From Phycisphaerae bacterium (GTDB lineage Bacteria > Planctomycetota > Phycisphaerae > Sedimentisphaerales > Anaerobacaceae): a stretch of DNA of 64,000 bases. Within the stretch, counting starts at the first letter, position 1. The number at the start of each line of letters is the position of its first letter. Positions 1 through 64,000 of the stretch are shown piece by piece. The notes beneath the pieces were generated by a model. That model was not told where the DNA came from. It worked only from the letters and a program-made list of their open reading frames with translations, and ran no database searches. The translations under genes were made by a program, and so were the position numbers. The stretch spans positions 1,509-65,508 of the forward strand of contig JAUXAL010000008.1 in the NCBI GenBank assembly GCA_030619925.1, given 5' to 3'.

Positions 1-142
1 CAAGCCGAATACCGCTTAGAATGTCTTGCGGTCAGAATATAATGAGAAAAGAGGTGGGGCACTGAGGCTCTTGCAATGTGGCGAACACAATACGGTGACC
101 GGATACTCGAAGGGGCCGAAGCCAAAGTATTTGCCGAAGCAC

Positions 143-226
143 TGTCCTCTCTGCTCGATTCTTGATTCTTGATGCTGGATGCTGAATTCTCGATGTTCGA
201 ATTTCGTATGCTGTGTCCTGTATTCT
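143..226. repeat. array of 12 degenerate tandem heptamers (GATKCTN-like)
   Basis: Read in a 7-nt register: tgtcctc tctgctc gattctt gattctt gatgctg gatgctg aattctc gatgttc gaatttc gtatgct gtgtcct gtattct. Confidence 0.8.
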
Positions 227-444
227 CCATCAGTCCCGTAAGCCGTAGGATTTTTATTCTCCGCCAACATATTCGGAAATCGGTAAACGTACAAAATAAA
301 TCCGGTTATTGTTTTAAGAGAACTACCATTCACTTCGCTCACTGTGTTCGCTTAGTGGCTGCCACCCATCGTAAGCTTTAGACTATCAGATTTCAGTCTG
401 TTTGTCACGAAGTTTTCTGTGTTTTCTTGCAACACCGTTCTCAG

Positions 445-1200
445 TCAGTGTGATGTTCCGACATTGATTTTTTCTATCAGGCCTGGTAGTTCGCAAAGCC
501 GGTTTATTTTCCAGGCCCCTTCCGGTACTTTCTTTCCGGCATTAGTGTAAGCAGCCTTTAGAACAGCCTGCATGCCGGTTTTTACCGCAGGTTTAATGTC
601 CTTATCGATGCGGTCTCCTACGTACAATATGTTCTCCAGTGTCTCGCCAATCCTCTTGGCGGCGACTTTGAAGATCTGAGTATTGGGCTTTCGAAAATCA
701 AATTCGTATGAATAAACTCTAACCGTAAAGAAATCTAATATGCCCAATTGTTTTAGATGTTCGTCCAGAGAACAGCCGTTCACAAAAGTGTTGGAAACTA
801 TGCCGAGCTTTAGACCCAAATTTTTAAGTGCCGCTAAAGTCTCTTTTGTTTTCGGCTCAGTCTGACCAACTTGACTCAAAGGTTCATACCAAAGCCACGC
901 TAAGTGCCGCCACTGCTCTGGATTGAGCTTGACCCCCCTTTTTGTGCCGGACTTTCTTAGCAGTGCCAGCGTATCAAAATCCCTTCCGGTTATATTGGAA
1001 AGCCAATGCCATATGCGCAGAGCTATCAGGTTTCGCCAATAGTAGTAATTGAAACCGCCGACCGGCTGGCCTGAATTCTTGAGAAAATCGTACGATGATA
1101 TAGCTCCCTGCCGGAAAAGCCGGGTCGTATTGACTTGGCCGAAGTTCAGCAAAGTATCGCCGAGATCGAACAACACTGCCTTGATCTTTTTATCCGACAA
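445..1200 (-). CDS. HAD-superfamily hydrolase
   Basis: 251-aa ORF with N-terminal VLFDLGDTL (DxD-type motif I) and C-terminal VGDRIDKD motif, both typical of haloacid dehalogenase-like hydrolases. Confidence 0.7.
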   Translation of the reverse strand: MSDKKIKAVLFDLGDTLLNFGQVNTTRLFRQGAISSYDFLKNSGQPVGGFNYYYWRNLIALRIWHWLSNITGRDFDTLALLRKSGTKRGVKLNPEQWRHLAWLWYEPLSQVGQTEPKTKETLAALKNLGLKLGIVSNTFVNGCSLDEHLKQLGILDFFTVRVYSYEFDFRKPNTQIFKVAAKRIGETLENILYVGDRIDKDIKPAVKTGMQAVLKAAYTNAGKKVPEGAWKINRLCELPGLIEKINVGTSH

Positions 1201-1206
1201 TTGCTT

Positions 1207-2538
1207 TTACCTCAATGGCGGCAAATTATCCTCAAAAGATTGCCGTACCCACTCGAACATTTCCTCGTCTGATATCATCGATACCCTGTCGGCTGCATAC
1301 TCGGCGTCGATTCTGTCTTTTATCTTGGTTATACGCCGGTCATGCTTGGGAATTTCAATCTGGTACCTGGTCTCTATCCAGTGTTTGATACCTGCCGCTC
1401 CGGTCTTATCGGTAATTGCCACACCGACAGGGCGGTTGAGCAGCTTTTGGGTATCGAAGCAATTGTATATTTCCTCGTTCTTTAACAAGCCGTCTGCGTG
1501 GATGCCGGCCCGGGTAACATTGAAATCCTTTCCAACCAGCGGATAATTATGTGGAATCTCGAAGCCCGATTCCTTTCTTACGTACTCAGCCAGTTCTGTT
1601 ATCGCCGCATAGTTAACGCCCTCAGTCATTCCTTTCAGTTGGGCGTGTTCAACAACCAGCGCCTCCAGGGGCGGATTGCCTGTTCGCTCGCCACAGCCGA
1701 ATATCGCAGCGTTGGCGGCGCTGCAGCCGTACAGCCATGCCGTCGCAGCGTTTACCTGGACCTTATGCAGATCGTTATGGCCGTGCCATTCGAGCCGTTC
1801 GGACGGAACACCTATTTGTCGAAGCCCATAAATAAGTTTAGGGATGCTCCGCGGCAAAGAAACCCTCGCCCACGGCAGGCCAAATCCGAGCGTATCACAA
1901 AGACGAATCTTGATAGGCTTGTCATATTTTTTGGAAAGTTTCATTAACTCAGCGGCAAAAGGCAGTACAAAGCCTTCATAATCCGCTCGCGTTATATCCT
2001 CAAGGTGGCAGCGCGGAATAACGCTGCTATCTAAAGCGGCTTTGACAATATCAAGATACGCATTCATCGCCTGTGCCCGGGTCTTTCGTAGCTTCAGGAA
2101 TATATGATAATCACTTGCTGAGGTCAGAATGCCGGTTTCGCTGAGCCCCATTTGTGAGACCAGCTTAAAATCGGCCGCTACAGCCCTGATCCAGCCTGTT
2201 ACCTCGGGAAACTTGTAACCTCGCTCTTTGCACAGTTCTACCGCCTCTCTATCACGCTCTGAGTATAGGAAGAACTCACATTGGCGAATCAAACCCGTCC
2301 CCCCGTCTATTTCGTGCAATAAGTCGTAAATCTTAAGGATTTGCTCCGGCCTAAAAGGCGGCCGGGACTGCTGACCGTCGCGGAACGTCGTATCGGTTAT
2401 CCAGATTTCCTCCGGAATATCATACTCAACTTCTCGATTGTCGAATATCAACCGCGGAAATTCAGTGTACGAAAACGTCTGGCGATACAGATTGGGTTTT
2501 TCAACATTTACAAGTCTAAGGTTCTTATTAGCCATCAT
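1207..2538 (-). CDS. HMGL-like aldol-condensing enzyme of the homocitrate / isopropylmalate / Re-citrate synthase family
   Basis: 443-aa ORF with ITDTTFRDGQQ signature and WHGHND metal-site motif. The size and N-terminal extension resemble Re-citrate synthase-type enzymes of anaerobes; subfamily is not resolvable by eye. Confidence 0.7.
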   Translation of the reverse strand: MMANKNLRLVNVEKPNLYRQTFSYTEFPRLIFDNREVEYDIPEEIWITDTTFRDGQQSRPPFRPEQILKIYDLLHEIDGGTGLIRQCEFFLYSERDREAVELCKERGYKFPEVTGWIRAVAADFKLVSQMGLSETGILTSASDYHIFLKLRKTRAQAMNAYLDIVKAALDSSVIPRCHLEDITRADYEGFVLPFAAELMKLSKKYDKPIKIRLCDTLGFGLPWARVSLPRSIPKLIYGLRQIGVPSERLEWHGHNDLHKVQVNAATAWLYGCSAANAAIFGCGERTGNPPLEALVVEHAQLKGMTEGVNYAAITELAEYVRKESGFEIPHNYPLVGKDFNVTRAGIHADGLLKNEEIYNCFDTQKLLNRPVGVAITDKTGAAGIKHWIETRYQIEIPKHDRRITKIKDRIDAEYAADRVSMISDEEMFEWVRQSFEDNLPPLR

Positions 2539-2936
2539 TTATCTCCAAAGTCAGAAGTCAGAAAACAGAAGTCAGAAAAACTCTGCCAATTGTTCATTAA
2601 ACGATAAAGCATAGCATTGACTTCGTCATATCCATTATCCAACCTCTTATGCTCATCCTTCGTAATATACATACAATCTTTTGCAAAGTCTAACCATCCT
2701 CTTGTTTCTTCAGACGATCCTAAAGAATCATTTAGATGCCTAATGAGCACTTGCTCATATTTTCTTTTAGCAAATCCTTCGCGTATATTTATAGCAACTG
2801 ATCTCGATGAACGTCTCATCTGATCTGTTAATGAATATGTTTCTTTTTTAGAAAACTTCTTGGTTATCTCAAATATCTCCATAGCAAGCTGATAAACAAT
2901 CTGATATACTTTCAAATCTTTTACACTCTTAATCAC
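2535..2936 (-). CDS. four-helix-bundle protein (23S rRNA intervening-sequence protein / Avd-like family)
   Basis: DLKVYQIVYQLAMEIFEITKKFSKKETYSLTDQMRRSSRSVAINIREGFAKRK matches the family pattern. The start is set at GTG 2936 because the longer ORF (to 3071) runs through the tRNA-Leu gene. Confidence 0.65.
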   Translation of the reverse strand: MIKSVKDLKVYQIVYQLAMEIFEITKKFSKKETYSLTDQMRRSSRSVAINIREGFAKRKYEQVLIRHLNDSLGSSEETRGWLDFAKDCMYITKDEHKRLDNGYDEVNAMLYRLMNNWQSFSDFCFLTSDFGDK

Positions 2937-2959
2937 CGTTTTCTCTCTGTCTTCTGTAA

Positions 2960-3043
2960 TAGCCGAGGTGGGAGTCGAACCCACATGCCCATTACGGGCA
3001 GGGGATTTTAAGTCCCCAGCGTCTGCCGTTCCGCCACTCGGCC
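2960..3043 (-). tRNA. tRNA-Leu (anticodon UAA), type II with long variable arm
   Basis: Folded by hand: acceptor GGCCGAG/CUCGGCU, anticodon stem GGGGA/UCCCC with loop CUUAAAA, variable arm UGCCCGUAAUGGGCAU, T arm GUGGG-UUCGACU-CCCAC, discriminator A, no encoded CCA. Confidence 0.9.
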
Positions 3044-3235
3044 GAACGCAATAGGCTAACTTATCCGACAAAATTTTGCAAATTGTTTCCCGAAAAACTC
3101 AAAGGAGACAAACGTACAAATTGATCGCGGGAGTTATCCCGAAAAACATTCCATTCAAAACAACATGGACAAGGTCACAACAGCAAAGCTGGGATATAAC
3201 CTACTGTGGTTTGAACCGTGTTTTCGGGCAAGATG

Positions 3236-3607
3236 TTAGCTGAACTCTTTGAGAATCTCTTCGAGACTATCTACCTTTTTGACTAAGGGATGATGGAAAA
3301 ACATTGTTCGGCTTTCCACACCGGTCACGACGCGTATGGGTATCCTAGAGCCAATTGCTATTCCAAGTTCAACATACATTCCGACCCCCCGGTCATGTGG
3401 TAGAATAATGAGCATGTCGGCATCCTCAACACCGCGACTTTCTCTGATTGCAGCCTCTCGAGACGCCTCCGCATTCTTATCGTAAGGTCTAAGATGATCA
3501 ATTGTCGTCCAATCGAAAGTGATTTCATGCCCCGCATCTTTGAGTGCCTTTATCGCTTCTCTGACACTCCCCTCTACACCAACTTTACCAGATACAAAGA
3601 ATTTCAT
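3236..3607 (-). CDS. nucleoside 2-deoxyribosyltransferase-like (NDT/Rcl fold) protein
   Basis: 123-aa ORF. MKFFVSG N-terminus, ADMLIILP strand and GVGMYVELGIAIG motif resemble the D-x-G-x-x-x-E-x-G core of the NDT family. Last gene of a low-GC three-gene cassette. Confidence 0.5.
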   Translation of the reverse strand: MKFFVSGKVGVEGSVREAIKALKDAGHEITFDWTTIDHLRPYDKNAEASREAAIRESRGVEDADMLIILPHDRGVGMYVELGIAIGSRIPIRVVTGVESRTMFFHHPLVKKVDSLEEILKEFS

Positions 3608-3659
3608 CTTGTGGCAACCTAAGTCTGAAACTCGATTTTTCTTGTATGTTAATCAGATG

Positions 3660-4001
3660 TCACTTACCTACTGCTGTACGTATCTGCTGACCTTTCTCTT
3701 CCATCTGGGGGTCTCCAGACTTTTCTAAGGTTTCCGCAAGCGCAATTAAACTCTCCACGAGATCTTCCGAAGAAGCAGAAAACGTACCTTCCTCCTTTGC
3801 ATTTTCCAAGGCCTCCAATAGAACTTCAGTATAGCTCGCCAGCAATGCTTTGGGAATCATGTCTGGATATTTACAGAGACGAATCAGTCTTTCTGATAAT
3901 TGGCGTTCCAGTTCTTTTGTTCCATATAGCCATTTTTGCATCATAGGATCTGATTGGGAAGCTTTTTCCATAGATGCGGTAAATTCTTTCAGATGAGTCA
4001 T
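3660..4001 (-). CDS. small acidic all-helical hypothetical protein
   Basis: 113-aa ORF with GGAGG ribosome-binding site 7 nt upstream. It starts 17 nt after the stop of the nucleotidyltransferase gene. No recognisable motif and no HEPN Rx4-6H. Confidence 0.5.
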   Translation of the reverse strand: MTHLKEFTASMEKASQSDPMMQKWLYGTKELERQLSERLIRLCKYPDMIPKALLASYTEVLLEALENAKEEGTFSASSEDLVESLIALAETLEKSGDPQMEEKGQQIRTAVGK

Positions 4002-4018
4002 TGTCTATTACCTCCATA

Positions 4019-5068
4019 TTAAAACACTGCGTATTTTTGAAAAGTATTTTTGAACAGGGCGTCTTTATAGAATATCTGCTCCAAACTGGATTGAATGTTA
4101 TCACCCATTACTTGACATTGCTCTTTTAACTCTTCGCGGCTCTTGCTATCTCCACTGATGCATTTGAGTACATCTCGTTTATCTCCTGAAAGGATGCCTA
4201 TGAATTGGTCGTAGTTTTGCAGCAAAACTTTCATTGCTCTTTGTGATTCTTTGGACATCAAGTCAACATGCTTCGCTATCTGGGCCAATGGAGGTGCTAC
4301 AAGCGATTTCTTGAGATAGCTTTTGAGATGATCGTTAGTTTTTATTTTCTGATCGGTCAAAAGAACCGTTGCTAATGGACCGGCAAATAGAATCTTCCGT
4401 GTTATTCTTAGTTTTGCGAGCCGCAAATTTGAGTCACTACCGCGCCACCGCTTAGTCCCAAAATCAACCGCCATAGTTCTCCAGTACCTGACCAAATCGT
4501 TCAACAAGTACCTCGGAACCTTTGCCGGGCTGCCTTTACTGCGATTGGGTGGAAGATAGTCTGCACAGTATCTTTCCAAAATGTTATCAATGACTGTCGT
4601 ATGGGTCGTTCCCAAAGTAACTGGCTTTGACTCGCTTAAGAGAAGAATACGTCGCGTCATATTAGCATTTGTGTCGGATTCCAATCCTATACTCTCATAT
4701 AGGTTCGCTGCCACGACAATTTCGCTGAAAACATTTTGGCCTCCTCTTTCTCCAATAGGGAAATCCTTCTCCACTCTTTCCATAGCCTCAATTAGCTTGC
4801 GAGTTGTGTTTGGCGAAGCCCCATTTTGCAAGACATAGTAGTCGCAGTCCGACTGAAAAGAGCATTCTTCCCTGGCGATAGACCCGCACAAGACTATGTC
4901 AGTGTTTTCAAGATCATCAGGCTTGTCCTTTGAAAACTCCTTCTTCAGAGCATTCTCGTATCCACTTAACAATCGTTCTGAGGTTACCGACGCTTCCTTC
5001 AGTGCAGGCAATTCTATGCCTATCAATTTTGCTGCTTTGGCCAAATCACTGTGCATCGAAACCCACAA
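4019..5068 (-). CDS. pol-beta superfamily nucleotidyltransferase with C-terminal helical domain
   Basis: 349-aa ORF with the minimal NTase signature CGSIAREECSFQSDCDYYVL (G-S ... D-x-D) followed by a roughly 220-aa helical region. The ORF-track start is TTG; the first ATG is at 5056. Confidence 0.6.
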   Translation of the reverse strand: MWVSMHSDLAKAAKLIGIELPALKEASVTSERLLSGYENALKKEFSKDKPDDLENTDIVLCGSIAREECSFQSDCDYYVLQNGASPNTTRKLIEAMERVEKDFPIGERGGQNVFSEIVVAANLYESIGLESDTNANMTRRILLLSESKPVTLGTTHTTVIDNILERYCADYLPPNRSKGSPAKVPRYLLNDLVRYWRTMAVDFGTKRWRGSDSNLRLAKLRITRKILFAGPLATVLLTDQKIKTNDHLKSYLKKSLVAPPLAQIAKHVDLMSKESQRAMKVLLQNYDQFIGILSGDKRDVLKCISGDSKSREELKEQCQVMGDNIQSSLEQIFYKDALFKNTFQKYAVF

Positions 5069-5538
5069 TCCCTTCGGTGAAACACAAAATCCCTTAGGTA
5101 TCAGCTCGTAAAAAACTCATCAGAACTTGTTGAAACAATAAATAACTTTAGGCTAACAACACCTATTTTAATAAATTTAGTTGAGTTGGCCGTCAAAGTC
5201 AAACATATATTCTGCGTAAGTATCAATAATCATCAAAAAATTATCGCAGGCGAAATCAAATTCAAAGTCACGTTTTACGCTGAAAGACCTGCTTCTTGAT
5301 GATCTACACCCAGACCACACGTACAACTCTTTTTCCAATCCCTATTTAGGGATAGAAGTGTCCGGTCTCTATTTGTACTCCACTCACGATGAATTTCGAC
5401 CGACCTAACCCAAGCTCGAATGGTATTCTTAACTGCAAAAACGCAGTTTTTGGTATGTCTTAGGGGGGTATGGTGCGATTTTATTGCAAGTCGAAGTGGC
5501 TTTGACGGAGGATAGTTGGAAGATGAGCGAGAAAAAAA

Positions 5539-6948
5539 TCAGTGAAGAAATTTCTTGAAGCCAAATCGAAGCCTGAATCGACAAAGAAAATCTGCTATTC
5601 GCTGCCATACCTGGGCCAGGCTGACTCTCCAGCCAAGTGCTTTTAGCAGTGAATCGTTATCCGCTAATGAACGTGCCTTCTTAATCCTCTCGGCAGCGTT
5701 GGCCAGTCTGCCCATTGCCAGGTAAACAAAGGCCGAATCTCTTAAAGCCAAAACGTGCCCGCTCTGGATGTCAAGCGTGTGGGCAAAAAACTCTGCAGCA
5801 TCCCCAAGCACCCCTTTTATAGCCCTAACAACTCCAAGATAGTAATAGGCATCTGCGTTAACGCGATCGATATCAACAGCCTGCAGCAGGCACTGTGTTG
5901 CATAATCGAGCTCATCCATTCTCAAAAACATCGACCCCATAGAAACCAAAATATTCGCATCTTCAGGTGCCAGCTTCAATTCAGAAATCAGATAAGCTCT
6001 GCCCTTTTGTTCTTGGCCTTTCATTAATGCATACTGGGCCAGTCTATAGCATGGCCCTGCGAGTGTATTGTCCTTTTGCAATGCCTGACTAAATAGTTGC
6101 ACTGCCTGCTCATAGTCATTGTTGCTAAAAGCAATCTCCCCAAGATAGAACAAAGCGACTCCTGATGCCGGCTCAAGTTCGAGTATTCTGTTGAACTTTT
6201 CCTTTGCCGATTCGATCTCGCCGGTCTCAAGCATAAACAAACCGAAATCGAGAATAACATCAACGTCACCCGGGTTAACACGAAGCTCTGCCAGGAAATG
6301 CTCACGACTGTGTTTGTTGTCACCCGCGGACCAGTAGGCTTGAGCAATTCGATAATTGATTTGTGGGTGACTCGGCTCAAGTTCAGCCGTTCTTAGCCAG
6401 CAGCGAATGGCTTTTTTGTACTGGCCCCGAGCAAAAAGACTGTTGCCGATATTATAGTAGCACAACGCACAGTCCGGCTTTATCTGCTGGGCGAGGTAAA
6501 AAATCTGCTCAGCTAAATCGTGTAGGCCCATTTCAGTATAGGCAATTATTCGATTACAGTAGCACGGTTCAAACGCCGGATCTAATTCCTCGATAAGCTC
6601 GAAAGTTTCGATAGCCAGATCATAGTAGCACGTGCGGGTATAATCGACCGCCAGCGAGTTTAATATCTCTAAATCATCAGGGTTTAGCTGCAGGGCGATT
6701 TCGTATTCACTTGTCGCATCGTCAAACTGATTTATGGAATCCAACGTCAGCGCCTTGTTGAAATGCCACGAACTGTTGGAAGGGTTTATCTCAAGGGCCG
6801 TTTCTAATTCGGCAAGAGCTTGTGACATTTTGCCGTCTTCGTAAAGCTCAAAGGCTTTCCGCGCCGACTGTTCACCCTTTTCATAGGAGCCGAATTCCAT
6901 ATCTTCAAAAAGCATAGTCGCACCTTTACCCCGTCTATCACCCAGCAA
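5539..6948 (-). CDS. tetratricopeptide (TPR) repeat protein
   Basis: 469-aa ORF built of repeated 34-aa A/Y/L-rich units (e.g. ALELNPSNSSWHFNKA, ALQLNPDDLEILNSLA, AELEPSHPQINYRIA). Confidence 0.75.
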   Translation of the reverse strand: MLGDRRGKGATMLFEDMEFGSYEKGEQSARKAFELYEDGKMSQALAELETALEINPSNSSWHFNKALTLDSINQFDDATSEYEIALQLNPDDLEILNSLAVDYTRTCYYDLAIETFELIEELDPAFEPCYCNRIIAYTEMGLHDLAEQIFYLAQQIKPDCALCYYNIGNSLFARGQYKKAIRCWLRTAELEPSHPQINYRIAQAYWSAGDNKHSREHFLAELRVNPGDVDVILDFGLFMLETGEIESAKEKFNRILELEPASGVALFYLGEIAFSNNDYEQAVQLFSQALQKDNTLAGPCYRLAQYALMKGQEQKGRAYLISELKLAPEDANILVSMGSMFLRMDELDYATQCLLQAVDIDRVNADAYYYLGVVRAIKGVLGDAAEFFAHTLDIQSGHVLALRDSAFVYLAMGRLANAAERIKKARSLADNDSLLKALGWRVSLAQVWQRIADFLCRFRLRFGFKKFLH

Positions 6949-7267
6949 TTAAGCAGTTACACAACGGCGTTATCGCCCATAAAATACGCTCGGGTTAGCG
7001 GTTTTTGGCCGGCTCAAGACCTTTTTACCTGCGATAAAATTTTGCTGGTAATTCGGATTGTAAACTCTTACAATTGCACGGGTTAGTTCCCAGCACCGGA
7101 ACGGCATGAGCCGGAGTTCTTCTGCTGCTGGGCTGTTTTTCTGGAAAGCAGCCACCGAGAGTCTTATAATGTGTGACTGCTATATGGGTCGTAACAACGT
7201 GTGAATCTGGAATCGAATCGCGAGTCACGAACTGCGGGTCGCGAATATAATTGGGAGAAGCCAAGCT

Positions 7268-7735
7268 ATGATTAAAGAAGTAAAAGGTCAAGTAACAGCC
7301 GGCAAGGGCAATTACGCTATCGTAGTCAGCAGGTTCAACGAATTCATAACCTCTAAGCTGCTTGCCGGTGCGATAGATTGTCTCCAGCGTAATGGTGCTG
7401 CTGATAAACAGATATCCGTAGTCTGGGTGCCCGGTGCCTGTGAAATTACGCAAGCTTCCAAAAAGCTCGTACAGAGTGGCAAATACGTCGCGGTCATCTG
7501 TCTCGGCGCGGTCATACGAGGTCAAACCGCTCATTACGATTTTGTCTGTCAACAGGTAGCCCGAGGTATCGGACAAATCAACTACGATTCAGATGTGCCG
7601 ACTGTATTTGGTGTCCTCACCTGCGATACGCTCGAGCAGGCCGTCGAAAGAGCCGGGACGAAAATGGGCAATGCCGGCGCCGACGCAGCACTGACGGCGA
7701 TGGAAATGGCCAACGTGATGGAACAATTAAGTTGA
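7268..7735 (+). CDS. ribH: 6,7-dimethyl-8-ribityllumazine synthase
   Basis: 155-aa ORF with AIVVSRFNEFIT, VWVPGACE, CLGAVIRGQTAHYDFV and GVLT motifs characteristic of RibH. It precedes nusB as in many bacteria. Confidence 0.9.
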   Translation: MIKEVKGQVTAGKGNYAIVVSRFNEFITSKLLAGAIDCLQRNGAADKQISVVWVPGACEITQASKKLVQSGKYVAVICLGAVIRGQTAHYDFVCQQVARGIGQINYDSDVPTVFGVLTCDTLEQAVERAGTKMGNAGADAALTAMEMANVMEQLS

Positions 7736-7793
7736 TAGTTATGAGTTCATAGTTCATAGACTCTGAACAATGAACAAAGAACAATGAACTTTG
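7731..7793. repeat. 9 tandem degenerate heptamers spanning the ribH stop and nusB start
   Basis: gttgata gttatga gttcata gttcata gactctg aacaatg aacaaag aacaatg aactttg. The nusB ATG (7784) is the last 3 nt of one unit. Confidence 0.8.
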
Positions 7794-8197
7794 ATAGAAG
7801 AACAAGGGCCAGAGAACTGGCAATGCAGGCGTTATATCAGCTCGATGTGCAGGGCCCTGACGTGTTTGAGCTTTTAGGCCGGTTCTTTACGGAAGCAGAT
7901 ACAGACGAGTCTGTCCGAAAGCTTGCCTTGGATTGGACAAAAGGAACGTGGGAAAATTTGAAACAGTGCGACGAGCTGATAGTTGCCTCGATAATAAAGT
8001 GGCAATTTACAAGACTCTCACCTGTTGATAAAGGCATTTTGAGATTGGCGGTTTATCAATTGAAATTCTGTCCCGACATCCCGCCGAAGGTTGTGATAAA
8101 TGAAGCCATCGAGCTTGCAAAAAAGTTCAGTACTGATAAGTCACCCGCGTTTGTTAATGGCGTGCTTGATGCCATCCTTAAGAAGCTAAAAAGTTAA
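7784..8197 (+). CDS. nusB: transcription antitermination factor NusB
   Basis: 137-aa ORF with RARELAMQALYQLD N-terminus and FVNGVLD C-terminal motif. Conserved ribH-nusB synteny. Confidence 0.85.
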   Translation: MNFDRRTRARELAMQALYQLDVQGPDVFELLGRFFTEADTDESVRKLALDWTKGTWENLKQCDELIVASIIKWQFTRLSPVDKGILRLAVYQLKFCPDIPPKVVINEAIELAKKFSTDKSPAFVNGVLDAILKKLKS

Positions 8198-8265
8198 AGC
8201 GAAAAATGCAAAGTTTTGAATTTTTCAGTTATGGTTTTTCATTTTTAGCTTTAAGCTTTTAATTT
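8196..8265. repeat. 10 tandem degenerate heptamers (NNNNTTT-like) directly upstream of the ParA-like gene
   Basis: aaagcga aaaatgc aaagttt tgaattt ttcagtt atggttt ttcattt ttagctt taagctt ttaattt, then act-ATG. Confidence 0.75.
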
Positions 8266-8268
8266 ACT

Positions 8269-9216
8269 ATGAGAACGATTGCGGTATTAAATCAAAAGGG
8301 AGGAGTGGGAAAAACCACAACAGTGGTCAATACCGCAGCAGCCCTTGCTGCCGCGGGCTCAACGGTGGTCGCTATTGACTTTGACCCTCAGGCGCATCTG
8401 ACGATACACCTCGGCCTTGAGCCGCAAATCATCGAGTCAGGCTCATATAGGGTCTTGACTCAGTCAGCTAAATTTGAAGAGGAAATTCTGTTCGTGCGTC
8501 CGAATCTTTGGCTGCTGCCTGCAAACATCAACTTGGTTGGCGCCGAAAGCGAGCTGGTGAGTGTGGTCGGCAGGGAAACCATTCTGCGAGAGGCCATTCA
8601 AACGGCCGAAGATAAATTCGATTATTGTCTTATCGACTGCGGCCCTTCGCTCGGATTGCTGACCCTCAACGCTCTCGCTGCCGCCCAGGAGGTCTTGATA
8701 CCGCTTCAACCGCATTTCCTGGCCCTGCGGGGATTCGGAAAACTGCTGCAAACCATCGAACTTGTGAACAAAAGAATCAACCCGAATCTGAAAGTCAACG
8801 GAATTTTACTGTGTATGTTCGACAGCAGGGCCTCACTTCCGAATGAAGTCAAAGCCGACATCGAACAATTCCTCAGCAAAGCACGCGGAACCAACTGCGC
8901 CTGGGCACAAGCCCGGGTTTTACCCACCGTTATCCGAAGAAATATCAAGCTCGCCGAGGCGCCAAGCTATGGCAAAACAATTTTTGAATACGAAAAAAAT
9001 TGTCACGGCGTCGAAGATTACGGGAAAGTGGCCGAATTCATACACGCTGGGTTCCCTCAATTCCAACCACCGACACACCCTGACACACAGCCTGCTGCCG
9101 CCGAAAACCAGGCCAAGCCTCCCATCGAAATCAGAACAATCTCACAACCTGATTCTAAGACACCTGCGGAATTTACACAGACAACAACCGAGCAAAATCC
9201 CCCTGAATCCGGATAA
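8269..9216 (+). CDS. ParA/Soj-family P-loop ATPase with Pro/Thr/Gln-rich C-terminal tail
   Basis: Deviant Walker A NQKGGVGKTTT at the N-terminus and a ParA-like core. A roughly 60-aa low-complexity tail (PQFQPPTHPDTQPAAAENQAKPP...) follows. Confidence 0.8.
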   Translation: MRTIAVLNQKGGVGKTTTVVNTAAALAAAGSTVVAIDFDPQAHLTIHLGLEPQIIESGSYRVLTQSAKFEEEILFVRPNLWLLPANINLVGAESELVSVVGRETILREAIQTAEDKFDYCLIDCGPSLGLLTLNALAAAQEVLIPLQPHFLALRGFGKLLQTIELVNKRINPNLKVNGILLCMFDSRASLPNEVKADIEQFLSKARGTNCAWAQARVLPTVIRRNIKLAEAPSYGKTIFEYEKNCHGVEDYGKVAEFIHAGFPQFQPPTHPDTQPAAAENQAKPPIEIRTISQPDSKTPAEFTQTTTEQNPPESG

Positions 9217-9337
9217 CCGAAGTTTCGATATTGGTGCTCATAAAAGCCGCAAGCACAGTCGGGTCCCAATCTCCGCTCCGCGTTTTCGCGCCGACAAGCT
9301 TACCCCTGCGTAGTATGTGTTTTGGCCAGGGAAAAAC

Positions 9338-9458
9338 CATCCCCAAAGCCTTCGGCTTTGAGGCTGCCACCCAAATCGAAAATTTAAAATTTGAAATTCC
9401 CGGTGTGGCAGCCTCAAGCGCAGGACTCTAGCAAAGCGGAGTCCAAGCTTGGGGATGG
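9338..9458. repeat. about 120-nt imperfect nested inverted repeat in a 350-nt ORF-free spacer
   Basis: ccatccccaaagc (9338-9350) pairs with gcttggggatgg (9447-9458). gaggctgccac (9360-9370) pairs with gtggcagcctc (9405-9415). Inner hairpin ggactc...gagtcc. Confidence 0.6.
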
Positions 9459-9568
9459 CCATTTAAGCCACACATCGCTAAACACGTACCCTGCGTAGGC
9501 AGGGGGCAGCTAACGTCATCGCGATCATAACGCAGATAAAACGGTCCCGCCGAACGACTTCGGCGAGC

Positions 9569-10267
9569 TTAGTCGGACCAGCTTTTCTCTGAGATTAACT
9601 GTTGTGGGTTTTGCAATTGTTCTGCGATAAAGGCTAAAAACTGCGCCGCGTAGTTTCCGTTAATAACTCTGTGGTCAACTGCCAGGGACAGGCCGACCAT
9701 TTTTCGTACTGCTATTTTATCATTTTCGCCCCGATACATCGCCGTGGGCACTACATTACCGACGGCCAATATAGTGCTGGTTGGCGGCGGTACGATTCCC
9801 AAAAAGGAATCGATGCCGTAGGCGCCCAGATTGCTCAGCGCTATAGTTTCGCCTTCTATATCTTCAAGTGTCAATCGATTATCACGTGCTTTATCGGTCA
9901 ACGACGTTTCCTCGCGGGCAATTTCTGCCAACGTTTTCTTGCCGGCATCCTTCACCACCGGCACAACAAGGCCTTGCGGAGCGCTGACTGCAAAGCCGAC
10001 ATTGACGCGCTGGGCAATCCTTATATTGTCACCGTCAAGCTTACCTGCCGCGAGAGGATATTTTTGCACCGCCAGCCCCAGGGCACGAATATAGAAAGCG
10101 TTTGTGGTTATTTTGATGCCCAATGATTTTCTAAGTCTGGGCCGGATGGCCATTAGTTCGGTAACGTCTGTTCTTGACTCAACGTAAAAACAGGCCTTAC
10201 TCAGCTTGGATTCCAGCATCCTTTTGCCGGCGAGTTTCTGGATTCTGGTTAGTGGGATATGACGCAT
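9569..10267 (-). CDS. stand-alone 2-oxoacid dehydrogenase E2-type acyltransferase catalytic domain
   Basis: 232-aa ORF with SNLGAYG and LSLAVDHRVINGNYAAQF (the DHRxxDG active-site region, here with N for D). No lipoyl or subunit-binding domain. Confidence 0.7.
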   Translation of the reverse strand: MRHIPLTRIQKLAGKRMLESKLSKACFYVESRTDVTELMAIRPRLRKSLGIKITTNAFYIRALGLAVQKYPLAAGKLDGDNIRIAQRVNVGFAVSAPQGLVVPVVKDAGKKTLAEIAREETSLTDKARDNRLTLEDIEGETIALSNLGAYGIDSFLGIVPPPTSTILAVGNVVPTAMYRGENDKIAVRKMVGLSLAVDHRVINGNYAAQFLAFIAEQLQNPQQLISEKSWSD

Positions 10268-10670
10268 CTCGTATCTCGTTTCACGCTTCGGTTTCCATTT
10301 TGCGGCTAAGTCAGGTTCCGAATGTTTTATTATTTTTCTTCATACGTGCCGGGTCAATTGTAATAAGTTTGACACCGTGATGCAACTTTGATATAAGTAA
10401 TTGTCGTCACATCATTGTTCCTCAAGAAAAACTGGTATGATAAATTGGAAGCGGGGCCCCAAACGCAATAAGACGCGTGTAGGAGCCCAGGCAGATTGAT
10501 TATGAGAAAACGTAGCTTGCTAAGACATTTTTGTGAGGCGGCGGTATTATCACCGTCGAGAAGTAAAACAAGAACAGCGGTAAGCTCAGTAGTTGAAGGA
10601 ATTAGACAAATACTGTTTCCGCAACAGGAACTATTTAAGACGCTATGGCCTTACGAACAGGAGAATCAGA

Positions 10671-12215
10671 ATGAATAGACGGCAATTTTTGAAAACAGTA
10701 TCGGCAGGTATGTTTGTTCCAGCTTTGATATCGCGTCTTGCCGACGCCGAAGGCGCAAGTAACAAACCGAATATTCTCGTGATCATGGCTGACGATATGG
10801 GCTATTCCGATATCGGCTGCTATGGTGGAGAGATTAGTACGCCGAACCTCGACAGCCTGGCGGCAGGTGGAATGCGTTTTACACAGTTTTACAACTGTGC
10901 CAAATGCAGTCCGACCCGCGCATCTCTTCTGACCGGCCAGTACGATCAGGCTGTGGGAGTCAAAAACATGGAGCACGGCAGCACGTTCGCAGAGGTGCTG
11001 CGGGCTGCGGGCTATCGAACAATCGCCTCCGGTAAATGGCATCAGGACCCCCTTCCCACGACCCGTGGTTTCGACAGGTATTTCGGCTTGGCCGACGGGT
11101 GCTGTAATTATTGGAATCCCGGAACCAGGGCCAGACCCGGCGAGGGCAAGCCCGGCCGGAAAAGACCAACACCACGTCGCTGGGCCATTGAGGATAAAGC
11201 AATCATGGGCTATGTACCTGAGGACAAGAACTTCTACACTACCGATGCCTTTACGGACTACGCGGTCGACAGGCTCGATGAATATAAGGGTGAGGATAGA
11301 CCTCTTCTGCTGTATCTTCCGTATACTGCCCCTCATTATCCCCTGCACGCCTGGCCCGAGGACATCGCCAAATACCGCAACAAATACAGGATCGGGTGGG
11401 ACAAGATCCGCCAGCGCCGCTACAAGCGTCAGATCGAGATGGGCATTATCGATGCGAAATTTGCGCTCTCTCAACGGGATGAGCGTGTAAAGAAATGGGA
11501 TTTGCTCACCGAGTCGGAGAAGGACGCCGAAGACCTCAAGATGGCGGTATATGCCGCGATGATTGAATGCATGGATCGTGGGATAGGACGGGTGATTGCC
11601 AAACTCAAAGAAATCGGTAGATGGCGAAATACACTGGTGCTGTTTCTCTCTGATAACGGCGGCTGCGCCGAGACTCCTGATAGGACTCCTGACATACCGC
11701 CGGGACCTCTGGAGGGCTATCGGGCGTTAGGACCGGCCTGGGCCAATGCCAGTAATACGCCCTATCGGAAATACAAATCGACCGACTATGAAGGTGGCAA
11801 CTGCACGCCCTTTATTGCGTCCTGGCCCCGCGTGATCAAGCCGGGGCAGATCACCGAGCAGGTAGGGCATATTATTGATGTCCTCCCGACTTTTATGGAG
11901 GTCGCCGGGGCCGGTTATCCCGACCGGATCGATGGTAGAAAACTTAAGAGGCCGTCGGGAAAGTCGCTTTTGCCCATTTTCAAGGGCAGGAAAAGAAAGG
12001 GACATGATGTCCTCTATTGGCAGTTCGGCAATGCAAAGGCCGTTCGCAAAGGTGACTGGAAACTTGTGAAATACGGCCGTTCTGACTGGGAGCTATACGA
12101 CCTGGCCAGAGACAGGACGGAATTAAACGACCTGGCCGGACGATATCCGGACAAAGTCGAAGAGATGACCGGAATGTGGGAGAAATGGTGGACAAGTGTA
12201 GGGGGCAAGAAATAG
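10671..12215 (+). CDS. arylsulfatase-family (formylglycine-dependent) sulfatase with Tat-type signal
   Basis: MNRRQFLK twin-arginine leader after an AGGAGA RBS. PNILVIMADDMGYSD and CSPTRASLLTG (C-x-P-x-R) motifs. Start moved to ATG 10671 inside ORF 10593..12215. Confidence 0.85.
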   Translation: MNRRQFLKTVSAGMFVPALISRLADAEGASNKPNILVIMADDMGYSDIGCYGGEISTPNLDSLAAGGMRFTQFYNCAKCSPTRASLLTGQYDQAVGVKNMEHGSTFAEVLRAAGYRTIASGKWHQDPLPTTRGFDRYFGLADGCCNYWNPGTRARPGEGKPGRKRPTPRRWAIEDKAIMGYVPEDKNFYTTDAFTDYAVDRLDEYKGEDRPLLLYLPYTAPHYPLHAWPEDIAKYRNKYRIGWDKIRQRRYKRQIEMGIIDAKFALSQRDERVKKWDLLTESEKDAEDLKMAVYAAMIECMDRGIGRVIAKLKEIGRWRNTLVLFLSDNGGCAETPDRTPDIPPGPLEGYRALGPAWANASNTPYRKYKSTDYEGGNCTPFIASWPRVIKPGQITEQVGHIIDVLPTFMEVAGAGYPDRIDGRKLKRPSGKSLLPIFKGRKRKGHDVLYWQFGNAKAVRKGDWKLVKYGRSDWELYDLARDRTELNDLAGRYPDKVEEMTGMWEKWWTSVGGKK

Positions 12216-12435
12216 TCAACAGAAGGTAGTACTAAGATTCAGATTTCAGGTCGAGCCCAGGGAATTGAAGGAAATATGGCGTTATGAAACAAAACGTGAC
12301 AATAAGCCGCCCCAAAGACAGGATACGTTCGGCGTAATGTTCCGTCAGAATCGAGCATATTCTGGCATGTTTGTTGAATCCTGGGAAAATAATGATTCCG
12401 ACGATGAGCCCGGTTACTAAAAGGAGTTATGATAA

Positions 12436-12509
12436 TGGGCGATACAGGATTCGAACCTGTGACCTCACGGGTGTGATCCGTGCGCTCTAGCCAACTGAGC
12501 TAATCGCCC
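12436..12509 (-). tRNA. tRNA-Val (anticodon CAC)
   Basis: Hand fold: acceptor GGGCGAU/AUCGCCC, D arm GCUC-AGUUGGCUA-GAGC, anticodon stem CACGG/CCGUG with loop AUCACAC, T arm ACAGG-UUCGAAU-CCUGU, discriminator A. Confidence 0.9.
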
Positions 12510-12582
12510 CGTTGTTCGATTTCTCCTGATTGAATCAGGGGTTGAAAGTATAAATCATAAACCGCAAATCGTCAATCCCAAA

Positions 12583-12999
12583 TTAACTCGCGACAACATT
12601 GATACGTCCTAATTTGACACCCTTCATGCTCAATATGCTCTCGGCCACCTTATTGATTTCGCCGACACGTCCTCGGAGCACAATTACCTCCAGACAATTG
12701 TGCTCATCCAGGTGAACGTGCAGAGAAGAAATCACTTGCAGGGACGAAGCCAGAATATGCATATGTTGCAGGTCTATCAGCTTTTCCGTCAGCTTTGTCG
12801 AATGATGGTCGTAAACCAGAAATACGGCAGCGACCGCTTTGGATTTTGGATGCCGGAGACGCTCGGCGCTTAGCTGCCGGCGTACAAGGTCGCGTATCGC
12901 CTCGGACCGGCTCTGGTAACCCTGCTCGCCGATGAGCTTATCGAACTTCGTAAGCAGCTTTTTATCCAGTGATACCCCTATACGTTCGACTCGGTTCAT
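12583..12999 (-). CDS. nikR: nickel-responsive regulator NikR (ribbon-helix-helix plus ACT-like domain)
   Basis: RIGVSLDKKLLTKFDKLIGEQGYQSRSEAIRDLVR (CopG/RHH) followed by VYDHH and HVHLDEHNCLEV metal-site-like segments. Start set at internal ATG (MNRVERIG). Confidence 0.7.
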   Translation of the reverse strand: MNRVERIGVSLDKKLLTKFDKLIGEQGYQSRSEAIRDLVRRQLSAERLRHPKSKAVAAVFLVYDHHSTKLTEKLIDLQHMHILASSLQVISSLHVHLDEHNCLEVIVLRGRVGEINKVAESILSMKGVKLGRINVVAS

Positions 13000-13073
13000 T
13001 TTTGTTCCCTTTATTGAGCTTTGCGGCGTTAATACAATATAGTGGTCCATCACAACTCAAATGATGGATGAAT

Positions 13074-13167
13074 GTCATTCCTGCGAAAGCAGGAATCCAG
13101 ATGTATCGAAGTTCTGGATTCCGCATCAAAGCCTGCCCTGAGCAAAGCCGAATGGGTGCGGAATGAC
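13074..13167. repeat. 94-bp element with terminal inverted repeats gtcattcc(t)gc / gcggaatgac and two internal hairpins
   Basis: gtcattcctgc at 13074 and gcggaatgac at 13158-13167. Internal cctgc-gaaa-gcagg and ggaatccag...ctggattcc. Confidence 0.65.
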
Positions 13168-13245
13168 AATTCCTCAAATCATCTGTCACAGACCACCAGG
13201 GTGGCACCCTCAAACTTGTTTGGGGGTGTTCTCAACGAAAATCGA

Positions 13246-15120
13246 TTATGGCTTATGCACTTTAGTCTCTTTGCTCGTAACGTAGATTACCTGCTCGGCA
13301 AACAGATTCGGCGCGAATCTTACCGGGCCAAGACGCGTTTTAGTCAGCGGTATCTTCTCTTCCACCTTGACGCCCAGCTCTTTGCAAAACTCGTCAAAAT
13401 CTTTCATCGACAGAAAATGTATGTTCGGCGAGTTGTGCCAGCCGAAAGGCAACTGCTTAGTTACAGGAGCTTTACCACGCAGCGACAAGTGTACTCTGCA
13501 TCGCCAGTGGGCAAAGTTGGGAAAGCTCACAATCACTTTCTTGCCTACTCGCAGCAATTCGGTAAAAACCTTTTCGGGATTTTTTACCGTCTGCACCGTT
13601 TGCGACAGTATCACATAATCGAAGCTCTTGTCACCGTAATATCTCAGTCCCTGTTCAATATCCTGCTGAATAATCGGCAGCCGCCGGCAGACACAATCAA
13701 GCACAAGCTCCTGGTTAAGCTCGATGCCGTCGCCTTTTATGTTCTTGTCACGCACAAGATTGGCCAGTAACTCTCCGTCACCGCAGCCGACGTCAAGCAC
13801 TGTGCTGTTCGGTTCAATAAGAGATTCTATCAGCTCGTAATCCACACGCGCCCTGTGCGCGTGCTCAAACTTGCTGAGCTCCCGCATACTCCGTGCGTAA
13901 CACGAACACGGCTGCTGCTCTGTCTGAAGCCTGTAGGTAGCCTGTAAAAAACAGCAAATGAACCAGCCTAATATTTCCGGCTCTAATAAAAACGCATCAT
14001 GGCCGTAAGGCGATGCAATGTCACAATAACTTACGTCCTTCCTGTTTGCAGCAAGAGCTTCGACCATCGCCCTGGATTGAGCCGGCGCATAGAGCCAGTC
14101 ACTCGCAAAACTAACTACGAGGAATCTCGATTTGACGTTCGCAAAGGCCTTGTTTAACGACCCGTATTCCTTTTGCAGGTCAAAATAGTCCGCCGCCTTG
14201 GTTATGTACAGATAACTGTTCGCGTCGAACCTTTCCACGAAGGTCTGCCCCTGATAGTCCAGGTATGTCTCAACTGCGAACTCGGAGTTGAAATCGTAGC
14301 TGTATTGCTCGGCGCTTCGCAGTTTCCGACCGAACTTCTCGCGCATACCCTGTTCCGAGAGATACGTTATATGCCCAATCATTCGCGCAATTGCCAGACC
14401 TCTATCCGGGCCTCTTTTGTCTTCGTATTGTCCGCCGGCGAAGTTCGCATCCGCTAATATCGCATTTCGACCTACCGTATCAAACGCAATTGACTGTGCA
14501 CCAAGATGGCTGGTTGTAGCAATAGGTAATGCAGCTTTCACAAAGTCAGGATACTCAATCGCCCACTGCAGAACCTGCATCCCGCCAATCGAACCTCCAA
14601 TTACCGCCAAAAGCTGTTTTATCTCCAGCTTATCTAACAATAGCTTTTGGACCCTGACCATATCGGCTATGGTGATAATCGGAAAGTCCAAACCGTATGG
14701 CTTGCCTGTTTCCGGATTAATCGAAGATGGCCCTGTGGTCCCACTGCAGCCGCCGAGGAAATTTGAGCAAATAACGAAATACTTATTTGTATCGATTCCT
14801 TTACCAGGCCCGACCATAACATCCCACCAGCCGGGCTTTTTGTCATCAGCACTATTGTAGCCGGCAACATGAGCGTTGCCGCTGAGAGCGTGGCAAATTA
14901 AGATGGCGTTATCGCCGGCGGCATTAAGCTGCCCGTATGTCTCATAGGCCGCATCAATCGGAGCCAAGCTCTTGCCGCAGTCCAGCTCCAACGGCTGCTC
15001 CGGCTCCACCAGCCGTATTGTCTGCGTCTGCACAATGCCAACCGAATTTTTCCCAATCTCTGCCATAGCGCCAATTAAGTATAGCCAAAAACTTCCGCCT
15101 GTAAAGCCCCGCAGCGACAA
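13246..15120 (-). CDS. metX: fused homoserine O-acetyltransferase (MetX) and MetW-like methyltransferase-fold domain
   Basis: The N-terminal part has the MetX alpha/beta-hydrolase pattern (GGSIGGMQVLQW nucleophile elbow, ICHALSGNAHVAG). The C-terminal roughly 200 aa has the MetW pattern (VLDVGCGDGELL). A likely alternative start is at 15066 (MAEIGKN). Confidence 0.8.
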   Translation of the reverse strand: MSLRGFTGGSFWLYLIGAMAEIGKNSVGIVQTQTIRLVEPEQPLELDCGKSLAPIDAAYETYGQLNAAGDNAILICHALSGNAHVAGYNSADDKKPGWWDVMVGPGKGIDTNKYFVICSNFLGGCSGTTGPSSINPETGKPYGLDFPIITIADMVRVQKLLLDKLEIKQLLAVIGGSIGGMQVLQWAIEYPDFVKAALPIATTSHLGAQSIAFDTVGRNAILADANFAGGQYEDKRGPDRGLAIARMIGHITYLSEQGMREKFGRKLRSAEQYSYDFNSEFAVETYLDYQGQTFVERFDANSYLYITKAADYFDLQKEYGSLNKAFANVKSRFLVVSFASDWLYAPAQSRAMVEALAANRKDVSYCDIASPYGHDAFLLEPEILGWFICCFLQATYRLQTEQQPCSCYARSMRELSKFEHAHRARVDYELIESLIEPNSTVLDVGCGDGELLANLVRDKNIKGDGIELNQELVLDCVCRRLPIIQQDIEQGLRYYGDKSFDYVILSQTVQTVKNPEKVFTELLRVGKKVIVSFPNFAHWRCRVHLSLRGKAPVTKQLPFGWHNSPNIHFLSMKDFDEFCKELGVKVEEKIPLTKTRLGPVRFAPNLFAEQVIYVTSKETKVHKP

Positions 15121-15285
15121 ACTATTGAATGAAACTGCTGGTCATCCCGAAAACTAATTTGTAGTACATTCCTTAAACTACCAAAAACTTTTGAGGGTGT
15201 GGTTGCAGCTCTCCAATTCTATCCGCGCTGAAATTCTGGAACAAACGGCTGAAGCTCAATGAGCAGGTGAAAGAATATAAATGCG

Positions 15286-16167
15286 TTATTTTCTCCCCAA
15301 TTGCCGGATGACATCGACCAATGCCTGGGTTCCGTCCCGGCCTCGGCCCTGGGCCTGAAGGACGGCCAATAACTGCCTGGCTAAAGCCACACCCGGTAGG
15401 GGCTGCTTTAACTGCTCAGCATACTCGAGAACCAGCCGCAAATCCTTTTGTTGCAAATCAACCATAAAGGCAGGCTTCAAATCGCCGGCAATTACTTTTG
15501 GTCCCAGGGCTTTCAGCGAGTGACTTGCCGCAGCACCTGCAGAAGTTACTTTCAAGGTAGTCTCCAAATCCAGACCTGCTTTTTCGGCAAACGCAAGACC
15601 TTCGGCGAGGCTCATTATCGTGTGAATGACCATTATCTGGTTGGCCAGCTTTGTCATCTGCCCTGAACCGAGTGGGCCGCAATAGGTCACCGTTCGTCCC
15701 ATTACCTCCATAACCGGACGCACCTTTTCTACCGCTTCTTTCGGCCCGCCCATCATTATCGAAAGCTTGCCTTCTATCGCTCCTATTTCACCACCGCTTA
15801 TAGGTGCATCGATTAAGGTTACACCTTTACCTTCAAGAATTTGCCCCATCTCTTTTGTCGCCGCTGGTGATATGGTGCTCATATCTATGCAGATAAGGCC
15901 CGGCCTTGCTGCTGCAATTACGCCGCTCTTACCGAGCAATACCTGCCGAACATCGGGTGTGTCGGTGACACAGGTTATTACAACGTCACTGCGGTTCGCA
16001 ACATCGGCAGGATTTGCAGCCCAGGCTGCACCCTCGGTGAGGAGCTGCTCAGCCTTTGTTCTTGTGCGATTGTGGATGGTCAGCCGGTATCCCGCCTTTA
16101 ACAGGTTGAGCGCCATCGGCTTACCCATGATACCGGTACCAACAAAGCCGATTCTCTCTTTGGCCAT
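15286..16167 (-). CDS. NAD(P)-dependent 3-hydroxyisobutyrate / 2-hydroxy-3-oxopropionate reductase family dehydrogenase
   Basis: IGFVGTGIMGKPMALNL Rossmann motif and 6-phosphogluconate-dehydrogenase-like C-terminal domain, 293 aa. Confidence 0.8.
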   Translation of the reverse strand: MAKERIGFVGTGIMGKPMALNLLKAGYRLTIHNRTRTKAEQLLTEGAAWAANPADVANRSDVVITCVTDTPDVRQVLLGKSGVIAAARPGLICIDMSTISPAATKEMGQILEGKGVTLIDAPISGGEIGAIEGKLSIMMGGPKEAVEKVRPVMEVMGRTVTYCGPLGSGQMTKLANQIMVIHTIMSLAEGLAFAEKAGLDLETTLKVTSAGAAASHSLKALGPKVIAGDLKPAFMVDLQQKDLRLVLEYAEQLKQPLPGVALARQLLAVLQAQGRGRDGTQALVDVIRQLGRK

Positions 16168-16171
16168 CTTT

Positions 16172-16963
16172 TTACATCACCTCGAGCCGGCGACGAATGG
16201 CTTTTGTCCACCGGCAGCTTCGCATGTGCGAGAGGATAAGCAATAGCATTATCAGCAGCCAGTAACCGGTGAACCGCAAATAGTAAAGGATGGTAGAAAA
16301 TATGCCGCTGGTTTCAGCAGAATACCACTTTGCCAGCTCACAGGGAGTATACATCGCTCCCGTAACTACACAGCCAAATACACTCTGCCACGGCAACAGC
16401 AGAACCAGCATAACCAGCGAGATGAAAAATGCTCTGCAAATATGGTTTATTCCGCCCAGCCTGCCTACCAACGAAACCTTTAAGGCCAAAAGTATTGTCA
16501 GGCAGTAAAGCGTAGCTGTCAGTATAAGCACAGCGTTAACAAAGCGGACCAGCCAGGCCAAATGTCCGAATGTCATGCCAAATAGGGAGTTCGCTGACTT
16601 CGGCGAGCTCGGTCGGGCCGCGGCGGATTGCTGGGGCTCCACCGATAGGCGTCCTGCGGACTGCGGTATCGCTTCGGCTGGCTGGTTTGCCTTCGCGGCC
16701 ACCTTTTTTGCAGCCTCGTCAATGTCCTGTACGTTTTCACGTGGGACCCCACCTACAACAGCAGCCTCATTACCCTCGTTCTCTTCACAAGTTCCAATGT
16801 AGCCGGTATCTACGAGCCAGAAGGATATCTGCAGCAGCAGAAGACACGAAATTACGATTGCAAACAAAAAGTTTTTCCATCCTCTGACCACGTCAAAAAC
16901 ATCGAGGCAATCTTGAGTATCCGATAAATCTTTTGGTCTGGTCTGGTTTTCATTCATTTTCAA
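16172..16963 (-). CDS. hypothetical polytopic membrane protein
   Basis: 263-aa ORF with one N-terminal and about 4 C-terminal hydrophobic segments. It lies 4 nt upstream of the dehydrogenase gene (co-oriented). Confidence 0.55.
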   Translation of the reverse strand: MKMNENQTRPKDLSDTQDCLDVFDVVRGWKNFLFAIVISCLLLLQISFWLVDTGYIGTCEENEGNEAAVVGGVPRENVQDIDEAAKKVAAKANQPAEAIPQSAGRLSVEPQQSAAARPSSPKSANSLFGMTFGHLAWLVRFVNAVLILTATLYCLTILLALKVSLVGRLGGINHICRAFFISLVMLVLLLPWQSVFGCVVTGAMYTPCELAKWYSAETSGIFSTILYYLRFTGYWLLIMLLLILSHMRSCRWTKAIRRRLEVM

Positions 16964-17122
16964 ATCTCCTAATTTGGTTAATCGGTTAGTTAACTACTCA
17001 CCATTTCCACGAGCATCGAGCATCTGGTATCCCTTTTTGAATTATTATGTTTTGTGCCTGCTGTAAGTGCAAGGAATTTATTTGTGCTCAAAAGCGGGCT
17101 CCTTCTCTATGAGATTAGCCTG

Positions 17123-18448
17123 CTATTTCTCGCTCTTTATTTTGCGGAAACAACTTTTAGCTGCTTCAATAGTCTTTTCAATATCGGCCTTGCTGTGAGC
17201 TAATGAGACAAACATTGCCTCGTAAGCACTTGGAGCAAGATAAATGCCCTGCTCTAACATCTCCGCAAAGAATCTTTTGAACCGTTTTATATTGGTTGAC
17301 TGAACATCGGCAAAGTTCCGCACTTCTCTTTCAGTGAAGAAACAGCTCATAATCGAGCCGACACGATTAATTGTAACAGCAATACCAGCCTCTTTAGCGG
17401 CATCAGCCAGGCCGGCCTCTAACATTGCTGCTGAAGACTCAAGTCTGCGATAGCAATCTTCTTTTGTCAGTATATCGAGTGTCGCATTGGCTGCTGCTGT
17501 TGCGATTGGGTTGCCGGACAGCGTGCCCGCCTGATAGACCGGCCCGGTTGGGGCCAGCATATCCATGATATCGGCTCGGCCGCCGAGGGCCGCTGCCGGC
17601 AGGCCACCTCCAATGATTTTGCCTAAACAGGTAATATCAGCTTTTACCCCGAAAAGCTCCTGTGCTCCCCCGAGGGCCAAGCGAAAGCCGGTTATCACCT
17701 CGTCAAATATCAAAAGCGAATCGTCTTGGTCGCACAAATTCCGAAGCGTCTGCAAGTATCCCTCAACTGGTGGCACCACGCCCATATTCGCAGCGACAGG
17801 CTCAACGAGAACCGCTGCGATTTTTCCTTTGTGCGTTCCGAAGGCGGCCTTTGCCGCCTCGATATCGTTATACGGAATTACGACGGTCAGCTTCGCAATC
17901 GAATCAGGAACACCCCCACTCGAAGCGATGGCACCTTCGGCAAGGCCCGAGCCTGCAGCCACCAGCAATGAATCGCTGTGGCCGTGATAACAGCCGGCCA
18001 TTTTGATAATGTAGGGGCGGTTCGCGAACCGCCCGTACTTTTTTGGGGTATATGCACGGGCCAGCCGGATAGCGGTCATTACCGCCTCAGTGCCGCTGCT
18101 TACAAGCCGCACCTTCTCGATGGAATCAAAGGCGGCGATTATTTTCTTAGCCAGAGCAGTCTCAGCTAACGTCGGTGCTCCGAACGACGTGCCTTTCTCC
18201 ACCGCGGCGCCGATAGCTTTCAATACCTCCGGATGCGCGTGTCCGAGTATCATCGGCCCCCACGAGCCGACGTAGTCGATGTATTCATTGCCGTCAATAT
18301 CGTGGATTTTTGAGCCCTTTGCCCCGGCGACAAAAACAGGACCAATATCCACCCCGCCAAAGGCCCTCACCGGCGAATTGACGCCGCCCGGCAGACAATT
18401 ACACGCCTCGGCAAAGGCCTGTGCCGATTTATTTGACTTCTCTGTCAT
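17123..18448 (-). CDS. hemL: glutamate-1-semialdehyde 2,1-aminomutase
   Basis: LPGGVNSPVRAF, GCYHGH, DEVITGFR and CLGKIIGGGLP motifs. Start set at ATG 18448 (MTEKSNKS), since the upstream part of the ORF is heptamer repeat. Confidence 0.9.
   Translation of the reverse strand: MTEKSNKSAQAFAEACNCLPGGVNSPVRAFGGVDIGPVFVAGAKGSKIHDIDGNEYIDYVGSWGPMILGHAHPEVLKAIGAAVEKGTSFGAPTLAETALAKKIIAAFDSIEKVRLVSSGTEAVMTAIRLARAYTPKKYGRFANRPYIIKMAGCYHGHSDSLLVAAGSGLAEGAIASSGGVPDSIAKLTVVIPYNDIEAAKAAFGTHKGKIAAVLVEPVAANMGVVPPVEGYLQTLRNLCDQDDSLLIFDEVITGFRLALGGAQELFGVKADITCLGKIIGGGLPAAALGGRADIMDMLAPTGPVYQAGTLSGNPIATAAANATLDILTKEDCYRRLESSAAMLEAGLADAAKEAGIAVTINRVGSIMSCFFTEREVRNFADVQSTNIKRFKRFFAEMLEQGIYLAPSAYEAMFVSLAHSKADIEKTIEAAKSCFRKIKSEK
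18015..18034. repeat. perfect 20-nt palindrome inside hemL coding sequence
   Basis: gggcggttcgcgaaccgccc equals its own reverse complement. It encodes GRFANRP within an 8-aa segment absent from the ARxxTGRxKIIKFxGCYHG region as remembered for E. coli HemL. Confidence 0.85.
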
Positions 18449-18479
18449 CTGTCCTCTGTAATCTGTCCTCTGTCTTTCT
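18438..18479. repeat. 6 tandem heptamers (TNNTCTG) overlapping the hemL start codon
   Basis: ttctctg tcatctg tcctctg taatctg tcctctg tctttct. Confidence 0.8.
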
Positions 18480-18634
18480 ATCATAAGACGATTGGCGGCA
18501 AAATTCAAACTATTTGTATAAACTCCGGCCACAACAGTTTTTGCAGCCAGGGGAGGACTATTTTTCTTGCAATGCCTGCGCGATTTGCTAAACTCACAAG
18601 GTTTTAGAAATTTGTCTGAAATTGGAGCAAATGT

Positions 18635-21250
18635 ATGAATTTAGTCAAGTGGTTTAGAAAAAATAACAAGAAAGTGATGGCTGTTGTGGTCATCGTTATA
18701 ATGTTCGGCTTTATCGGCGGCGGCACATTACTACAGCAGCTTAGTCGAAGAGCAACAGGGCTGCACAAAACAATAGCCTATTTCGGGGACAATAAGAAAA
18801 TAACAAACCACGACATATACGTTCTGGCACGCCAAGAGCTGGACGTCCTCAGAATGCTCAGGGCAGATCAGCTGCTAAGGTCGCAGGATTTACTGGCAGT
18901 TCTGCTGGGCGAGCTGTTGTTTGCCGAGCAGAGAACGTCACCGGCGTTGTTCAATCCTATAAAACAAACGATAAGGACAAACCAGTATAGAATCAGCGAT
19001 AGACAAATCAGCGATATGTACAGACGCTCGGTGCCGAGCGGTGTATACTGGCTGCTGCTGAAAAATGAAGCGCAGCTCGCCGGGATTAGGGTGCAAAATG
19101 AAGAGGTGGGCAAACTGCTCGGACAGGCAATACCACAACTATTCAACGGCCAGACATATTCGCAGCGAATTGGAGCACTGATAAACCAGCACAGGATTCC
19201 AGAGCAGCGGATATGGACAATATTTGGTAAATTGCTGGCGGTATTACAGTACGCCCGTATGATTTGCTCAGGCGAAGATGTTACAAGCTCCCAGATAATG
19301 CATGCGGCGAGCTGGGAAAATGAAACAATGGACGTTGAATTTGTAGAATTTGATTCGGCCGTGTTTGCCAAAACTCAAAGCCAGCCGAGCGAAGAAAGAA
19401 TGGCTGAACATTTTGACAAATACAGAAAATTTGTTGCCGGCGCTGCAAGCGAGGAAAACCCCTATGGCTTCGGGTATAAGCTGCCGGACAGAGTGCAGCT
19501 TGAATACATGGCCGTCAAACTCGATGATGTTGCGCCCATAATAACGCCGCTTACGCACCAGGAGGCTGAGGAATATTACCAAAGAAATAGAGAACAATTA
19601 TTCACTGAACAGGTACCATTGAATCCGAACGACCCAAACTCGCCGCTGACCGAACGAATAAAAAGCTATGCCGAGGTTGCAGGTGCCATTTCAGACCAGC
19701 TTCGCAAGAACAAAATAAACTCCAAAACAGAGAGCATTTTGCAGGAAGCAAAGACACTTACTGAGGCTGATTTGGAAGATATAAATGATATGGAGTTTGC
19801 GAACCTCAGTACCGAGCGGCTTGCGGAAATAGTCGGCGATTATGAAACTGCCGCCGGGCAATTAAGCGAAAAACACAATATCAAGGTATATGCAGGCCGG
19901 ACCGGTCTGCTCAGTCCAATCGATATACAAACCGATGTTCATCTTGCGACGCTGTATTTACAAGACTACGGGTATAATCCGGTGGGATTGACTCAGATCG
20001 TGTTCGCCGTCGATGAGCTGGCCGTCAGCGAGCTTGCCCCCTTTGATATGCGAAAAAAGCCGAGAATGTACGTAAATATCGGGCCGCTAACAGATATGTT
20101 CGGACAAACAATGGCGCTTATACGGGTGATTAAAGCCGAAAAGGCTTCTGAACCGGAAACCATAAATCAAACCTTTAGCACCGGTACACTTGAATTTGAG
20201 CGAGATGAAGGACAGCTAAGCGAGGATGTTTATTCGGTGGAAGAAAAAGTAGCCGAAGACTTAAAAAAACTTGCTGCAATGGATACCACAAGAAGCAAAG
20301 CAGAAGAGTTCATTGAACTGGCGGCAAAGGATGGCTGGGAGAGCGCACTTGATAAGTTTAACGAACTCCACGAACGGCAAACCACGCAGAACGAGGGCGA
20401 CCCCAACGCGCTCACGACCCCAAACGCCGAAAAAAGCGTTTCGGAACCCTTCAAGCTGCAGAGTCTTACAAACCTGCGGAGGATATCAAGGGCGACATTA
20501 GAGACATTAGCTGTGCAAAGTGCGGGCAAGCCGGCGGCACAGTTCTTCCTGAGCGACCGTAAAAAACAGCGCCGGTTCATAGACCAACTTTATTCGCTCC
20601 TGCCGCAGGACAGTAACACCGTTGACACTGTGCCTTTGATTATGGAATTCAAGCCGGATATGAGCTACTATTGTGTAAAGAATATTTCAGTTAAGCGCCT
20701 TGGGCAGGAAGAGTACGAAGGACTCAAGGCGATGCGATTATACAGAGAAGATCATACTCAGACCCAGAGCCTGGCGGCGGTCTACCTTAACCCCGAAAAT
20801 ATATTAAAACGTATGGACTTCAGGGTACTGACGATTGGGGACGTTTCGTTGGCCGAGGGCAATAGCGGCACTACGAGTTTTGTCTTTACGGTAAGTCTGT
20901 TACAGGTTTCCAGCCAGACGGTAACAGTTGACTATGCCACAGCCGATGGCACGGCGACGGTGGCGGGCAGGGACTACCAGGACACTTCCGGAACCCTGAC
21001 ATTTAATCCTGGTGAGGTATCGCAGCCTGTGACGGTTCTGGTTAACGGAGATACGGAAGTAGAGCCGGATGAGACGTTCTACGTTAACCTCTCTAATGCC
21101 ACGAACGCCGGGATATCTGACAGCCAGGGCCTGGGAACAATCCAGAATGACGATCTGGCCAGGGCCGGTGAAGAACCAGCGGATGCCGATACGCCCACTC
21201 GTCCGGGCGAAGCCCGACGTAGCCCGGTAGAATCGGAGGCAGCATCGTAA
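18635..21250 (+). CDS. membrane-anchored PpiD/SurA-N-like protein with C-terminal Calx-beta domain
   Basis: 871 aa. The N-terminal KKVMAVVVIVIMFGFIGGG anchor and long helical region resemble PpiD-type chaperones. The C-terminal LTIGDVSLAEGNSGTTSFVFTVSL...VDYATADGTA...GTLTF...VNGDTEVEPDETF is a Calx-beta signature. Confidence 0.6.
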   Translation: MNLVKWFRKNNKKVMAVVVIVIMFGFIGGGTLLQQLSRRATGLHKTIAYFGDNKKITNHDIYVLARQELDVLRMLRADQLLRSQDLLAVLLGELLFAEQRTSPALFNPIKQTIRTNQYRISDRQISDMYRRSVPSGVYWLLLKNEAQLAGIRVQNEEVGKLLGQAIPQLFNGQTYSQRIGALINQHRIPEQRIWTIFGKLLAVLQYARMICSGEDVTSSQIMHAASWENETMDVEFVEFDSAVFAKTQSQPSEERMAEHFDKYRKFVAGAASEENPYGFGYKLPDRVQLEYMAVKLDDVAPIITPLTHQEAEEYYQRNREQLFTEQVPLNPNDPNSPLTERIKSYAEVAGAISDQLRKNKINSKTESILQEAKTLTEADLEDINDMEFANLSTERLAEIVGDYETAAGQLSEKHNIKVYAGRTGLLSPIDIQTDVHLATLYLQDYGYNPVGLTQIVFAVDELAVSELAPFDMRKKPRMYVNIGPLTDMFGQTMALIRVIKAEKASEPETINQTFSTGTLEFERDEGQLSEDVYSVEEKVAEDLKKLAAMDTTRSKAEEFIELAAKDGWESALDKFNELHERQTTQNEGDPNALTTPNAEKSVSEPFKLQSLTNLRRISRATLETLAVQSAGKPAAQFFLSDRKKQRRFIDQLYSLLPQDSNTVDTVPLIMEFKPDMSYYCVKNISVKRLGQEEYEGLKAMRLYREDHTQTQSLAAVYLNPENILKRMDFRVLTIGDVSLAEGNSGTTSFVFTVSLLQVSSQTVTVDYATADGTATVAGRDYQDTSGTLTFNPGEVSQPVTVLVNGDTEVEPDETFYVNLSNATNAGISDSQGLGTIQNDDLARAGEEPADADTPTRPGEARRSPVESEAAS

Positions 21251-21663
21251 TGACGCCGCGTTCAAAAGAAAACCATGTGTTGTTTTTACTGATTGTGGGG
21301 CTGCTGGCCTGGCTCGTGCCGGGGGCGGGACATTTTCTGCTCAAAGAAAAAAAACGCGCGATAATTATATTCGCGACTATTGTCCTGACTTTCTCCACAG
21401 GGTTATATGTCGGCTCAATCGGAGTTATTAACCCCGTCGGAGCAACACCGTGGTATGTGGCACAAATTATGAATTCGCCGATGGTCGCGGGCTTGGGGCA
21501 TTTGACTACAACGAGACATTATTTTGTCTACGGCAGGCCGAACGAAATCGGACAGATATACACGAGCATCGCGGGCCTGCTCAACCTTTTGTGTATTGTA
21601 AACGCCGTTTACCTGGCTCATCTGCGCAGGGCGGAAACCGACGGAGGCTCCAAATGTCGATGA
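21250..21663 (+). CDS. small membrane protein (3-4 TM, PGAGHFLL motif)
   Basis: 137-aa ORF whose ATG overlaps the upstream stop by 1 nt (TAATG). Hydrophobic segments throughout. Confidence 0.55.
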   Translation: MTPRSKENHVLFLLIVGLLAWLVPGAGHFLLKEKKRAIIIFATIVLTFSTGLYVGSIGVINPVGATPWYVAQIMNSPMVAGLGHLTTTRHYFVYGRPNEIGQIYTSIAGLLNLLCIVNAVYLAHLRRAETDGGSKCR

Positions 21664-21905
21664 TAGGTGCTTTTGTAGTGGCGAGCTTTACTGCGCCGGA
21701 AAAAATCGGAGCAAATCCGCAATCTATGCTGTGGCTGCTGCCATTAGTAGCGGCGATAGTCGTCGTCTATAAAGCGACAAAGCTGCCGGAAATAAAAGCC
21801 GGCAACTTCCTAAAAGAAGTAGCGATTCTATTCGGTTCAATTATTGTTTTTATAGTCATAATTTCGTTGGCCCTGTGCACTTTGGCGTGGCTGATTACGG
21901 AGTGA
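21654..21905 (+). CDS. small membrane protein (2 TM)
   Basis: Internal ATG of ORF 21450..21905, preceded by a GGAGG RBS and overlapping the upstream stop. MSMIGAFVV...LPLVAAIVVVY...FIVIISLALCTLAWL. Confidence 0.5.
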   Translation: MSMIGAFVVASFTAPEKIGANPQSMLWLLPLVAAIVVVYKATKLPEIKAGNFLKEVAILFGSIIVFIVIISLALCTLAWLITE

Positions 21906-21949
21906 TTGCCGCGCCCCCCCAATCCAGCCCACTTGAGCTCGCGGGCATT

Positions 21950-22660
21950 TTAATCATTGTCCTCTGGCGAAGTCTTTTTAAGGACGCCTAACTCGACAAG
22001 AGCGTTGAAAGCCGCTTTCTGCTCCGCTTCTTTTTTGTTTGTCCCCCATGCGCCTGGAAAACGACGCTCCTCGACAACCACTTCCAGCTCAAAGCATTTG
22101 TCGTGGTCGGGTCCTTTTTCATCGAGCAGTACATAGGTCGGTGTGGAATTAAACTGTTCCTGGACGTATTGTTGCAATAACGACTTGAAATTTCCCTGAA
22201 CTTGTTCTGCATCGGCTTGCTTAATTAGTGAACCGAAAATTCTCAGGATGAAACTGCGGGCAGCGTCAAATCCGCTGTCAATATAAATTGCAGCGATAAC
22301 AGCCTCTAATACACCGGCGGCAAGAGAGCCTGACAGCGCCCTGCTGGAGGCCATACCTTTACCGACTTTCAGGAATTTGTGCAGCCTGAGCTGCCTGGAG
22401 AGCCGAGCGCAGGAGCCGCGGGAGACAAGCATACTCTTTACTTTCGTTAAGTCGCCTTCAAGATAACCTGAAAACCTCTCGAAGAGGGTTTGACAAATAA
22501 CCACAGCTAAAACGGCGTCACCGAGAAACTCCAGCCTTTCATTACTTAAAAGACGATTATCAACCGCAGAGGAATGAGTAAATGCCTGGGCTAAAAGACT
22601 TTTGTCGGAAAATTTGTGACTTATTGTCTGCTCGAGCTGCTGCAGAGTTTCTTCATCCAT
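21950..22660 (-). CDS. rnc: ribonuclease III
   Basis: NERLEFLGDAVL catalytic signature and C-terminal dsRBD (GPDHDKCFELEVVV...GWGTNKKEAEQKAA). Confidence 0.9.
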   Translation of the reverse strand: MDEETLQQLEQTISHKFSDKSLLAQAFTHSSAVDNRLLSNERLEFLGDAVLAVVICQTLFERFSGYLEGDLTKVKSMLVSRGSCARLSRQLRLHKFLKVGKGMASSRALSGSLAAGVLEAVIAAIYIDSGFDAARSFILRIFGSLIKQADAEQVQGNFKSLLQQYVQEQFNSTPTYVLLDEKGPDHDKCFELEVVVEERRFPGAWGTNKKEAEQKAAFNALVELGVLKKTSPEDND

Positions 22661-22880
22661 ATTAATACGTCCTACTTCTATAAGGACCCTGCGAGCAGAT
22701 TACGAACACCGCTACAATCAGCGGTCTTCGTAGCCGGCTCAACAAGAAAAATATCACAATATCAAAGGATAGGCCATCTGTAAAGCTCCCTACATAAGTC
22801 CCCCTTTTGTCCCGCACCGATTGAGCTTAAGCTCACGCCTGATTGGCGCGGGTTCGCAAAATGGGAACTTGGCTTACCCG

Positions 22881-23216
22881 CTAACTTACCATTTGCAAGC
22901 TTGCTAAAGCAACAAACTTGTCATCAGCAATTTCAAAAATTCCATCAAGGCCGGTTACCGTAAAGATACCTTTGGTTGCTGCGGCGACGTTACAGAAGAT
23001 AAGCCGATGCCCGCAATCGCCCAACAGCTTGCGCAGCTTCAGTAGCTTCGAGAGGCTGGAAGAAGTTATAATATCCACGCTGGAGAAGTCAACTACCACC
23101 TCACAGTTACCTCTGTCACGCACCATCTCGGTAACGGTTTTGAGTTCCTCCCCCATTTCCGGCTCCTGGGGCAAGTCCACAAGTATGACATCTTCAGACC
23201 AATCTTGAATCCCCAT
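22881..23216 (-). CDS. STAS-domain protein (anti-sigma-factor antagonist family)
   Basis: 111-aa ORF with VVDFSSVDIITSSSLSKLLKL and GHRLIFCNV pattern typical of SpoIIAA/RsbV-like STAS proteins. Confidence 0.7.
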   Translation of the reverse strand: MGIQDWSEDVILVDLPQEPEMGEELKTVTEMVRDRGNCEVVVDFSSVDIITSSSLSKLLKLRKLLGDCGHRLIFCNVAAATKGIFTVTGLDGIFEIADDKFVALASLQMVS

Positions 23217-23810
23217 CTCAATCTCCTTTTTTCAAGTCAATAAAGCTTTCGGGGTTCCCATTTTGTAACTTATTGCAAAATAGGGTCTGTCGTAAGTTTC
23301 AGATGTTTTATCGGCACACGTTTGGACTAAGTTAAACCAAAAATAGGCTGATTTTTATTTGCCTTGCAACATGGACCTATAAAAACTGCTCTTTCTGTAT
23401 CTTCAGGCGGATGCTTAATACGAGCCGTTGAAAAAGGGTAAGAATTTTATTCCTTGTCTCTTTTTGATTTTAGCTTGAAGTGACCAATAAACTAATCTCA
23501 AAACTCTCGCTCCTTCGACAAGCTCGGGACAGGCTCCGGGCCTGTTCGCCCCGCCATAAGCGGGTCTTCGACTTCGACCTCGCCGTCCCTGCCTTTGAGC
23601 GAAGCCTGGACATTTTGAATACTATGTTGCCGGGTAGTATGACAAATCTTTTGTCTTCTTCGCTCATCGCGCTTCTTCTGGTTCCTGGTTATTTGGTCCG
23701 GCGTTTTCCGTATAAATTTATATTCGGCTGCGCTGCCCGGCTCTTCATTATATTAAAACACAGGATTTGCCTGGGAAGTACAACTATCTGACGTATTTTC
23801 TAAAAGATGC

Positions 23811-23839
23811 TTGTTATGATTACCTGGCGGTGTTATAAT
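23811..23839 (+). promoter_or_regulatory. sigma70-like promoter of the thi operon
   Basis: TTGTTA - 17 nt - TATAAT, about 20 nt upstream of the TPP riboswitch. Confidence 0.5.
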
Positions 23840-23859
23840 AATACCCTTGAAAAATTTGG

Positions 23860-23968
23860 TTTTGCCAGGGGAGCGGATGACCGGAGGCAAATCCGGGCTG
23901 AAGCTGAGAAATCGCCGAGAGTGGTGACCCTACGAACCTGATCGGGTTAGGACCTGCGAAGGGAGGCA
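23860..23968 (+). promoter_or_regulatory. TPP (THI-box) riboswitch
   Basis: ccaggggagc...gggctgaagCTGAGAaatc...ACCCtacGAACCTGATCgGGTTAGgACCtGCGaAGGGAgg matches the conserved THI element core. It lies upstream of thiS-thiG-thiH. Confidence 0.85.
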
Positions 23969-23987
23969 GATAAGAGTAAGTTTGAGG

Positions 23988-24013
23988 CCCCTCTTTCGCG
24001 GAGGGGTTTTTTG
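23988..24013 (+). terminator. intrinsic terminator (riboswitch expression platform)
   Basis: cccctc-tttcgcg-gagggg followed by tttttt, between the riboswitch aptamer and the thiS ATG. Confidence 0.75.
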
Positions 24014-24030
24014 TTTCGTAAGGTTAAAGA

Positions 24031-24243
24031 ATGGAAATGCTAAAAATAAATGGCGTTGAGAAACAGTTTCCGGCTGGGCAGCTACCTCCAACTGTAGCTG
24101 AATTGTTGAAGCAGCTGGGTATTGAGGCGGCAACGGTAGTGGCTGAAGTTGATGGTCAGATTATTGAATCCAAAAAGTTTGCCCGGACGCGACTGTGCAG
24201 CGGCCAGAGTATTGAATTGGTACGATTCGTGGCCGGAGGTTAG
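24031..24243 (+). CDS. thiS: thiamine biosynthesis sulfur carrier ThiS
   Basis: 70-aa ORF ending in ...VRFVAGG (C-terminal Gly-Gly), immediately upstream of thiG. Confidence 0.85.
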
Positions 24244-24286
24244 ATGCCAAACGCCCAAAAAAGGTATTTGGGGACCCGTTGATTGT

Positions 24287-25066
24287 ATGGATAAGTTAGT
24301 GATTGCAGAAAGACAGTTCAATTCCCGACTGCTTGTGGGAACAGGCAAGTTTGCATCGTGTGAGATTATGGCTGATGCTATCGAAAAGTCGGGCACCGAG
24401 ATCGTTACTGTTGCGCTTCGCAGAGTGGATATCGAAAACGAAAACGACGATATGCTAAGCGCAATTGACCGCAAAAAATATCTGCTGCTGCCCAACACTT
24501 CCGGTGCTCGCGATGCCGATGAGGCGGTCCGCCTTGCAAAACTGGCGCGGGCGGCAACGGGGATTGAATGGGTGAAACTCGAAGTTACGCCTGACCCGTA
24601 TTATCTGCTGCCGGATCCCGTAGAGACACTAAAGGCAGCCGAGATTCTGATAAAGGATGGCTTCGTTGTTCTGCCTTACATCAATGCGGACCCGATTTTG
24701 GCAAAGAAGCTTGAAGACGCCGGCGCTGCGACGGTGATGCCGCTTGGGAGCCCTATCGGTTCAAATCAGGGACTCAAGACCCGCTCGTCGCTGGAGATTA
24801 TAATCCAGCAGAGCAATGTGCCGGTCGTGGTTGATGCCGGGTTGGGGCTTCCCTCACACGCGGCCGAGGCAATGGAAATAGGCGCAGATGCAGTTCTGGT
24901 TAATACAGCAATTGCAACGGCGGCTGAGCCGACTGAAATGGCAAAAGCATTTAGACTCGCTGTTGAGGCAGGGCGGTTGGCTTATGAATCCGGGTCGGCA
25001 CCTGTCAGTAAAAGAGCAAGTGCTTCCAGTCCGCTGACGGGCTTTTTGAGAGATGAAAATGATTAG
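24287..25066 (+). CDS. thiG: thiazole synthase ThiG
   Basis: [19 protein letters not shown] start, NTSGA and [13 protein letters not shown] motifs. Start set at ATG 24287 within ORF 24149..25066. Confidence 0.9.
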
Positions 25067-26309
25067 CACACGGAAATATCTCGGCCCAGACATAAAAACG
25101 ATACTGGCTGAGAAGGGCCTCGATAGCAATGGCCGGCTCTGGCGCGACCGGCTGGAGAACACAAGTGGCAGGGAGGTTGAAAGAGCTTTGGCTTGCGCCA
25201 CCGGTAGCTATAGTTTGGAGAAGCTGTTGGCGTTTATCTCGCCGGCCGCTGAAGATTACCTTGAAGAGATGGCGCAGTTAGCCCGGCAGCTTACCGTTCA
25301 AAGATTTGGGCGGACAATCAGACTTTATGCCCCGCTGTATTTGTCCAATTTCTGCGTCAACAGCTGCCGATACTGCGGCTTCAATAGAGAAAATAAATTT
25401 AAGCGAACCAGATTGACCATTGAGCAGGCTCTTACCGAAGCTGATATTATCGCAGCCGAAGGTTTTAGAGACATACTGCTTGTCAGTAGTGAAGATAGAA
25501 AAATTGTTAGCATTGAGTATCTTACGGAACTTGCGAAGAAACTGAGAAGCAAATTCAGCTCTATCTCGATAGAAGTATATCAGATGGGCGTCGCTGAATA
25601 TGCAAAGCTCTTTGAGGCAGGTATTAAGGGAGTTACGGTCTATCAGGAAACATATGACCGGGAGGCATATGCATATTATCATCCTGCCGGCCCAAAGTCT
25701 GATTATGATAACAGATTAGACACTCCGGACCGCGTTGCTGCTGCTGGTATGCGCGAGATTGGATTGGGCGTTCTTTTGGGCCTGGTCCCGTTAGAAGTTG
25801 ACGGCTTACTTCTAACGGGACAGGCGGACTGGCGAGTTGAGACCCTGGCCTTAGCCGAACATGCTCACTACCTGGTCAAACGCTATTGGCGGTCGCGCGT
25901 GTCGTTTTCTTTTCCAAGGCTGCGGCCTGCGTACCCCGCCCCTGAAGCAGTGGCGGGGCAGTCCAAGCATCTACTTAGTGATAAGAACCTTGTACAGATG
26001 ATGATGGCACTGCGATTGTGCTTCGCTGATGCGGGACTGGTGCTGTCAACTCGGGAGCGCGCCGAATTGAGAGACCGTCTGATTAAACTTGGGACAACCA
26101 AAATGAGCGCGGGCAGCAAGACCTGTCCGGGCGGATATTCGGAGCAGACAGATGCCCCGCCGAAGGCGGGTATGATCAGACCCTGCGTTGCCGGGAGGCA
26201 ATTTGAAATTGACGATAGTCGCAGCCCGGCTCAAGTGGCCGCTATGATAAGGGCCCAGGGCGCCGAACCGGTTTGGAAAGACTGGGACAGCGCTTTTGAC
26301 GAAGATTAG
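25053..26309 (+). CDS. thiH: 2-iminoacetate synthase ThiH (radical SAM)
   Basis: [10 protein letters not shown] radical-SAM cluster motif, [16 protein letters not shown]-terminus. 418 aa, i.e. longer than remembered ThiH (about 377 aa) because of in-frame insertions. Confidence 0.9.
25787..25819. repeat. 33-nt perfect hairpin element (CCCGTTAGAAG ... CTTCTAACGGG) inside thiH
   Basis: 11-bp perfect stem 25787-25797 / 25809-25819 with an 11-nt loop. It encodes part of [13 protein letters not shown], which interrupts the conserved LGL / DWRV segment. Confidence 0.85.
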
Positions 26310-26404
26310 CAGGCCATGCAAATATCCGGGCGTCACACTTTTCCATCGTTATCAATTGGTGATGATTCCGGCCCTTTAATCTTGCCGGCCAGCGGCCGGT
26401 CTGC

Positions 26405-29400
26405 TCATGCCCGCCTTCGGTGGGCGAACTCTTTCATTGCACAATACAGAACCGGCACGACGAGCATCGTAAGTACTTCAATCGTCATTCCTCCAAAGGA
26501 AGGTATTGCCATCGGCACCATAATATCAGAACCCCTTCCGGTCGAGGTAAGCACGGGGATAAGCGCCAGGACCGTTGTGGCGGTTGTCATAAGACAGGGA
26601 CGAATTCTGCGAGTACCAGCCTCAACCACGGCCCGGCGGATCTGAGCAACTCCACGGGGCTTTTGGGCCTGGAACGACTGCCTGAGATACGTACACATCA
26701 CAACGCCATCGTCGGATGCAATCCCGAACAGCGCCAGAAACCCGACCCAGATAGCGACGCTGAGATTAATCGTGTGCACGTCGAACAGCTCCCGCATATT
26801 CACCCCGAACACGCCGAAGTTCAGGAACCACTCCCGGCTGTACAGCCATATCATTAAGAATCCGCCCGACCATGCGACAATTATCCCCGAAAATATCAGC
26901 AGGCTGGTCACGGTGGATTTGAAATGGAAATAGAGAATTATGAATATGATAAAAAGGGCCAAGGGTATAACTACGGAGAGTGTTTTCTGTGCGCGAATCT
27001 GATTTTCATAGCTGCCGGCAAAGACATAACTGGTTCCTCTGAGGTTTAGTCCGGGCAGAGAGTCAATCTTCTGCTCGGTAAGGGTGCGGCCTTGTTTTGC
27101 TGCTGTTTCCGAGGCATCCTCAAAAGCCTTGCTAAATGTTTCGGCTTGATGTTTGAGATACCGCTGACATTCTTCGACGACGTCAACCTCGGCGTGCCCG
27201 GGCTTCATATCAAAGAGTACGTAACCGACAAGAAATGTGTCCTCGCTCTTTATGGCCTGAGGACCACGCACATAGCGAATTTCCGCCAATTGGATAAGTG
27301 GTATCTGGGCCCCATCGGCTGATGGAACTAAAATCTTGCCTAACGTTTCGACCTGGTCCCGCAATTCGCGCACGTATCTGACTCTTACGCCGAATCGCTC
27401 GCGTCCCTCAACGGTTGTAGTAATGCGCCTGCCCCCTATCGCAACCTCAATAACATCCTGAACCTGCCCGATATTCATTCCATACCGCGCTATGGCCTGG
27501 CGGTTTATATCAATCTCCAGGTAGGGCTTGCCTACGATCCGGTCGGCAATTACAGCGGCCGGCTCTACACTGGGAACTTCCTTGAGAAAGCGCTCGATTT
27601 CCAGGCCAACCCGATCGATTGTGTTGAGGTCCGGCCCCTTGATCTTGACGCCCATCGGCGCGCGCATACCGCTCTGGAGCATTACTATTCGCGCGGCGAT
27701 AGGCTGCAGCTTGGGCGCACTGGTGGTGCCGGGAATCTTAGCGGCATTTACTATTTCGTCCCAGATATCATCCGGGTTCTTAATATGTTCTCGCCATTGT
27801 CTAAAGGGTCTGCCGTATTTGTCGCGTATGAGTTCGTTTTGGTCATCGCGGATAAATTCGCCGGCCTTTTTGTCGTATCTAAAGCGAATACGATGCCCGT
27901 CTTTGTCGGTCAGGTACTCCGGCTTGTAATTGATGACAGTTTCAATCATCGATATCGGGGCAGGATCAAGAGGCGACTCGACGCGGCCAATTTTTCCCAC
28001 TACCGAGTCGATCTCGGGGATGGACTGCAGGGCTATGTCCTGCTTTTGCAGGACGTCCAGACATTCTCCAATTGAGGCATGGGGCATAGTTGTCGGCATA
28101 TACAGAAATGAGCCCTCATCCAAAGGCGGCATAAATTCCTTGCCGAGTCCGGGAAAACTGTGCACCGCAGCAAACCACAATCTGTTCGACTTCAACTTCT
28201 CCGGCACAAAGAAAAAGACTCTGCCAAACCCAAGCCACACCATCAAAGCCACAACAACGACTACGCTGGGAATCGATAAGAACGCCGTCTTATGCCTGAG
28301 GCACCAGCCCAAAATGGCCGGATAGAACTTCTGGAAAACCTTGAAAAACGACAGCAGCCCACCAATCAGGAGAACGACAAACACGAGATTTCGCACTAAA
28401 CCTTTATCCGAGCCCAACGGCAGCCAGTGGCTGGCAAGTATTACGCCAACTGTGACCACTGCCGCGGCATTGGCAATCAGGGGCAGGAAACTGTTCACTC
28501 TCTTTGGGATGTAGTCTCTTGAGAGATGATAAAACCCGATTGCGCCGATGAGAACACCTATCCACCAGGTAAGCCGGAAAGCTGCTATAACAGCGACGAC
28601 AATTAATAATCCGCCCAATATGTATCGATTCAGTTTTTTGAGAGCGGCTTTTCTTGTGAACAGGATGTGGGCGGCCGGCGGGATTATGGTTAAAGCGACT
28701 ATTACCGAAGCGATTAAAGCAAAGGTCTTGGTAAATGCCAGCGGCTTGAAGAGCTTGCCTTCCGCCCCGGTCATCGTGAAAACCGGCAAAAAGCTGACGA
28801 TGGTAGTCGAGACGGCCGTTAGGACTGCACCGCCGACCTCGCTGGTCGCCTTGAAAACGACCTCGAGCTTGTTATCGTCCGGTGCTGCTTCGTCGAGGTG
28901 CTTTAGGATATTTTCACAAATGATTATGCCCATATCGACCATTGTGCCGATGGCAATCGCAATGCCCGACAGCGCCACGATATTTGCATCGACGCCGAAG
29001 GTCTTCATTGCGATAAAGCACATCAGCACGGCCAAAGGGAGCAGGCCGCTGATGAGTACCGAGCTTCTGAGATGCACCACCAAAACGATAACCACGATGA
29101 TTGTAACGAGAATTTCCTCGGTCAGAGCTGTGTTCAATGTGCCTAAAGTTTCGTAAATAAGGCCTGTGCGATCATAGAAGGGGACGATTGTCACCTGGGA
29201 AACCGTGCCGTCGGGCAGGGTTTTTTTGTCAAGTCCCGGCGATATCTCTTCGATCTTCTTTTTTACATTTTGGATGGCTTCAAGGGGATTATAGCCGTAG
29301 CGTACAACCACCACACCGCCGACGGCCTCGGCTCCACCCTTGTCCAGCGCGCCTCGCCGCAGTGCAGGCCCGTATGACACCTTCGCTATATCTTTAATGT

Positions 29401-30265
29401 AGACCGGGACATTCTCGTTAACCTTTATTACGGACATTTCTATGTCTGAAAGGTCCTCGATAAAGCCCAGGCCACGAATTACATACTCGACTCTATTAAT
29501 CTCAATCGTCCTGGCTCCGACGTCAATGTTGGACATCTTGACCGCCATAAATATTTCGTCCAAGCCAACGTTGTAGGCTCGCATCGCGTCGGGGTCCACG
29601 TCAATCTGATACTCTTTAACAAAACCACCCACGGAGGCTACTTCACTTATGCCCTCGGCAGAGAGCAAGGCATAGCGCACATACCAGTCCTGGACAGTCC
29701 GCAGCTCGTCCAGACCCCACCCTCCGGTCGGATTGCCTTGCTCATCTCGACCTTCGAGCGTATACCAGAAGATTTGTCCCAGTGCAGTTGCATCAGGCCC
29801 CAGAGCGGGCTGGACTTCTGCGGGCAGTGAACCGGTGGGTAAGCTGTTGAGCTTCTCCAGGACCCTGCTTCGTGACCAGTAGAAATCCACATCGTCCTCG
29901 AAGATAATGTAAATCGAGGAGAAACCAAAAAATGAGTAACTGCGAATAGTCCTGACCCCGGGAATACCCAGAAGCGAGACGGTCAGAGGATATGATATTT
30001 GGTCTTCCACATCCTGTGGCGAACGACCCATCCATTGGGTAAAGACTATCTGCTGGTTTTCCCCGATGTCCGGTATCGCATCGACCGGCACAGGGTCGCG
30101 AGGCAGACCCCAAAGGTCCCAGTCAAATGGGGCAACCATGACACCCCATCCGAGGAACATTATTACTAAAAGTCCCACAATCAGCTTATTCTCAAGGCAA
30201 AATCGTATTACCTTGTCTATCGGCGATTGTTTCTGAGCAAGCAGTCCGTCCATAATTTCATTCAC
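26405..30265 (-). CDS. cusA: CusA/CzcA-family heavy-metal efflux RND transporter
   Basis: 1286-aa ORF with 12-TM RND architecture and two large periplasmic loops. It is clustered with a CusB-like adaptor, a YHS protein and CsoR. Confidence 0.8.
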   Translation of the reverse strand: MNEIMDGLLAQKQSPIDKVIRFCLENKLIVGLLVIMFLGWGVMVAPFDWDLWGLPRDPVPVDAIPDIGENQQIVFTQWMGRSPQDVEDQISYPLTVSLLGIPGVRTIRSYSFFGFSSIYIIFEDDVDFYWSRSRVLEKLNSLPTGSLPAEVQPALGPDATALGQIFWYTLEGRDEQGNPTGGWGLDELRTVQDWYVRYALLSAEGISEVASVGGFVKEYQIDVDPDAMRAYNVGLDEIFMAVKMSNIDVGARTIEINRVEYVIRGLGFIEDLSDIEMSVIKVNENVPVYIKDIAKVSYGPALRRGALDKGGAEAVGGVVVVRYGYNPLEAIQNVKKKIEEISPGLDKKTLPDGTVSQVTIVPFYDRTGLIYETLGTLNTALTEEILVTIIVVIVLVVHLRSSVLISGLLPLAVLMCFIAMKTFGVDANIVALSGIAIAIGTMVDMGIIICENILKHLDEAAPDDNKLEVVFKATSEVGGAVLTAVSTTIVSFLPVFTMTGAEGKLFKPLAFTKTFALIASVIVALTIIPPAAHILFTRKAALKKLNRYILGGLLIVVAVIAAFRLTWWIGVLIGAIGFYHLSRDYIPKRVNSFLPLIANAAAVVTVGVILASHWLPLGSDKGLVRNLVFVVLLIGGLLSFFKVFQKFYPAILGWCLRHKTAFLSIPSVVVVVALMVWLGFGRVFFFVPEKLKSNRLWFAAVHSFPGLGKEFMPPLDEGSFLYMPTTMPHASIGECLDVLQKQDIALQSIPEIDSVVGKIGRVESPLDPAPISMIETVINYKPEYLTDKDGHRIRFRYDKKAGEFIRDDQNELIRDKYGRPFRQWREHIKNPDDIWDEIVNAAKIPGTTSAPKLQPIAARIVMLQSGMRAPMGVKIKGPDLNTIDRVGLEIERFLKEVPSVEPAAVIADRIVGKPYLEIDINRQAIARYGMNIGQVQDVIEVAIGGRRITTTVEGRERFGVRVRYVRELRDQVETLGKILVPSADGAQIPLIQLAEIRYVRGPQAIKSEDTFLVGYVLFDMKPGHAEVDVVEECQRYLKHQAETFSKAFEDASETAAKQGRTLTEQKIDSLPGLNLRGTSYVFAGSYENQIRAQKTLSVVIPLALFIIFIILYFHFKSTVTSLLIFSGIIVAWSGGFLMIWLYSREWFLNFGVFGVNMRELFDVHTINLSVAIWVGFLALFGIASDDGVVMCTYLRQSFQAQKPRGVAQIRRAVVEAGTRRIRPCLMTTATTVLALIPVLTSTGRGSDIMVPMAIPSFGGMTIEVLTMLVVPVLYCAMKEFAHRRRA

Positions 30266-30317
30266 TAAACCTGAACCAAAAAACGAAGTGCCTAAAGTGT
30301 AGTTTTTGTTTAAGGTT

Positions 30318-30436
30318 GTCGATGCTCGTATCGATGCTTGTCATAGAAGCTTGAAACTCGCTTTTCTTCGAGCATCCAACGTCGAGCTTCCAGTTCCGAT
30401 ACCAGCTTCGACACCGACAAACAAGCTTCTACAACT
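30318..30436. repeat. low-complexity leader with 7/14-nt periodicity upstream of cusA
   Basis: Units such as ttcgagc atccaac gtcgagc ttccagt tccgata ccagctt cgacacc gacaaac read in a fixed 7-nt register. Confidence 0.5.
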
Positions 30437-30517
30437 GGGCAACTTTTGCTCACTTTAGCTCAGTGCTGCACCCACAATGGTATTACTTCGGCGCCATTAC
30501 GTTTTCTCCTGCCCAGC

Positions 30518-30874
30518 TTACTGCTTGAACTGGGGCAGCTTCGCAATATACTTTTCAGGCTCTTCTTCAAATTTCTCCTTGCAGGGAGAACAACAGAAGT
30601 AAACCTTCTTGCCTTTATACTCGGTGAAAATGGCCTTGTTGATGGCACCACCCATAACTGGACAGGTGGTCTGCTCTACTACGGTAGCAACTGCCTCTGC
30701 CGATTCGTCCATCATAGCCATTTGTTCATGCCCCTGCATTTCCTGCATCCTTTCAGCAGGTGTCTCGGGGGAGGCCGGCTCAGACTTCTTGCAGCCGTTC
30801 AGCGCAATCAGTCCTACAATTAACAGGCCTGCCAGCAAAACAACCATCTCAAATTGTTTCGTTTTGTTGTTCAT
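30518..30874 (-). CDS. lipoprotein with Met/His-rich segment and C-terminal YHS domain
   Basis: Lipobox LIALNGC, MQEMQGHEQMAMMDE, then TTCPVMGGAINKAIFTEYKGKKVYFCCSPCKEKFEEEPEKY (YHS/TRASH-type). Confidence 0.75.
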   Translation of the reverse strand: MNNKTKQFEMVVLLAGLLIVGLIALNGCKKSEPASPETPAERMQEMQGHEQMAMMDESAEAVATVVEQTTCPVMGGAINKAIFTEYKGKKVYFCCSPCKEKFEEEPEKYIAKLPQFKQ

Positions 30875-30900
30875 TTTATTGCCCTTTCAAAATTAGGTTC

Positions 30901-32643
30901 TCAATCTTTCTTTTTGAATTGCGGCAGCTTGGCCAGGTACTTGTCCGGATCCTTCTCAAATTCCGGCTTGCAGCCGGGGCAGCAGAAATACACCTTCTTG
31001 CCTTTGTACATAGTGAAGAGGTCCTTGTCGATTGGCAGACCCATTACGGGACAGGTTGTCTGCTGGCCAATTTCATCTGCCGATAGCTCTGCTTTGGTTT
31101 CTGCGCCGCGATGATGACTCGCCGCTCCGGGCCCTCGTGGATTCATCATACTTGGCTTTGCCTGAATCTGCATAGCAGAGTCAATCTTGAAATTGCCGTT
31201 GGTTACAACAATTTCGCCTTCTTCTAATCCGGATTTTACAATATAGTAATCACCCACTCTGGGCCCAAGCACTACTTCTCTACCCTCATAAGTTGGTTTG
31301 TCCGCGTCGGCCTGCCGGACGTAAACCACCGCACGCTTTCCCGTAATCAAAGCTGCTGAGGCGGGAATAACCAGAGGAGCTTCGCCGGCGGCATCAACCT
31401 TGACATAGCCGAGCGATTCGGTGGTCACCAGATCCATACCGCAGATATCACAGGTGCCCGGCTGGTCTTTGACAACAGATGGATGCATCGGACAAATCCA
31501 CTTGCCTTCCATCTCAGCGTCCATCACCATACCTCCCTGGGCGACTTTTGCCCGCACCACCGCTCTGACAAACATCTCAGGCTTAAGCTTGCCGTCAGGG
31601 TTCTCAATATTGACCCGCAGCTTAACCGTTCTGGTCTTGGCATTGAGCACTGGGTCTCTAAAGCTTATTCTCCCTTTGAACACATCGCCCGGATACGCCT
31701 CGGTCGTAAATTCAACCTCTTGCCCGTATCGAATCCAGGGCAAATCGGATTCGTAAGCATCCAGTTTGACCCACAGCCGCGAGAGGTCTGCGACAGTGTA
31801 AATAGGTGTGCCCGTGTCGACGTACATACCTTCGGTGGCCTTTTTGTCGATGACTATCCCGCCCATAGGTGAATAGATTGTTATGTGTGTGACGGGCTCG
31901 CCGGAGTTCTCAATCCTGTCAATCTGGTCAGCGGCAAGGCCAAGCAGGCGTAGTTTTTCTCTGGCTGCCTTAAGTGTGGCAAAAGTGACCCTGGTAACAA
32001 GGTCAGAAGTTTCGGTCCTAATGTTGCCGGCGGCCCTTGAAGCCTGCAGCAGTTCGGCCTGGGCGCTGATTAGCTCGGGACTGTAAAGCTCGACCATATG
32101 GTCGCCCTTGCTAACCGTGATGCCGGTAAAATCCACGTAAAGGCGGTCGATTCTGCCGGGCACCCAGGCGGTAATATATTTGACCCGCGTTTCGTCAAAA
32201 TCGATTTTCCCGACCATTTGGATCTCGGCCGTAACAAACTTCCTCTCGGCCCGTGTAGTCTCAATCTCCATCAGCTTAATAGCCGCTTCGGAGAAGGAAA
32301 TCTGCCTTTCACCAACCACACCATCTTCAGTAGCTATCGGTATTAAATCCATAAAACAAATCGGGCACTTGCCCGGCTTTGGCTGGCGAATCTGCGGGTG
32401 CATCGAACAGGTCCACCACGTCTGTTCTTGCGTAACACCCTGCCGGCCGGGATGTTCGTGCTCTGCGCCGGCGGGGTGTTGTGAAAGTGATTTGAAAAGA
32501 TACCCCGCCACAAATGCAATAATTGCTATAAGTGCAATCTTAGCGGCCGTGCTGCGAAGCCATAATTTCTTTCCCCTGCTTTCCATGGCTAATATACCTT
32601 TCTTATATGATGTTACCTCTTTTGCAAGAACATTGTTCAGCAT
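30901..32643 (-). CDS. cusB: efflux RND periplasmic adaptor (CusB-like) with two heavy-metal-binding modules and a C-terminal YHS domain
   Basis: WTCSMHPQIRQPKPGKCPICFMDL and WICPMHPSVVKDQPGTCDICGMDL modules, membrane-fusion-protein core, C-terminal TTCPVMGLPIDKDLFTMYKGKKVYFCCPGCKPEF. Alternative start at 32586 (MESRGKK). Confidence 0.8.
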   Translation of the reverse strand: MLNNVLAKEVTSYKKGILAMESRGKKLWLRSTAAKIALIAIIAFVAGYLFKSLSQHPAGAEHEHPGRQGVTQEQTWWTCSMHPQIRQPKPGKCPICFMDLIPIATEDGVVGERQISFSEAAIKLMEIETTRAERKFVTAEIQMVGKIDFDETRVKYITAWVPGRIDRLYVDFTGITVSKGDHMVELYSPELISAQAELLQASRAAGNIRTETSDLVTRVTFATLKAAREKLRLLGLAADQIDRIENSGEPVTHITIYSPMGGIVIDKKATEGMYVDTGTPIYTVADLSRLWVKLDAYESDLPWIRYGQEVEFTTEAYPGDVFKGRISFRDPVLNAKTRTVKLRVNIENPDGKLKPEMFVRAVVRAKVAQGGMVMDAEMEGKWICPMHPSVVKDQPGTCDICGMDLVTTESLGYVKVDAAGEAPLVIPASAALITGKRAVVYVRQADADKPTYEGREVVLGPRVGDYYIVKSGLEEGEIVVTNGNFKIDSAMQIQAKPSMMNPRGPGAASHHRGAETKAELSADEIGQQTTCPVMGLPIDKDLFTMYKGKKVYFCCPGCKPEFEKDPDKYLAKLPQFKKKD

Positions 32644-32779
32644 TATTTAATGAAGCATAGCATAGATAGTCTTGAAGCGTTTGCAAATTATTTGTGTCGC
32701 TCGGCTGCTGCGAGGCCCAGACAGACGGTATAAAGACAAGCAGAAGCGCCACCATAGTCAGAACGGCTTGCACCTTCAT
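32603..32779 (-). CDS. possible 58-aa secreted Cys-containing peptide (below the ORF-track cutoff)
   Basis: Hand-translated: MKVQAVLTMVALLLVFIPSVWASQQPSDTNNLQTLQDYLCYASLNNAEQCSCKRGNII. There is a GGGGG-rich RBS upstream, and the ORF ends 17 nt before the alternative cusB start. Confidence 0.3.
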   Translation of the reverse strand: MKVQAVLTMVALLLVFIPSVWASQQPSDTNNLQTLQDYLCYASLNNAEQCSCKRGNII

Positions 32780-32862
32780 ATTCTTACCCCCTTAAATTGT
32801 ACTGTATAACCATCTCATTATACATCGGGAAAATTCGCGTCTGCGCACCAAAAAACCAACCT

Positions 32863-32877
32863 TACCCCTGCAGGGTT
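32863..32877. promoter_or_regulatory. second, imperfect CsoR-box-like palindrome upstream of the efflux genes
   Basis: TACCCCTGCAGGGTT, half-sites resembling the perfect palindrome at 33230-33246. Confidence 0.4.
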
Positions 32878-32916
32878 GAGAGCTGCCATGGTGAATCGCT
32901 TTTCTATGACCATATT

Positions 32917-33222
32917 CTATCCCCTGCGCGTTTGATGTATCAGTTTGACAATTTCATCCAGCTTTTGCTGTTTTTCTTTTTCAGAGCTTCCTCTTACGGC
33001 TTGGGTTACACAGTGTTGAAAGTGCTTTTCTAAAATCCTCTCTTCTACCCTGCCAAGGGCACCTTTGATGGCATATATCTGATTTAGAATATCAATACAG
33101 TATTTACGGTCTTCGATCATTCTTTGAACGCCGCGAACCTGCCCCTCAATTCGCCTTAATGCAACCAGGTTGTCCTTATGACTTGGATTTTTTTTCATTT
33201 CTTGTCCCTTTTGTATCTGCAC
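32917..33222 (-). CDS. csoR: CsoR/RcnR-family metal-sensing repressor
   Basis: LRRIEGQVRGVQRMIEDRKYCIDILNQIYAIKGAL...HFQHC pattern (C-H-C ligand set of CsoR). The likely true start is the internal ATG at 33198 (MKKNPSH). Confidence 0.8.
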   Translation of the reverse strand: MQIQKGQEMKKNPSHKDNLVALRRIEGQVRGVQRMIEDRKYCIDILNQIYAIKGALGRVEERILEKHFQHCVTQAVRGSSEKEKQQKLDEIVKLIHQTRRG

Positions 33223-33229
33223 TCCTGTT

Positions 33230-33246
33230 ATACCCCCTGGGGGTAT
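33230..33246. promoter_or_regulatory. putative CsoR operator (perfect 17-bp palindrome)
   Basis: ATACCCCCTGGGGGTAT lies between a TTGAAC and a TATAAC hexamer on the csoR strand. G/C-tract pseudopalindromes of the TACCC...GGGTA type are known CsoR operators. Confidence 0.6.
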
Positions 33247-33286
33247 GTTATGTTCAAAAAAAATAATCTTTTTTCACAATTCAGGC

Positions 33287-34417
33287 CTAAGCTGCTGTTT
33301 TTGGGGATATTGTACCACCTGCGATGATATTATCATTGCTGTCATAAAGCACGAGTTTTTGGCCGGGGCACGGTGCAAATTGAGCCTGGTCAAATTCAAC
33401 GGTGATATGTTCTCGGCTTGCATTAACAACTTTGCATGGCTGAGGGTCGCCATACGAGCGAATCTTGCCATAAACCTGCCTGCCGATAACCAGCTCTTCA
33501 GGTATAAGAACATTTATCTGATTTGCCCTTATAGTGCGGGAACTCACTTCCTCTCTGGTGCCCAGGGCGATGGTATTTGTCTCTGCATCTATTCTGCCCA
33601 CATAGAGCGGCTGACCGCCGGCGAAACCAACACCTCGTCTTTGGCCAAGCGTGTAATTGGCAATTCCTGTATGTGTGGCTATCTTGTTGCCCTGCATATC
33701 TGTTATGTCGCCATGCTGATTGGCTTCATCGCCAGTCAAAGCTGCCCGATAGTCGCCTTCTCCGGCAAAACATAATTCCATGCTTTCCGGTTTGTCGGCA
33801 ACGCTCAGGTTCAGTTGCGCGGCAATCGAGCGGACATGCTCTTTTGTCAGTTTCCCTAAAGGAAGAACAAATCTCGGGAGTTTTTCCGAAGCGATACCGT
33901 ACAGAAAATAGCTTTGGTCCTTGGCCTTATCTTCCGCTCTGCTGAGGCGTACTTGTCCGCCGGTTTCGGTAACCCGCGCATAATGACCCGTGGCAAGATG
34001 GCTAATCTCAAATGCTTCCTCCAAAAAATCCCAAACCAGTGAGAATTTCAGCAGTGTATTGCAGTCGACACAGGGATTTGGAGTTTGGCCTTTTGCGTAG
34101 GATCGGCGGAATGGTTCAATTATGAGCTGCTCGAAGGCTTCGGTAACATCAACAAAGTAGTGGGGTATGTCTAACTCATTGCAGACAAATGCCGCATCAG
34201 CTCCGCAGCAGCGGCGACTGCTTGAGCTGCACGAGACAGGAATCTTCATTGTGATACCCAGTACATCCCAGCCGTCTTCCTTGAGCAAATGTGCAGCGAC
34301 ACTGCTGTCCACGCCGCCGCTCATTAACACCGCTATTTGCTTCGAACGCGCCTTCTTAGGCGACCAGGCCGAGAAACTTGGTGGCAGCAGCTCGATGTTG
34401 TATTTGCCGACCGTCAT
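33287..34417 (-). CDS. mnmA: tRNA 2-thiouridine(34) synthase MnmA
   Basis: VLMSGGVDSSVAAHLL PP-loop, CNTLLKF and ATGHYAR motifs, 376 aa. Confidence 0.9.
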   Translation of the reverse strand: MTVGKYNIELLPPSFSAWSPKKARSKQIAVLMSGGVDSSVAAHLLKEDGWDVLGITMKIPVSCSSSSRRCCGADAAFVCNELDIPHYFVDVTEAFEQLIIEPFRRSYAKGQTPNPCVDCNTLLKFSLVWDFLEEAFEISHLATGHYARVTETGGQVRLSRAEDKAKDQSYFLYGIASEKLPRFVLPLGKLTKEHVRSIAAQLNLSVADKPESMELCFAGEGDYRAALTGDEANQHGDITDMQGNKIATHTGIANYTLGQRRGVGFAGGQPLYVGRIDAETNTIALGTREEVSSRTIRANQINVLIPEELVIGRQVYGKIRSYGDPQPCKVVNASREHITVEFDQAQFAPCPGQKLVLYDSNDNIIAGGTISPKTAA

Positions 34418-34431
34418 TACCTCTGAAAATC

Positions 34432-35352
34432 CTAATAGAAAAGTTCCGTACTCAAATACCTCTCGCCCGTATCAGGCAATACCACAACAACGAGTTTGTC
34501 GGTATTTGCCTTTCGCCTGGCTATCTTGACCGCCGCAGCCACAGCAGCCCCGGATGATATTCCTGACAGGATGCCTTCGGCCCTGGCCAGACGTTTTGCC
34601 ATGCTGAACGCCTCCTGATTTCCTATTTGAACGATCTCGTCAACAACTTCCATATTTAAAACGTCTGGAACAAAGCCGGCTCCGATTCCTTGAATCATAT
34701 GCGGACAAGGTCTGCCGCCGGAAAGTACCGGAGAGGCGGAAGGCTCAACAGCCACGATCTCGACAGAGGGCTTTCGCGATTTTAGCGTTTCGCCGACACC
34801 GGTAATCGTTCCGCCGGTACCTACGCCGGCAATAAAAATATCCACCAAACCGTCCGTATCCTTCCAGACTTCTTCGGCGGTAGTCTCCCTGTGTATCTGG
34901 GGGTTTGCAGGATTTTCAAACTGCTGCGGCATAAAAGCACCGTCGGTTTCTTTGAGAATCTCGCCGGCTTTGTTTATTGCGCCCCTCATACCTTCTTCAG
35001 CGGGTGTAAGCACAAGCTTTGCACCAAGCAGTTCCAGTATCTTTCTGCGTTCGGTTGTCATCGATTCCGGCATAGTCAAAATCAGCTTGTAACCCCTCGC
35101 TGCCGCGACCCACGCAAGGGCAATGCCGGTGTTACCGCTGGTCGGCTCCACGATGACGGTTCCAGGTTTGATTTTGCCTCGGCGTTCGGCGTCCAATACC
35201 ATGCTTACACCAATGCGGTCCTTGACGTTACTGGCTGGATTGAAAAACTCTAATTTACCTGCTATCCTTGCCTTACAGTCCTGGCCTATTTTGCTCAGCC
35301 ATACTAATGGTGTCTTGCCAATCAGCTCTGTCATATCTTTCGCTATATTCAT
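34432..35352 (-). CDS. cysK: cysteine synthase (O-acetylserine sulfhydrylase family)
   Basis: [16 protein letters not shown] (PLP lysine), [20 protein letters not shown] motifs, 306 aa. Confidence 0.85.
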
Positions 35353-35397
35353 TTCTCGACCTTCTAAAATTATGTCATAAAGCGGATTAAGGAACAG

Positions 35398-37719
35398 TTA
35401 TTTTTTTCGGCGTACTTTAACGCAAAAGTGGTCGCCGACGTTCTTAACTTCTATCACTTCTTGACCCTGGTGTGTGAAACTTTCCGGCACGTTCTTAGTA
35501 GGCTCGCCATCGTCAAGTAATACTTCAAGAATTTCTCCGGCGTCAATTTTTTCAAGCTCAATCTTGGCTTTAACAAAGTTCAGCGGACAGGCAACTCCTC
35601 GCAGGTCAACAGTGTGCTTTTGTGTTTGCGCTTTGTCTTCCGGAACGCCGGCATTGGCTTTTTGGGCGGCTGGTTTGGCCTTAAATTTAAGATTAGCATC
35701 GAGTGACAGGAAAAGTTCTTCTACTCGTTTTGCCAGGTCCTCGACCTGTGGCAGCAAATCGTCAATCGAGTTTCTATCTCCCATACGCCAGTCGATTGCA
35801 TTGTCAAGCAATTGTTGCGCTTGAGGTTTGACCCAGGCCGGCTCGATAAGATGCTTGCTAAAAGCAGCAAAAATCTCTCTGTCTTTTTTCGGCTCCAGGC
35901 CGAATATGACCAGAAGCGCTCTTGCCGCCGCGATAATTGCTTCATATACACTTTCGCTTTTGTCCTTCGCTGCCTGGGTTTTGTGTGCCGCCCTGATGGC
36001 TTCTTTGGCCTGGTCAACATCCAGTTTGATTACGTCCATTACCCCTGCTCCGCACTCACCGGGGCCTCTGCCGGCCAGTGAAAACGGCTCGGTCGCACCA
36101 AAGTCGTAGTAGTACTCATCCGGAAATTCCGGAGAAGAAAAGTCATCATATCGCTCGACAAGACCTTTTAACTGTTCTTTCTTAATCGCACCGGCTGCGA
36201 AGGCCTCAGCCAGCAGATCAGGTATTTTCTTAGCTGGAACTGAGCCGACCCTTTCCGCCAGATGTGCGGTACGCTCAGTTGTTTGGGCCCCAGCCAAAAC
36301 ATCATAGCACGGCATCAGCCTGCCATTGACTCGTTTGGCTCTGCCTTGAAATCCAATATCGGCGATGTAGTGATGTCCGCATGAATTAGGACAGCCGCTG
36401 ATTCTGATAATCGTTTCGCCCTGTTGCCTCGAAGCTTTGCTCTGGTTGAGCTTATCGGAAATTGCATCGGCCAAACCTCTCGAAAGGCAAAGTCCCAGTT
36501 TGCATGTCGCGGCTCCGGTACAGGTAACAATCTTGCCCCTGCCGTTGCCAGTTACATCAATACTAAGACCTTCCAAAGTGGACCTGACTTTTTCAATATT
36601 CTGCCGTGGCACAGATGTGATTAAAAGATTCTGCAGCTGGCTGGTTCTAACCAGGCCCTGACCGAATTTCTCTGCGGTCTGCCCTGTCTTGATTAGGTCG
36701 TCTGCAGGTATATCACCAAGATTCAGCCTGAGCATCACGGTAAATAGCCCTTCTGTCTTCTCAGCTAATACATTATGCCGGAGCGGTGACCGACTATTAT
36801 CGCTGTCGACCACTGACCTGGGGACTTCAAACTTTGAAGCGCCGGCTCTTACTTTTGGAATATCGCCTCGAAGGCCCTGGTTGCGAACTTCTTGCCGTTC
36901 AATTTTATATAGCTTGATAAATTCTTGCGTCCCAACCCGTGCGACCACGTATCGTAATCTCGCCTTGTGTTTATTTGACCTGTCCCCATACTTATCAAAG
37001 AGCCTTTTGATGGCCTCAGCTACTTCCAGGATTTCATTGTCGGTTATAAAGTCTTCGATTTTCAAACCTACGGCAGGATTTGAACCCAGCCCCCCTCCGG
37101 CGTAAACAGCAAAGCCCTTAACCCCATCTTTTTGGTGCGCAAAAAAGCCAAGGTCGGCCACTGAAGCAAATGCACAATCAGCCGAGCAGCCTGAAAAAAC
37201 TATTTTATATTTTCTCGGAAGATTGTAAGAGTTTTTGAACTGTAATAGATATTCAGCGGCTGCGAGCGCATACGGTGATACGTCGAATTCTTCTTTGGGG
37301 CAGACCCCCGCTCGCGGACACGCCGTAACATTGCGCACCGTATTGCCGCCGCCGCCGCGTGGTGAAAGCCCTACCTCAAGCAGTCCTTCAAGAACATCAG
37401 GTGTATCTTCGATATTAACCTCATGAATCTGAATATCCTGCCTTGTCGTAACGTGAACAATTCCATTGCCGTATGTCTTGCTTAATTGAGCGATTCGTTC
37501 TAACTGATACGGTAAAACAAGCCCGGCACCGATACGTATACGGACCATGTACTTACCGGCGGCCCTTTGCTCATAGACTCCCATAGGCACGCGATATGCT
37601 CGAAAGGCAACCGCGGAAGTTTGACCCTGGACAAATTTTTCAACCCGGCTGCGATAGGCGAAAGTGTCTTTTTTGACACTTTCCGGGATACGCAAAATAG
37701 GCTGTTTCACCTTACACAT
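35398..37719 (-). CDS. siroheme/4Fe-4S sulfite (nitrite) reductase fused to a C-terminal TusA/SirA-like domain
   Basis: Two NiR/SiR repeats with Cys clusters (TACPRAGVCP, SGCSADCAFA; TGAATCKLGLC, SGCPNSCGHHY). The last roughly 75 aa, VDLRGVACPLNFVKAKIELEKIDAGEILEVLLDD, carry the TusA CPxP-type motif. Confidence 0.75.
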   Translation of the reverse strand: MCKVKQPILRIPESVKKDTFAYRSRVEKFVQGQTSAVAFRAYRVPMGVYEQRAAGKYMVRIRIGAGLVLPYQLERIAQLSKTYGNGIVHVTTRQDIQIHEVNIEDTPDVLEGLLEVGLSPRGGGGNTVRNVTACPRAGVCPKEEFDVSPYALAAAEYLLQFKNSYNLPRKYKIVFSGCSADCAFASVADLGFFAHQKDGVKGFAVYAGGGLGSNPAVGLKIEDFITDNEILEVAEAIKRLFDKYGDRSNKHKARLRYVVARVGTQEFIKLYKIERQEVRNQGLRGDIPKVRAGASKFEVPRSVVDSDNSRSPLRHNVLAEKTEGLFTVMLRLNLGDIPADDLIKTGQTAEKFGQGLVRTSQLQNLLITSVPRQNIEKVRSTLEGLSIDVTGNGRGKIVTCTGAATCKLGLCLSRGLADAISDKLNQSKASRQQGETIIRISGCPNSCGHHYIADIGFQGRAKRVNGRLMPCYDVLAGAQTTERTAHLAERVGSVPAKKIPDLLAEAFAAGAIKKEQLKGLVERYDDFSSPEFPDEYYYDFGATEPFSLAGRGPGECGAGVMDVIKLDVDQAKEAIRAAHKTQAAKDKSESVYEAIIAAARALLVIFGLEPKKDREIFAAFSKHLIEPAWVKPQAQQLLDNAIDWRMGDRNSIDDLLPQVEDLAKRVEELFLSLDANLKFKAKPAAQKANAGVPEDKAQTQKHTVDLRGVACPLNFVKAKIELEKIDAGEILEVLLDDGEPTKNVPESFTHQGQEVIEVKNVGDHFCVKVRRKK

Positions 37720-37779
37720 CTCCGCCCTTTCACAATGGTTGCCGGCATTCTGGGTTCAATATTATCTCCAATACTAATT

Positions 37780-38484
37780 TCATTGCCTTCGGTGTAGCGG
37801 ACTTTTACTTGGAGTACCGTACTTGTGAACTATAGCTAAAACAGGCGAACGTGAAATGCCACCTGGGTTGATACCCGGCTGACCTTCGGGAATGGAAACA
37901 CCCAGTTCTGAAAAATACTCTTCCCAGGCGGCAAGAGTCTCCCCCGTGTCCGGATTCTTAAATGTCATCGGTTGTAATACAAATACAGGGCTATTATCAT
38001 TGGCCCGTAGGAATATTTCGTAAATCAGTTCTGAGCAATAGTAAGCCTTATTGTCAATGGCGAATACCTTATCATAAGGCTTTCCCTTCAAGGCAATAGA
38101 TTCTTTAAGCGCAGAAGGTATTAGAGGACGAAAAGGCTTCTTTAGACGTCCTACCACAACTTTAGGGCGGTGTCGGGCGTCAAAACTACGGTCAAGAAAA
38201 GTTTGCAATGGCGTTACCTCCACACCACTCGACACAGCTTCAATCACAACTAAATTGCCACCGTCGTCTCTCGCAACAACACCAACATGTGAAAAATTCG
38301 CTCCCTGGAATCCGGTTGTAACTTTTTCTATAGCATCGCAAAGAGGCCCACAATCGAGATCTTGAAAAAGTAAATCTCCCGGCTGAAGTGCAAAACTACT
38401 ATCTTCCCTAAAATTTATCTGGTTGCATCCGAAAACAGCCACGCTAATCGAAAGCAGCAATAAGGTCCATTTAATAGAACGCAT
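37780..38484 (-). CDS. YiiX-like permuted papain-fold (NlpC/P60-related) lipoprotein
   Basis: Lipobox SVAVFGC, PGDLLFQ, SHVGVV, IEAVSSGV, YYCSELIYEIF pattern. Confidence 0.6.
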   Translation of the reverse strand: MRSIKWTLLLLSISVAVFGCNQINFREDSSFALQPGDLLFQDLDCGPLCDAIEKVTTGFQGANFSHVGVVARDDGGNLVVIEAVSSGVEVTPLQTFLDRSFDARHRPKVVVGRLKKPFRPLIPSALKESIALKGKPYDKVFAIDNKAYYCSELIYEIFLRANDNSPVFVLQPMTFKNPDTGETLAAWEEYFSELGVSIPEGQPGINPGGISRSPVLAIVHKYGTPSKSPLHRRQ

Positions 38485-38505
38485 AACGTCCCCTGCAGTA
38501 ATTAC

Positions 38506-38913
38506 CTACTGGTCTATAATCTTCACCGGCACCTCAGTTACATTGCCGTTCTCTATAAGAAAACCCTTAACGGCGGGACAACTTGAATCCCGTAGGGAAA
38601 CTATCATATATGTTACGTCCGGCGTAAGTGACAGGCGAATATCTTCCTGCGAAGGTCTGGCCGGCGTGGCTGGGTGACTGTGATATATAGCCAGCATTTT
38701 GAGGCCGGCTGAGCGCATGTCCTTAACCACTTTAAACTGTTCTGCAGGTTCCATCATAAAATGGTCGCTGCTTTTATCAGCATTTGTCATTTTGTAGAGC
38801 TTTTCGACTTTACTGTCGCTGCCGGCAAGAATTCCACATGCTTCGATCGGCGCTTCAGCTTCGGCCTGTTTCAGCATTTGTTGAAAAATGTTATTTGGGA
38901 TTTCTAAATTCAA
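38506..38913 (-). CDS. JAMM/MPN+ metalloprotease (Mec/HcyD-like)
   Basis: EACGIL and IYHSHPATPARPSQEDI (H-x-H-x7-S-x2-D) JAMM motif. It overlaps the E1-like gene by 4 nt. Confidence 0.8.
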   Translation of the reverse strand: MNLEIPNNIFQQMLKQAEAEAPIEACGILAGSDSKVEKLYKMTNADKSSDHFMMEPAEQFKVVKDMRSAGLKMLAIYHSHPATPARPSQEDIRLSLTPDVTYMIVSLRDSSCPAVKGFLIENGNVTEVPVKIIDQ

Positions 38914-39725
38914 CGTTTACAGTCCTTAAGGTCGCATACAATTTGCTCTTCGTCCTTAAGTTCAGTTATTTGTGGATTTTCGCCACAGAGCCGACATTCC
39001 GGATTGCGCTTCAACCGCACCTTGCGAAACTCCATTGTCAATGCGTTATATGTAAGCAGTGTGCCGGTCAATAAGTCACCAATCCCCAGCAAATACTTTA
39101 TCGCTTCTGTTGCCTGCAATGATCCAACAACGCCCGCCAGCACACCAAGTACCCCTGCCTGCGAACACGAAGGTACTGCGTCCGCAGGTGGTGGAGCATG
39201 AAAAATGCAGCGGTAGCAGGTTGTCTGGCCGGGCAGTACCGTTATTAACTGGCCGTCAAATCTGAGAATCCCCGCATGCGAAAATGCTATCTTCTCAAAA
39301 TAGCAAGCGTCATTGACAAGAAATTTAGCAGGGAAATTATCTGTACCATCGATTACAAAATCATATCCGCGAATGACTTCTCTGATGTTGTCGGCTTTTG
39401 CCCGTTGATGGTAGGTTTTGACTTTAACATCGGGATTTATTGCTCGCATCTTGGCTTCGGCAGAGGCAACTTTTTCCACTCCCACATCACCGGTGTGATG
39501 AATTATCTGTCTTTGAAGATTCGTTAGGTCCACCTTGTCTGCGTCGATAATTCCAATTGTCCCGACCCCTGCCGCAGCTAAGTATAACGCTGCCGGTGCA
39601 CCCAAACCGCCGGCTCCGACAATCAATACCTTGGATGAAAGTAACTTCTCCTGCCCGGTACCGCCAACCTGTTCGAGTATTATGTGTCGACTATAGCGCT
39701 GTATTTGTTGCTCAGTTAATTCCAC
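38910..39725 (-). CDS. ThiF/MoeB/HesA-family E1-like adenylyltransferase
   Basis: VGAGGLGAPAALYLAAAGVG nucleotide loop, LQRQ, and two CxxC pairs (CYRC, CRLC). Confidence 0.85.
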   Translation of the reverse strand: MELTEQQIQRYSRHIILEQVGGTGQEKLLSSKVLIVGAGGLGAPAALYLAAAGVGTIGIIDADKVDLTNLQRQIIHHTGDVGVEKVASAEAKMRAINPDVKVKTYHQRAKADNIREVIRGYDFVIDGTDNFPAKFLVNDACYFEKIAFSHAGILRFDGQLITVLPGQTTCYRCIFHAPPPADAVPSCSQAGVLGVLAGVVGSLQATEAIKYLLGIGDLLTGTLLTYNALTMEFRKVRLKRNPECRLCGENPQITELKDEEQIVCDLKDCKR

Positions 39726-39927
39726 TTCCGCCTCCCATAAAATAGAGGAACTCCACCTTGTCGTTATCTTCGAGGGCTGTGCTTTCGAACTGGGCTCTTC
39801 TTAGAATCTGGCCGTTAAGCTCAACTGATACCATCTCCGGCATCTTTACCTTTTGTTCTACTAAAAGCTCGCCTACTGTCAAACCGTCACTAAAATCAGT
39901 CTCTTTACCGTTTATAATAAGTTTCAT
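39712..39927 (-). CDS. ThiS/MoaD-family sulfur-carrier protein with residues beyond the Gly-Gly
   Basis: 71-aa beta-grasp-size ORF ending ...FLYFMGGGSGIN. It overlaps the E1-like gene by 14 nt. Confidence 0.75.
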   Translation of the reverse strand: MKLIINGKETDFSDGLTVGELLVEQKVKMPEMVSVELNGQILRRAQFESTALEDNDKVEFLYFMGGGSGIN

Positions 39928-39929
39928 TT

Positions 39930-41174
39930 CTATTCCTCGAAAGCTTTTTTTATCGCCTGTTCAAAATCGTTCCTGATATCCTCGAAATCTTCAATACCTG
40001 CTGAAATTCTAATCATGTCCTCGGTAACCCCCATTTGTTTCTGCTGCTTTACCAAAAACTCATGAAAGATAGTAGACGAAGGGTGTATCACTAAGGTCTT
40101 CGCATCACCCAGATTCGCCAGGTTCTTCGCAAGCTTCAGCGAATCTATAAATCTAAAAGCCTTCTGTTTGTCACCAAGCCCAAATGTCAGTAGCCCACCG
40201 CCACTGCCGCCGAACAACTTAACAACCCTGCTGCGAAATTTGCTGTCCGGCAGACCCGGATAGTCTACCCAACAAACTTTTGGATGGTCTCGCAGGTATT
40301 GGGCCAATTTCTCGGCGTTTTCACAGTGTTTAACCATTCTGCCGGGAAGGGTCTCCAGACCTTGCAGCATCAGAAAAGAATTCATCGGTGCAGGACAACC
40401 GCCAAGGTCGCGATAAATCAAATTGCGCAGATGAGCAAGAAAGGCTAATTGGCCGACTCTTTTGGATAACTGCCTTATATCATCAAACGGCCCTGATTTC
40501 CAATCGTAGTTTCCGGTGTCAATTATTGCCCCGCCAATTGCAGTGCCGTGGCCGTTGATAAACTTAGAAGTCGAATGAACAACAATATCAGCGCCAAACT
40601 CTCCGGGCTTGAAAAGAACCGGCGTAGTAACGGTGTTATCGACAACAAAAGGTATGTTGGCCTGATGAGCAATTTCAGCAATAGCCGGTATGGCAGGCAC
40701 ATCCATTCGAGGATTGCCGATGGTCTCGACAAAAATCAGCTTTGTCTTGTTATTGACGGCTTTGGCGAATTGTTCTGTGTCTGCGGCATCAACAAAATTG
40801 GTTTTTACGCCGAACCGTCCCAGCGTATTCTCGAACAGAGATACCGTCCCCCCAAAAATACCTGCTGCAGCGATTATCACATCGCTGGCCCTGACCAGGC
40901 CCATCACAACGGATGCTATAGCCGCCATCCCGCTGGCCGTTGCGATGCAGCCGATTCCATTCTCGAGCTCCGTAAGCCTCGCCTCAAGAGCGGCGGTGGT
41001 AGGATTTGCGATCCGCGTATAGATATATCCGGGCGCTTTTCCGTCAAAAACATCGGCAAGCTCCTGTGCAGTTTTGTAGGCGTACGAAACCGTCTGATTG
41101 ATTGGTACTGCAGTTGCGCCGCTGGAGCTGTCACCAGTAAAACCACCATGTATAGCCAGTGTATCGGTCTTCAT
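39930..41174 (-). CDS. metY: O-acetylhomoserine sulfhydrylase (MetY family, PLP)
   Basis: HSTSKFINGHG (PLP lysine), YTRIANPT, ISAGIED motifs, 414 aa. Confidence 0.85.
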   Translation of the reverse strand: MKTDTLAIHGGFTGDSSSGATAVPINQTVSYAYKTAQELADVFDGKAPGYIYTRIANPTTAALEARLTELENGIGCIATASGMAAIASVVMGLVRASDVIIAAAGIFGGTVSLFENTLGRFGVKTNFVDAADTEQFAKAVNNKTKLIFVETIGNPRMDVPAIPAIAEIAHQANIPFVVDNTVTTPVLFKPGEFGADIVVHSTSKFINGHGTAIGGAIIDTGNYDWKSGPFDDIRQLSKRVGQLAFLAHLRNLIYRDLGGCPAPMNSFLMLQGLETLPGRMVKHCENAEKLAQYLRDHPKVCWVDYPGLPDSKFRSRVVKLFGGSGGGLLTFGLGDKQKAFRFIDSLKLAKNLANLGDAKTLVIHPSSTIFHEFLVKQQKQMGVTEDMIRISAGIEDFEDIRNDFEQAIKKAFEE

Positions 41175-41213
41175 TGAAATTCCCCTTTTATCGAAAAAAA
41201 CACATGCTATCTG

Positions 41214-41927
41214 TCATATCTGGTAGTCAAGTAAAGGTTTTGTATGAATGCCGCACTCACCGCCGCATTTACTCGTTCCAATCCATCGGCCTGCCCGTTC
41301 ATCCGCACCCTGGGCTATCTTCGTGCACGGCCAGCAGCCAAGCGACCTGTAGCCCTTCGCATACATAGGATTAACGCGCACCCTATTCAAGGCCAGATAC
41401 TGCCAAACCTCCCGCTCATACCAAATAAGAATGGGATTGAGTTTAATCAGGCCTTTGTCCAGCTCCTGTATCTCTTTGAAGTTCGTGCGCGTTCTGCCCT
41501 CGGTGCAGCGAAGGCCCGTAACCCAGCAGTCAACGTCCATCTCTTTGACGGCTTGTCGTGTCGGTTTGACTTTAAGGATTTCGCAGCACTTGTCTGGGTC
41601 GGTCTCATAGAGCTTTTCGGGAATTTCTTCGTCGTTGCTGAACACCCGCAACTCCGGATATCTTGATACCTCCTTGGCCATAAACTGCTTGGTCTCCGGC
41701 GGCTTGAATCTTGTTGTTACGATGAAGCCGCGAATCCTCGGGCTTACACGTTTGGCAAGGTGCCAGACAGCGCTGGAATCTTTGCCAAGACTGTTGGCAA
41801 CCACAAGTCGCTCACCGAATTCCTTGTAGGCTTGGTCAATCAGCCCCAGCGAACGCTCGACCTTCTCGGCAAAATTCAGTTTTTCAACAAGCTCTGTAAC
41901 ATTTTCTGCAACTTCTTCGATTAACAT
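41214..41927 (-). CDS. cysH: assimilatory APS/PAPS reductase (CysH family, Fe-S type)
   Basis: PAPS-reductase fold with CC...CxxC cysteines (DKCCE, GCWPCT) and C-terminal ECGIH motif. Confidence 0.75.
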   Translation of the reverse strand: MLIEEVAENVTELVEKLNFAEKVERSLGLIDQAYKEFGERLVVANSLGKDSSAVWHLAKRVSPRIRGFIVTTRFKPPETKQFMAKEVSRYPELRVFSNDEEIPEKLYETDPDKCCEILKVKPTRQAVKEMDVDCWVTGLRCTEGRTRTNFKEIQELDKGLIKLNPILIWYEREVWQYLALNRVRVNPMYAKGYRSLGCWPCTKIAQGADERAGRWIGTSKCGGECGIHTKPLLDYQI

Positions 41928-41965
41928 AATCTTAAATCTCCATGCAATCCAAATAATGTAAATTG

Positions 41966-42187
41966 CTATATTTCATATTCAGGGCTCTTTAATTTTCCGA
42001 ATTTCACGCGAATCCAGAGCCGCTCGTGAAAGTAGTACACACCAAGCTTTATCAGTGTGTCAGCTACACCGATCTCCGCGGCGAGAGTAAATTTCCTCGT
42101 GGCAAACCAGGCCACGGTAAAGGTAACCAATGTGGCGAGCGAGCGCCAGCTAAGGGTTTTCATTATGGTCCGAACGTGCGATTCCAC
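41966..42187 (-). CDS. DUF2061-type small membrane protein
   Basis: KTLSWRSLATLVTF...GVYYFHERLW pattern, a family commonly seen next to sulfate-assimilation genes. Confidence 0.6.
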   Translation of the reverse strand: MESHVRTIMKTLSWRSLATLVTFTVAWFATRKFTLAAEIGVADTLIKLGVYYFHERLWIRVKFGKLKSPEYEI

Positions 42188-42281
42188 TTTTTTTCGCCCC
42201 TAAATTGAAAGTATTCCCGTCGAAATACTGGGAATATAAGTAAAAAAAATATCATCTTCATAAAAACGCTGCTACTTCCAG

Positions 42282-42737
42282 CTAAATACTGTAATTGGGA
42301 GCACATGTCTCTCTCTTGGTTCGTTCAAATTCCACCAGCTCGGCAAAGGTCTTACTGTTACAAGCTTCGGATATCGCAGTGTTAACCTCTCGCCATAGTT
42401 GTTTAAACGCATCATCTCCAAAAAATGCTGCATTTCTGTTCGCTCTTCCTATCGCATCTGGAGCTACTGAAATCGGGCCTTGGATATATTCAATGACTTC
42501 TCCGACCGTCAGGTCTTTGGCATCCCGGGCCAGCATATAGCCACCGTCATTTCCTCGCCGTGAATCAACAAAACCCGCATGTCTCAGTTCATTCAGAATC
42601 ACTTCCAAAAACCGGGGCGGTACGTTTTGGGCACCAGCGATCTCGTGTATTTTCACCGGCTGACCGGAATCTCGCAATGCAAGCTCAAAAATGGACCGCA
42701 GAGCATATCGGCATTTCTTGGATATTCGCATTAGCAA
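42282..42737 (-). CDS. Rrf2-family transcriptional regulator
   Basis: MRISKKCRYALRSIFELA winged-helix N-terminus and SRRGNDGGYMLAR motif. First gene of the co-oriented sulfur cluster. Confidence 0.85.
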   Translation of the reverse strand: MLMRISKKCRYALRSIFELALRDSGQPVKIHEIAGAQNVPPRFLEVILNELRHAGFVDSRRGNDGGYMLARDAKDLTVGEVIEYIQGPISVAPDAIGRANRNAAFFGDDAFKQLWREVNTAISEACNSKTFAELVEFERTKRETCAPNYSI

Positions 42738-42767
42738 CTTATTCTCAACTATCTCAATCGGAATTAT

Positions 42768-42796
42768 AATATACGAAATTTGTGTCTCATTGTCAA
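42768..42796 (-). promoter_or_regulatory. sigma70-like promoter upstream of the Rrf2 gene
   Basis: On the minus strand: TTGACA - 17 nt - TATATT, about 30 nt upstream of the ATG. Confidence 0.5.
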
Positions 42797-43167
42797 CACT
42801 TTTTTGAAAAAATTTCTAAATTTCCTACTTCGAGGAGTCTGTCTGAGTAATAGGCCCCTTGAAATTCATAAGTAGTTGCAAACAAAAGGCTTAAGCGTTT
42901 TAGGCTCAAAGTCTCTAAGTTCTTTAACAGTAAAGAGTTACGCATTTTGACGGCAAATACTCGGACACGCTCCTATACAAAGCCGAAGAGACGTTTTTCC
43001 TGCATTTTTCGCAATGCGAGCACACGCTAAGTGGAAAATCGGGCTAATTCGTTCGATTGGGAACCAGCAAGCATAGGATTCTCAGGAGCCTTGAGCAAAC
43101 CTTTTAGTTGACTCTTAGAGAGCGTGTCTGAATCTGCCGCTGTTCTTTCTGGAATCAGAAGTGGTCT

Positions 43168-44697
43168 CTATAATTTTCTATCTAATTTTCGGTAACTGAT
43201 GGCCTCGGCGATATGTTCGGTCCGGATGTTTTCGGCCTCGGCGAGATCGGCTATTGTGCGGGCGACTTTGCAGATTTTGTCGTGGGCTCGGGCGCTTAGG
43301 CCGAATTCCGTCATCGCTTGTTTTAGAATAAATTCGCTTGCTGAATCGAGCTTGCAGAACTTCTCTACCTGTTTATGGCTCATTCTTGCATTGGTCATAA
43401 CCGCGCCGTCACTGAACCGCTTTGTCTGAACGCCTCTGGCCCTGATAACATCCTGCCTCATCGCCGATGAGTCCAGCTGACCTGACTTTGACCGAAGCCT
43501 GCCGAAGCTTATCGCAGGCACATCTATATGAATATCAATCCTGTCCACCAGCGGCCCGGATACCTTTGATAGATATCGCCTGATTTGCCCCGGCGTGCAG
43601 TTACATCTTCTCGCATCGCTGCCGAAATAACCGCACGGACAGGGATTCATCGCCGCGACAAGCATAAATTGTGCGGGAAATCTGATGGTCTTTTTCGCGC
43701 GTGAGACAATGACGAAACCGTCCTCCAACGGCTGGCGAATCATCTCAAGAATGTATCGTGGAAATTCGACAAATTCATCGAGAAACAATATCCCGAAATG
43801 GGCCAGCGACAATTCGCCGGGCCGCGGTGTTGTTCCGCCGCCGATCAAAGCCGGCCCGCTGGCTGAGTGGTGCGGCGTTCGCACAGGCCGAGTAGCCAGC
43901 AACGCCTTGTTCTTACCCAGCAGCCCTACTGACGAGTACACACGGGTAGTCTCGAGAGACTCTTCCAGACTCAGAGGCGGCAGAATCGTCGCTAATCTTT
44001 GCGCCAGCATCGTCTTTCCCGCTCCAGGTGGGCCTATCATCATGATGTTGTGTCCGCCGGCAGCCGTGACGGCCAGTGCCCGTTTGACGCTTTCCTGGCC
44101 CTTAACATCACTAAAATCAACTTCATAATTTGATGCTACGTCAAAAAGCTCCTCGACATCGACGGTAGTTGTCTCCAGCGGCAGCTGCCCTGAAAGAAAA
44201 CCTGCTGTCTGAGCAAGCGACCCAACTCCAAAGACCTCAATATCGGCAATTACTGCGGCTTCTTTGGCGTTGTCCAGGGGGGCTATCATTCGGCCAAAAC
44301 CGTTTGCCGCCGCGGTCATCGCCATACTCAGTACGCCATTGACCGGCCTGACCCTGCCGTCCAGAGCCAGCTCACCGACAATAATGATGTCATTAAGAGC
44401 CAAACTGACCAGACTGCCCTGACCGATGAGCATACCCAGAGCAATAGACAAATCGAAGGCAGGCCCCGCTTTTTTCACATCGGCAGGAGCCAGATTTATT
44501 AGCGACTGGGTTTTGGGATACTTATAGCCACAGTTAACAATTGCGCTTCTGACTCTCTCGATGCTTTCCTTCACCGCAGCATCAGGCAGGCCAACGATAA
44601 CGGACTTCTCAAATCCGCCCCGCGCAACGTCAACTTCCACCTCGCAGATTATCCCTTCAATACCTTCAAGTGTAACACTGTGCAGTCTGGCTAACAT
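43168..44697 (-). CDS. comM: YifB/ComM-family Mg-chelatase-like AAA+ ATPase
   Basis: N-terminal Lon-protease-like domain, Walker A MIGPPGAGKTM, GILFLDE Walker B, 509 aa. Confidence 0.85.
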   Translation of the reverse strand: MLARLHSVTLEGIEGIICEVEVDVARGGFEKSVIVGLPDAAVKESIERVRSAIVNCGYKYPKTQSLINLAPADVKKAGPAFDLSIALGMLIGQGSLVSLALNDIIIVGELALDGRVRPVNGVLSMAMTAAANGFGRMIAPLDNAKEAAVIADIEVFGVGSLAQTAGFLSGQLPLETTTVDVEELFDVASNYEVDFSDVKGQESVKRALAVTAAGGHNIMMIGPPGAGKTMLAQRLATILPPLSLEESLETTRVYSSVGLLGKNKALLATRPVRTPHHSASGPALIGGGTTPRPGELSLAHFGILFLDEFVEFPRYILEMIRQPLEDGFVIVSRAKKTIRFPAQFMLVAAMNPCPCGYFGSDARRCNCTPGQIRRYLSKVSGPLVDRIDIHIDVPAISFGRLRSKSGQLDSSAMRQDVIRARGVQTKRFSDGAVMTNARMSHKQVEKFCKLDSASEFILKQAMTEFGLSARAHDKICKVARTIADLAEAENIRTEHIAEAISYRKLDRKL

Positions 44698-44854
44698 ATT
44701 GTTCCCCTATTTTGTTGATTTGAAGGGTGCATTTTAAGACTTGTTTGCTATCACTGCAAGCAATTTTCAGCTCTTTCTGCGGATAGGGGTACATCTGCCG
44801 TTTGCGGAGAGTTCTTTTCTCAACTGCAGTTTCTTAGAGCAACTAACTTCAACA

Positions 44855-44918
44855 GTCATTTCGAGCGTAGCCCACACCCGTCATTTCGAGCGTAGCCGAA
44901 GGCGGAGTCGAGAAATCT
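44855..44918. repeat. direct duplication of gtcatttcgagcgtagcc plus GC hairpin tail
   Basis: gtcatttcgagcgtagcc at 44855-44872 and 44880-44897, followed by gaaggcggagtcgagaaatc. Confidence 0.7.
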
Positions 44919-44979
44919 GTTAAATAAGTTCTTCCTCTTTATCCTTTTCAGCATTCCGTCTATTAGAAACTCTTAGTGC

Positions 44980-45693
44980 TCACAGCCCCATGAACTGAAT
45001 GGCCAGGCCACAAAGCAATATGGTTGCCCCCGCTATAACGTGAGCAAAGCGTTGCACCTTGGCCAAAGGTAGAAAATTCACTCCCGTACTCGCAAGAAGA
45101 ACAATTCCTAACATAGTAGCAATGGTTGCTATGCCGAACACAAGGGCAACTAACAGCACGCTGAAGAAACCGTTTTTCGCAGCCGGATACATCAGTATGG
45201 GAATCAAAGGCTCACACGGCCCGAAAACAAAAATGACAAACAGCGTCCACGGTGTGATGTTTGAAGTGTTTTTGCCGTTGTGAACATGACTGTGCTTTTG
45301 ATGATGACTATGCCGGTGCGCGTGCGCGGTCTCGCCTGTGTGAACATGGGTATGCATATGGGGCTGGTTCCGGTACGCCCGCCGCAATCCCCAGACCAGA
45401 TACGCCAGCCCGAAGGCGATAAGCAGCCACGCTGCCAAGTTGCCCCGCGCCGATTCGATGAGCTCCAGCTTTTTGACCGCCAGGCCCATCGACACCCCTA
45501 TCAAACCCAGCACCACTGAACTTGCTATATGCCCAAGACCGCACAAGAAAGTTATGAAAGTAGTTTTGACTCGTGACCACTTTCGTGCCCATGACATCAT
45601 GATAAAAGGGAGATAATGGTCCGGGCCCAGCACAGTGTGCAAAAAGCCTATGGAGGCAGCGGTAATAACAAGAGCACTCAGTTCCGCTGTCAT
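44980..45693 (-). CDS. His-rich-loop metal transporter (NicO/RcnA-like Ni/Co type, tentative)
   Basis: 6 TM segments, GFLHTVLGPDHYLPF N-terminal motif and central HMHTHVHTGETAHAHRHSHHQKHSHVH loop. Confidence 0.45.
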   Translation of the reverse strand: MTAELSALVITAASIGFLHTVLGPDHYLPFIMMSWARKWSRVKTTFITFLCGLGHIASSVVLGLIGVSMGLAVKKLELIESARGNLAAWLLIAFGLAYLVWGLRRAYRNQPHMHTHVHTGETAHAHRHSHHQKHSHVHNGKNTSNITPWTLFVIFVFGPCEPLIPILMYPAAKNGFFSVLLVALVFGIATIATMLGIVLLASTGVNFLPLAKVQRFAHVIAGATILLCGLAIQFMGL

Positions 45694-45844
45694 AGCTCAC
45701 TCCTCGAAAGAACTAATATTCATTGTTGAAGCTTGCGCATAAAAATAACGAATTTGTGCTATCCAGTCAAGAAAGTAATTGACAGAAAAACAAGAGTTTC
45801 TTAAATAAGCTCATTTGATAACGAAATGTTTTCGAGGAGATTAT

Positions 45845-46177
45845 ATGGCATCGCCGGAAAAAGTTCTCGTCATAGATTTGAACAAAAACGCCGAAAACCA
45901 AAAGCTCTTGGATGGCAAGCCGCAGACCTGCGGAATGCGCTCCGGCAGAGTATATTTGGCCCCCGGGCAGGCCTGCGGCCAACATAGTACCGCCAATAAG
46001 GAGGAAGTGCTCGTTTTTCTTGCCGGCCAAGGCGAGCTGCTGATTGGCGAAAATGGCTCTTTTCAAGTCGGCCAGGACAAGGTATCTTATATACCACCGC
46101 ATACGGGACACGACGTTAAAAATATCGGCACCGAACCACTTGTTTACATTTATTGCGTTGCTCCCGTAGTCGAATGA
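45845..46177 (+). CDS. cupin-domain protein
   Basis: G-x5-H-x-(n)-E ... PPHTGHDVKN pattern. Start set at ATG 45845 after a GAGGAGA RBS. Confidence 0.65.
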   Translation: MASPEKVLVIDLNKNAENQKLLDGKPQTCGMRSGRVYLAPGQACGQHSTANKEEVLVFLAGQGELLIGENGSFQVGQDKVSYIPPHTGHDVKNIGTEPLVYIYCVAPVVE

Positions 46178-46394
46178 TTAAGCGAATAAAAATCACGAAA
46201 CTTAGCCGAATAGCGATTTCTAAGGCCGGTAGGCGAAATTTCGGCTCCGGGATTGTCCCGGCCATCGGCCAATCGCTCAAGACCCAAATCGCCCTGATGG
46301 GGCGAAGAACGCCGAAGTTAGTAGGGCTTGAACAGTAAATTGCCAGAAAGTAAGAAATTTTTTGAAAAAATTAAAAAATTTTGAAAAAAAGTGC

Positions 46395-46422
46395 TTGCAA
46401 AAGTTGTTACGGCGCCTATAAT
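46395..46422 (+). promoter_or_regulatory. strong sigma70-like promoter
   Basis: TTGCAA - 16 nt - TATAAT, preceded by an A/T-rich UP-like tract (ttgaaaaaaattaaaaaattttgaaaaaaa). Confidence 0.55.
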
Positions 46423-46531
46423 TGAGATTGTATTAATAGCTCTTTTCTTCTCATACATCTTGGCTTTGGTGAGGCAGTAGATACTTTATAAGTTTGCAGT
46501 ATATCCTCTAAATGAAAACCTGTCTCACAAA

Positions 46532-46565
46532 GGCTGGAATCATCAGGGTTCCAGCCTTTTCTTTT
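46532..46565 (+). terminator. intrinsic terminator about 135 nt downstream of the 46395 promoter
   Basis: ggctggaa-tcatcaggg-ttccagcc followed by ttttctttt. Confidence 0.7.
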
Positions 46566-46883
46566 GCGCCTCTGACTCGCCCAGCTCATCGGCAGCTAAT
46601 CGAGCTGACGCCTGACTGCTCTTTCTGCAGGCGTATTCCATTAACTGCCTGATATTCCCTGATGAATACTGCCTTGAACCGGGTAAGGGCCTGCCGTAAC
46701 CCCAAAGCTCCAAAGCTCTTGCAATCTCAAATTTGCCTTGATAGCGATTTCGTCATCTGGTAAAATGGACAAGCCTGTGAAAGGAGAAGCTATTTGTATC
46801 CCTTTGCATGTGAACCACTCTGATTTGCCAAACTTATAAAGCGAAATTGCGTGAAATAAGATAGTAAAAGAAAGGGTAACATT

Positions 46884-47675
46884 ATGCACAAGGCAAGAGG
46901 GTTTACCTTGATAGAGCTTCTGGTGGTAATCGCCATCATTGCGTTATTGATGGCGATATTGATGCCGGCACTGCAGCGGGTCAAGCAACAAGCGAGGACG
47001 GCTGCTTGTCAATCGAAGCTGCACCAATGGAGCCTTGCCTTTTCGATGTATGCGACTCAGAACGATGGGCGTATGTTCGCAGCTTATCACGGCGGCGGCA
47101 CTACGGACAGCGACGTCTGGGGCAACGCCCTTCGGCCGTACTACAAGGAACCTGATCTGCGCCTGTGCCCAACGGCCATGAAGGCTTACGATGAGGGTGG
47201 CTCGGTCACATTTGGAGCCTATCGCAGGTCTCGCTTGCAACATCATAATGATCACGGTCTCGGAAGCTATGGGCTAAGTACCTGGGCCGGTAATGCTCCG
47301 CTGGGAATGGAGGCACATTACCAATATGAGACTAAATATCAGTGGAGGCGTTTCGATGTTAGGGATGCAGGTTACATACCGCTGTTGATGGATGCCCAGT
47401 GGGTCGATGGCTGGGCAATGGCCGTCGATGAACCGCCGGAATATAGTGGTGAGCCGTGGCAGGCCCGCGGCGGTCACACCGGTGGTCTCAGGCGTTTCTG
47501 CGTCAACCGACACAACGGCTTCACAAACGGTCTTTTTATGGATTTCTCTGTCAGGAAGATTGGACTTAAGGAGTTGTGGGAGCTTAAGTGGCATCGAAAT
47601 TGGACCGAAGAGAGAGCCAACGCCGGCACGCCCGTATGGCCGGATTGGATGAGGAATTTTAAAGACTACGACTGA
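46884..47675 (+). CDS. prepilin-leader protein, DUF1559/H-X9-DG-like family (paralog 1 of 8)
   Basis: [30 protein letters not shown] (prepilin cleavage/methylation motif). C-terminal NRH-x9-DF and GLKELWELKWH motifs. Confidence 0.85.
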   Translation: MHKARGFTLIELLVVIAIIALLMAILMPALQRVKQQARTAACQSKLHQWSLAFSMYATQNDGRMFAAYHGGGTTDSDVWGNALRPYYKEPDLRLCPTAMKAYDEGGSVTFGAYRRSRLQHHNDHGLGSYGLSTWAGNAPLGMEAHYQYETKYQWRRFDVRDAGYIPLLMDAQWVDGWAMAVDEPPEYSGEPWQARGGHTGGLRRFCVNRHNGFTNGLFMDFSVRKIGLKELWELKWHRNWTEERANAGTPVWPDWMRNFKDYD

Positions 47676-47900
47676 AAATGATTATTAGAAAAAAGCGGGC
47701 AAAAGAGTCCTGATTTTGTCATACTTATAAAACAGGATTATCAAAAGTAAAGTAGTTCTGAAAGGAAAGCAGGAAGGAGTGGAAACACTCTGGGAATATC
47801 CGGGAAAATGTTGGTCCAAGTCCCCTAGCAATCCCCACCCGGAGGGTCTGGCTAGGCCTGCTTTCCTTCTCCTACGAGGAGATATGCAAGGAACACTATC

Positions 47901-48746
47901 ATGGGTAAACCAAGAGGTTTTACATTAATTGAGCTTTTGGTGGTAATCGCCATAATTGCGCTGTTGATGGCGATATTGATGCCGGCGCTCCAGCGGGTAA
48001 AGCATCAGGCAAGGACAGTCGCCTGTCAGGCCTTGCTGAAACAATGGGGCGTTATCTGGTCGATGTATTGCGATGATAACGATGGCAATTTCAGCAGAGG
48101 TCTTGTTGGCGGCTCTGGATGGCATCGTGGAGAATGGATAATTTGCCTGCGGTCTCTGTACCAGACAAAGACAGATATTCTCCGGTGCCCGTCGGCCACT
48201 AAACGGCACCCTAATGGAAACCAGTGGGGCAGCACGTTCTACACCTACTATATGCCGTTGGGCGGAAGCGGCAGCATAGGAGGCGGTGAAGAACCCAGCT
48301 ACGGGGGAAACAACTGGATTTATGACCCGGCGGCGGGCACAAGCGCGATTCAGGGCCGACCGGCTGCATGGAACTGGAGGACCAAAAACGTCAAAGGTGC
48401 GGCCCTCGCACCGGTCTTCGCAGATGCCATGTGGAGAGGAGGCGGGCCTTGCTATCGTACTAATGAGAGTGGTCCACTCGACCCTAAATTCAACCGCATC
48501 ATTCCGCCCGAATACGACGGTCAATGGATCAACTACTCCAACGAAATGATGCACTTCGCCATCGACCGACACAACGCGTTTGTAAACCACCTTTTCATGG
48601 ATTGGTCCGTCAGAAGAGTTGGTATTAAGGAGTTGTGGAAGCTCAAGTGGCATCGCCGGTTCAGCGTAAACGGCCCTTGGACCAAAGTCGGTGGTGTCCA
48701 GCCCAGCGATTGGCCTCATTGGATGAGAAAGTTTAAAGAGCACTAA
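47901..48746 (+). CDS. prepilin-leader protein, DUF1559/H-X9-DG-like family (paralog 2)
   Basis: [33 protein letters not shown]-x9-DW, GIKELWKLKWH. Confidence 0.85.
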   Translation: MGKPRGFTLIELLVVIAIIALLMAILMPALQRVKHQARTVACQALLKQWGVIWSMYCDDNDGNFSRGLVGGSGWHRGEWIICLRSLYQTKTDILRCPSATKRHPNGNQWGSTFYTYYMPLGGSGSIGGGEEPSYGGNNWIYDPAAGTSAIQGRPAAWNWRTKNVKGAALAPVFADAMWRGGGPCYRTNESGPLDPKFNRIIPPEYDGQWINYSNEMMHFAIDRHNAFVNHLFMDWSVRRVGIKELWKLKWHRRFSVNGPWTKVGGVQPSDWPHWMRKFKEH

Positions 48747-48877
48747 GAAAATCACCGCTGCACAAAAGAGCGCAACTGCCAAAAAGTTGATAGAAAACAC
48801 CCTATGGCAAGGCTGCGATTCACCGGCTTTAGGGCGGGAGAACCATATTTTGATACTTCGCATTAACAAGTTTAATA

Positions 48878-48906
48878 TTGCAAAAAAAACAGATTCAAGG
48901 TATAAT
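48878..48906 (+). promoter_or_regulatory. sigma70-like promoter upstream of paralog 3
   Basis: TTGCAA - 17 nt - TATAAT, 30 nt upstream of ATG 48936. Confidence 0.55.
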
Positions 48907-48935
48907 ACCTCCCAGCAAGGGGAAAGGGTGCTGGT

Positions 48936-49904
48936 ATGAACAAATCAAGGGGTTTTACCCCGTTAGAAATCAGTCGAACTTGTCTGACGACAGTCAAGAT
49001 TCGGAAGGTATCAGAGCTTCGAGCGGGATTTCTAACGGGCCCCGTTAGAGACCCGAAGGACAAAGGTTCTAACGGGGCGGGGTTTACATTAATAGAGCTT
49101 TTGGTGGTAATTGCTATTATTGCATTACTGATGGCGATCTTGATGCCCTCACTGCAGCGCGTAAAGAAACAGGCAAAGGCAGTTGTTTGCCGGTCGAACT
49201 TGAAGCAATGGGGTGTCGTCTTTGCGATGTATACCGGCGACAACGACGGCTCTTTCCCCAGTGGTGATGTTGATAACGCCCCCATTAAGGATCCGACGGG
49301 GCTGTGGATGTATGCGCTACGGCCGTACTACAGTGACGGACAGCTACGCCTCTGCCCAATGGCCACGAAACCTTGGACGAAGGGAGCCCGGCAGCCGTTT
49401 GCAGCCTGGGGGCCTATCTCCTCCTATGAGCCCGGCTACTGGCCTACTGAGCCCGACACTCCAGCGGCTAATTACCTCAGCTATGGGCTGAATGACTGGG
49501 TTCGCAATACTCCACAGAAGTCTTCTCGCGGACTGGGTGGTATAGATAGACTTCCCTTGCTCTGGAGGACTCCCAATGTTAAAGGTGCAGGTAATATACC
49601 GGTGCTTTTGGACAGCTCCTTTTTCGGGTCCGATCCATACCACACCGATCAACCTCCGGAATATGATGGTAATGTGGTGGTGGAATTCAATCAAAATGAA
49701 ATGAAGCGTTTCTGCCTCAACCGACACCAAAATGGGACGACAAACGGCGTTTTTGTGGATTGGTCTGTCAGAGAGATTGGGCTTAAGGAGTTGTGGAAGC
49801 TCAAGTGGCATCGAGAGTTCGACATATCCGGCCCCTGGACCCAAGCCGGTGGCGTCCGGCCGAGCGATTGGCCCGAATGGATGAAAAGGTTTAAAGACTA
49901 CTGA
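48936..49904 (+). CDS. prepilin-leader protein (paralog 3) with a 43-codon insertion in the leader
   Basis: MNKSRGFT[PLE...SNGAGFT]LIELLVV, NRH-x10-DW, GLKELWKLKWH. Near-identical to paralog 6 over most of its length. Confidence 0.8.
   Translation: MNKSRGFTPLEISRTCLTTVKIRKVSELRAGFLTGPVRDPKDKGSNGAGFTLIELLVVIAIIALLMAILMPSLQRVKKQAKAVVCRSNLKQWGVVFAMYTGDNDGSFPSGDVDNAPIKDPTGLWMYALRPYYSDGQLRLCPMATKPWTKGARQPFAAWGPISSYEPGYWPTEPDTPAANYLSYGLNDWVRNTPQKSSRGLGGIDRLPLLWRTPNVKGAGNIPVLLDSSFFGSDPYHTDQPPEYDGNVVVEFNQNEMKRFCLNRHQNGTTNGVFVDWSVREIGLKELWKLKWHREFDISGPWTQAGGVRPSDWPEWMKRFKDY
48959..49077. mobile_element. two adjacent hairpin (MITE-like) elements with CCGTTAGA(A) terminal inverted repeats, in frame in the leader of paralog 3
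   Basis: Unit A has a 13-bp perfect stem, cccgttagaaatc (48959-48971) / gatttctaacggg (49027-49039). Unit B has a 10-bp perfect stem, ccccgttaga (49040-49049) / tctaacgggg (49068-49077). Confidence 0.7.
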
Positions 49905-50009
49905 AAATAACCGTCCCGCAAAAACGAACAAAAAAATACGATTTTGCCGAACTTATACAACAAAATTGCGAAAAGGAAAGCGGCGAAAAGACACCGAAGG
50001 AGTATTGGA

Positions 50010-50933
50010 ATGGATAAACGAAAAGGGTTTACCCCGTTAGAAAGAAATCGGATTCGGAAGGTACCAGAGCTTCGAGGGCGAGTTCTCCGCAGTCCACAGG
50101 ATGGCCAAGCCCAGATGGCCAAGCCCATAACGGGGTTTACCTTAATAGAACTTTTGGTTGTAATCGCCATTATTGCGTTACTGATGGCGATCTTGATGCC
50201 CGCACTACAGCGGGTAAAGAAACAGGCACGAGGGGTCGCTTGCCAGATGAACCTCAAACAGTGGGGCATTATCTGGGCAATGTATTGTGGCGATAACGAC
50301 GGCTACTGGCTTAGCGGCGAAGGCCGTGGCAGCGGCAGATGGTGGTTCCAGCCGATGAGTGAGCTCTACACTGTTGAGGCAAAGATACGGGTCTGTCCCC
50401 AGGCCGCTAAACCTTCCGGTCGCGGGAAAATAGGTGCGTGGGCGGATCATGCTTGGATAGTCACAGACCCAGGCATTGAATATATAGGCAGCTACGGCCC
50501 GAATGGGTGGATGTGCAACCATCGGCCGGGAGCGTCAACAGTATGGAGCCGCCCGACTAAGGATAGTCAAGGCAGGCTGATGCATTGGAAGACCCCCAAT
50601 GTTCAGGGTGCGGACAATATACCGTTATTTACCGGTAGTTGGTGGGTTGATGCCTGGCCAAGGGACAATGACCAACCTCCTGATATTACAGCCACCTACG
50701 CGGCGATCCCGGATAGGCCTAATACAAATGAAATGGAGCGCAATTGCGTCAACCGGCACGGTGGATTCTTAAACGGCCTTTTTTGCGATTGGTCCGCCAG
50801 AAAAATTGGACTTAAGGAGCTCTGGACATTAAAGTGGCATAGAACTTACGACATAAACGGCCCCTGGACCAAAGCCGGCAATGCCCAGCCAAGCGACTGG
50901 CCGATGTGGATGAGAAGCTTTAAGGATTACTAA
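50010..50933 (+). CDS. prepilin-leader protein (paralog 4) with a 36-codon insertion in the leader
   Basis: AAGGAG RBS then MDKRKGFT[PLERN...KPITGFT]LIELLVV, NRH-x9-DW. An alternative internal start, [14 protein letters not shown], is possible. Confidence 0.8.
50034..50132. mobile_element. 99-nt insertion flanked by the 9-bp direct repeat GGGTTTACC, with termini CCGTTAG / ATAACGG
   Basis: GGGTTTACC at 50025-50033 and 50133-50141. The interior shares gattcggaaggtaYcagagcttcgag with the element in paralog 3. Confidence 0.7.
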
Positions 50934-50977
50934 TAACGCTTCCAACGCAACGAAGGGATACGAAACGAATATCATTT

Positions 50978-51796
50978 ATGAACAAACAAAAAGGGTTCAC
51001 CTTAATAGAACTTTTGGTGGTAATCGCTATCATTGCGCTGTTGATGGCCATATTGATGCCGGCGCTGCAGCGTGTCAAGAAACAGGCAAAAGCCGTTGTT
51101 TGCCAGTCAAACCTCAAGCAATGGGGCACTATCTTTGCCATGTACACCAACGACAACAACGGCTTCTTTTCCAGACGCACGCAGTCGGGCGGTCGTTGGA
51201 TAAATGTCCTGTACGACTACTACTATCGGGAGGAGAAGATACGCGTCTGCCCGATGGCGACAAAAATTAAGGTCCCGTACCCGCCCGGGTCCACTAGCAC
51301 ACTTGTAGTAGGTGGCGACAAATTTACGTCATGGGGCAAGATCGGTATGACGCCAAACGAAAGTTGGGGGCCAGTCGGTACCTACGGCAGCTACGGGATA
51401 AATGGCTACCTTTATGTGCCAGGGAGCGACCCATTGTACGGAAAGCCGGCTGATTATTACTGGAGAACTCCTAATGTCAAGGGTGGATATAATATACCGA
51501 TGTTTCTGGACGGCTGGTTCTTTTGCGGCTGGCCAGAGCATACCAATACCCCCCCGAACTACGATGGAGACAGATGGGCAAGTGACGCAAATGCAATGAA
51601 CCGTTTCTGCATCAACCGTCACGACGGATTCATAAACGGCCTTTTTTGCGATTGGTCCGCCAGAAAAATTGGACTTAAGGAGCTCTGGACATTAAAGTGG
51701 CATAGAACTTACGACATAAACGGTCCCTGGACCAAAGCCGGCAATGCCCAGCCAAGCGACTGGCCGATGTGGATGAGAAGCTTTAAGGATTACTGA
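50978..51796 (+). CDS. prepilin-leader protein (paralog 5)
   Basis: [33 protein letters not shown]-x9-DW. The last 162 nt are virtually identical to paralog 4. Confidence 0.85.
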   Translation: MNKQKGFTLIELLVVIAIIALLMAILMPALQRVKKQAKAVVCQSNLKQWGTIFAMYTNDNNGFFSRRTQSGGRWINVLYDYYYREEKIRVCPMATKIKVPYPPGSTSTLVVGGDKFTSWGKIGMTPNESWGPVGTYGSYGINGYLYVPGSDPLYGKPADYYWRTPNVKGGYNIPMFLDGWFFCGWPEHTNTPPNYDGDRWASDANAMNRFCINRHDGFINGLFCDWSARKIGLKELWTLKWHRTYDINGPWTKAGNAQPSDWPMWMRSFKDY

Positions 51797-51840
51797 TAAC
51801 GTTTCCAAAGCGGCGAGGAGATACAGAGCGAATGTCATTT

Positions 51841-52698
51841 ATGAACAAACTAAAAGGGTTTACCCGCCATACGCGTGGCGGGTTTACCTTAATAGAACTT
51901 TTGGTGGTAATCGCTATCATTGCGCTATTGATGGCGATACTAATGCCCGCACTGCAGCGGGTGAAGAAGCAGGCACAAGCAGTTAAGTGTCAGGCACACC
52001 TTAAACAATGGGGTGTCGTCTTTGCGATGTATACCGGCGACAACGACGGCTCTTTCCCCAGTGGTGATAACACCGCTCCTAATGATCCGACGGGAATGTG
52101 GATGTATGTGCTACGGCCGTACTACAGTGACGGACAGCTACGCCTCTGCCCAATGGCCACGAAACCTTCGAATAAGGGAGCCCGGCAGCCGTTTGCAGCG
52201 TGGGGGCCCATCTCCTCCTATGAGCCCGGCTACTGGCCTACTGAGCCCGACACTCCAGCGGCTAATTACCTCAGCTATGGGCTGAATGACTGGGTTCGCA
52301 ATGATCCACGGACGTCTTCTCGTGGACTGGGTGGTATAGATAGACTTCCCTTGCTCTGGAGGACTCCCAATGTTAAAGGTGCAGGTAATATACCGGTGCT
52401 TTTGGACAGCTCCTTTTTCGGGTCCGATCCATACCACACTGATCAACCTCCGGAATATGATGGTAATGTGGTGGTGGAATTCAATCAAAATGAAATGAAG
52501 CGTTTCTGCCTCAACCGACACCAAAATGGGACGACAAACGGCGTTTTTGCGGATTGGTCTGTCAGAGAGATTGGGCTTAAGGAGTTGTGGAAGCTCAAGT
52601 GGCATCGAGAGTTCGACATATCCGGCCCCTGGACCCAAGCCGGCGGCGTCCAACCGGGCGACTGGCCGCTATGGATGAGAAACTTTAAGGATTACTAA
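51841..52698 (+). CDS. prepilin-leader protein (paralog 6) with an 8-codon leader insertion
   Basis: MNKLKGFT[RHTRGGFT]LIELLVV. Start set at the ATGAAC conserved with paralogs 5 and 7. Confidence 0.85.
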   Translation: MNKLKGFTRHTRGGFTLIELLVVIAIIALLMAILMPALQRVKKQAQAVKCQAHLKQWGVVFAMYTGDNDGSFPSGDNTAPNDPTGMWMYVLRPYYSDGQLRLCPMATKPSNKGARQPFAAWGPISSYEPGYWPTEPDTPAANYLSYGLNDWVRNDPRTSSRGLGGIDRLPLLWRTPNVKGAGNIPVLLDSSFFGSDPYHTDQPPEYDGNVVVEFNQNEMKRFCLNRHQNGTTNGVFADWSVREIGLKELWKLKWHREFDISGPWTQAGGVQPGDWPLWMRNFKDY

Positions 52699-52742
52699 TA
52701 ACGCTTCCAAAGCAACGAAGAGATACGGAACAAATATCATTT

Positions 52743-53525
52743 ATGAACAAACAAAAAGGGTTTACCTTGATTGAACTTTTGGTGGTAATTGCTATCATTG
52801 CGCTGTTGATGGCGATATTAATGCCGGTACTGCAGCGGGTGAAGAAGCAGGCACAGGCAGTTAGGTGTCGGGCACACCTTAAACAATGGGGGGTCGTTTT
52901 TGCGATGTACACCGGCGACAACGACAACAAATTCATGCACTGGAATGCAGGCGTATGGGTGGAACCGCTCAGGCCCTATTATAAAGACGTTGGTGAGGCA
53001 ATGCGTGTCTGTCCGACAGCTACAAGGAGTCTTGAGGAAGGAGCTCTTCATACGTTTGCCGCGTGGGACAGGGTAAATACGTACACCAAGGATGAGAGGG
53101 TTTATCGCGGCAGCCTTGGTATCAACAACTGGGTTTATAACCGGCCGCCGGGCGCAGACACCTCAGCTCTTATGTGGGGCAATCCCTCTGCCAATAACTG
53201 GACGGTTACCGAGATTAAAGGCGCCAACAATGTACCGCTGTTTCAAGATTGCTGGCGCTGGGGCGGTGCTCCATATGACACACGGGATAGCGCTTCTCCA
53301 AGCGGCTGGAATGAGCCTCCCCCGTATGAAGACATTTTCACGAATGGTTTTGGGCGTTTCTGTCTGAACCGGCACAATGGGACAATTAATGGCTGTTTTG
53401 TGGATTTCACTGTCAGAGCAATAGGGCTAAAGGAAATGTGGAGGCTTAAGTGGCATAGAGTATTCGATATACATGCTGAGTCGCCGGTTTGGCCGGAATG
53501 GATGAACAATTTCAGGGATTACTGA
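52743..53525 (+). CDS. prepilin-leader protein (paralog 7)
   Basis: [33 protein letters not shown]-x9-DF, GLKEMWRLKWH. Confidence 0.85.
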   Translation: MNKQKGFTLIELLVVIAIIALLMAILMPVLQRVKKQAQAVRCRAHLKQWGVVFAMYTGDNDNKFMHWNAGVWVEPLRPYYKDVGEAMRVCPTATRSLEEGALHTFAAWDRVNTYTKDERVYRGSLGINNWVYNRPPGADTSALMWGNPSANNWTVTEIKGANNVPLFQDCWRWGGAPYDTRDSASPSGWNEPPPYEDIFTNGFGRFCLNRHNGTINGCFVDFTVRAIGLKEMWRLKWHRVFDIHAESPVWPEWMNNFRDY

Positions 53526-53624
53526 GAAACAACCCTTGCACAAAAACCCACAAAAGATTATACTGGACTTGCAAGACAAAACTGCAAAAAGTAAACCAGC
53601 GAAGAATACAGAAGGAGTATCATT

Positions 53625-54437
53625 ATGGGCAAACAAAAGGCTTTTACCCTGATAGAACTTCTGGTGGTAATTGCCATTATCGCTATATTGATGGCGATAT
53701 TGATGCCCGCACTGAATAAAGCCAGAGAACAGGGCAAACGTGCGGCCTGCCTGAGCAATCTAAAGCAGCTGACACTTTCATGGATTATGTATGCAGATGA
53801 AAACGACGACAAAATTGTTAGCGGCGACGGAGGTGTTTGGCACACATATAATGGGGTCGTTGAGACCCCCTGGGTCGGCAGGTGTTGGCACAGTAATTAC
53901 AGAGGCGGCGACCAGCTACCGGTGGAAGAGCAAAAACTTGAAATCAAAAAAGGAGCTCTATGGTCGTATTGTAAGAACCTGCAGCTCTACCGCTGCCCGA
54001 CCGGTACGCGAGGAGAGCTGGTAACCTATGCTGCAATGGATTCTATGAATGGTCATCCTCTGCCGAATAATCCCAAGGGCAGAGGTGCAGACGCCGTCAT
54101 AAAGAGATTGCTCATTAAGAAACGGCTCACGATTCGCAGCCCGGATCAGAGGATAGTTTTTATTGATGAAGGCTGGGTAACACCGGACAGTTACGCTGTT
54201 TATCAAAATAGACAAGAATGGTGGGACGACCCTATGGTGCGGCACGGTAACGGGACGAGCGTTTCTCTTGCAGATGGTCACAGCGAATACTGGAAGTGGA
54301 AAGGCCCCGAGACGATAAAGGGCGGCAAGCTGCGCGACCGCACTCACCCTTCCCAGCATGTTGTGCCTCAAAGCGAGCCGGGCCACGAGGATTTGTACAG
54401 AGTCAGGAAGTCCTGTTGGTGGGAGATAGAGGGTTAG
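53625..54437 (+). CDS. prepilin-leader protein with canonical H-X9-DG motif (paralog 8, divergent subfamily)
   Basis: [40 protein letters not shown]-terminal [19 protein letters not shown] (H-x9-DG). Confidence 0.85.
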
Positions 54438-54613
54438 ATAAAGCCATAGGCAATTTTTTGTGCTTCTTGTTTTTTGTTCGTCGGCCGTAGATAATCGAGG
54501 GACTCCTCAAGCTGATTCGTCAATAAGCAGGTACTGCGATGGGATTCTATGGTTCCGGTTCTGCTATCTGACGCAAACCTGTGTGCCTATCGGCTCAAGT
54601 TGGAAGGAGCTTT

Positions 54614-54895
54614 TTAACTGTGCGGCTTTCCGTTTATTAACGCAGCTAATAGGATATGTCTTAACCTGTCAACGCTGAGGTTGTTGAGGTAATCTTCGGT
54701 AAAATCCAGCTTAAATCGGCCTCTGAAATTTTTGATTCGTTTCTCAAGCTCGGTCCTGCCTAAAGCAGCGATTGAAGTAGTCGTTTGTTCGAAGTACTCT
54801 CTTGAACCCATCGTCTTGACCTTTGAAGGACCAATTCTTAATAAGTTGGATTTGCATTCAGTATCGTCCCTTGCGTCAACCCACTTCTGCGACAA
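54614..54895 (-). CDS. small hypothetical protein
   Basis: 93-aa ORF (or 65 aa from the ATG at 54811) with plausible helical composition (TELEKRIKNFRGRFKLDFTEDYLNNLSVDRLRHILLAAL). No recognised motif. Confidence 0.4.
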   Translation of the reverse strand: MSQKWVDARDDTECKSNLLRIGPSKVKTMGSREYFEQTTTSIAALGRTELEKRIKNFRGRFKLDFTEDYLNNLSVDRLRHILLAALINGKPHS

Positions 54896-54985
54896 ATTCC
54901 GTATCGCATTCCAAACCCTTAAATTAGCTTATTATTGGCCTAAAATTTTTTTGTCATTTTGCCGACCGTCTGATAACGTTGGGTT

Positions 54986-56035
54986 ATGAAGACGGAAAAG
55001 CTAAATTATCACCTGCCACCCGAGTTGATTGCCCAGCAGCCTCTTGGTATTCGAAGCGACTCGCGGCTGCTGGCTCTTAATCGCTCCAAAGGCGATATTT
55101 TGGACAGCCGGTTCAGCAAACTCGGCGATTTTCTCTCGCCCGGAGATTGCCTTGTGCTCAACGATACGAAGGTTTTGCCCGCTCGTTTTTTTGCACGTCG
55201 AACTACCGGTGGAAAACTCGAAGGTTTATTCCTCGCCCAAAATACTGATAGAACCTGGGATATAATGATAAAAGGTACACGCAAACTAAAACCCGGCGAC
55301 CTGTTATATCTGAAGGACAGGCAAAAAGATGATTTTTGCAAAGCAACTTTGCTCGAAAAGAAGGGTGACGGCAGATGCCGGCTGAAGCTAAAAACGGATG
55401 CAGACGCCGAGACTGTCCTCGATAGAATTGGCTTTCCACCACTGCCGCCATATATCAAACGTGACGACGACCCTGCTGTAGCCCAGGTGGATAAACTGCG
55501 GTATCAAACGGTTTATGCCCGCGAGCCCGGCGCCGTCGCGGCGCCAACCGCTGGGCTGCACTTTACAAACGGGCTGATCGAGCAATTAAAACAGGCCGGA
55601 ATCCGCTTTGCGTATATAACGCTGCATGTAGGAACAGGGACATTTAAACCGATAACCGCAGAGAATCTCGAAGACCACAAAATCCATCAGGAGCGGTTCA
55701 GCATCGACGAGAAAAACGCCCGGATAATAAACGCAGCAAAAAGCAAGGGCGGGCGAATAATCCCTGTCGGCACAACTTCGACACGGACCCTCGAGACAAT
55801 AGCCGCCGGCTCAAAAATCAAAGCCGTAAGTAGCACAACAAGTTTATTCATAAAGCCCGGCTATGAATTTAAAATCACCGATGCAATGATAACAAATTTT
55901 CATCTGCCGAAATCGACGTTGCTTGCACTTGTGGCGGCCTTTGCGGGACTGGAAAACATCCTCGCCGCTTACAATCACGCTATCGAGCAGCGATACCGCT
56001 TCTATTCCTACGGCGACGCAATGCTGATTATCTGA
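54986..56035 (+). CDS. queA: S-adenosylmethionine:tRNA ribosyltransferase-isomerase
   Basis: YHLPPELIAQQPL N-terminus, PLPPYI, GAVAAPTAGLHFT, GTTSTRTLE motifs, 349 aa. Confidence 0.9.
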   Translation: MKTEKLNYHLPPELIAQQPLGIRSDSRLLALNRSKGDILDSRFSKLGDFLSPGDCLVLNDTKVLPARFFARRTTGGKLEGLFLAQNTDRTWDIMIKGTRKLKPGDLLYLKDRQKDDFCKATLLEKKGDGRCRLKLKTDADAETVLDRIGFPPLPPYIKRDDDPAVAQVDKLRYQTVYAREPGAVAAPTAGLHFTNGLIEQLKQAGIRFAYITLHVGTGTFKPITAENLEDHKIHQERFSIDEKNARIINAAKSKGGRIIPVGTTSTRTLETIAAGSKIKAVSSTTSLFIKPGYEFKITDAMITNFHLPKSTLLALVAAFAGLENILAAYNHAIEQRYRFYSYGDAMLII

Positions 56036-56081
56036 AAAGCCAGGAACATAAAGCTAATTCGCTTCTGACCCCTGTAGTTAA

Positions 56082-57212
56082 TTACTTATACATCTTGTCA
56101 AAATAGTGCTGGGCGCTGACCACTGCACCTCTCATCACATCTTCAGCCTTGGCAGTCTCTCGCTTGGCGAGCACGTCCATCAGCCCGGCCGTATCCAGCT
56201 CTCGCGCAGCTTTTTCGCAGGCCTCCCAGCTCAGCACACTTCTTACCACTCTGTCGATTCCCTGCTCGCTGGTATCGTATGCCCGCGTTTGCATATCATG
56301 GCCTTTCCACCGGCTAAAGCCGGCCTGCTGGATAAGTCCCGCGATTGCAACGTTCATTCCGTTTACTCTGGCCCCGTGGTCGATGTCATACTTGCCGGGC
56401 CCGCCGAGAATAATACCGTCGTTGTAGCCCTGGCTGTTCAGATGCATATGCACCATCATATCGTTATCCAGCTCTTCGACTGTGTCGTATACGTGGTCAA
56501 GCCCTATCATTTCTGAATGTCCGAACTCTTTGTTTACACCTTTCTTATCTCTGGAAACTCCGAACTCATCCTCGATTTTTCTCCAGAACAAAAGCGCACT
56601 TGCCACCGTCGGGATTAACATCGCGGGGTGTCCCTCGTTCGGCTTCGGCTCAAAGCCTATATAGAGACTGCCACCTTTCTCTTCTTCGTATTTACACAAC
56701 CCGGCGATGCTTTCCTTGAGATTCTGATACATCTGCCGGATGCCGACAGTGGCAATGTCATAACCAAACGAGCCGTTCCAGATTATAAGCGATGGCGCCT
56801 TGTCCGCTTCCGGATGCCACGCCTTTTTGAGAGGCCCATAGGTCAAATCGACCGTCCTTGTGCCCAGGTCCTCAGCCGCCTTTCTTTCGTTCGCATCCAG
56901 CGACGCAACCCCGCCGTACGCAAAGTGACAATGCGCACCCGGCGTAACCATCGCCAGATACAGCCCCGTATCCACGAGCGCATCGGCCACCGCCGCGGCA
57001 TTGTCGTCATCGACTTCCGCATCGTAGTGTATCTCGATACCCAGCTCGATGTTGTCCGGCAGCCGTGGGGCGATTTTGTCGCCTACCAGCTTAATCATCT
57101 CCGGCGTGCCGAACTTGCCGCCCCACTCCGGCCGCATGTCCCCCGGCACAAACCCACCCTTACCCGGATTAAACGTCCATCTGCAAATACTATGCAAAGA
57201 TTTCTTTGCCAT
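56082..57212 (-). CDS. xylA: xylose isomerase-like TIM-barrel sugar isomerase (probable divergent class-I-type xylose isomerase)
   Basis: FEPKPNEGHPAMLIPTV, VNKEFGHSEMIGL and HMHLNSQ segments parallel the EPKPNEP, NPEVGHEQMAG and HIDLNGQ motifs of xylose isomerases. Start set at ATG 57212 after an AAAGGAG RBS. Adjacent to an FGGY kinase. Confidence 0.6.
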   Translation of the reverse strand: MAKKSLHSICRWTFNPGKGGFVPGDMRPEWGGKFGTPEMIKLVGDKIAPRLPDNIELGIEIHYDAEVDDDNAAAVADALVDTGLYLAMVTPGAHCHFAYGGVASLDANERKAAEDLGTRTVDLTYGPLKKAWHPEADKAPSLIIWNGSFGYDIATVGIRQMYQNLKESIAGLCKYEEEKGGSLYIGFEPKPNEGHPAMLIPTVASALLFWRKIEDEFGVSRDKKGVNKEFGHSEMIGLDHVYDTVEELDNDMMVHMHLNSQGYNDGIILGGPGKYDIDHGARVNGMNVAIAGLIQQAGFSRWKGHDMQTRAYDTSEQGIDRVVRSVLSWEACEKAARELDTAGLMDVLAKRETAKAEDVMRGAVVSAQHYFDKMYK

Positions 57213-57258
57213 TTTACCTGCTCCTTTCGGTTTTTTGCCACAAAGACACCAAGACATT

Positions 57259-57317
57259 CCCCACACGTAAGTGTGGGGTCTCTTTGTTTTTTCGCCTCCA
57301 CACATTTACATGTGTGG
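57259..57317. repeat. two hairpins with the same CCACAC/GTGTGG stem between xylB and xylA
   Basis: ccccacac-gtaa-gtgtgggg (57259-57278) and ccacacat-ttac-atgtgtgg (57298-57317). Confidence 0.7.
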
Positions 57318-57333
57318 TATCTTTCTTTGTGCC

Positions 57334-58869
57334 TTAGTGGCTCGTGGTCAATTGCCGTTTCAAAACATCTTCCCACCTTTTATAGGCCTCTTGATATGCT
57401 CCTGTTAGTTTTTCGTTGGGCTCGATTGTCTTGACAGGCTCTAAGCCGACAAAAGCATCCTCTGCTCCGCTGTAGATGCCTGCACCAATACCTGCTCCCC
57501 TCGCGGCCCCTTGCGAACCATCGGTATTGTATAGTTCCACGGTCGCGCCGGTAATCGTTGCAAAGGCCTCCGCAAACAGCGGACTCAAGAACATATTGGC
57601 ATTTCCCGCCTTGACGGTCTTTAGTTCAATTCCCATATTGCGCATTATCCCAAGCCCGTAATTCAGCGCAAAAACGATTCCTTCCTGGGCAGCCCTGAGA
57701 AAATGGGCCTTTTTGTGCACATTAAAATTCCATCCGTGAACAGATGCCCCTATATTCTTATTTTCCAGCGTTCTTTCAGCCCCGTTGCCATAGGGGAGTA
57801 TTACCAGCCCGTCGGACCCAACCGCAATTTTCGCCGCCAGTTTGTTCATCTGGTCATAGTCTAACGGCTGGCCGCTTTCAAAATTATGTTTCAACCAACT
57901 ATTCAGAATCCCCGTCCCGTTAAGGCAAAGCAATACACCGTACCTGGGACTGCTCTGTGAATGATTGACATGAACGAATATGTTTACGCGCGACTGCTGG
58001 TCATAGTTTTTCTTGTCGCTGATTCCGTACACCACACCCGAAGTGCCGGCCGTAACAGCGATTTGCCCGGGCTCTAATACGCCTAATGACAGAGCGTTAT
58101 TAGGCTGGTCGCCGGCCCTGTAGCTTATTTTGGTCCCGGCCTTAAGTCCCAGCTCATCCGCGGCAGCCGCTGTTAGCCGGCCCTGGACGGAAAACGTAGG
58201 GACTGTTTCGGCAACCAGCTTGGAGGAAATGCCGTAGTTTTCGAGCACAAATTCAGCTAATCCGTCGCTCTCGAAATCCCACATTATCCCTTCAGACAAA
58301 CCCGAGGGAGTCGTTTTTATCTCGCCGGTCATCTTCATCGCAATATAGTCGCCCGGCAGCATTATTTTATGAATTTTAGAATAAACCTCCGGCTCATTTT
58401 CTATGACCCATCTTAATTTCGACGCTGTAAAATTGCCCGGCAGGTTGAACAATCTTTTGAGGCACTTTTCTTTCCCGATATCTTCTGCCGCCTTTTCGCC
58501 GATATGCACTGCTCTGCTGTCGCACCAGATTATCGACGGCCTCAGCACCTCTTTATTTTCATCCACCACAACCAGTCCGTGCATCTGGTACGAAATCCCA
58601 ATCGCCTCCACATCCTTTAGCGTATAGCGTTTAGCGTTTAGTTTTCTATCCGCTGTACGCTGTACGCTATTCGCTATCTCTCTTGTGGCTTTCCTGACGT
58701 GCTCCCACCAGACTTCAGGGTGCTGCTCAGCCCAGCCTAACTCTTCTGCGACAATCTCCAATTCTTTTTCCGGCGAAGTCGCCGTCGCTAGCACCTTACC
58801 CGTCTGGCCTTCCATCAGCGTTGCCTTTACGGATGAGCTTCCAACATCGTATCCCAATAATAACGCCAT
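57334..58869 (-). CDS. xylB: FGGY-family carbohydrate kinase (probable xylulokinase)
   Basis: LLGYDVGSSSVKA N-terminus, ISYQMHG, GDQPNNALSLG, GTSGVV motifs, 511 aa, upstream of the isomerase gene. Confidence 0.75.
   Translation of the reverse strand: MALLLGYDVGSSSVKATLMEGQTGKVLATATSPEKELEIVAEELGWAEQHPEVWWEHVRKATREIANSVQRTADRKLNAKRYTLKDVEAIGISYQMHGLVVVDENKEVLRPSIIWCDSRAVHIGEKAAEDIGKEKCLKRLFNLPGNFTASKLRWVIENEPEVYSKIHKIMLPGDYIAMKMTGEIKTTPSGLSEGIMWDFESDGLAEFVLENYGISSKLVAETVPTFSVQGRLTAAAADELGLKAGTKISYRAGDQPNNALSLGVLEPGQIAVTAGTSGVVYGISDKKNYDQQSRVNIFVHVNHSQSSPRYGVLLCLNGTGILNSWLKHNFESGQPLDYDQMNKLAAKIAVGSDGLVILPYGNGAERTLENKNIGASVHGWNFNVHKKAHFLRAAQEGIVFALNYGLGIMRNMGIELKTVKAGNANMFLSPLFAEAFATITGATVELYNTDGSQGAARGAGIGAGIYSGAEDAFVGLEPVKTIEPNEKLTGAYQEAYKRWEDVLKRQLTTSH
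58618..58678. repeat. two mutually complementary blocks of tandem heptamers inside xylB
   Basis: tagcgta tagcgtt tagcgtt tag (58618-58641) and cgctgta cgctgta cgctatt cgctatc (58651-58678). The blocks can pair (agcgtttagcgt / acgctgtacgct, 10 Watson-Crick pairs plus 1 wobble out of 12). Confidence 0.75.
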
Positions 58870-58938
58870 TTAATTATCCCTTTTATAATTTACTATTTAC
58901 TACTCTCCCCCCACGTGTTTTCTTTAAAAAATGTTTCA

Positions 58939-59101
58939 CCCCTGGCCTTTGGCCGGGGTAACTTTTTCTCGCCGTTGATTTAACCAAAAAAGGGCTGGCC
59001 AAGCCAGCCCTTAATTTCCTTTTATGTTTAGCCCCCGGCTTTGCCGAGGGTTGCTTTCCCGTTATGTTTAGCCCCGGCCTCTGGCCGGGGGTTGCTTTTT
59101 T
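58939..59101 (+). repeat. family of GC-rich hairpins preceded by ATGTTT(ag/ca)CCCC and followed by T tracts
   Basis: cccctggcc-ttt-ggccgggg (58939-58958), gggctgg-ccaag-ccagccc (58992-59010), ccccggcc-tct-ggccgggg + ttgctttttt (59072-59101). Direct repeat ttatgtttagcccc at 59021 and 59061. Confidence 0.65.
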
Positions 59102-59517
59102 CTTTATTACTCCGGCGGCACAATGGTAATCTCGTCTTGGCCCTTGATGCGGCCATTGTTAACGTTGCGCACAATTATGGTCTGGTTGAGCCGGCTGTGG
59201 AATTGTTGGAGCTGGTCGATGCCTATGCGAAGATGGACGGCTCGGCTCCAAGTTTGAACAAAGCTATGGAGTTGATGGGCAAATTCTACCGGGAGAGCAG
59301 AAAACCTGCCCATTAGCGCCTTATCTCACCTACCTCGCAATTTAACCGGAGAGAACGCTGAGAGCGCAGAGAAAAAATTGAAATCAAAAAAACTCAGCGG
59401 TCTCTGCGAGCTCGGCGGTAAAAAAAACAAATTCCTATACATCGGGACTTACAGCCTTACCTGTCATTGCGAGTCCGCCTTAGGCGGACGTGGCAATCTC
59501 AAATCAACTTTTTCCTC

Positions 59518-60471
59518 TTACAGCGTTCTGCGTCTCCGCAGCCAGCCAAGAAAACCTAAGCCGATGCTGCCAAGCACAACAGCGCCGGGCGCGGGGATCA
59601 GGACGATTTTGCCATCGTGGCTGATATAGAAATCATTGCCAATCAACTCGCCGCTGGCCAGTGTACCGGTCAGATATCTTGAAGGTTCATCCCACGGGAA
59701 GCCGCCAAGTATACTGGTAAGTTCACCGTAACCAAAGGGGACTCCATCGACGGCAAAATCCGACCCGATTATTGTTAAGATGCCCGATTGGTCTACAAGC
59801 AAGTAATCTCCTATCGACCCGCCGGAGATATCTACCAGGCTGCTGCCGACGGCTCTCAGGTAACTTCCTATCGACCCGCCGGAGATATCTACTTGGCTGC
59901 TGTCGTAGGCGATCAGGGGACCTCCTATCGACCCGCCGGAGAAACTGACCTGGCCGCTGTCGTAGGCCCCCAGCCACATTCCTATCGACCCGCCGGAGAA
60001 GCTGATCTGGCTGCTTTCGAAGGCGCTCAGGATATCTCTTATCGACCCGCCGGATAAACTGACCTGGCTGGTGCCGGCGGCGTCCAGCCAACCTTCTATC
60101 GACCCGCCGGACATATCTACCTGGCTGCTGCCGTAGGCAATCATGATGTCTCCTATCGACCCACCGGAGATATCTACCTGGCTGCTGTCGTAAGCATACA
60201 GGCCGGCTCCTATGGAGCCGCCGAGGATATTTACTCTGCTGTCTTCGTACGTTAGCAGGTGGTACGTTATGCTTCCGCCATCGAGGAGGTTGACTGTGGT
60301 TCGCATCGCTGTGGTGGCCTGGTAATCAACCCGCACATCTTCGTTGATTTCGTAGTCGATATCGTAGGTGGCGCCACCCGTCAAGTTGATATACCCGAGT
60401 ACCGGCGAACCGGCCACAGATAGCACTACAGCCATCACCCAAACTGTCGTTCTTGCATTTTCCATTTTCAT
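59518..60471 (-). CDS. secreted repeat protein with C-terminal PEP-CTERM-type sorting signal
   Basis: Signal peptide MKMENARTTVWVMAVVLSVAG after an AAGGAGAG RBS. Nine 19-aa GGSIGxxLxAYxSSQVDIS repeats. C-terminal IPAPGAVVLGSIGLGFLGWLRRRR. Confidence 0.8.
   Translation of the reverse strand: MKMENARTTVWVMAVVLSVAGSPVLGYINLTGGATYDIDYEINEDVRVDYQATTAMRTTVNLLDGGSITYHLLTYEDSRVNILGGSIGAGLYAYDSSQVDISGGSIGDIMIAYGSSQVDMSGGSIEGWLDAAGTSQVSLSGGSIRDILSAFESSQISFSGGSIGMWLGAYDSGQVSFSGGSIGGPLIAYDSSQVDISGGSIGSYLRAVGSSLVDISGGSIGDYLLVDQSGILTIIGSDFAVDGVPFGYGELTSILGGFPWDEPSRYLTGTLASGELIGNDFYISHDGKIVLIPAPGAVVLGSIGLGFLGWLRRRRTL
59767..60279 (-). repeat. nine tandem 57-bp (19-codon) coding repeats
   Basis: Protein repeats start at residues 81, 100, 119, 138, 157, 176, 195, 214 and 233 of ORF 59518..60519, each beginning with GGSI. 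Confidence 0.8.
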
Positions 60472-60953
60472 CTCTCCTTCCAAAAAATCGTTAGTATTTA
60501 TAGCGCACCTAATGCGCACGAATACGACCCTAAGACCTCCAAAACCTCAAATACAATGAATTGCATATACTCTCCTCCAGAATTTTTTCCTTCTTTTTCT
60601 TAACTTGAGAATGGGCAATACCGAGGAAATAACATATCATCTCATTGTCATCACCTCCTCTCTAATTGGGGCGGAATGCTCTTTTTCCGTTCGCGCCCTT
60701 GCTGCATTTGGCTCAAAGAGCAAGCGTTTTTTTGATGCAAAGCTTGATGGAAAGCAAAACAACCCTTCTCACTACTACTCCATCGTATTGAATGTAAATG
60801 ATATATTATCGGACTGGTGCAAAACAGTCAAGCTAATTTTCCCACTTTTCGGAAAAAGTGCCGAGATCGCCGCCCATCCAGCCTCGCCCGATTCCGCTAA
60901 CGAGCCACGAGCCGCGAGCCACGGCTGACGAATCACAAGTATCGAGCATCCAG

Positions 60954-61001
60954 TCTTCCGTCCTCTGTCGTCTGTCCTCTGTCTTCCGTCTTCTTTTTTC
61001 T
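60954..61001. repeat. about 7 tandem heptamers with the same TCNTCTG consensus as the hemL leader
   Basis: tcttccg tcctctg tcgtctg tcctctg tcttccg tcttctt tttctg. Confidence 0.75.
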
Positions 61002-61689
61002 GCCCTCCAACTTTAGCTCACTTCCTGCCGAGCCGTGGCTCTGGCACGGCTGGTAGGCACTTTAATTTACTTTAGTTCACTATTCACAAATCAACTAATT
61101 AACCAAATAACTAATCAACCCCTGACTCATCCACTCATTTTCCCATCACCCCACCATATACAACCACCTCCACCCCACCCGCCGCAACGTCCGATAATCT
61201 TTAGCGTTTCCTATCTTCCCTAAACTAACAAAATGTTAATTTTTAAAAAGTGCTCATTTTTACTCATTTTTGCCTAAAAAGCGCGCGTTTTTATGAATTT
61301 ATAACCAATTCATACTCACTTTTTCGTCATTTTTTGACGTTTTTATCTTATCCAACTTGCCTAAACTACGCATAATGACACACCAATCCTCGTTTTTGGC
61401 CGAAATACCAACGTCCTCACAGAAATGAACCTAAAAAACCTAAAAAACCCCAATTTTCCCAAAATTTCAAAAATTTCAGTTCTCAATTCTGTTAATCTAC
61501 GTAAGAAATTTATGGCTTTGTCTTGTCTGGTCTTTTTCGGATCATTAATACTGCCATTTGACCATCCGCGGGTGATGTGTGCGTTTGTGAAATGGTTTCA
61601 GTATTGCTTTGAGCTTTGCAAACATCCTCAAAATTGTTTGGGGTTGCGCTCAACTGCCCGAACTGTCCAACCCAGTTCACACACGGTCC

Positions 61690-63075
61690 TCACGCCCTTA
61701 GTTTAACACCGGCCGAAACATCCTGCTCCCAGGTGGCCAGCTCATCTTCAAGTGCCTTGACTCTCTCCGGCTCGGCCTCGGCAAGATTCTTCTTTTCAGC
61801 GAGGTCATCATCGAGGTTATAGAGTCTTATATCTTTGCCCTGAACCAGCAGTTTCCATGGCCCTTTGCGGACGGCCCTTTCTTTTCTGTAGCGCCAGAAC
61901 AGCGTCCGCTTCGGCACTTTTCGGCCCTCTACCAGCATCGGTAGAAGGTCGATACCATCGAGCTTCAGGCCCGCCGGCAGTTTTGCCCCGGCGATTGATA
62001 CCATCGTAGCAAACAAGTCCATCCCTAAAGCCGTCTGGCCCGTAACCGTCCCGGGTTTTATTCTCCCCGGCCAATAGGCAACAGCCGGGACGCGGTGCCC
62101 GCCTTCCCATAAGCTGCCTTTGTAGCCGGATAGTGCACCGTTGGAGCCGTTCTTGGTAGCGCCGTTGTCGGAACAGAAAAAGATAAATGTCTTGCGTTCC
62201 AGCCCTAAGCGCTTGACCGTCTCGACAATTCGTCCGATACCCTCATCCATCACCTCGACCATTTCCTTATACGCCCGGGTAATCTCCTTGCCTTTGGCTT
62301 TTTTGCCCTTCCTGCCGCCACCCAGACGCTCCGGCGGGTCGTCCCGGCCCTGGTAAGGATAGTGCGGCGCCTCATGCGGCAGATACAGACAAAATGGTTC
62401 GTCCTTGTGCCGCTCTATAAAATCTATCCCGTGCCTGGTTATCAAATCAGTGCAGTAACCTTCTTCGGGGACCTTCTCGCAATCCTTCCACCAGTCTTCG
62501 AAGCCGGCCCCGTCGATATGCGAGTGATAATCAACATTGCCACTGACATAACCGATAAACTCGTCGAACCCCTGCCTGGCTGGATTGAACTGGACGTTGT
62601 AGCCTAAGTGCCACTTGCCGAAAATGCCCGTCGCGTAACCGTGTTTTCTGAGCACCTCGGCAAAGGTTATTTCTTCCAGCGCAATTCCGGTTTGTCGAGT
62701 CGGCCCTTTTGCATAGATGACGCCCTCGATGCCGCTGCGCTGCTGGTAGCGTCCCGTCAGCAGCGCCGCCCGTGTCGGACTGCACACCGGACAGTTGGAA
62801 TGATAATCCGTAAACTTCATTCCCCCTTTCACCAAGGCATCGATATTGGGCGTCTGTATCTTTTTGCTGCCATAGCAGCCAACGTCCCCGTACCCTAAAT
62901 CATCCGCCATAATCAGGATTATGTTGGGCCGTTCTGCCGCCGTCTTCGAGAAACCACCCACTTTGCCTGTTGAGCAGCCGTAGTTCGGCATCGCCATCGC
63001 TGCTGTTCCCCCAATCGCGAACTTAATAAATTCCCGTCGATTCACCCCGTTAAAAATCCTCGCTTTTTGTCTCAT
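61690..63075 (-). CDS. arylsulfatase-family (formylglycine-dependent) sulfatase with Tat-type signal
   Basis: MRQKARIFNGVNRREFIKF leader after an AAGGAG RBS, PNIILIMADDLGYGD and CSPTRAALLTG motifs. Start moved to ATG 63075, since the upstream ORF part is repeat element. Confidence 0.85.
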   Translation of the reverse strand: MRQKARIFNGVNRREFIKFAIGGTAAMAMPNYGCSTGKVGGFSKTAAERPNIILIMADDLGYGDVGCYGSKKIQTPNIDALVKGGMKFTDYHSNCPVCSPTRAALLTGRYQQRSGIEGVIYAKGPTRQTGIALEEITFAEVLRKHGYATGIFGKWHLGYNVQFNPARQGFDEFIGYVSGNVDYHSHIDGAGFEDWWKDCEKVPEEGYCTDLITRHGIDFIERHKDEPFCLYLPHEAPHYPYQGRDDPPERLGGGRKGKKAKGKEITRAYKEMVEVMDEGIGRIVETVKRLGLERKTFIFFCSDNGATKNGSNGALSGYKGSLWEGGHRVPAVAYWPGRIKPGTVTGQTALGMDLFATMVSIAGAKLPAGLKLDGIDLLPMLVEGRKVPKRTLFWRYRKERAVRKGPWKLLVQGKDIRLYNLDDDLAEKKNLAEAEPERVKALEDELATWEQDVSAGVKLRA

Positions 63076-63090
63076 ATTCTTACTCCTTTT

Positions 63091-63146
63091 GAAATCTTGA
63101 CTCTTGACTGTCGTCAGACAAGTGTCGTCAGACAAGTTTCTAACGG
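63091..63146 (-). repeat. partial copy of the CCGTTAGAA hairpin-element family in the sulfatase 5' leader
   Basis: The minus strand reads ccgttagaaa-cttgtctgacgaca-cttgtctgacgacagtcaag-agtcaagatttc. The 20-mer cttgtctgacgacagtcaag is identical to 48979-48998. Confidence 0.75.
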
Positions 63147-63152
63147 CGTTCA

Positions 63153-64000
63153 TCACGGCGTAGCCAGATACAAACGTTTATTCGCCGCGGCGGTTCTTTT
63201 GACGTCCATCTTTATCATTGCTCTGTCATACGTCATCAGGCCGTTTACCTCAATTTCCACATCGGTCGTCTGCGTATATACTCCGGCACACAGGCCACCG
63301 CCAATCAGCGAACGCAAATTATCGAGCAGAACTAAGTACGCATCGGTAAGTTCCTCACTGGTTTTATAACTGCGGTATCCCCAGTTCTTTTCGTCCTGCC
63401 AGGTGTGGCCTTTGACCGGCAGGCCGAGACCGCCGAACTCACCGAGCACCGCAGCGCGTTTTTCTTCCGTTGGTGGCGCAGCCGGGCCGGGGTACTTGTG
63501 AATATCGTGCACGTCACCGACCCTGCGGTCGGCCCAGCCGCTGGCCTGGTTCACCAGACGCGTTGGGTCGCGCTTCTTGACCAAATCGGCGATCCGCGCT
63601 GTGTCGTATTGTCCCCAGCCTTCGTTAAAGGGCACCCACATCACGATACAGGGATGGTTGCCGAAAGCATCGATGAGGCGCTTTAACTCCAGTTCAAACT
63701 GCCCGGCTGACTCATCGCTGCGCTTGATGTCGGGACCCTTGCGACCAACATGCCGGTCGCCGTTGGGCATATCCTGCCAGACCATCAATCCCAGCTTGTC
63801 GCACCAGTAGTACAGCCGTGCAGGTTCTACTTTGACGTGCTTGCGCAGCATATTACAGCCCAACCGCTTCAATACCTCGATGTCATAGCGCAGCGCTTTA
63901 TCTGTCGGTGCAGTGTACAGCCCGTCAGGCCACCAGCCCTGGTCGAGTGGGCCGAAGTGAAACAGTGATTTATTGTTCAGAAAAATCCGCGTAACACCGC
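63153..64000 (-). CDS. glycoside hydrolase family 2 (C-terminal part; gene continues beyond the window)
   Basis: The frame stays open to position 64000 (hand-translated GVTRIFLNNKSLFHFGPLDQGWWPDGLYTAPTDKALRYDIEVLKRLGCNMLRKH). WVPFNEGWG contains the GH2 acid/base NE motif. Confidence 0.75.
   Translation of the reverse strand, partial: GVTRIFLNNKSLFHFGPLDQGWWPDGLYTAPTDKALRYDIEVLKRLGCNMLRKHVKVEPARLYYWCDKLGLMVWQDMPNGDRHVGRKGPDIKRSDESAGQFELELKRLIDAFGNHPCIVMWVPFNEGWGQYDTARIADLVKKRDPTRLVNQASGWADRRVGDVHDIHKYPGPAAPPTEEKRAAVLGEFGGLGLPVKGHTWQDEKNWGYRSYKTSEELTDAYLVLLDNLRSLIGGGLCAGVYTQTTDVEIEVNGLMTYDRAMIKMDVKRTAAANKRLYLATP

Follow-up and report, generated by a model that had tools for sequence, protein, structure and literature searches.

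A tandem-heptamer hairpin carried in frame by a planctomycete xylulokinase gene and its probable kinship with PF05635 cassettes

How does a conserved xylulokinase come to carry, within its reading frame, a hairpin built of tandem heptamers, and from where might such DNA derive? The question is raised by a gene at positions 57334–58869 (minus strand) of the window, by which we mean the whole 64,000-nt stretch of a Phycisphaerae bacterium contig analyzed here. The ORF list, Pfam matches (FGGY_N, E = 7.8e-45; FGGY_C, E = 2.7e-11) and best solved relatives (the xylulokinases 5vm1 and 2itm) identify the 511-residue product as an FGGY-family xylulokinase, and a xylose-isomerase-like TIM-barrel gene lies downstream (56082–57305, minus strand). 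Comparison of 62 xylulokinase orthologs shows more than 200 invariant positions; the window protein retains the invariant motifs, and its ORF is intact despite the insert, with both FGGY domains present.

Anatomy of the hairpin and its single open frame

The element spans 60 nt (58618–58677, minus strand), as delineated by TRF, an inverted-repeat search and RNA folding, and encodes residues 65–84 of the kinase. On the plus strand it reads tagcgta tagcgtt tagcgtt tag (58618–58641), followed by tttt and then by ctatc cgctgta cgctgta cgctatt cgctatc (58646–58678). On the coding strand, a 5' arm of nAGCGnn units (ATAGCGA ATAGCGT ACAGCGT ACAGCGG ATAG; 58646–58677, minus strand) is joined through the loop AAAA (58642–58645, minus strand) to a complementary 3' arm of CTAnACG units (CTAAACG CTAAACG CTATACG CTA; 58618–58641, minus strand). 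TRF places period-7 arrays at 58616–58641 (3.7 copies) and 58646–58677 (4.6 copies) with 84–89% matches, and the inverted-repeat search returns 24-nt arms that are 79% complementary at a spacing of 4 nt (pairs I1–I4). The coding-strand RNA folds at −28.2 kcal/mol versus −13.8 ± 2.5 kcal/mol for 200 dinucleotide shuffles (z = −5.8), none of which folds as well. These data bear out the preliminary description of complementary, in-frame heptamer blocks in a xylulokinase-like gene, and a rough census of contig C6 agrees with its statement that no other array in the window is deeply intragenic. The loop of ortholog L089 is identical to that of the window, and L083, L084, L081, L082, L086, L090 and L094 are close variants; these are independent assemblies, and the hairpin is thus not an assembly artifact.

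Only one of the six frames across the hairpin is open. An idealized consensus array read in the used frame yields IAYSV*RIAYRKLNAKR*TL, whereas the actual sequence yields IANSVQRTADRKLNAKRYTL, the two stops being removed by variant units. One is the CAG codon of Gln71 in unit 3 of the 5' arm (58660–58662, minus strand), where the consensus ATAGCGT would give an in-frame TAG; the other is the TAT codon of Tyr82 in unit 3 of the 3' arm (58624–58626, minus strand), where the consensus CTAAACG would give an in-frame TAA. Both stop-avoiding variants are also present in a sister in-frame copy (C126:46981-47057), which lies in an unrelated 876-residue ORF, is read in the same frame as the xylB copy and encodes IADSEQRIADSKVEKLNAIRYTLNAN.

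Alignment to relatives indicates that the 60-nt segment is an insertion or a replacement at a helix-to-strand junction of the kinase. E. coli XylB (2itm) shows a 13-residue gap exactly at the insert, and the span from WW to QMHG measures 45 residues in the window protein versus 34 in array-free orthologs, in which the loop is KKIQAQAEFDAG; the 11 additional residues fit the earlier proposal of extra sequence at this junction. Deleting the hairpin in silico leaves a loop some nine codons shorter than that of array-free orthologs, that is, the insertion is not a clean one. An AlphaFold2 model built on the 62 orthologs, which is poor (mean pLDDT 56, pTM 0.63) and usable only locally for helix 51–75 and strand 89–94, puts the site at the junction of these two elements (site pLDDT 57). 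Given the quality of the model, the presumed surface exposure of the insert rests on the alignment to solved XylB and on natural length variation, the orthologs tolerating loops of 33–52 residues at this site.

Turnover of repeat families at the xylulokinase loop

Most xylB orthologs are without the hairpin. Among about 160 orthologs, four repeat families occupy the loop site (types A to D), comprising two hairpin types, one direct 7-mer array and one 8-mer array. All of these approximately 160 loci are in frame, with no frameshifted ortholog among them, and every length difference is a multiple of three units: L085 is the window element minus exactly 21 nt, type B loops have 33 or 40 residues, type C loops have 38 or 45 and the 8-mer type D changes in 24-nt steps. 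Steps of 21 nt had been predicted in the preliminary description and do separate orthologs; its peptide was also sought in orthologs free of repeat DNA and was not found there, every QRTADRKLNAKRYT ortholog having repeat DNA as well. Selection for an open frame thus leaves clear footprints at the xylB loop, in the stop-removing unit variants and in the three-unit steps.

The same data speak to the idea of a phase-variable contingency switch, in which gain or loss of one 7-nt unit would turn xylB off and on. A single-unit change in an ORF does shift the frame, and unit number does differ between relatives, but the uniformly open frames and three-unit steps are contrary to what such a switch predicts. 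Imperfect units, with their 84–89% matches, would lower slippage, which also counts against it, and a catabolic kinase would be an atypical contingency gene; we find this reading hardly credible.

The loop families are scattered over the gene tree, with type A in three separate clades, and orthologs with 95–97% identity outside the loop differ in the family they carry, the boundaries being sharp. The window gene and L081 have the same loop and unit order in the 60-nt hairpin, with two mismatches in the 60 nt as against 75.7% identity over the remainder of the gene. Codons for identical residues agree in 18 of 19 cases in the hairpin versus 51% outside (P = 5.6e-5), and identity falls to the gene average right outside the 60 nt (66 of 90 nt upstream, 70 of 90 downstream). 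Given this abrupt drop, we rejected simple homologous recombination as an explanation sufficient by itself for the scatter of loop types. L125 and L116 share a diverged upstream flank of about 20 nt with other type D genes, and patch transfer may thus contribute in some cases. For the window and L081, either shared descent with nucleotide-level constraint or lateral patch transfer fits better than independent insertion.

If the repeat DNA were incidental and the 11 extra residues a protein-level adaptation, they would form a new surface for oligomerization or partner binding. Orthologs with the element conserve its peptide, and the poor AlphaFold2 model runs helix 51–75 through half of the insert, both as such an adaptation might have it. 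The peptide is, however, dictated by the only frame that a dispersed DNA repeat leaves open, it is found again in the unrelated 876-residue protein, and near-identical kinases have entirely different peptides or none, so we judge this account very improbable.

The constraint on synonymous sites, far more conserved in the hairpin than outside it, would instead be expected if the hairpin worked as a cis-element of the xylB mRNA, as the target of a sequence-specific factor (e.g., a cognate protein of the PF05635 family discussed below) or of RNase III; expression of xylB would then be linked to the many leader arrays of the hairpin's family. The stems of 23S rRNA intervening sequences (IVSs) are RNase III substrates (PMC4990558), and 512 of 820 period-7 arrays in the genome lie outside long ORFs. 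Six type A variants harbor seven stem substitutions (read by hand), of which four retain a G–U pair but three break pairs, and unpaired positions change at a similar rate. An Rfam search at the hairpin gave no match near threshold, and no promoter-like or terminator-like sites were found there. Two of the unrelated array types carried by 95–97% identical orthologs are unable to form a hairpin; since near-identical genes differ in this way and most orthologs are without the hairpin, no conserved regulatory need appears to be attached to xylB, and a cis-element strikes us as quite improbable.

Heptamer arrays and PF05635 cassettes across the genome

TRF analysis over 4.02 Mb returns 1050 period-7 arrays versus 73 of period 6 and 215 of period 8, and the period-7 arrays fall into 166 unit families. 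Of 165 adjacent array pairs, taking all families together, 51 (31%) are inverted versus 3.7% expected by chance; some 146 arrays, and 10 of the inverted pairs, are located well within long ORFs. The AGCG/CGCT family comprises about 25 arrays and at least six hairpin copies, and other gene-less hairpins of this family have longer A-rich loops. A pattern search for AGCG at period 7 gave matches in 69 of 401 Planctomycetota genomes; this array type is thus widespread in the phylum, which adds little for the xylB locus.

Many of these arrays share their units with the arms that flank genes of the Pfam family PF05635. The product, known as the "23S rRNA intervening-sequence protein," is a four-helix bundle related to DGR Avd. 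In this genome all 10 such genes are flanked by inverted arms of 7/8-nt units, and inverted flanks scoring at least 14 are found in 37 of 46 cassettes of the genome and eight relatives versus 5 of 46 in a direct-orientation control. Cassette arms overall are tandem inverted arrays of 7–9-nt units; random segments have arrays on both sides in only 3 of 5000 cases. Of 810 other arrays, 192 have exactly the unit of a cassette arm, versus 23 ± 25 for the control. The window itself harbors a full cassette, recognized from its PF05635 match and flanks (2548–2957, minus strand), of a unit family different from that of the xylB hairpin: an (AAGTCAG)x4.3 arm (2548–2577), the PF05635 gene (2604–2921, minus strand; match at G000:C6:4112-4429, 111 bits) and a partial inverted arm, ctctgtcttctgt (2945–2957), the whole abutting a tRNA-Leu gene (2960–3043, minus strand).

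Each of the four loop families at xylB matches the arms of a PF05635 cassette: type A those of C22 (genome) and L198, type B, with AAATCCG arms, those of C92:10134 (genome), type C those of L192 and L196, and type D those of L187. The 5' arm of the window hairpin belongs to the unit family of the left arm of the cassette at C22:2017-2041. The C22 arms read TAGCGTT CAGCGTA CAGCGTT TAGCGGA TAG, then the gene, then CTATCCG CTCCACG CTGTACG CTAT, and the xylB plus strand, set out for comparison, reads TAGCGTA TAGCGTT TAGCGTT TAG tttt CTATCCG CTGTACG CTGTACG CTAT. No PF05635 ORF lies between the xylB arms, where AAAA stands alone, so the xylB copy is at most a gene-less derivative and not a cassette. 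This cassette link, and the replacement of the loop by other repeat families in near-identical orthologs, go beyond the preliminary description. The locus constitutes a natural experiment, with one enzyme loop in near-identical orthologs occupied by four families that each match cassette arms, and the unit matches define putative cognate pairs, the C22 protein with AGCG arrays and the C92 protein with AAATCCG arrays. It shows that repeats of this kind make housekeeping enzymes vary in length, and it warns annotators that an odd low-complexity loop in a planctomycete protein can be repeat DNA that has been translated.

These coincidences bear on whether the xylB hairpin is an ordinary long simple-sequence repeat (LSSR) born in place, slippage having amplified a local heptamer that later gained an inverted copy, with no PF05635 link and with shared units reflecting a genome-wide slippage bias. 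With tandem 7-nt units in 3.7 and 4.6 copies, the hairpin arms fall within the LSSR range (units of 5–11 nt, at least three copies) and can be classed as heptanucleotide LSSRs. Type B loops range from one to four units with otherwise similar flanks, length steps are exactly three units, and one-unit type B loops (33 residues) look like ordinary loop sequence, such that some arrays may indeed have arisen through slippage at the site itself. In LSSR-rich bacteria the heptanucleotide class is the most common, and a polymerase footprint of 7 nt has been proposed (Mrazek et al. 2007, as summarized in PMC4679880). Slippage alone leaves unexplained, however, why the four loop families coincide with cassette arms, why the same 60-nt hairpin, loop and unit order included, sits in gene backgrounds only 76% identical, and why adjacent arrays are inverted far in excess of chance; the unit vocabulary is, moreover, limited and common to the cassette arms. 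We consider an origin by slippage alone unlikely.

Routes of mobilization were sought in the genome. We know of no transposase or other mobilizing enzyme for PF05635 cassettes, and no target-site duplication is visible at the xylB element. A RAYT/REP route was rejected, the genome giving four weak Y1_Tnp matches (24–28 bits), none with heptamer arrays on both sides; one of these matches adjoins a 36-nt repeat containing a GC palindrome. A reverse-transcriptase/DGR route for the Avd-like protein was likewise rejected on finding no RVT_1 match in the 92.8%-complete genome. PF05635 gene load was discarded as a correlate of xylB arrays, since genomes with array-free xylB also have one to nine PF05635 genes, with no clear separation.

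Origin of the element and comparison with known repeats

We think it probable that the xylB hairpin is a gene-less, MITE-like hairpin of the PF05635 cassette class, tolerated in a permissive loop and probably a selfish or neutral passenger. The 60-nt segment would be one copy of a genome-wide class of hairpins with arms of 7-nt (sometimes 8–9-nt) tandem units, a class that is presumably mobile. With AGCG-type arms like those of C22 and no gene, it most likely derives from that cassette family in the manner of a MITE, or is an empty version of it; in the reverse direction, PF05635 genes might insert into pre-existing hairpins. The hairpin would have landed in, or replaced, the junction of helix α1 and the next strand, where it persists because the loop tolerates 33–52 residues, its length in nucleotides is divisible by three and two variant units have eliminated the stops, TAG and TAA, from the frame. 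Later change would proceed by slippage in three-unit (21-nt) steps and by wholesale replacement by the arms of other cassette families. The passenger would be translated as about two extra helical turns and a floppy loop, probably selfish or neutral, with no adaptation of the kinase, and the insert is likely neutral for the enzyme.

Among known elements, the Rickettsia palindromic elements (RPEs) are 100–150 nt long, are not built of tandem heptamers and are not known to be associated with a PF05635 gene. As reportedly described by Ogata et al. in 2000, they are short dispersed palindromic repeats in frame in conserved protein genes, read through as an additional surface segment with the protein kept, and apparently selfish. 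The xylB element resembles them as a member of a dispersed, multi-copy palindromic family, in frame in a conserved gene with the product intact, and in the recurrence of one reading frame. The likeness is in the way of working only, as unit structure and length differ and no sequence relation is apparent; at the xylB site, moreover, several families are found and change occurs in three-unit steps.

The heptanucleotide repeats already known comprise LSSRs (Mrazek et al. 2007), the STRRs of cyanobacteria and the TAACTGA repeats of Beggiatoaceae (PMC4679880). The arrays studied here share with them 7-nt units in 3–6 copies, hundreds of arrays per genome, a location mostly between genes and often directly before start codons, and a copy number that varies among relatives. 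The published arrays consist of a single or few unit sequences and are mostly direct, and where in-frame copies within conserved enzymes are mentioned they are confined to the ends of the protein (PMC4679880). In contrast, the present genome has its 166 unit families, a third of adjacent arrays inverted and a tie to PF05635 genes. The literature searched contained no description of such heptamer arrays for Planctomycetota.

A parallel to the cassettes is the 23S rRNA IVS of Coxiella and Leptospira, in which an S23p/PF05635 ORF is enclosed by terminal inverted repeats that pair into a long stem; one proposal is that the IVS is selfish or was once mobile, and that its ORF may serve mobility (PMC4990558). 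The cassettes of this genome likewise consist of a PF05635 ORF between stem-forming inverted repeats, but they are found between protein genes rather than in rRNA, their arms are tandem 7–9-nt arrays, and the xylB copy is without an ORF and in a protein-coding frame. As with MITEs, and with REP/BIME sequences and their RAYTs, gene-less copies far outnumber gene-bearing ones (51 inverted pairs and hundreds of solo arrays versus 10 genes), but no transposase is associated and no target-site duplication is seen.

A bolder reading, which we offer tentatively and think rather unlikely to hold as a whole, is that bacterial heptamer arrays belong with PF05635 genes in a single system. Each PF05635 paralog would recognize its own 7–9-nt unit. 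The cassettes, which have no transposase, would spread or be copied into hairpin-prone sites, with the arrays representing either their ends or derivatives that have no gene, and the xylB loop would be a hot spot hit repeatedly by four families. Two loose ends would then meet, namely what makes or maintains bacterial heptanucleotide repeats and what purpose the PF05635 protein of the 23S rRNA IVS has, and heptamer repeats of the STRR/LSSR kind and the orphan IVS protein would share one explanation. Finally, the arrays typically have 4–5 units; Avd, to which the PF05635 protein is related, forms a pentamer.

Anatomy and setting of the xylB hairpin

The plus strand at 58618–58678 reads tagcgta tagcgtt tagcgtt tag, tttt, and ctatc cgctgta cgctgta cgctatt cgctatc, which Tandem Repeats Finder (TRF) resolves into two period-7 arrays at 58616–58641 (3.7 copies) and 58646–58677 (4.6 copies). 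A repeat search returns arms of 24 nt each that are 79% complementary and spaced by 4 nt. As RNA of the coding strand, the element is predicted to fold with −28.2 kcal/mol, versus −13.8 ± 2.5 kcal/mol in dinucleotide shuffles (z = −5.8), into helices of 3 to 7 bp with internal loops of 1 to 2 nt between them, giving the period of 7. The hairpin is translated as residues 65 to 84, IANSVQRTADRKLNAKRYTL, and the preliminary description of the segment proves accurate.

The host ORF (57334–58869, minus strand; 511 aa) harbors FGGY_N and FGGY_C domains, and the nearest solved structures are those of the xylulokinases 5vm1 and 2itm. The hairpin segment, which lies between the WW helix and AIGISYQMHG, is the sole length-variable place among 120 aligned close homologues (79–100% identical). 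The WW-to-MHG span is 45 residues in the window protein versus 34 in array-free orthologues (e.g., WWEHVKTATKKIQAQAEFDAGDVHAIGISYQMHG), and the segment corresponds to a 13-residue gap in E. coli XylB. The AlphaFold model of the kinase is poor (pLDDT 56 overall), with a confident helix (residues 51–75), a confident strand (89–94), and low confidence in between; on this evidence, the insert may add about two turns to the helix and widen the connecting loop. From the topology of the actin-like fold, this helix–strand junction would lie at the strand end facing away from the catalytic cleft. The element took the place of ≈9 codons and is therefore no simple insertion; no target duplication is visible at the element. 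Just 5′ of xylB, the region 58940–59098 contains a series of GC-rich terminator-like hairpins (7 found versus 1.2 expected), within which lies a 40-nt tandem unit (59015–59098).

Only one of the six frames of the hairpin is open, and it is the one used; the other five contain one to three stops each. With idealized consensus units throughout, this frame would give IAYSV*RIAYRKLNAKR*TL. In the hairpin, ACAGCGT replaces ATAGCGT (TAG to CAG, plus-strand 58660–58662) and CTATACG replaces CTAAACG (TAA to TAT, plus-strand 58624–58626). A second copy of this hairpin family, on another contig of the genome (C126:46981–47057), lies inside an unrelated 876-aa ORF in the same frame as in xylB, with both kinds of stop-removing variant, and encodes IADSEQRIADSKVEKLNAIRYTLNAN.

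Repeat families in orthologue loops and the gene tree

We collected xylB loop DNA at 164 loci (L numbers) from genome and metagenome contigs, in which four types of repeat are found. Type A is the window hairpin, present in L081–L084, L086, L089, L090, and L094, with L085 harboring a version shorter by exactly 21 nt. In type B, one or four AAATCNG units form a direct array (loops of 33 or 40 aa, or of 37 aa where the flanks are of another kind); type C is a second hairpin, TCTCGnA/ACGAAnA (38 or 45 aa), and type D a direct 8-mer array, AAGTGCAn/AAGAGCAn (38 or 46 aa). Loop lengths within a type always differ by three units, 21 or 24 nt, so that the frame-preserving 21-nt steps anticipated from the window sequence are found between orthologues as three-unit steps within every type; no frameshifted orthologue was seen among the 164 loci. 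We also looked among orthologues for the QRTADRKLNAKRYT peptide without repeat DNA, which would have refuted the preliminary reading of the segment, and found no such case, since every orthologue with this peptide carries repeat DNA. At the metagenome locus L097, the type B heptamer array encloses a 57-nt insert that contains two GC-rich hairpins (CCCAGCAACGCTGGG and CCCGCCTTCGGCGGG) and keeps the frame (loop of 52 aa), and L078 carries a different 21-nt insert in the same array; heptamer arrays seem to attract further small elements.

Loop type is at odds with the xylB gene tree, which was computed with FastTree from loop-free protein sequences (≈460 residues), together with pairwise identities. 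Identity to the window gene reaches 95.7% in L092 (type B) and 95.5% in L087 (type C), whereas for L081, which has type A like the window, it is ≈82% at the protein level and 75.7% at the DNA level. Likewise, L125 (type D) and the array-free L135 share 96.8% identity, and L099 (type D) and L106 (type B, one unit) share 97.2%. When near-identical pairs with unlike loops are aligned, the flanks are near-identical and the middle is wholly different, with sharp boundaries. An obligatory function of the hairpin in xylB would be hard to reconcile with these unrelated arrays in near-identical orthologues, with its absence from most orthologues, or with the inability of two of the four loop types to form hairpins.

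The hairpins of the window and L081 differ at 2 of 60 nt, a similarity matched by only ≈1% of equal-length windows of the gene, and codons for identical residues are the same in 18 of 19 cases within the hairpin versus 51% outside (P = 5.6e-5). This low divergence therefore reflects either nucleotide-level constraint or acquisition separate from the surrounding gene, perhaps by patch transfer. The neighbors of xylB differ, with an N6_N4 methylase/Mrr-type gene adjoining it in L081/L082 and L083/L084 and, in L081/L082, also a DarT/macrodomain (DarTG-like) pair; synteny around xylB is therefore not conserved.

PF05635 cassettes and heptamer arrays across the genome

The names of the closest homologues point to a planctomycete of the Phycisphaerae/Sedimentisphaerales type. 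Its draft genome (4.02 Mb, 141 contigs) harbors 1050 period-7 arrays, 820 of which have at least three copies, whereas period-6 and period-8 arrays number 73 and 215, at TRF thresholds that miss weak arms. These arrays fall into 166 distinct unit families. On a rough ORF map built with a crude longest-ORF heuristic, 512 of the 820 lie outside long ORFs, 162 over an ORF end, and 146 deep inside. Inverted complements account for 51 of 165 adjacent array pairs (31% versus 3.7% in random pairs). Ten inverted pairs lie deep inside long ORFs, and hosts of intragenic pairs include a sigma-54-type regulator, a sulfatase, a radical-SAM maturase, and a beta-propeller protein. CTCGAT/ATCGAG hairpins inside ORFs (C128:2978–3044, C3:26196–26255, C84:36020–36073, and C92:16609–16683), with the radical-SAM maturase and sulfatase among their hosts, repeatedly use one frame, giving peptides of the form ...(S)ILDE..ESRIE.R.... 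In the window, an inverted pair at 7730–7789, (AGTTCAT)x4.3 then (TGAACAA)x3.7 with 4-nt spacing, shares the architecture of the xylB hairpin with a different unit family and lies putatively in the ribH–nusB spacer.

All ten genes of the genome that encode PF05635 ("23S rRNA intervening-sequence protein") are flanked on both sides by inverted 7- or 8-nt arrays, some partial; arrays on both sides of random 310-nt segments occur in 3 of 5000 trials. Across 46 such cassettes from this genome and eight relatives, inverted flank similarity scores at least 14 in 37, versus 5 of 46 in the direct-orientation control and an average of 8.3 in shuffles. The genome's most abundant array families are those that make up the arms of its PF05635 cassettes, and an exact cassette-arm unit is found in 192 of 810 other arrays (23 ± 25 with letter-shuffled units). 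One complete cassette lies in the window (2548–3043 region; PF05635 gene at 2604–2921, minus strand); its (AAGTCAG)x4 arm doubles as the leader of the next gene, and its partial inverted arm (2945–2957) directly abuts tRNA-Leu(taa) (2960–3043, minus strand).

The cassette at C22:2063–2368 has the arms TAGCGTT CAGCGTA CAGCGTT TAGCGGA TAG and CTATCCG CTCCACG CTGTACG CTAT, and the xylB hairpin reads TAGCGTA TAGCGTT TAGCGTT TAG, tttt, CTATCCG CTGTACG CTGTACG CTAT on the plus strand; the xylB element therefore corresponds to C22-type arms spaced by four bases where the cassette has its gene. Cassette arms also match loop types B (AAATCCG/TTTCGGA at C92:10134 of this genome), C (CGTATGT/ACGAAAT in L192 and ACGAGAT in L196), and D (8-mers AAGTGCAn in L187). 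PF05635 load does not separate genomes with xylB arrays from those without.

Origin of the element and related systems

Among long simple-sequence repeats, those with heptanucleotide units are the most frequent in several groups of bacteria, and a slippage model based on the polymerase footprint has been proposed for them; the TAACTGA repeats of Beggiatoaceae precede start codons and are rarely within ORFs, then at protein ends (PMC4679880). Pure local slippage as the source of the xylB hairpin is disfavored by the match of loop families to cassette arms, the strong excess of inverted array pairing, and the identical hairpin in diverged genes. The most likely reading, which we consider reasonably probable, is that the element belongs to the AGCG cassette family without carrying a gene and is a passenger rather than a kinase adaptation. 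Such a hairpin would sit in a permissive loop, have been purged of in-frame stops, and change later by slippage of three units and by replacement with other repeat families. The Rickettsia palindromic element is the nearest analogy to the way this hairpin works. The hairpin could be a cassette derivative or, alternatively, a target for the PF05635 gene.

In 23S rRNA intervening sequences, an S23p/PF05635 ORF is flanked by terminal inverted repeats, which pair into a stem that RNase III cleaves; these sequences have no settled origin, and a role in mobility has been suggested for the ORF (PMC4990558). PF05635 also resembles the Avd protein of diversity-generating retroelements (PMC10053308). 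Our literature search found no published link between heptamer arrays, PF05635 cassettes, and in-frame hairpins, nor any report of such repeats in Planctomycetota. No reverse transcriptase was found in this genome, and its Y1 transposase matches are weak and unrelated to heptamer arrays. One weak Y1_Tnp (IS200/RAYT-like) match adjoins a 36-nt repeat (x4.7; C9:18655–18822) containing the palindrome CCCTGCGGTGCAGGG, possibly a separate REP/RAYT-type system. Finally, six ORFs of about 1080 to 1115 aa (C114:14577, C114:17866, C115:25237, C12:12978, C47:5651, and C108:3673) carry heptamer arrays ≈1890 to 1940 nt from their 5′ ends, which suggests a paralogous family with a common permissive or hot-spot site.
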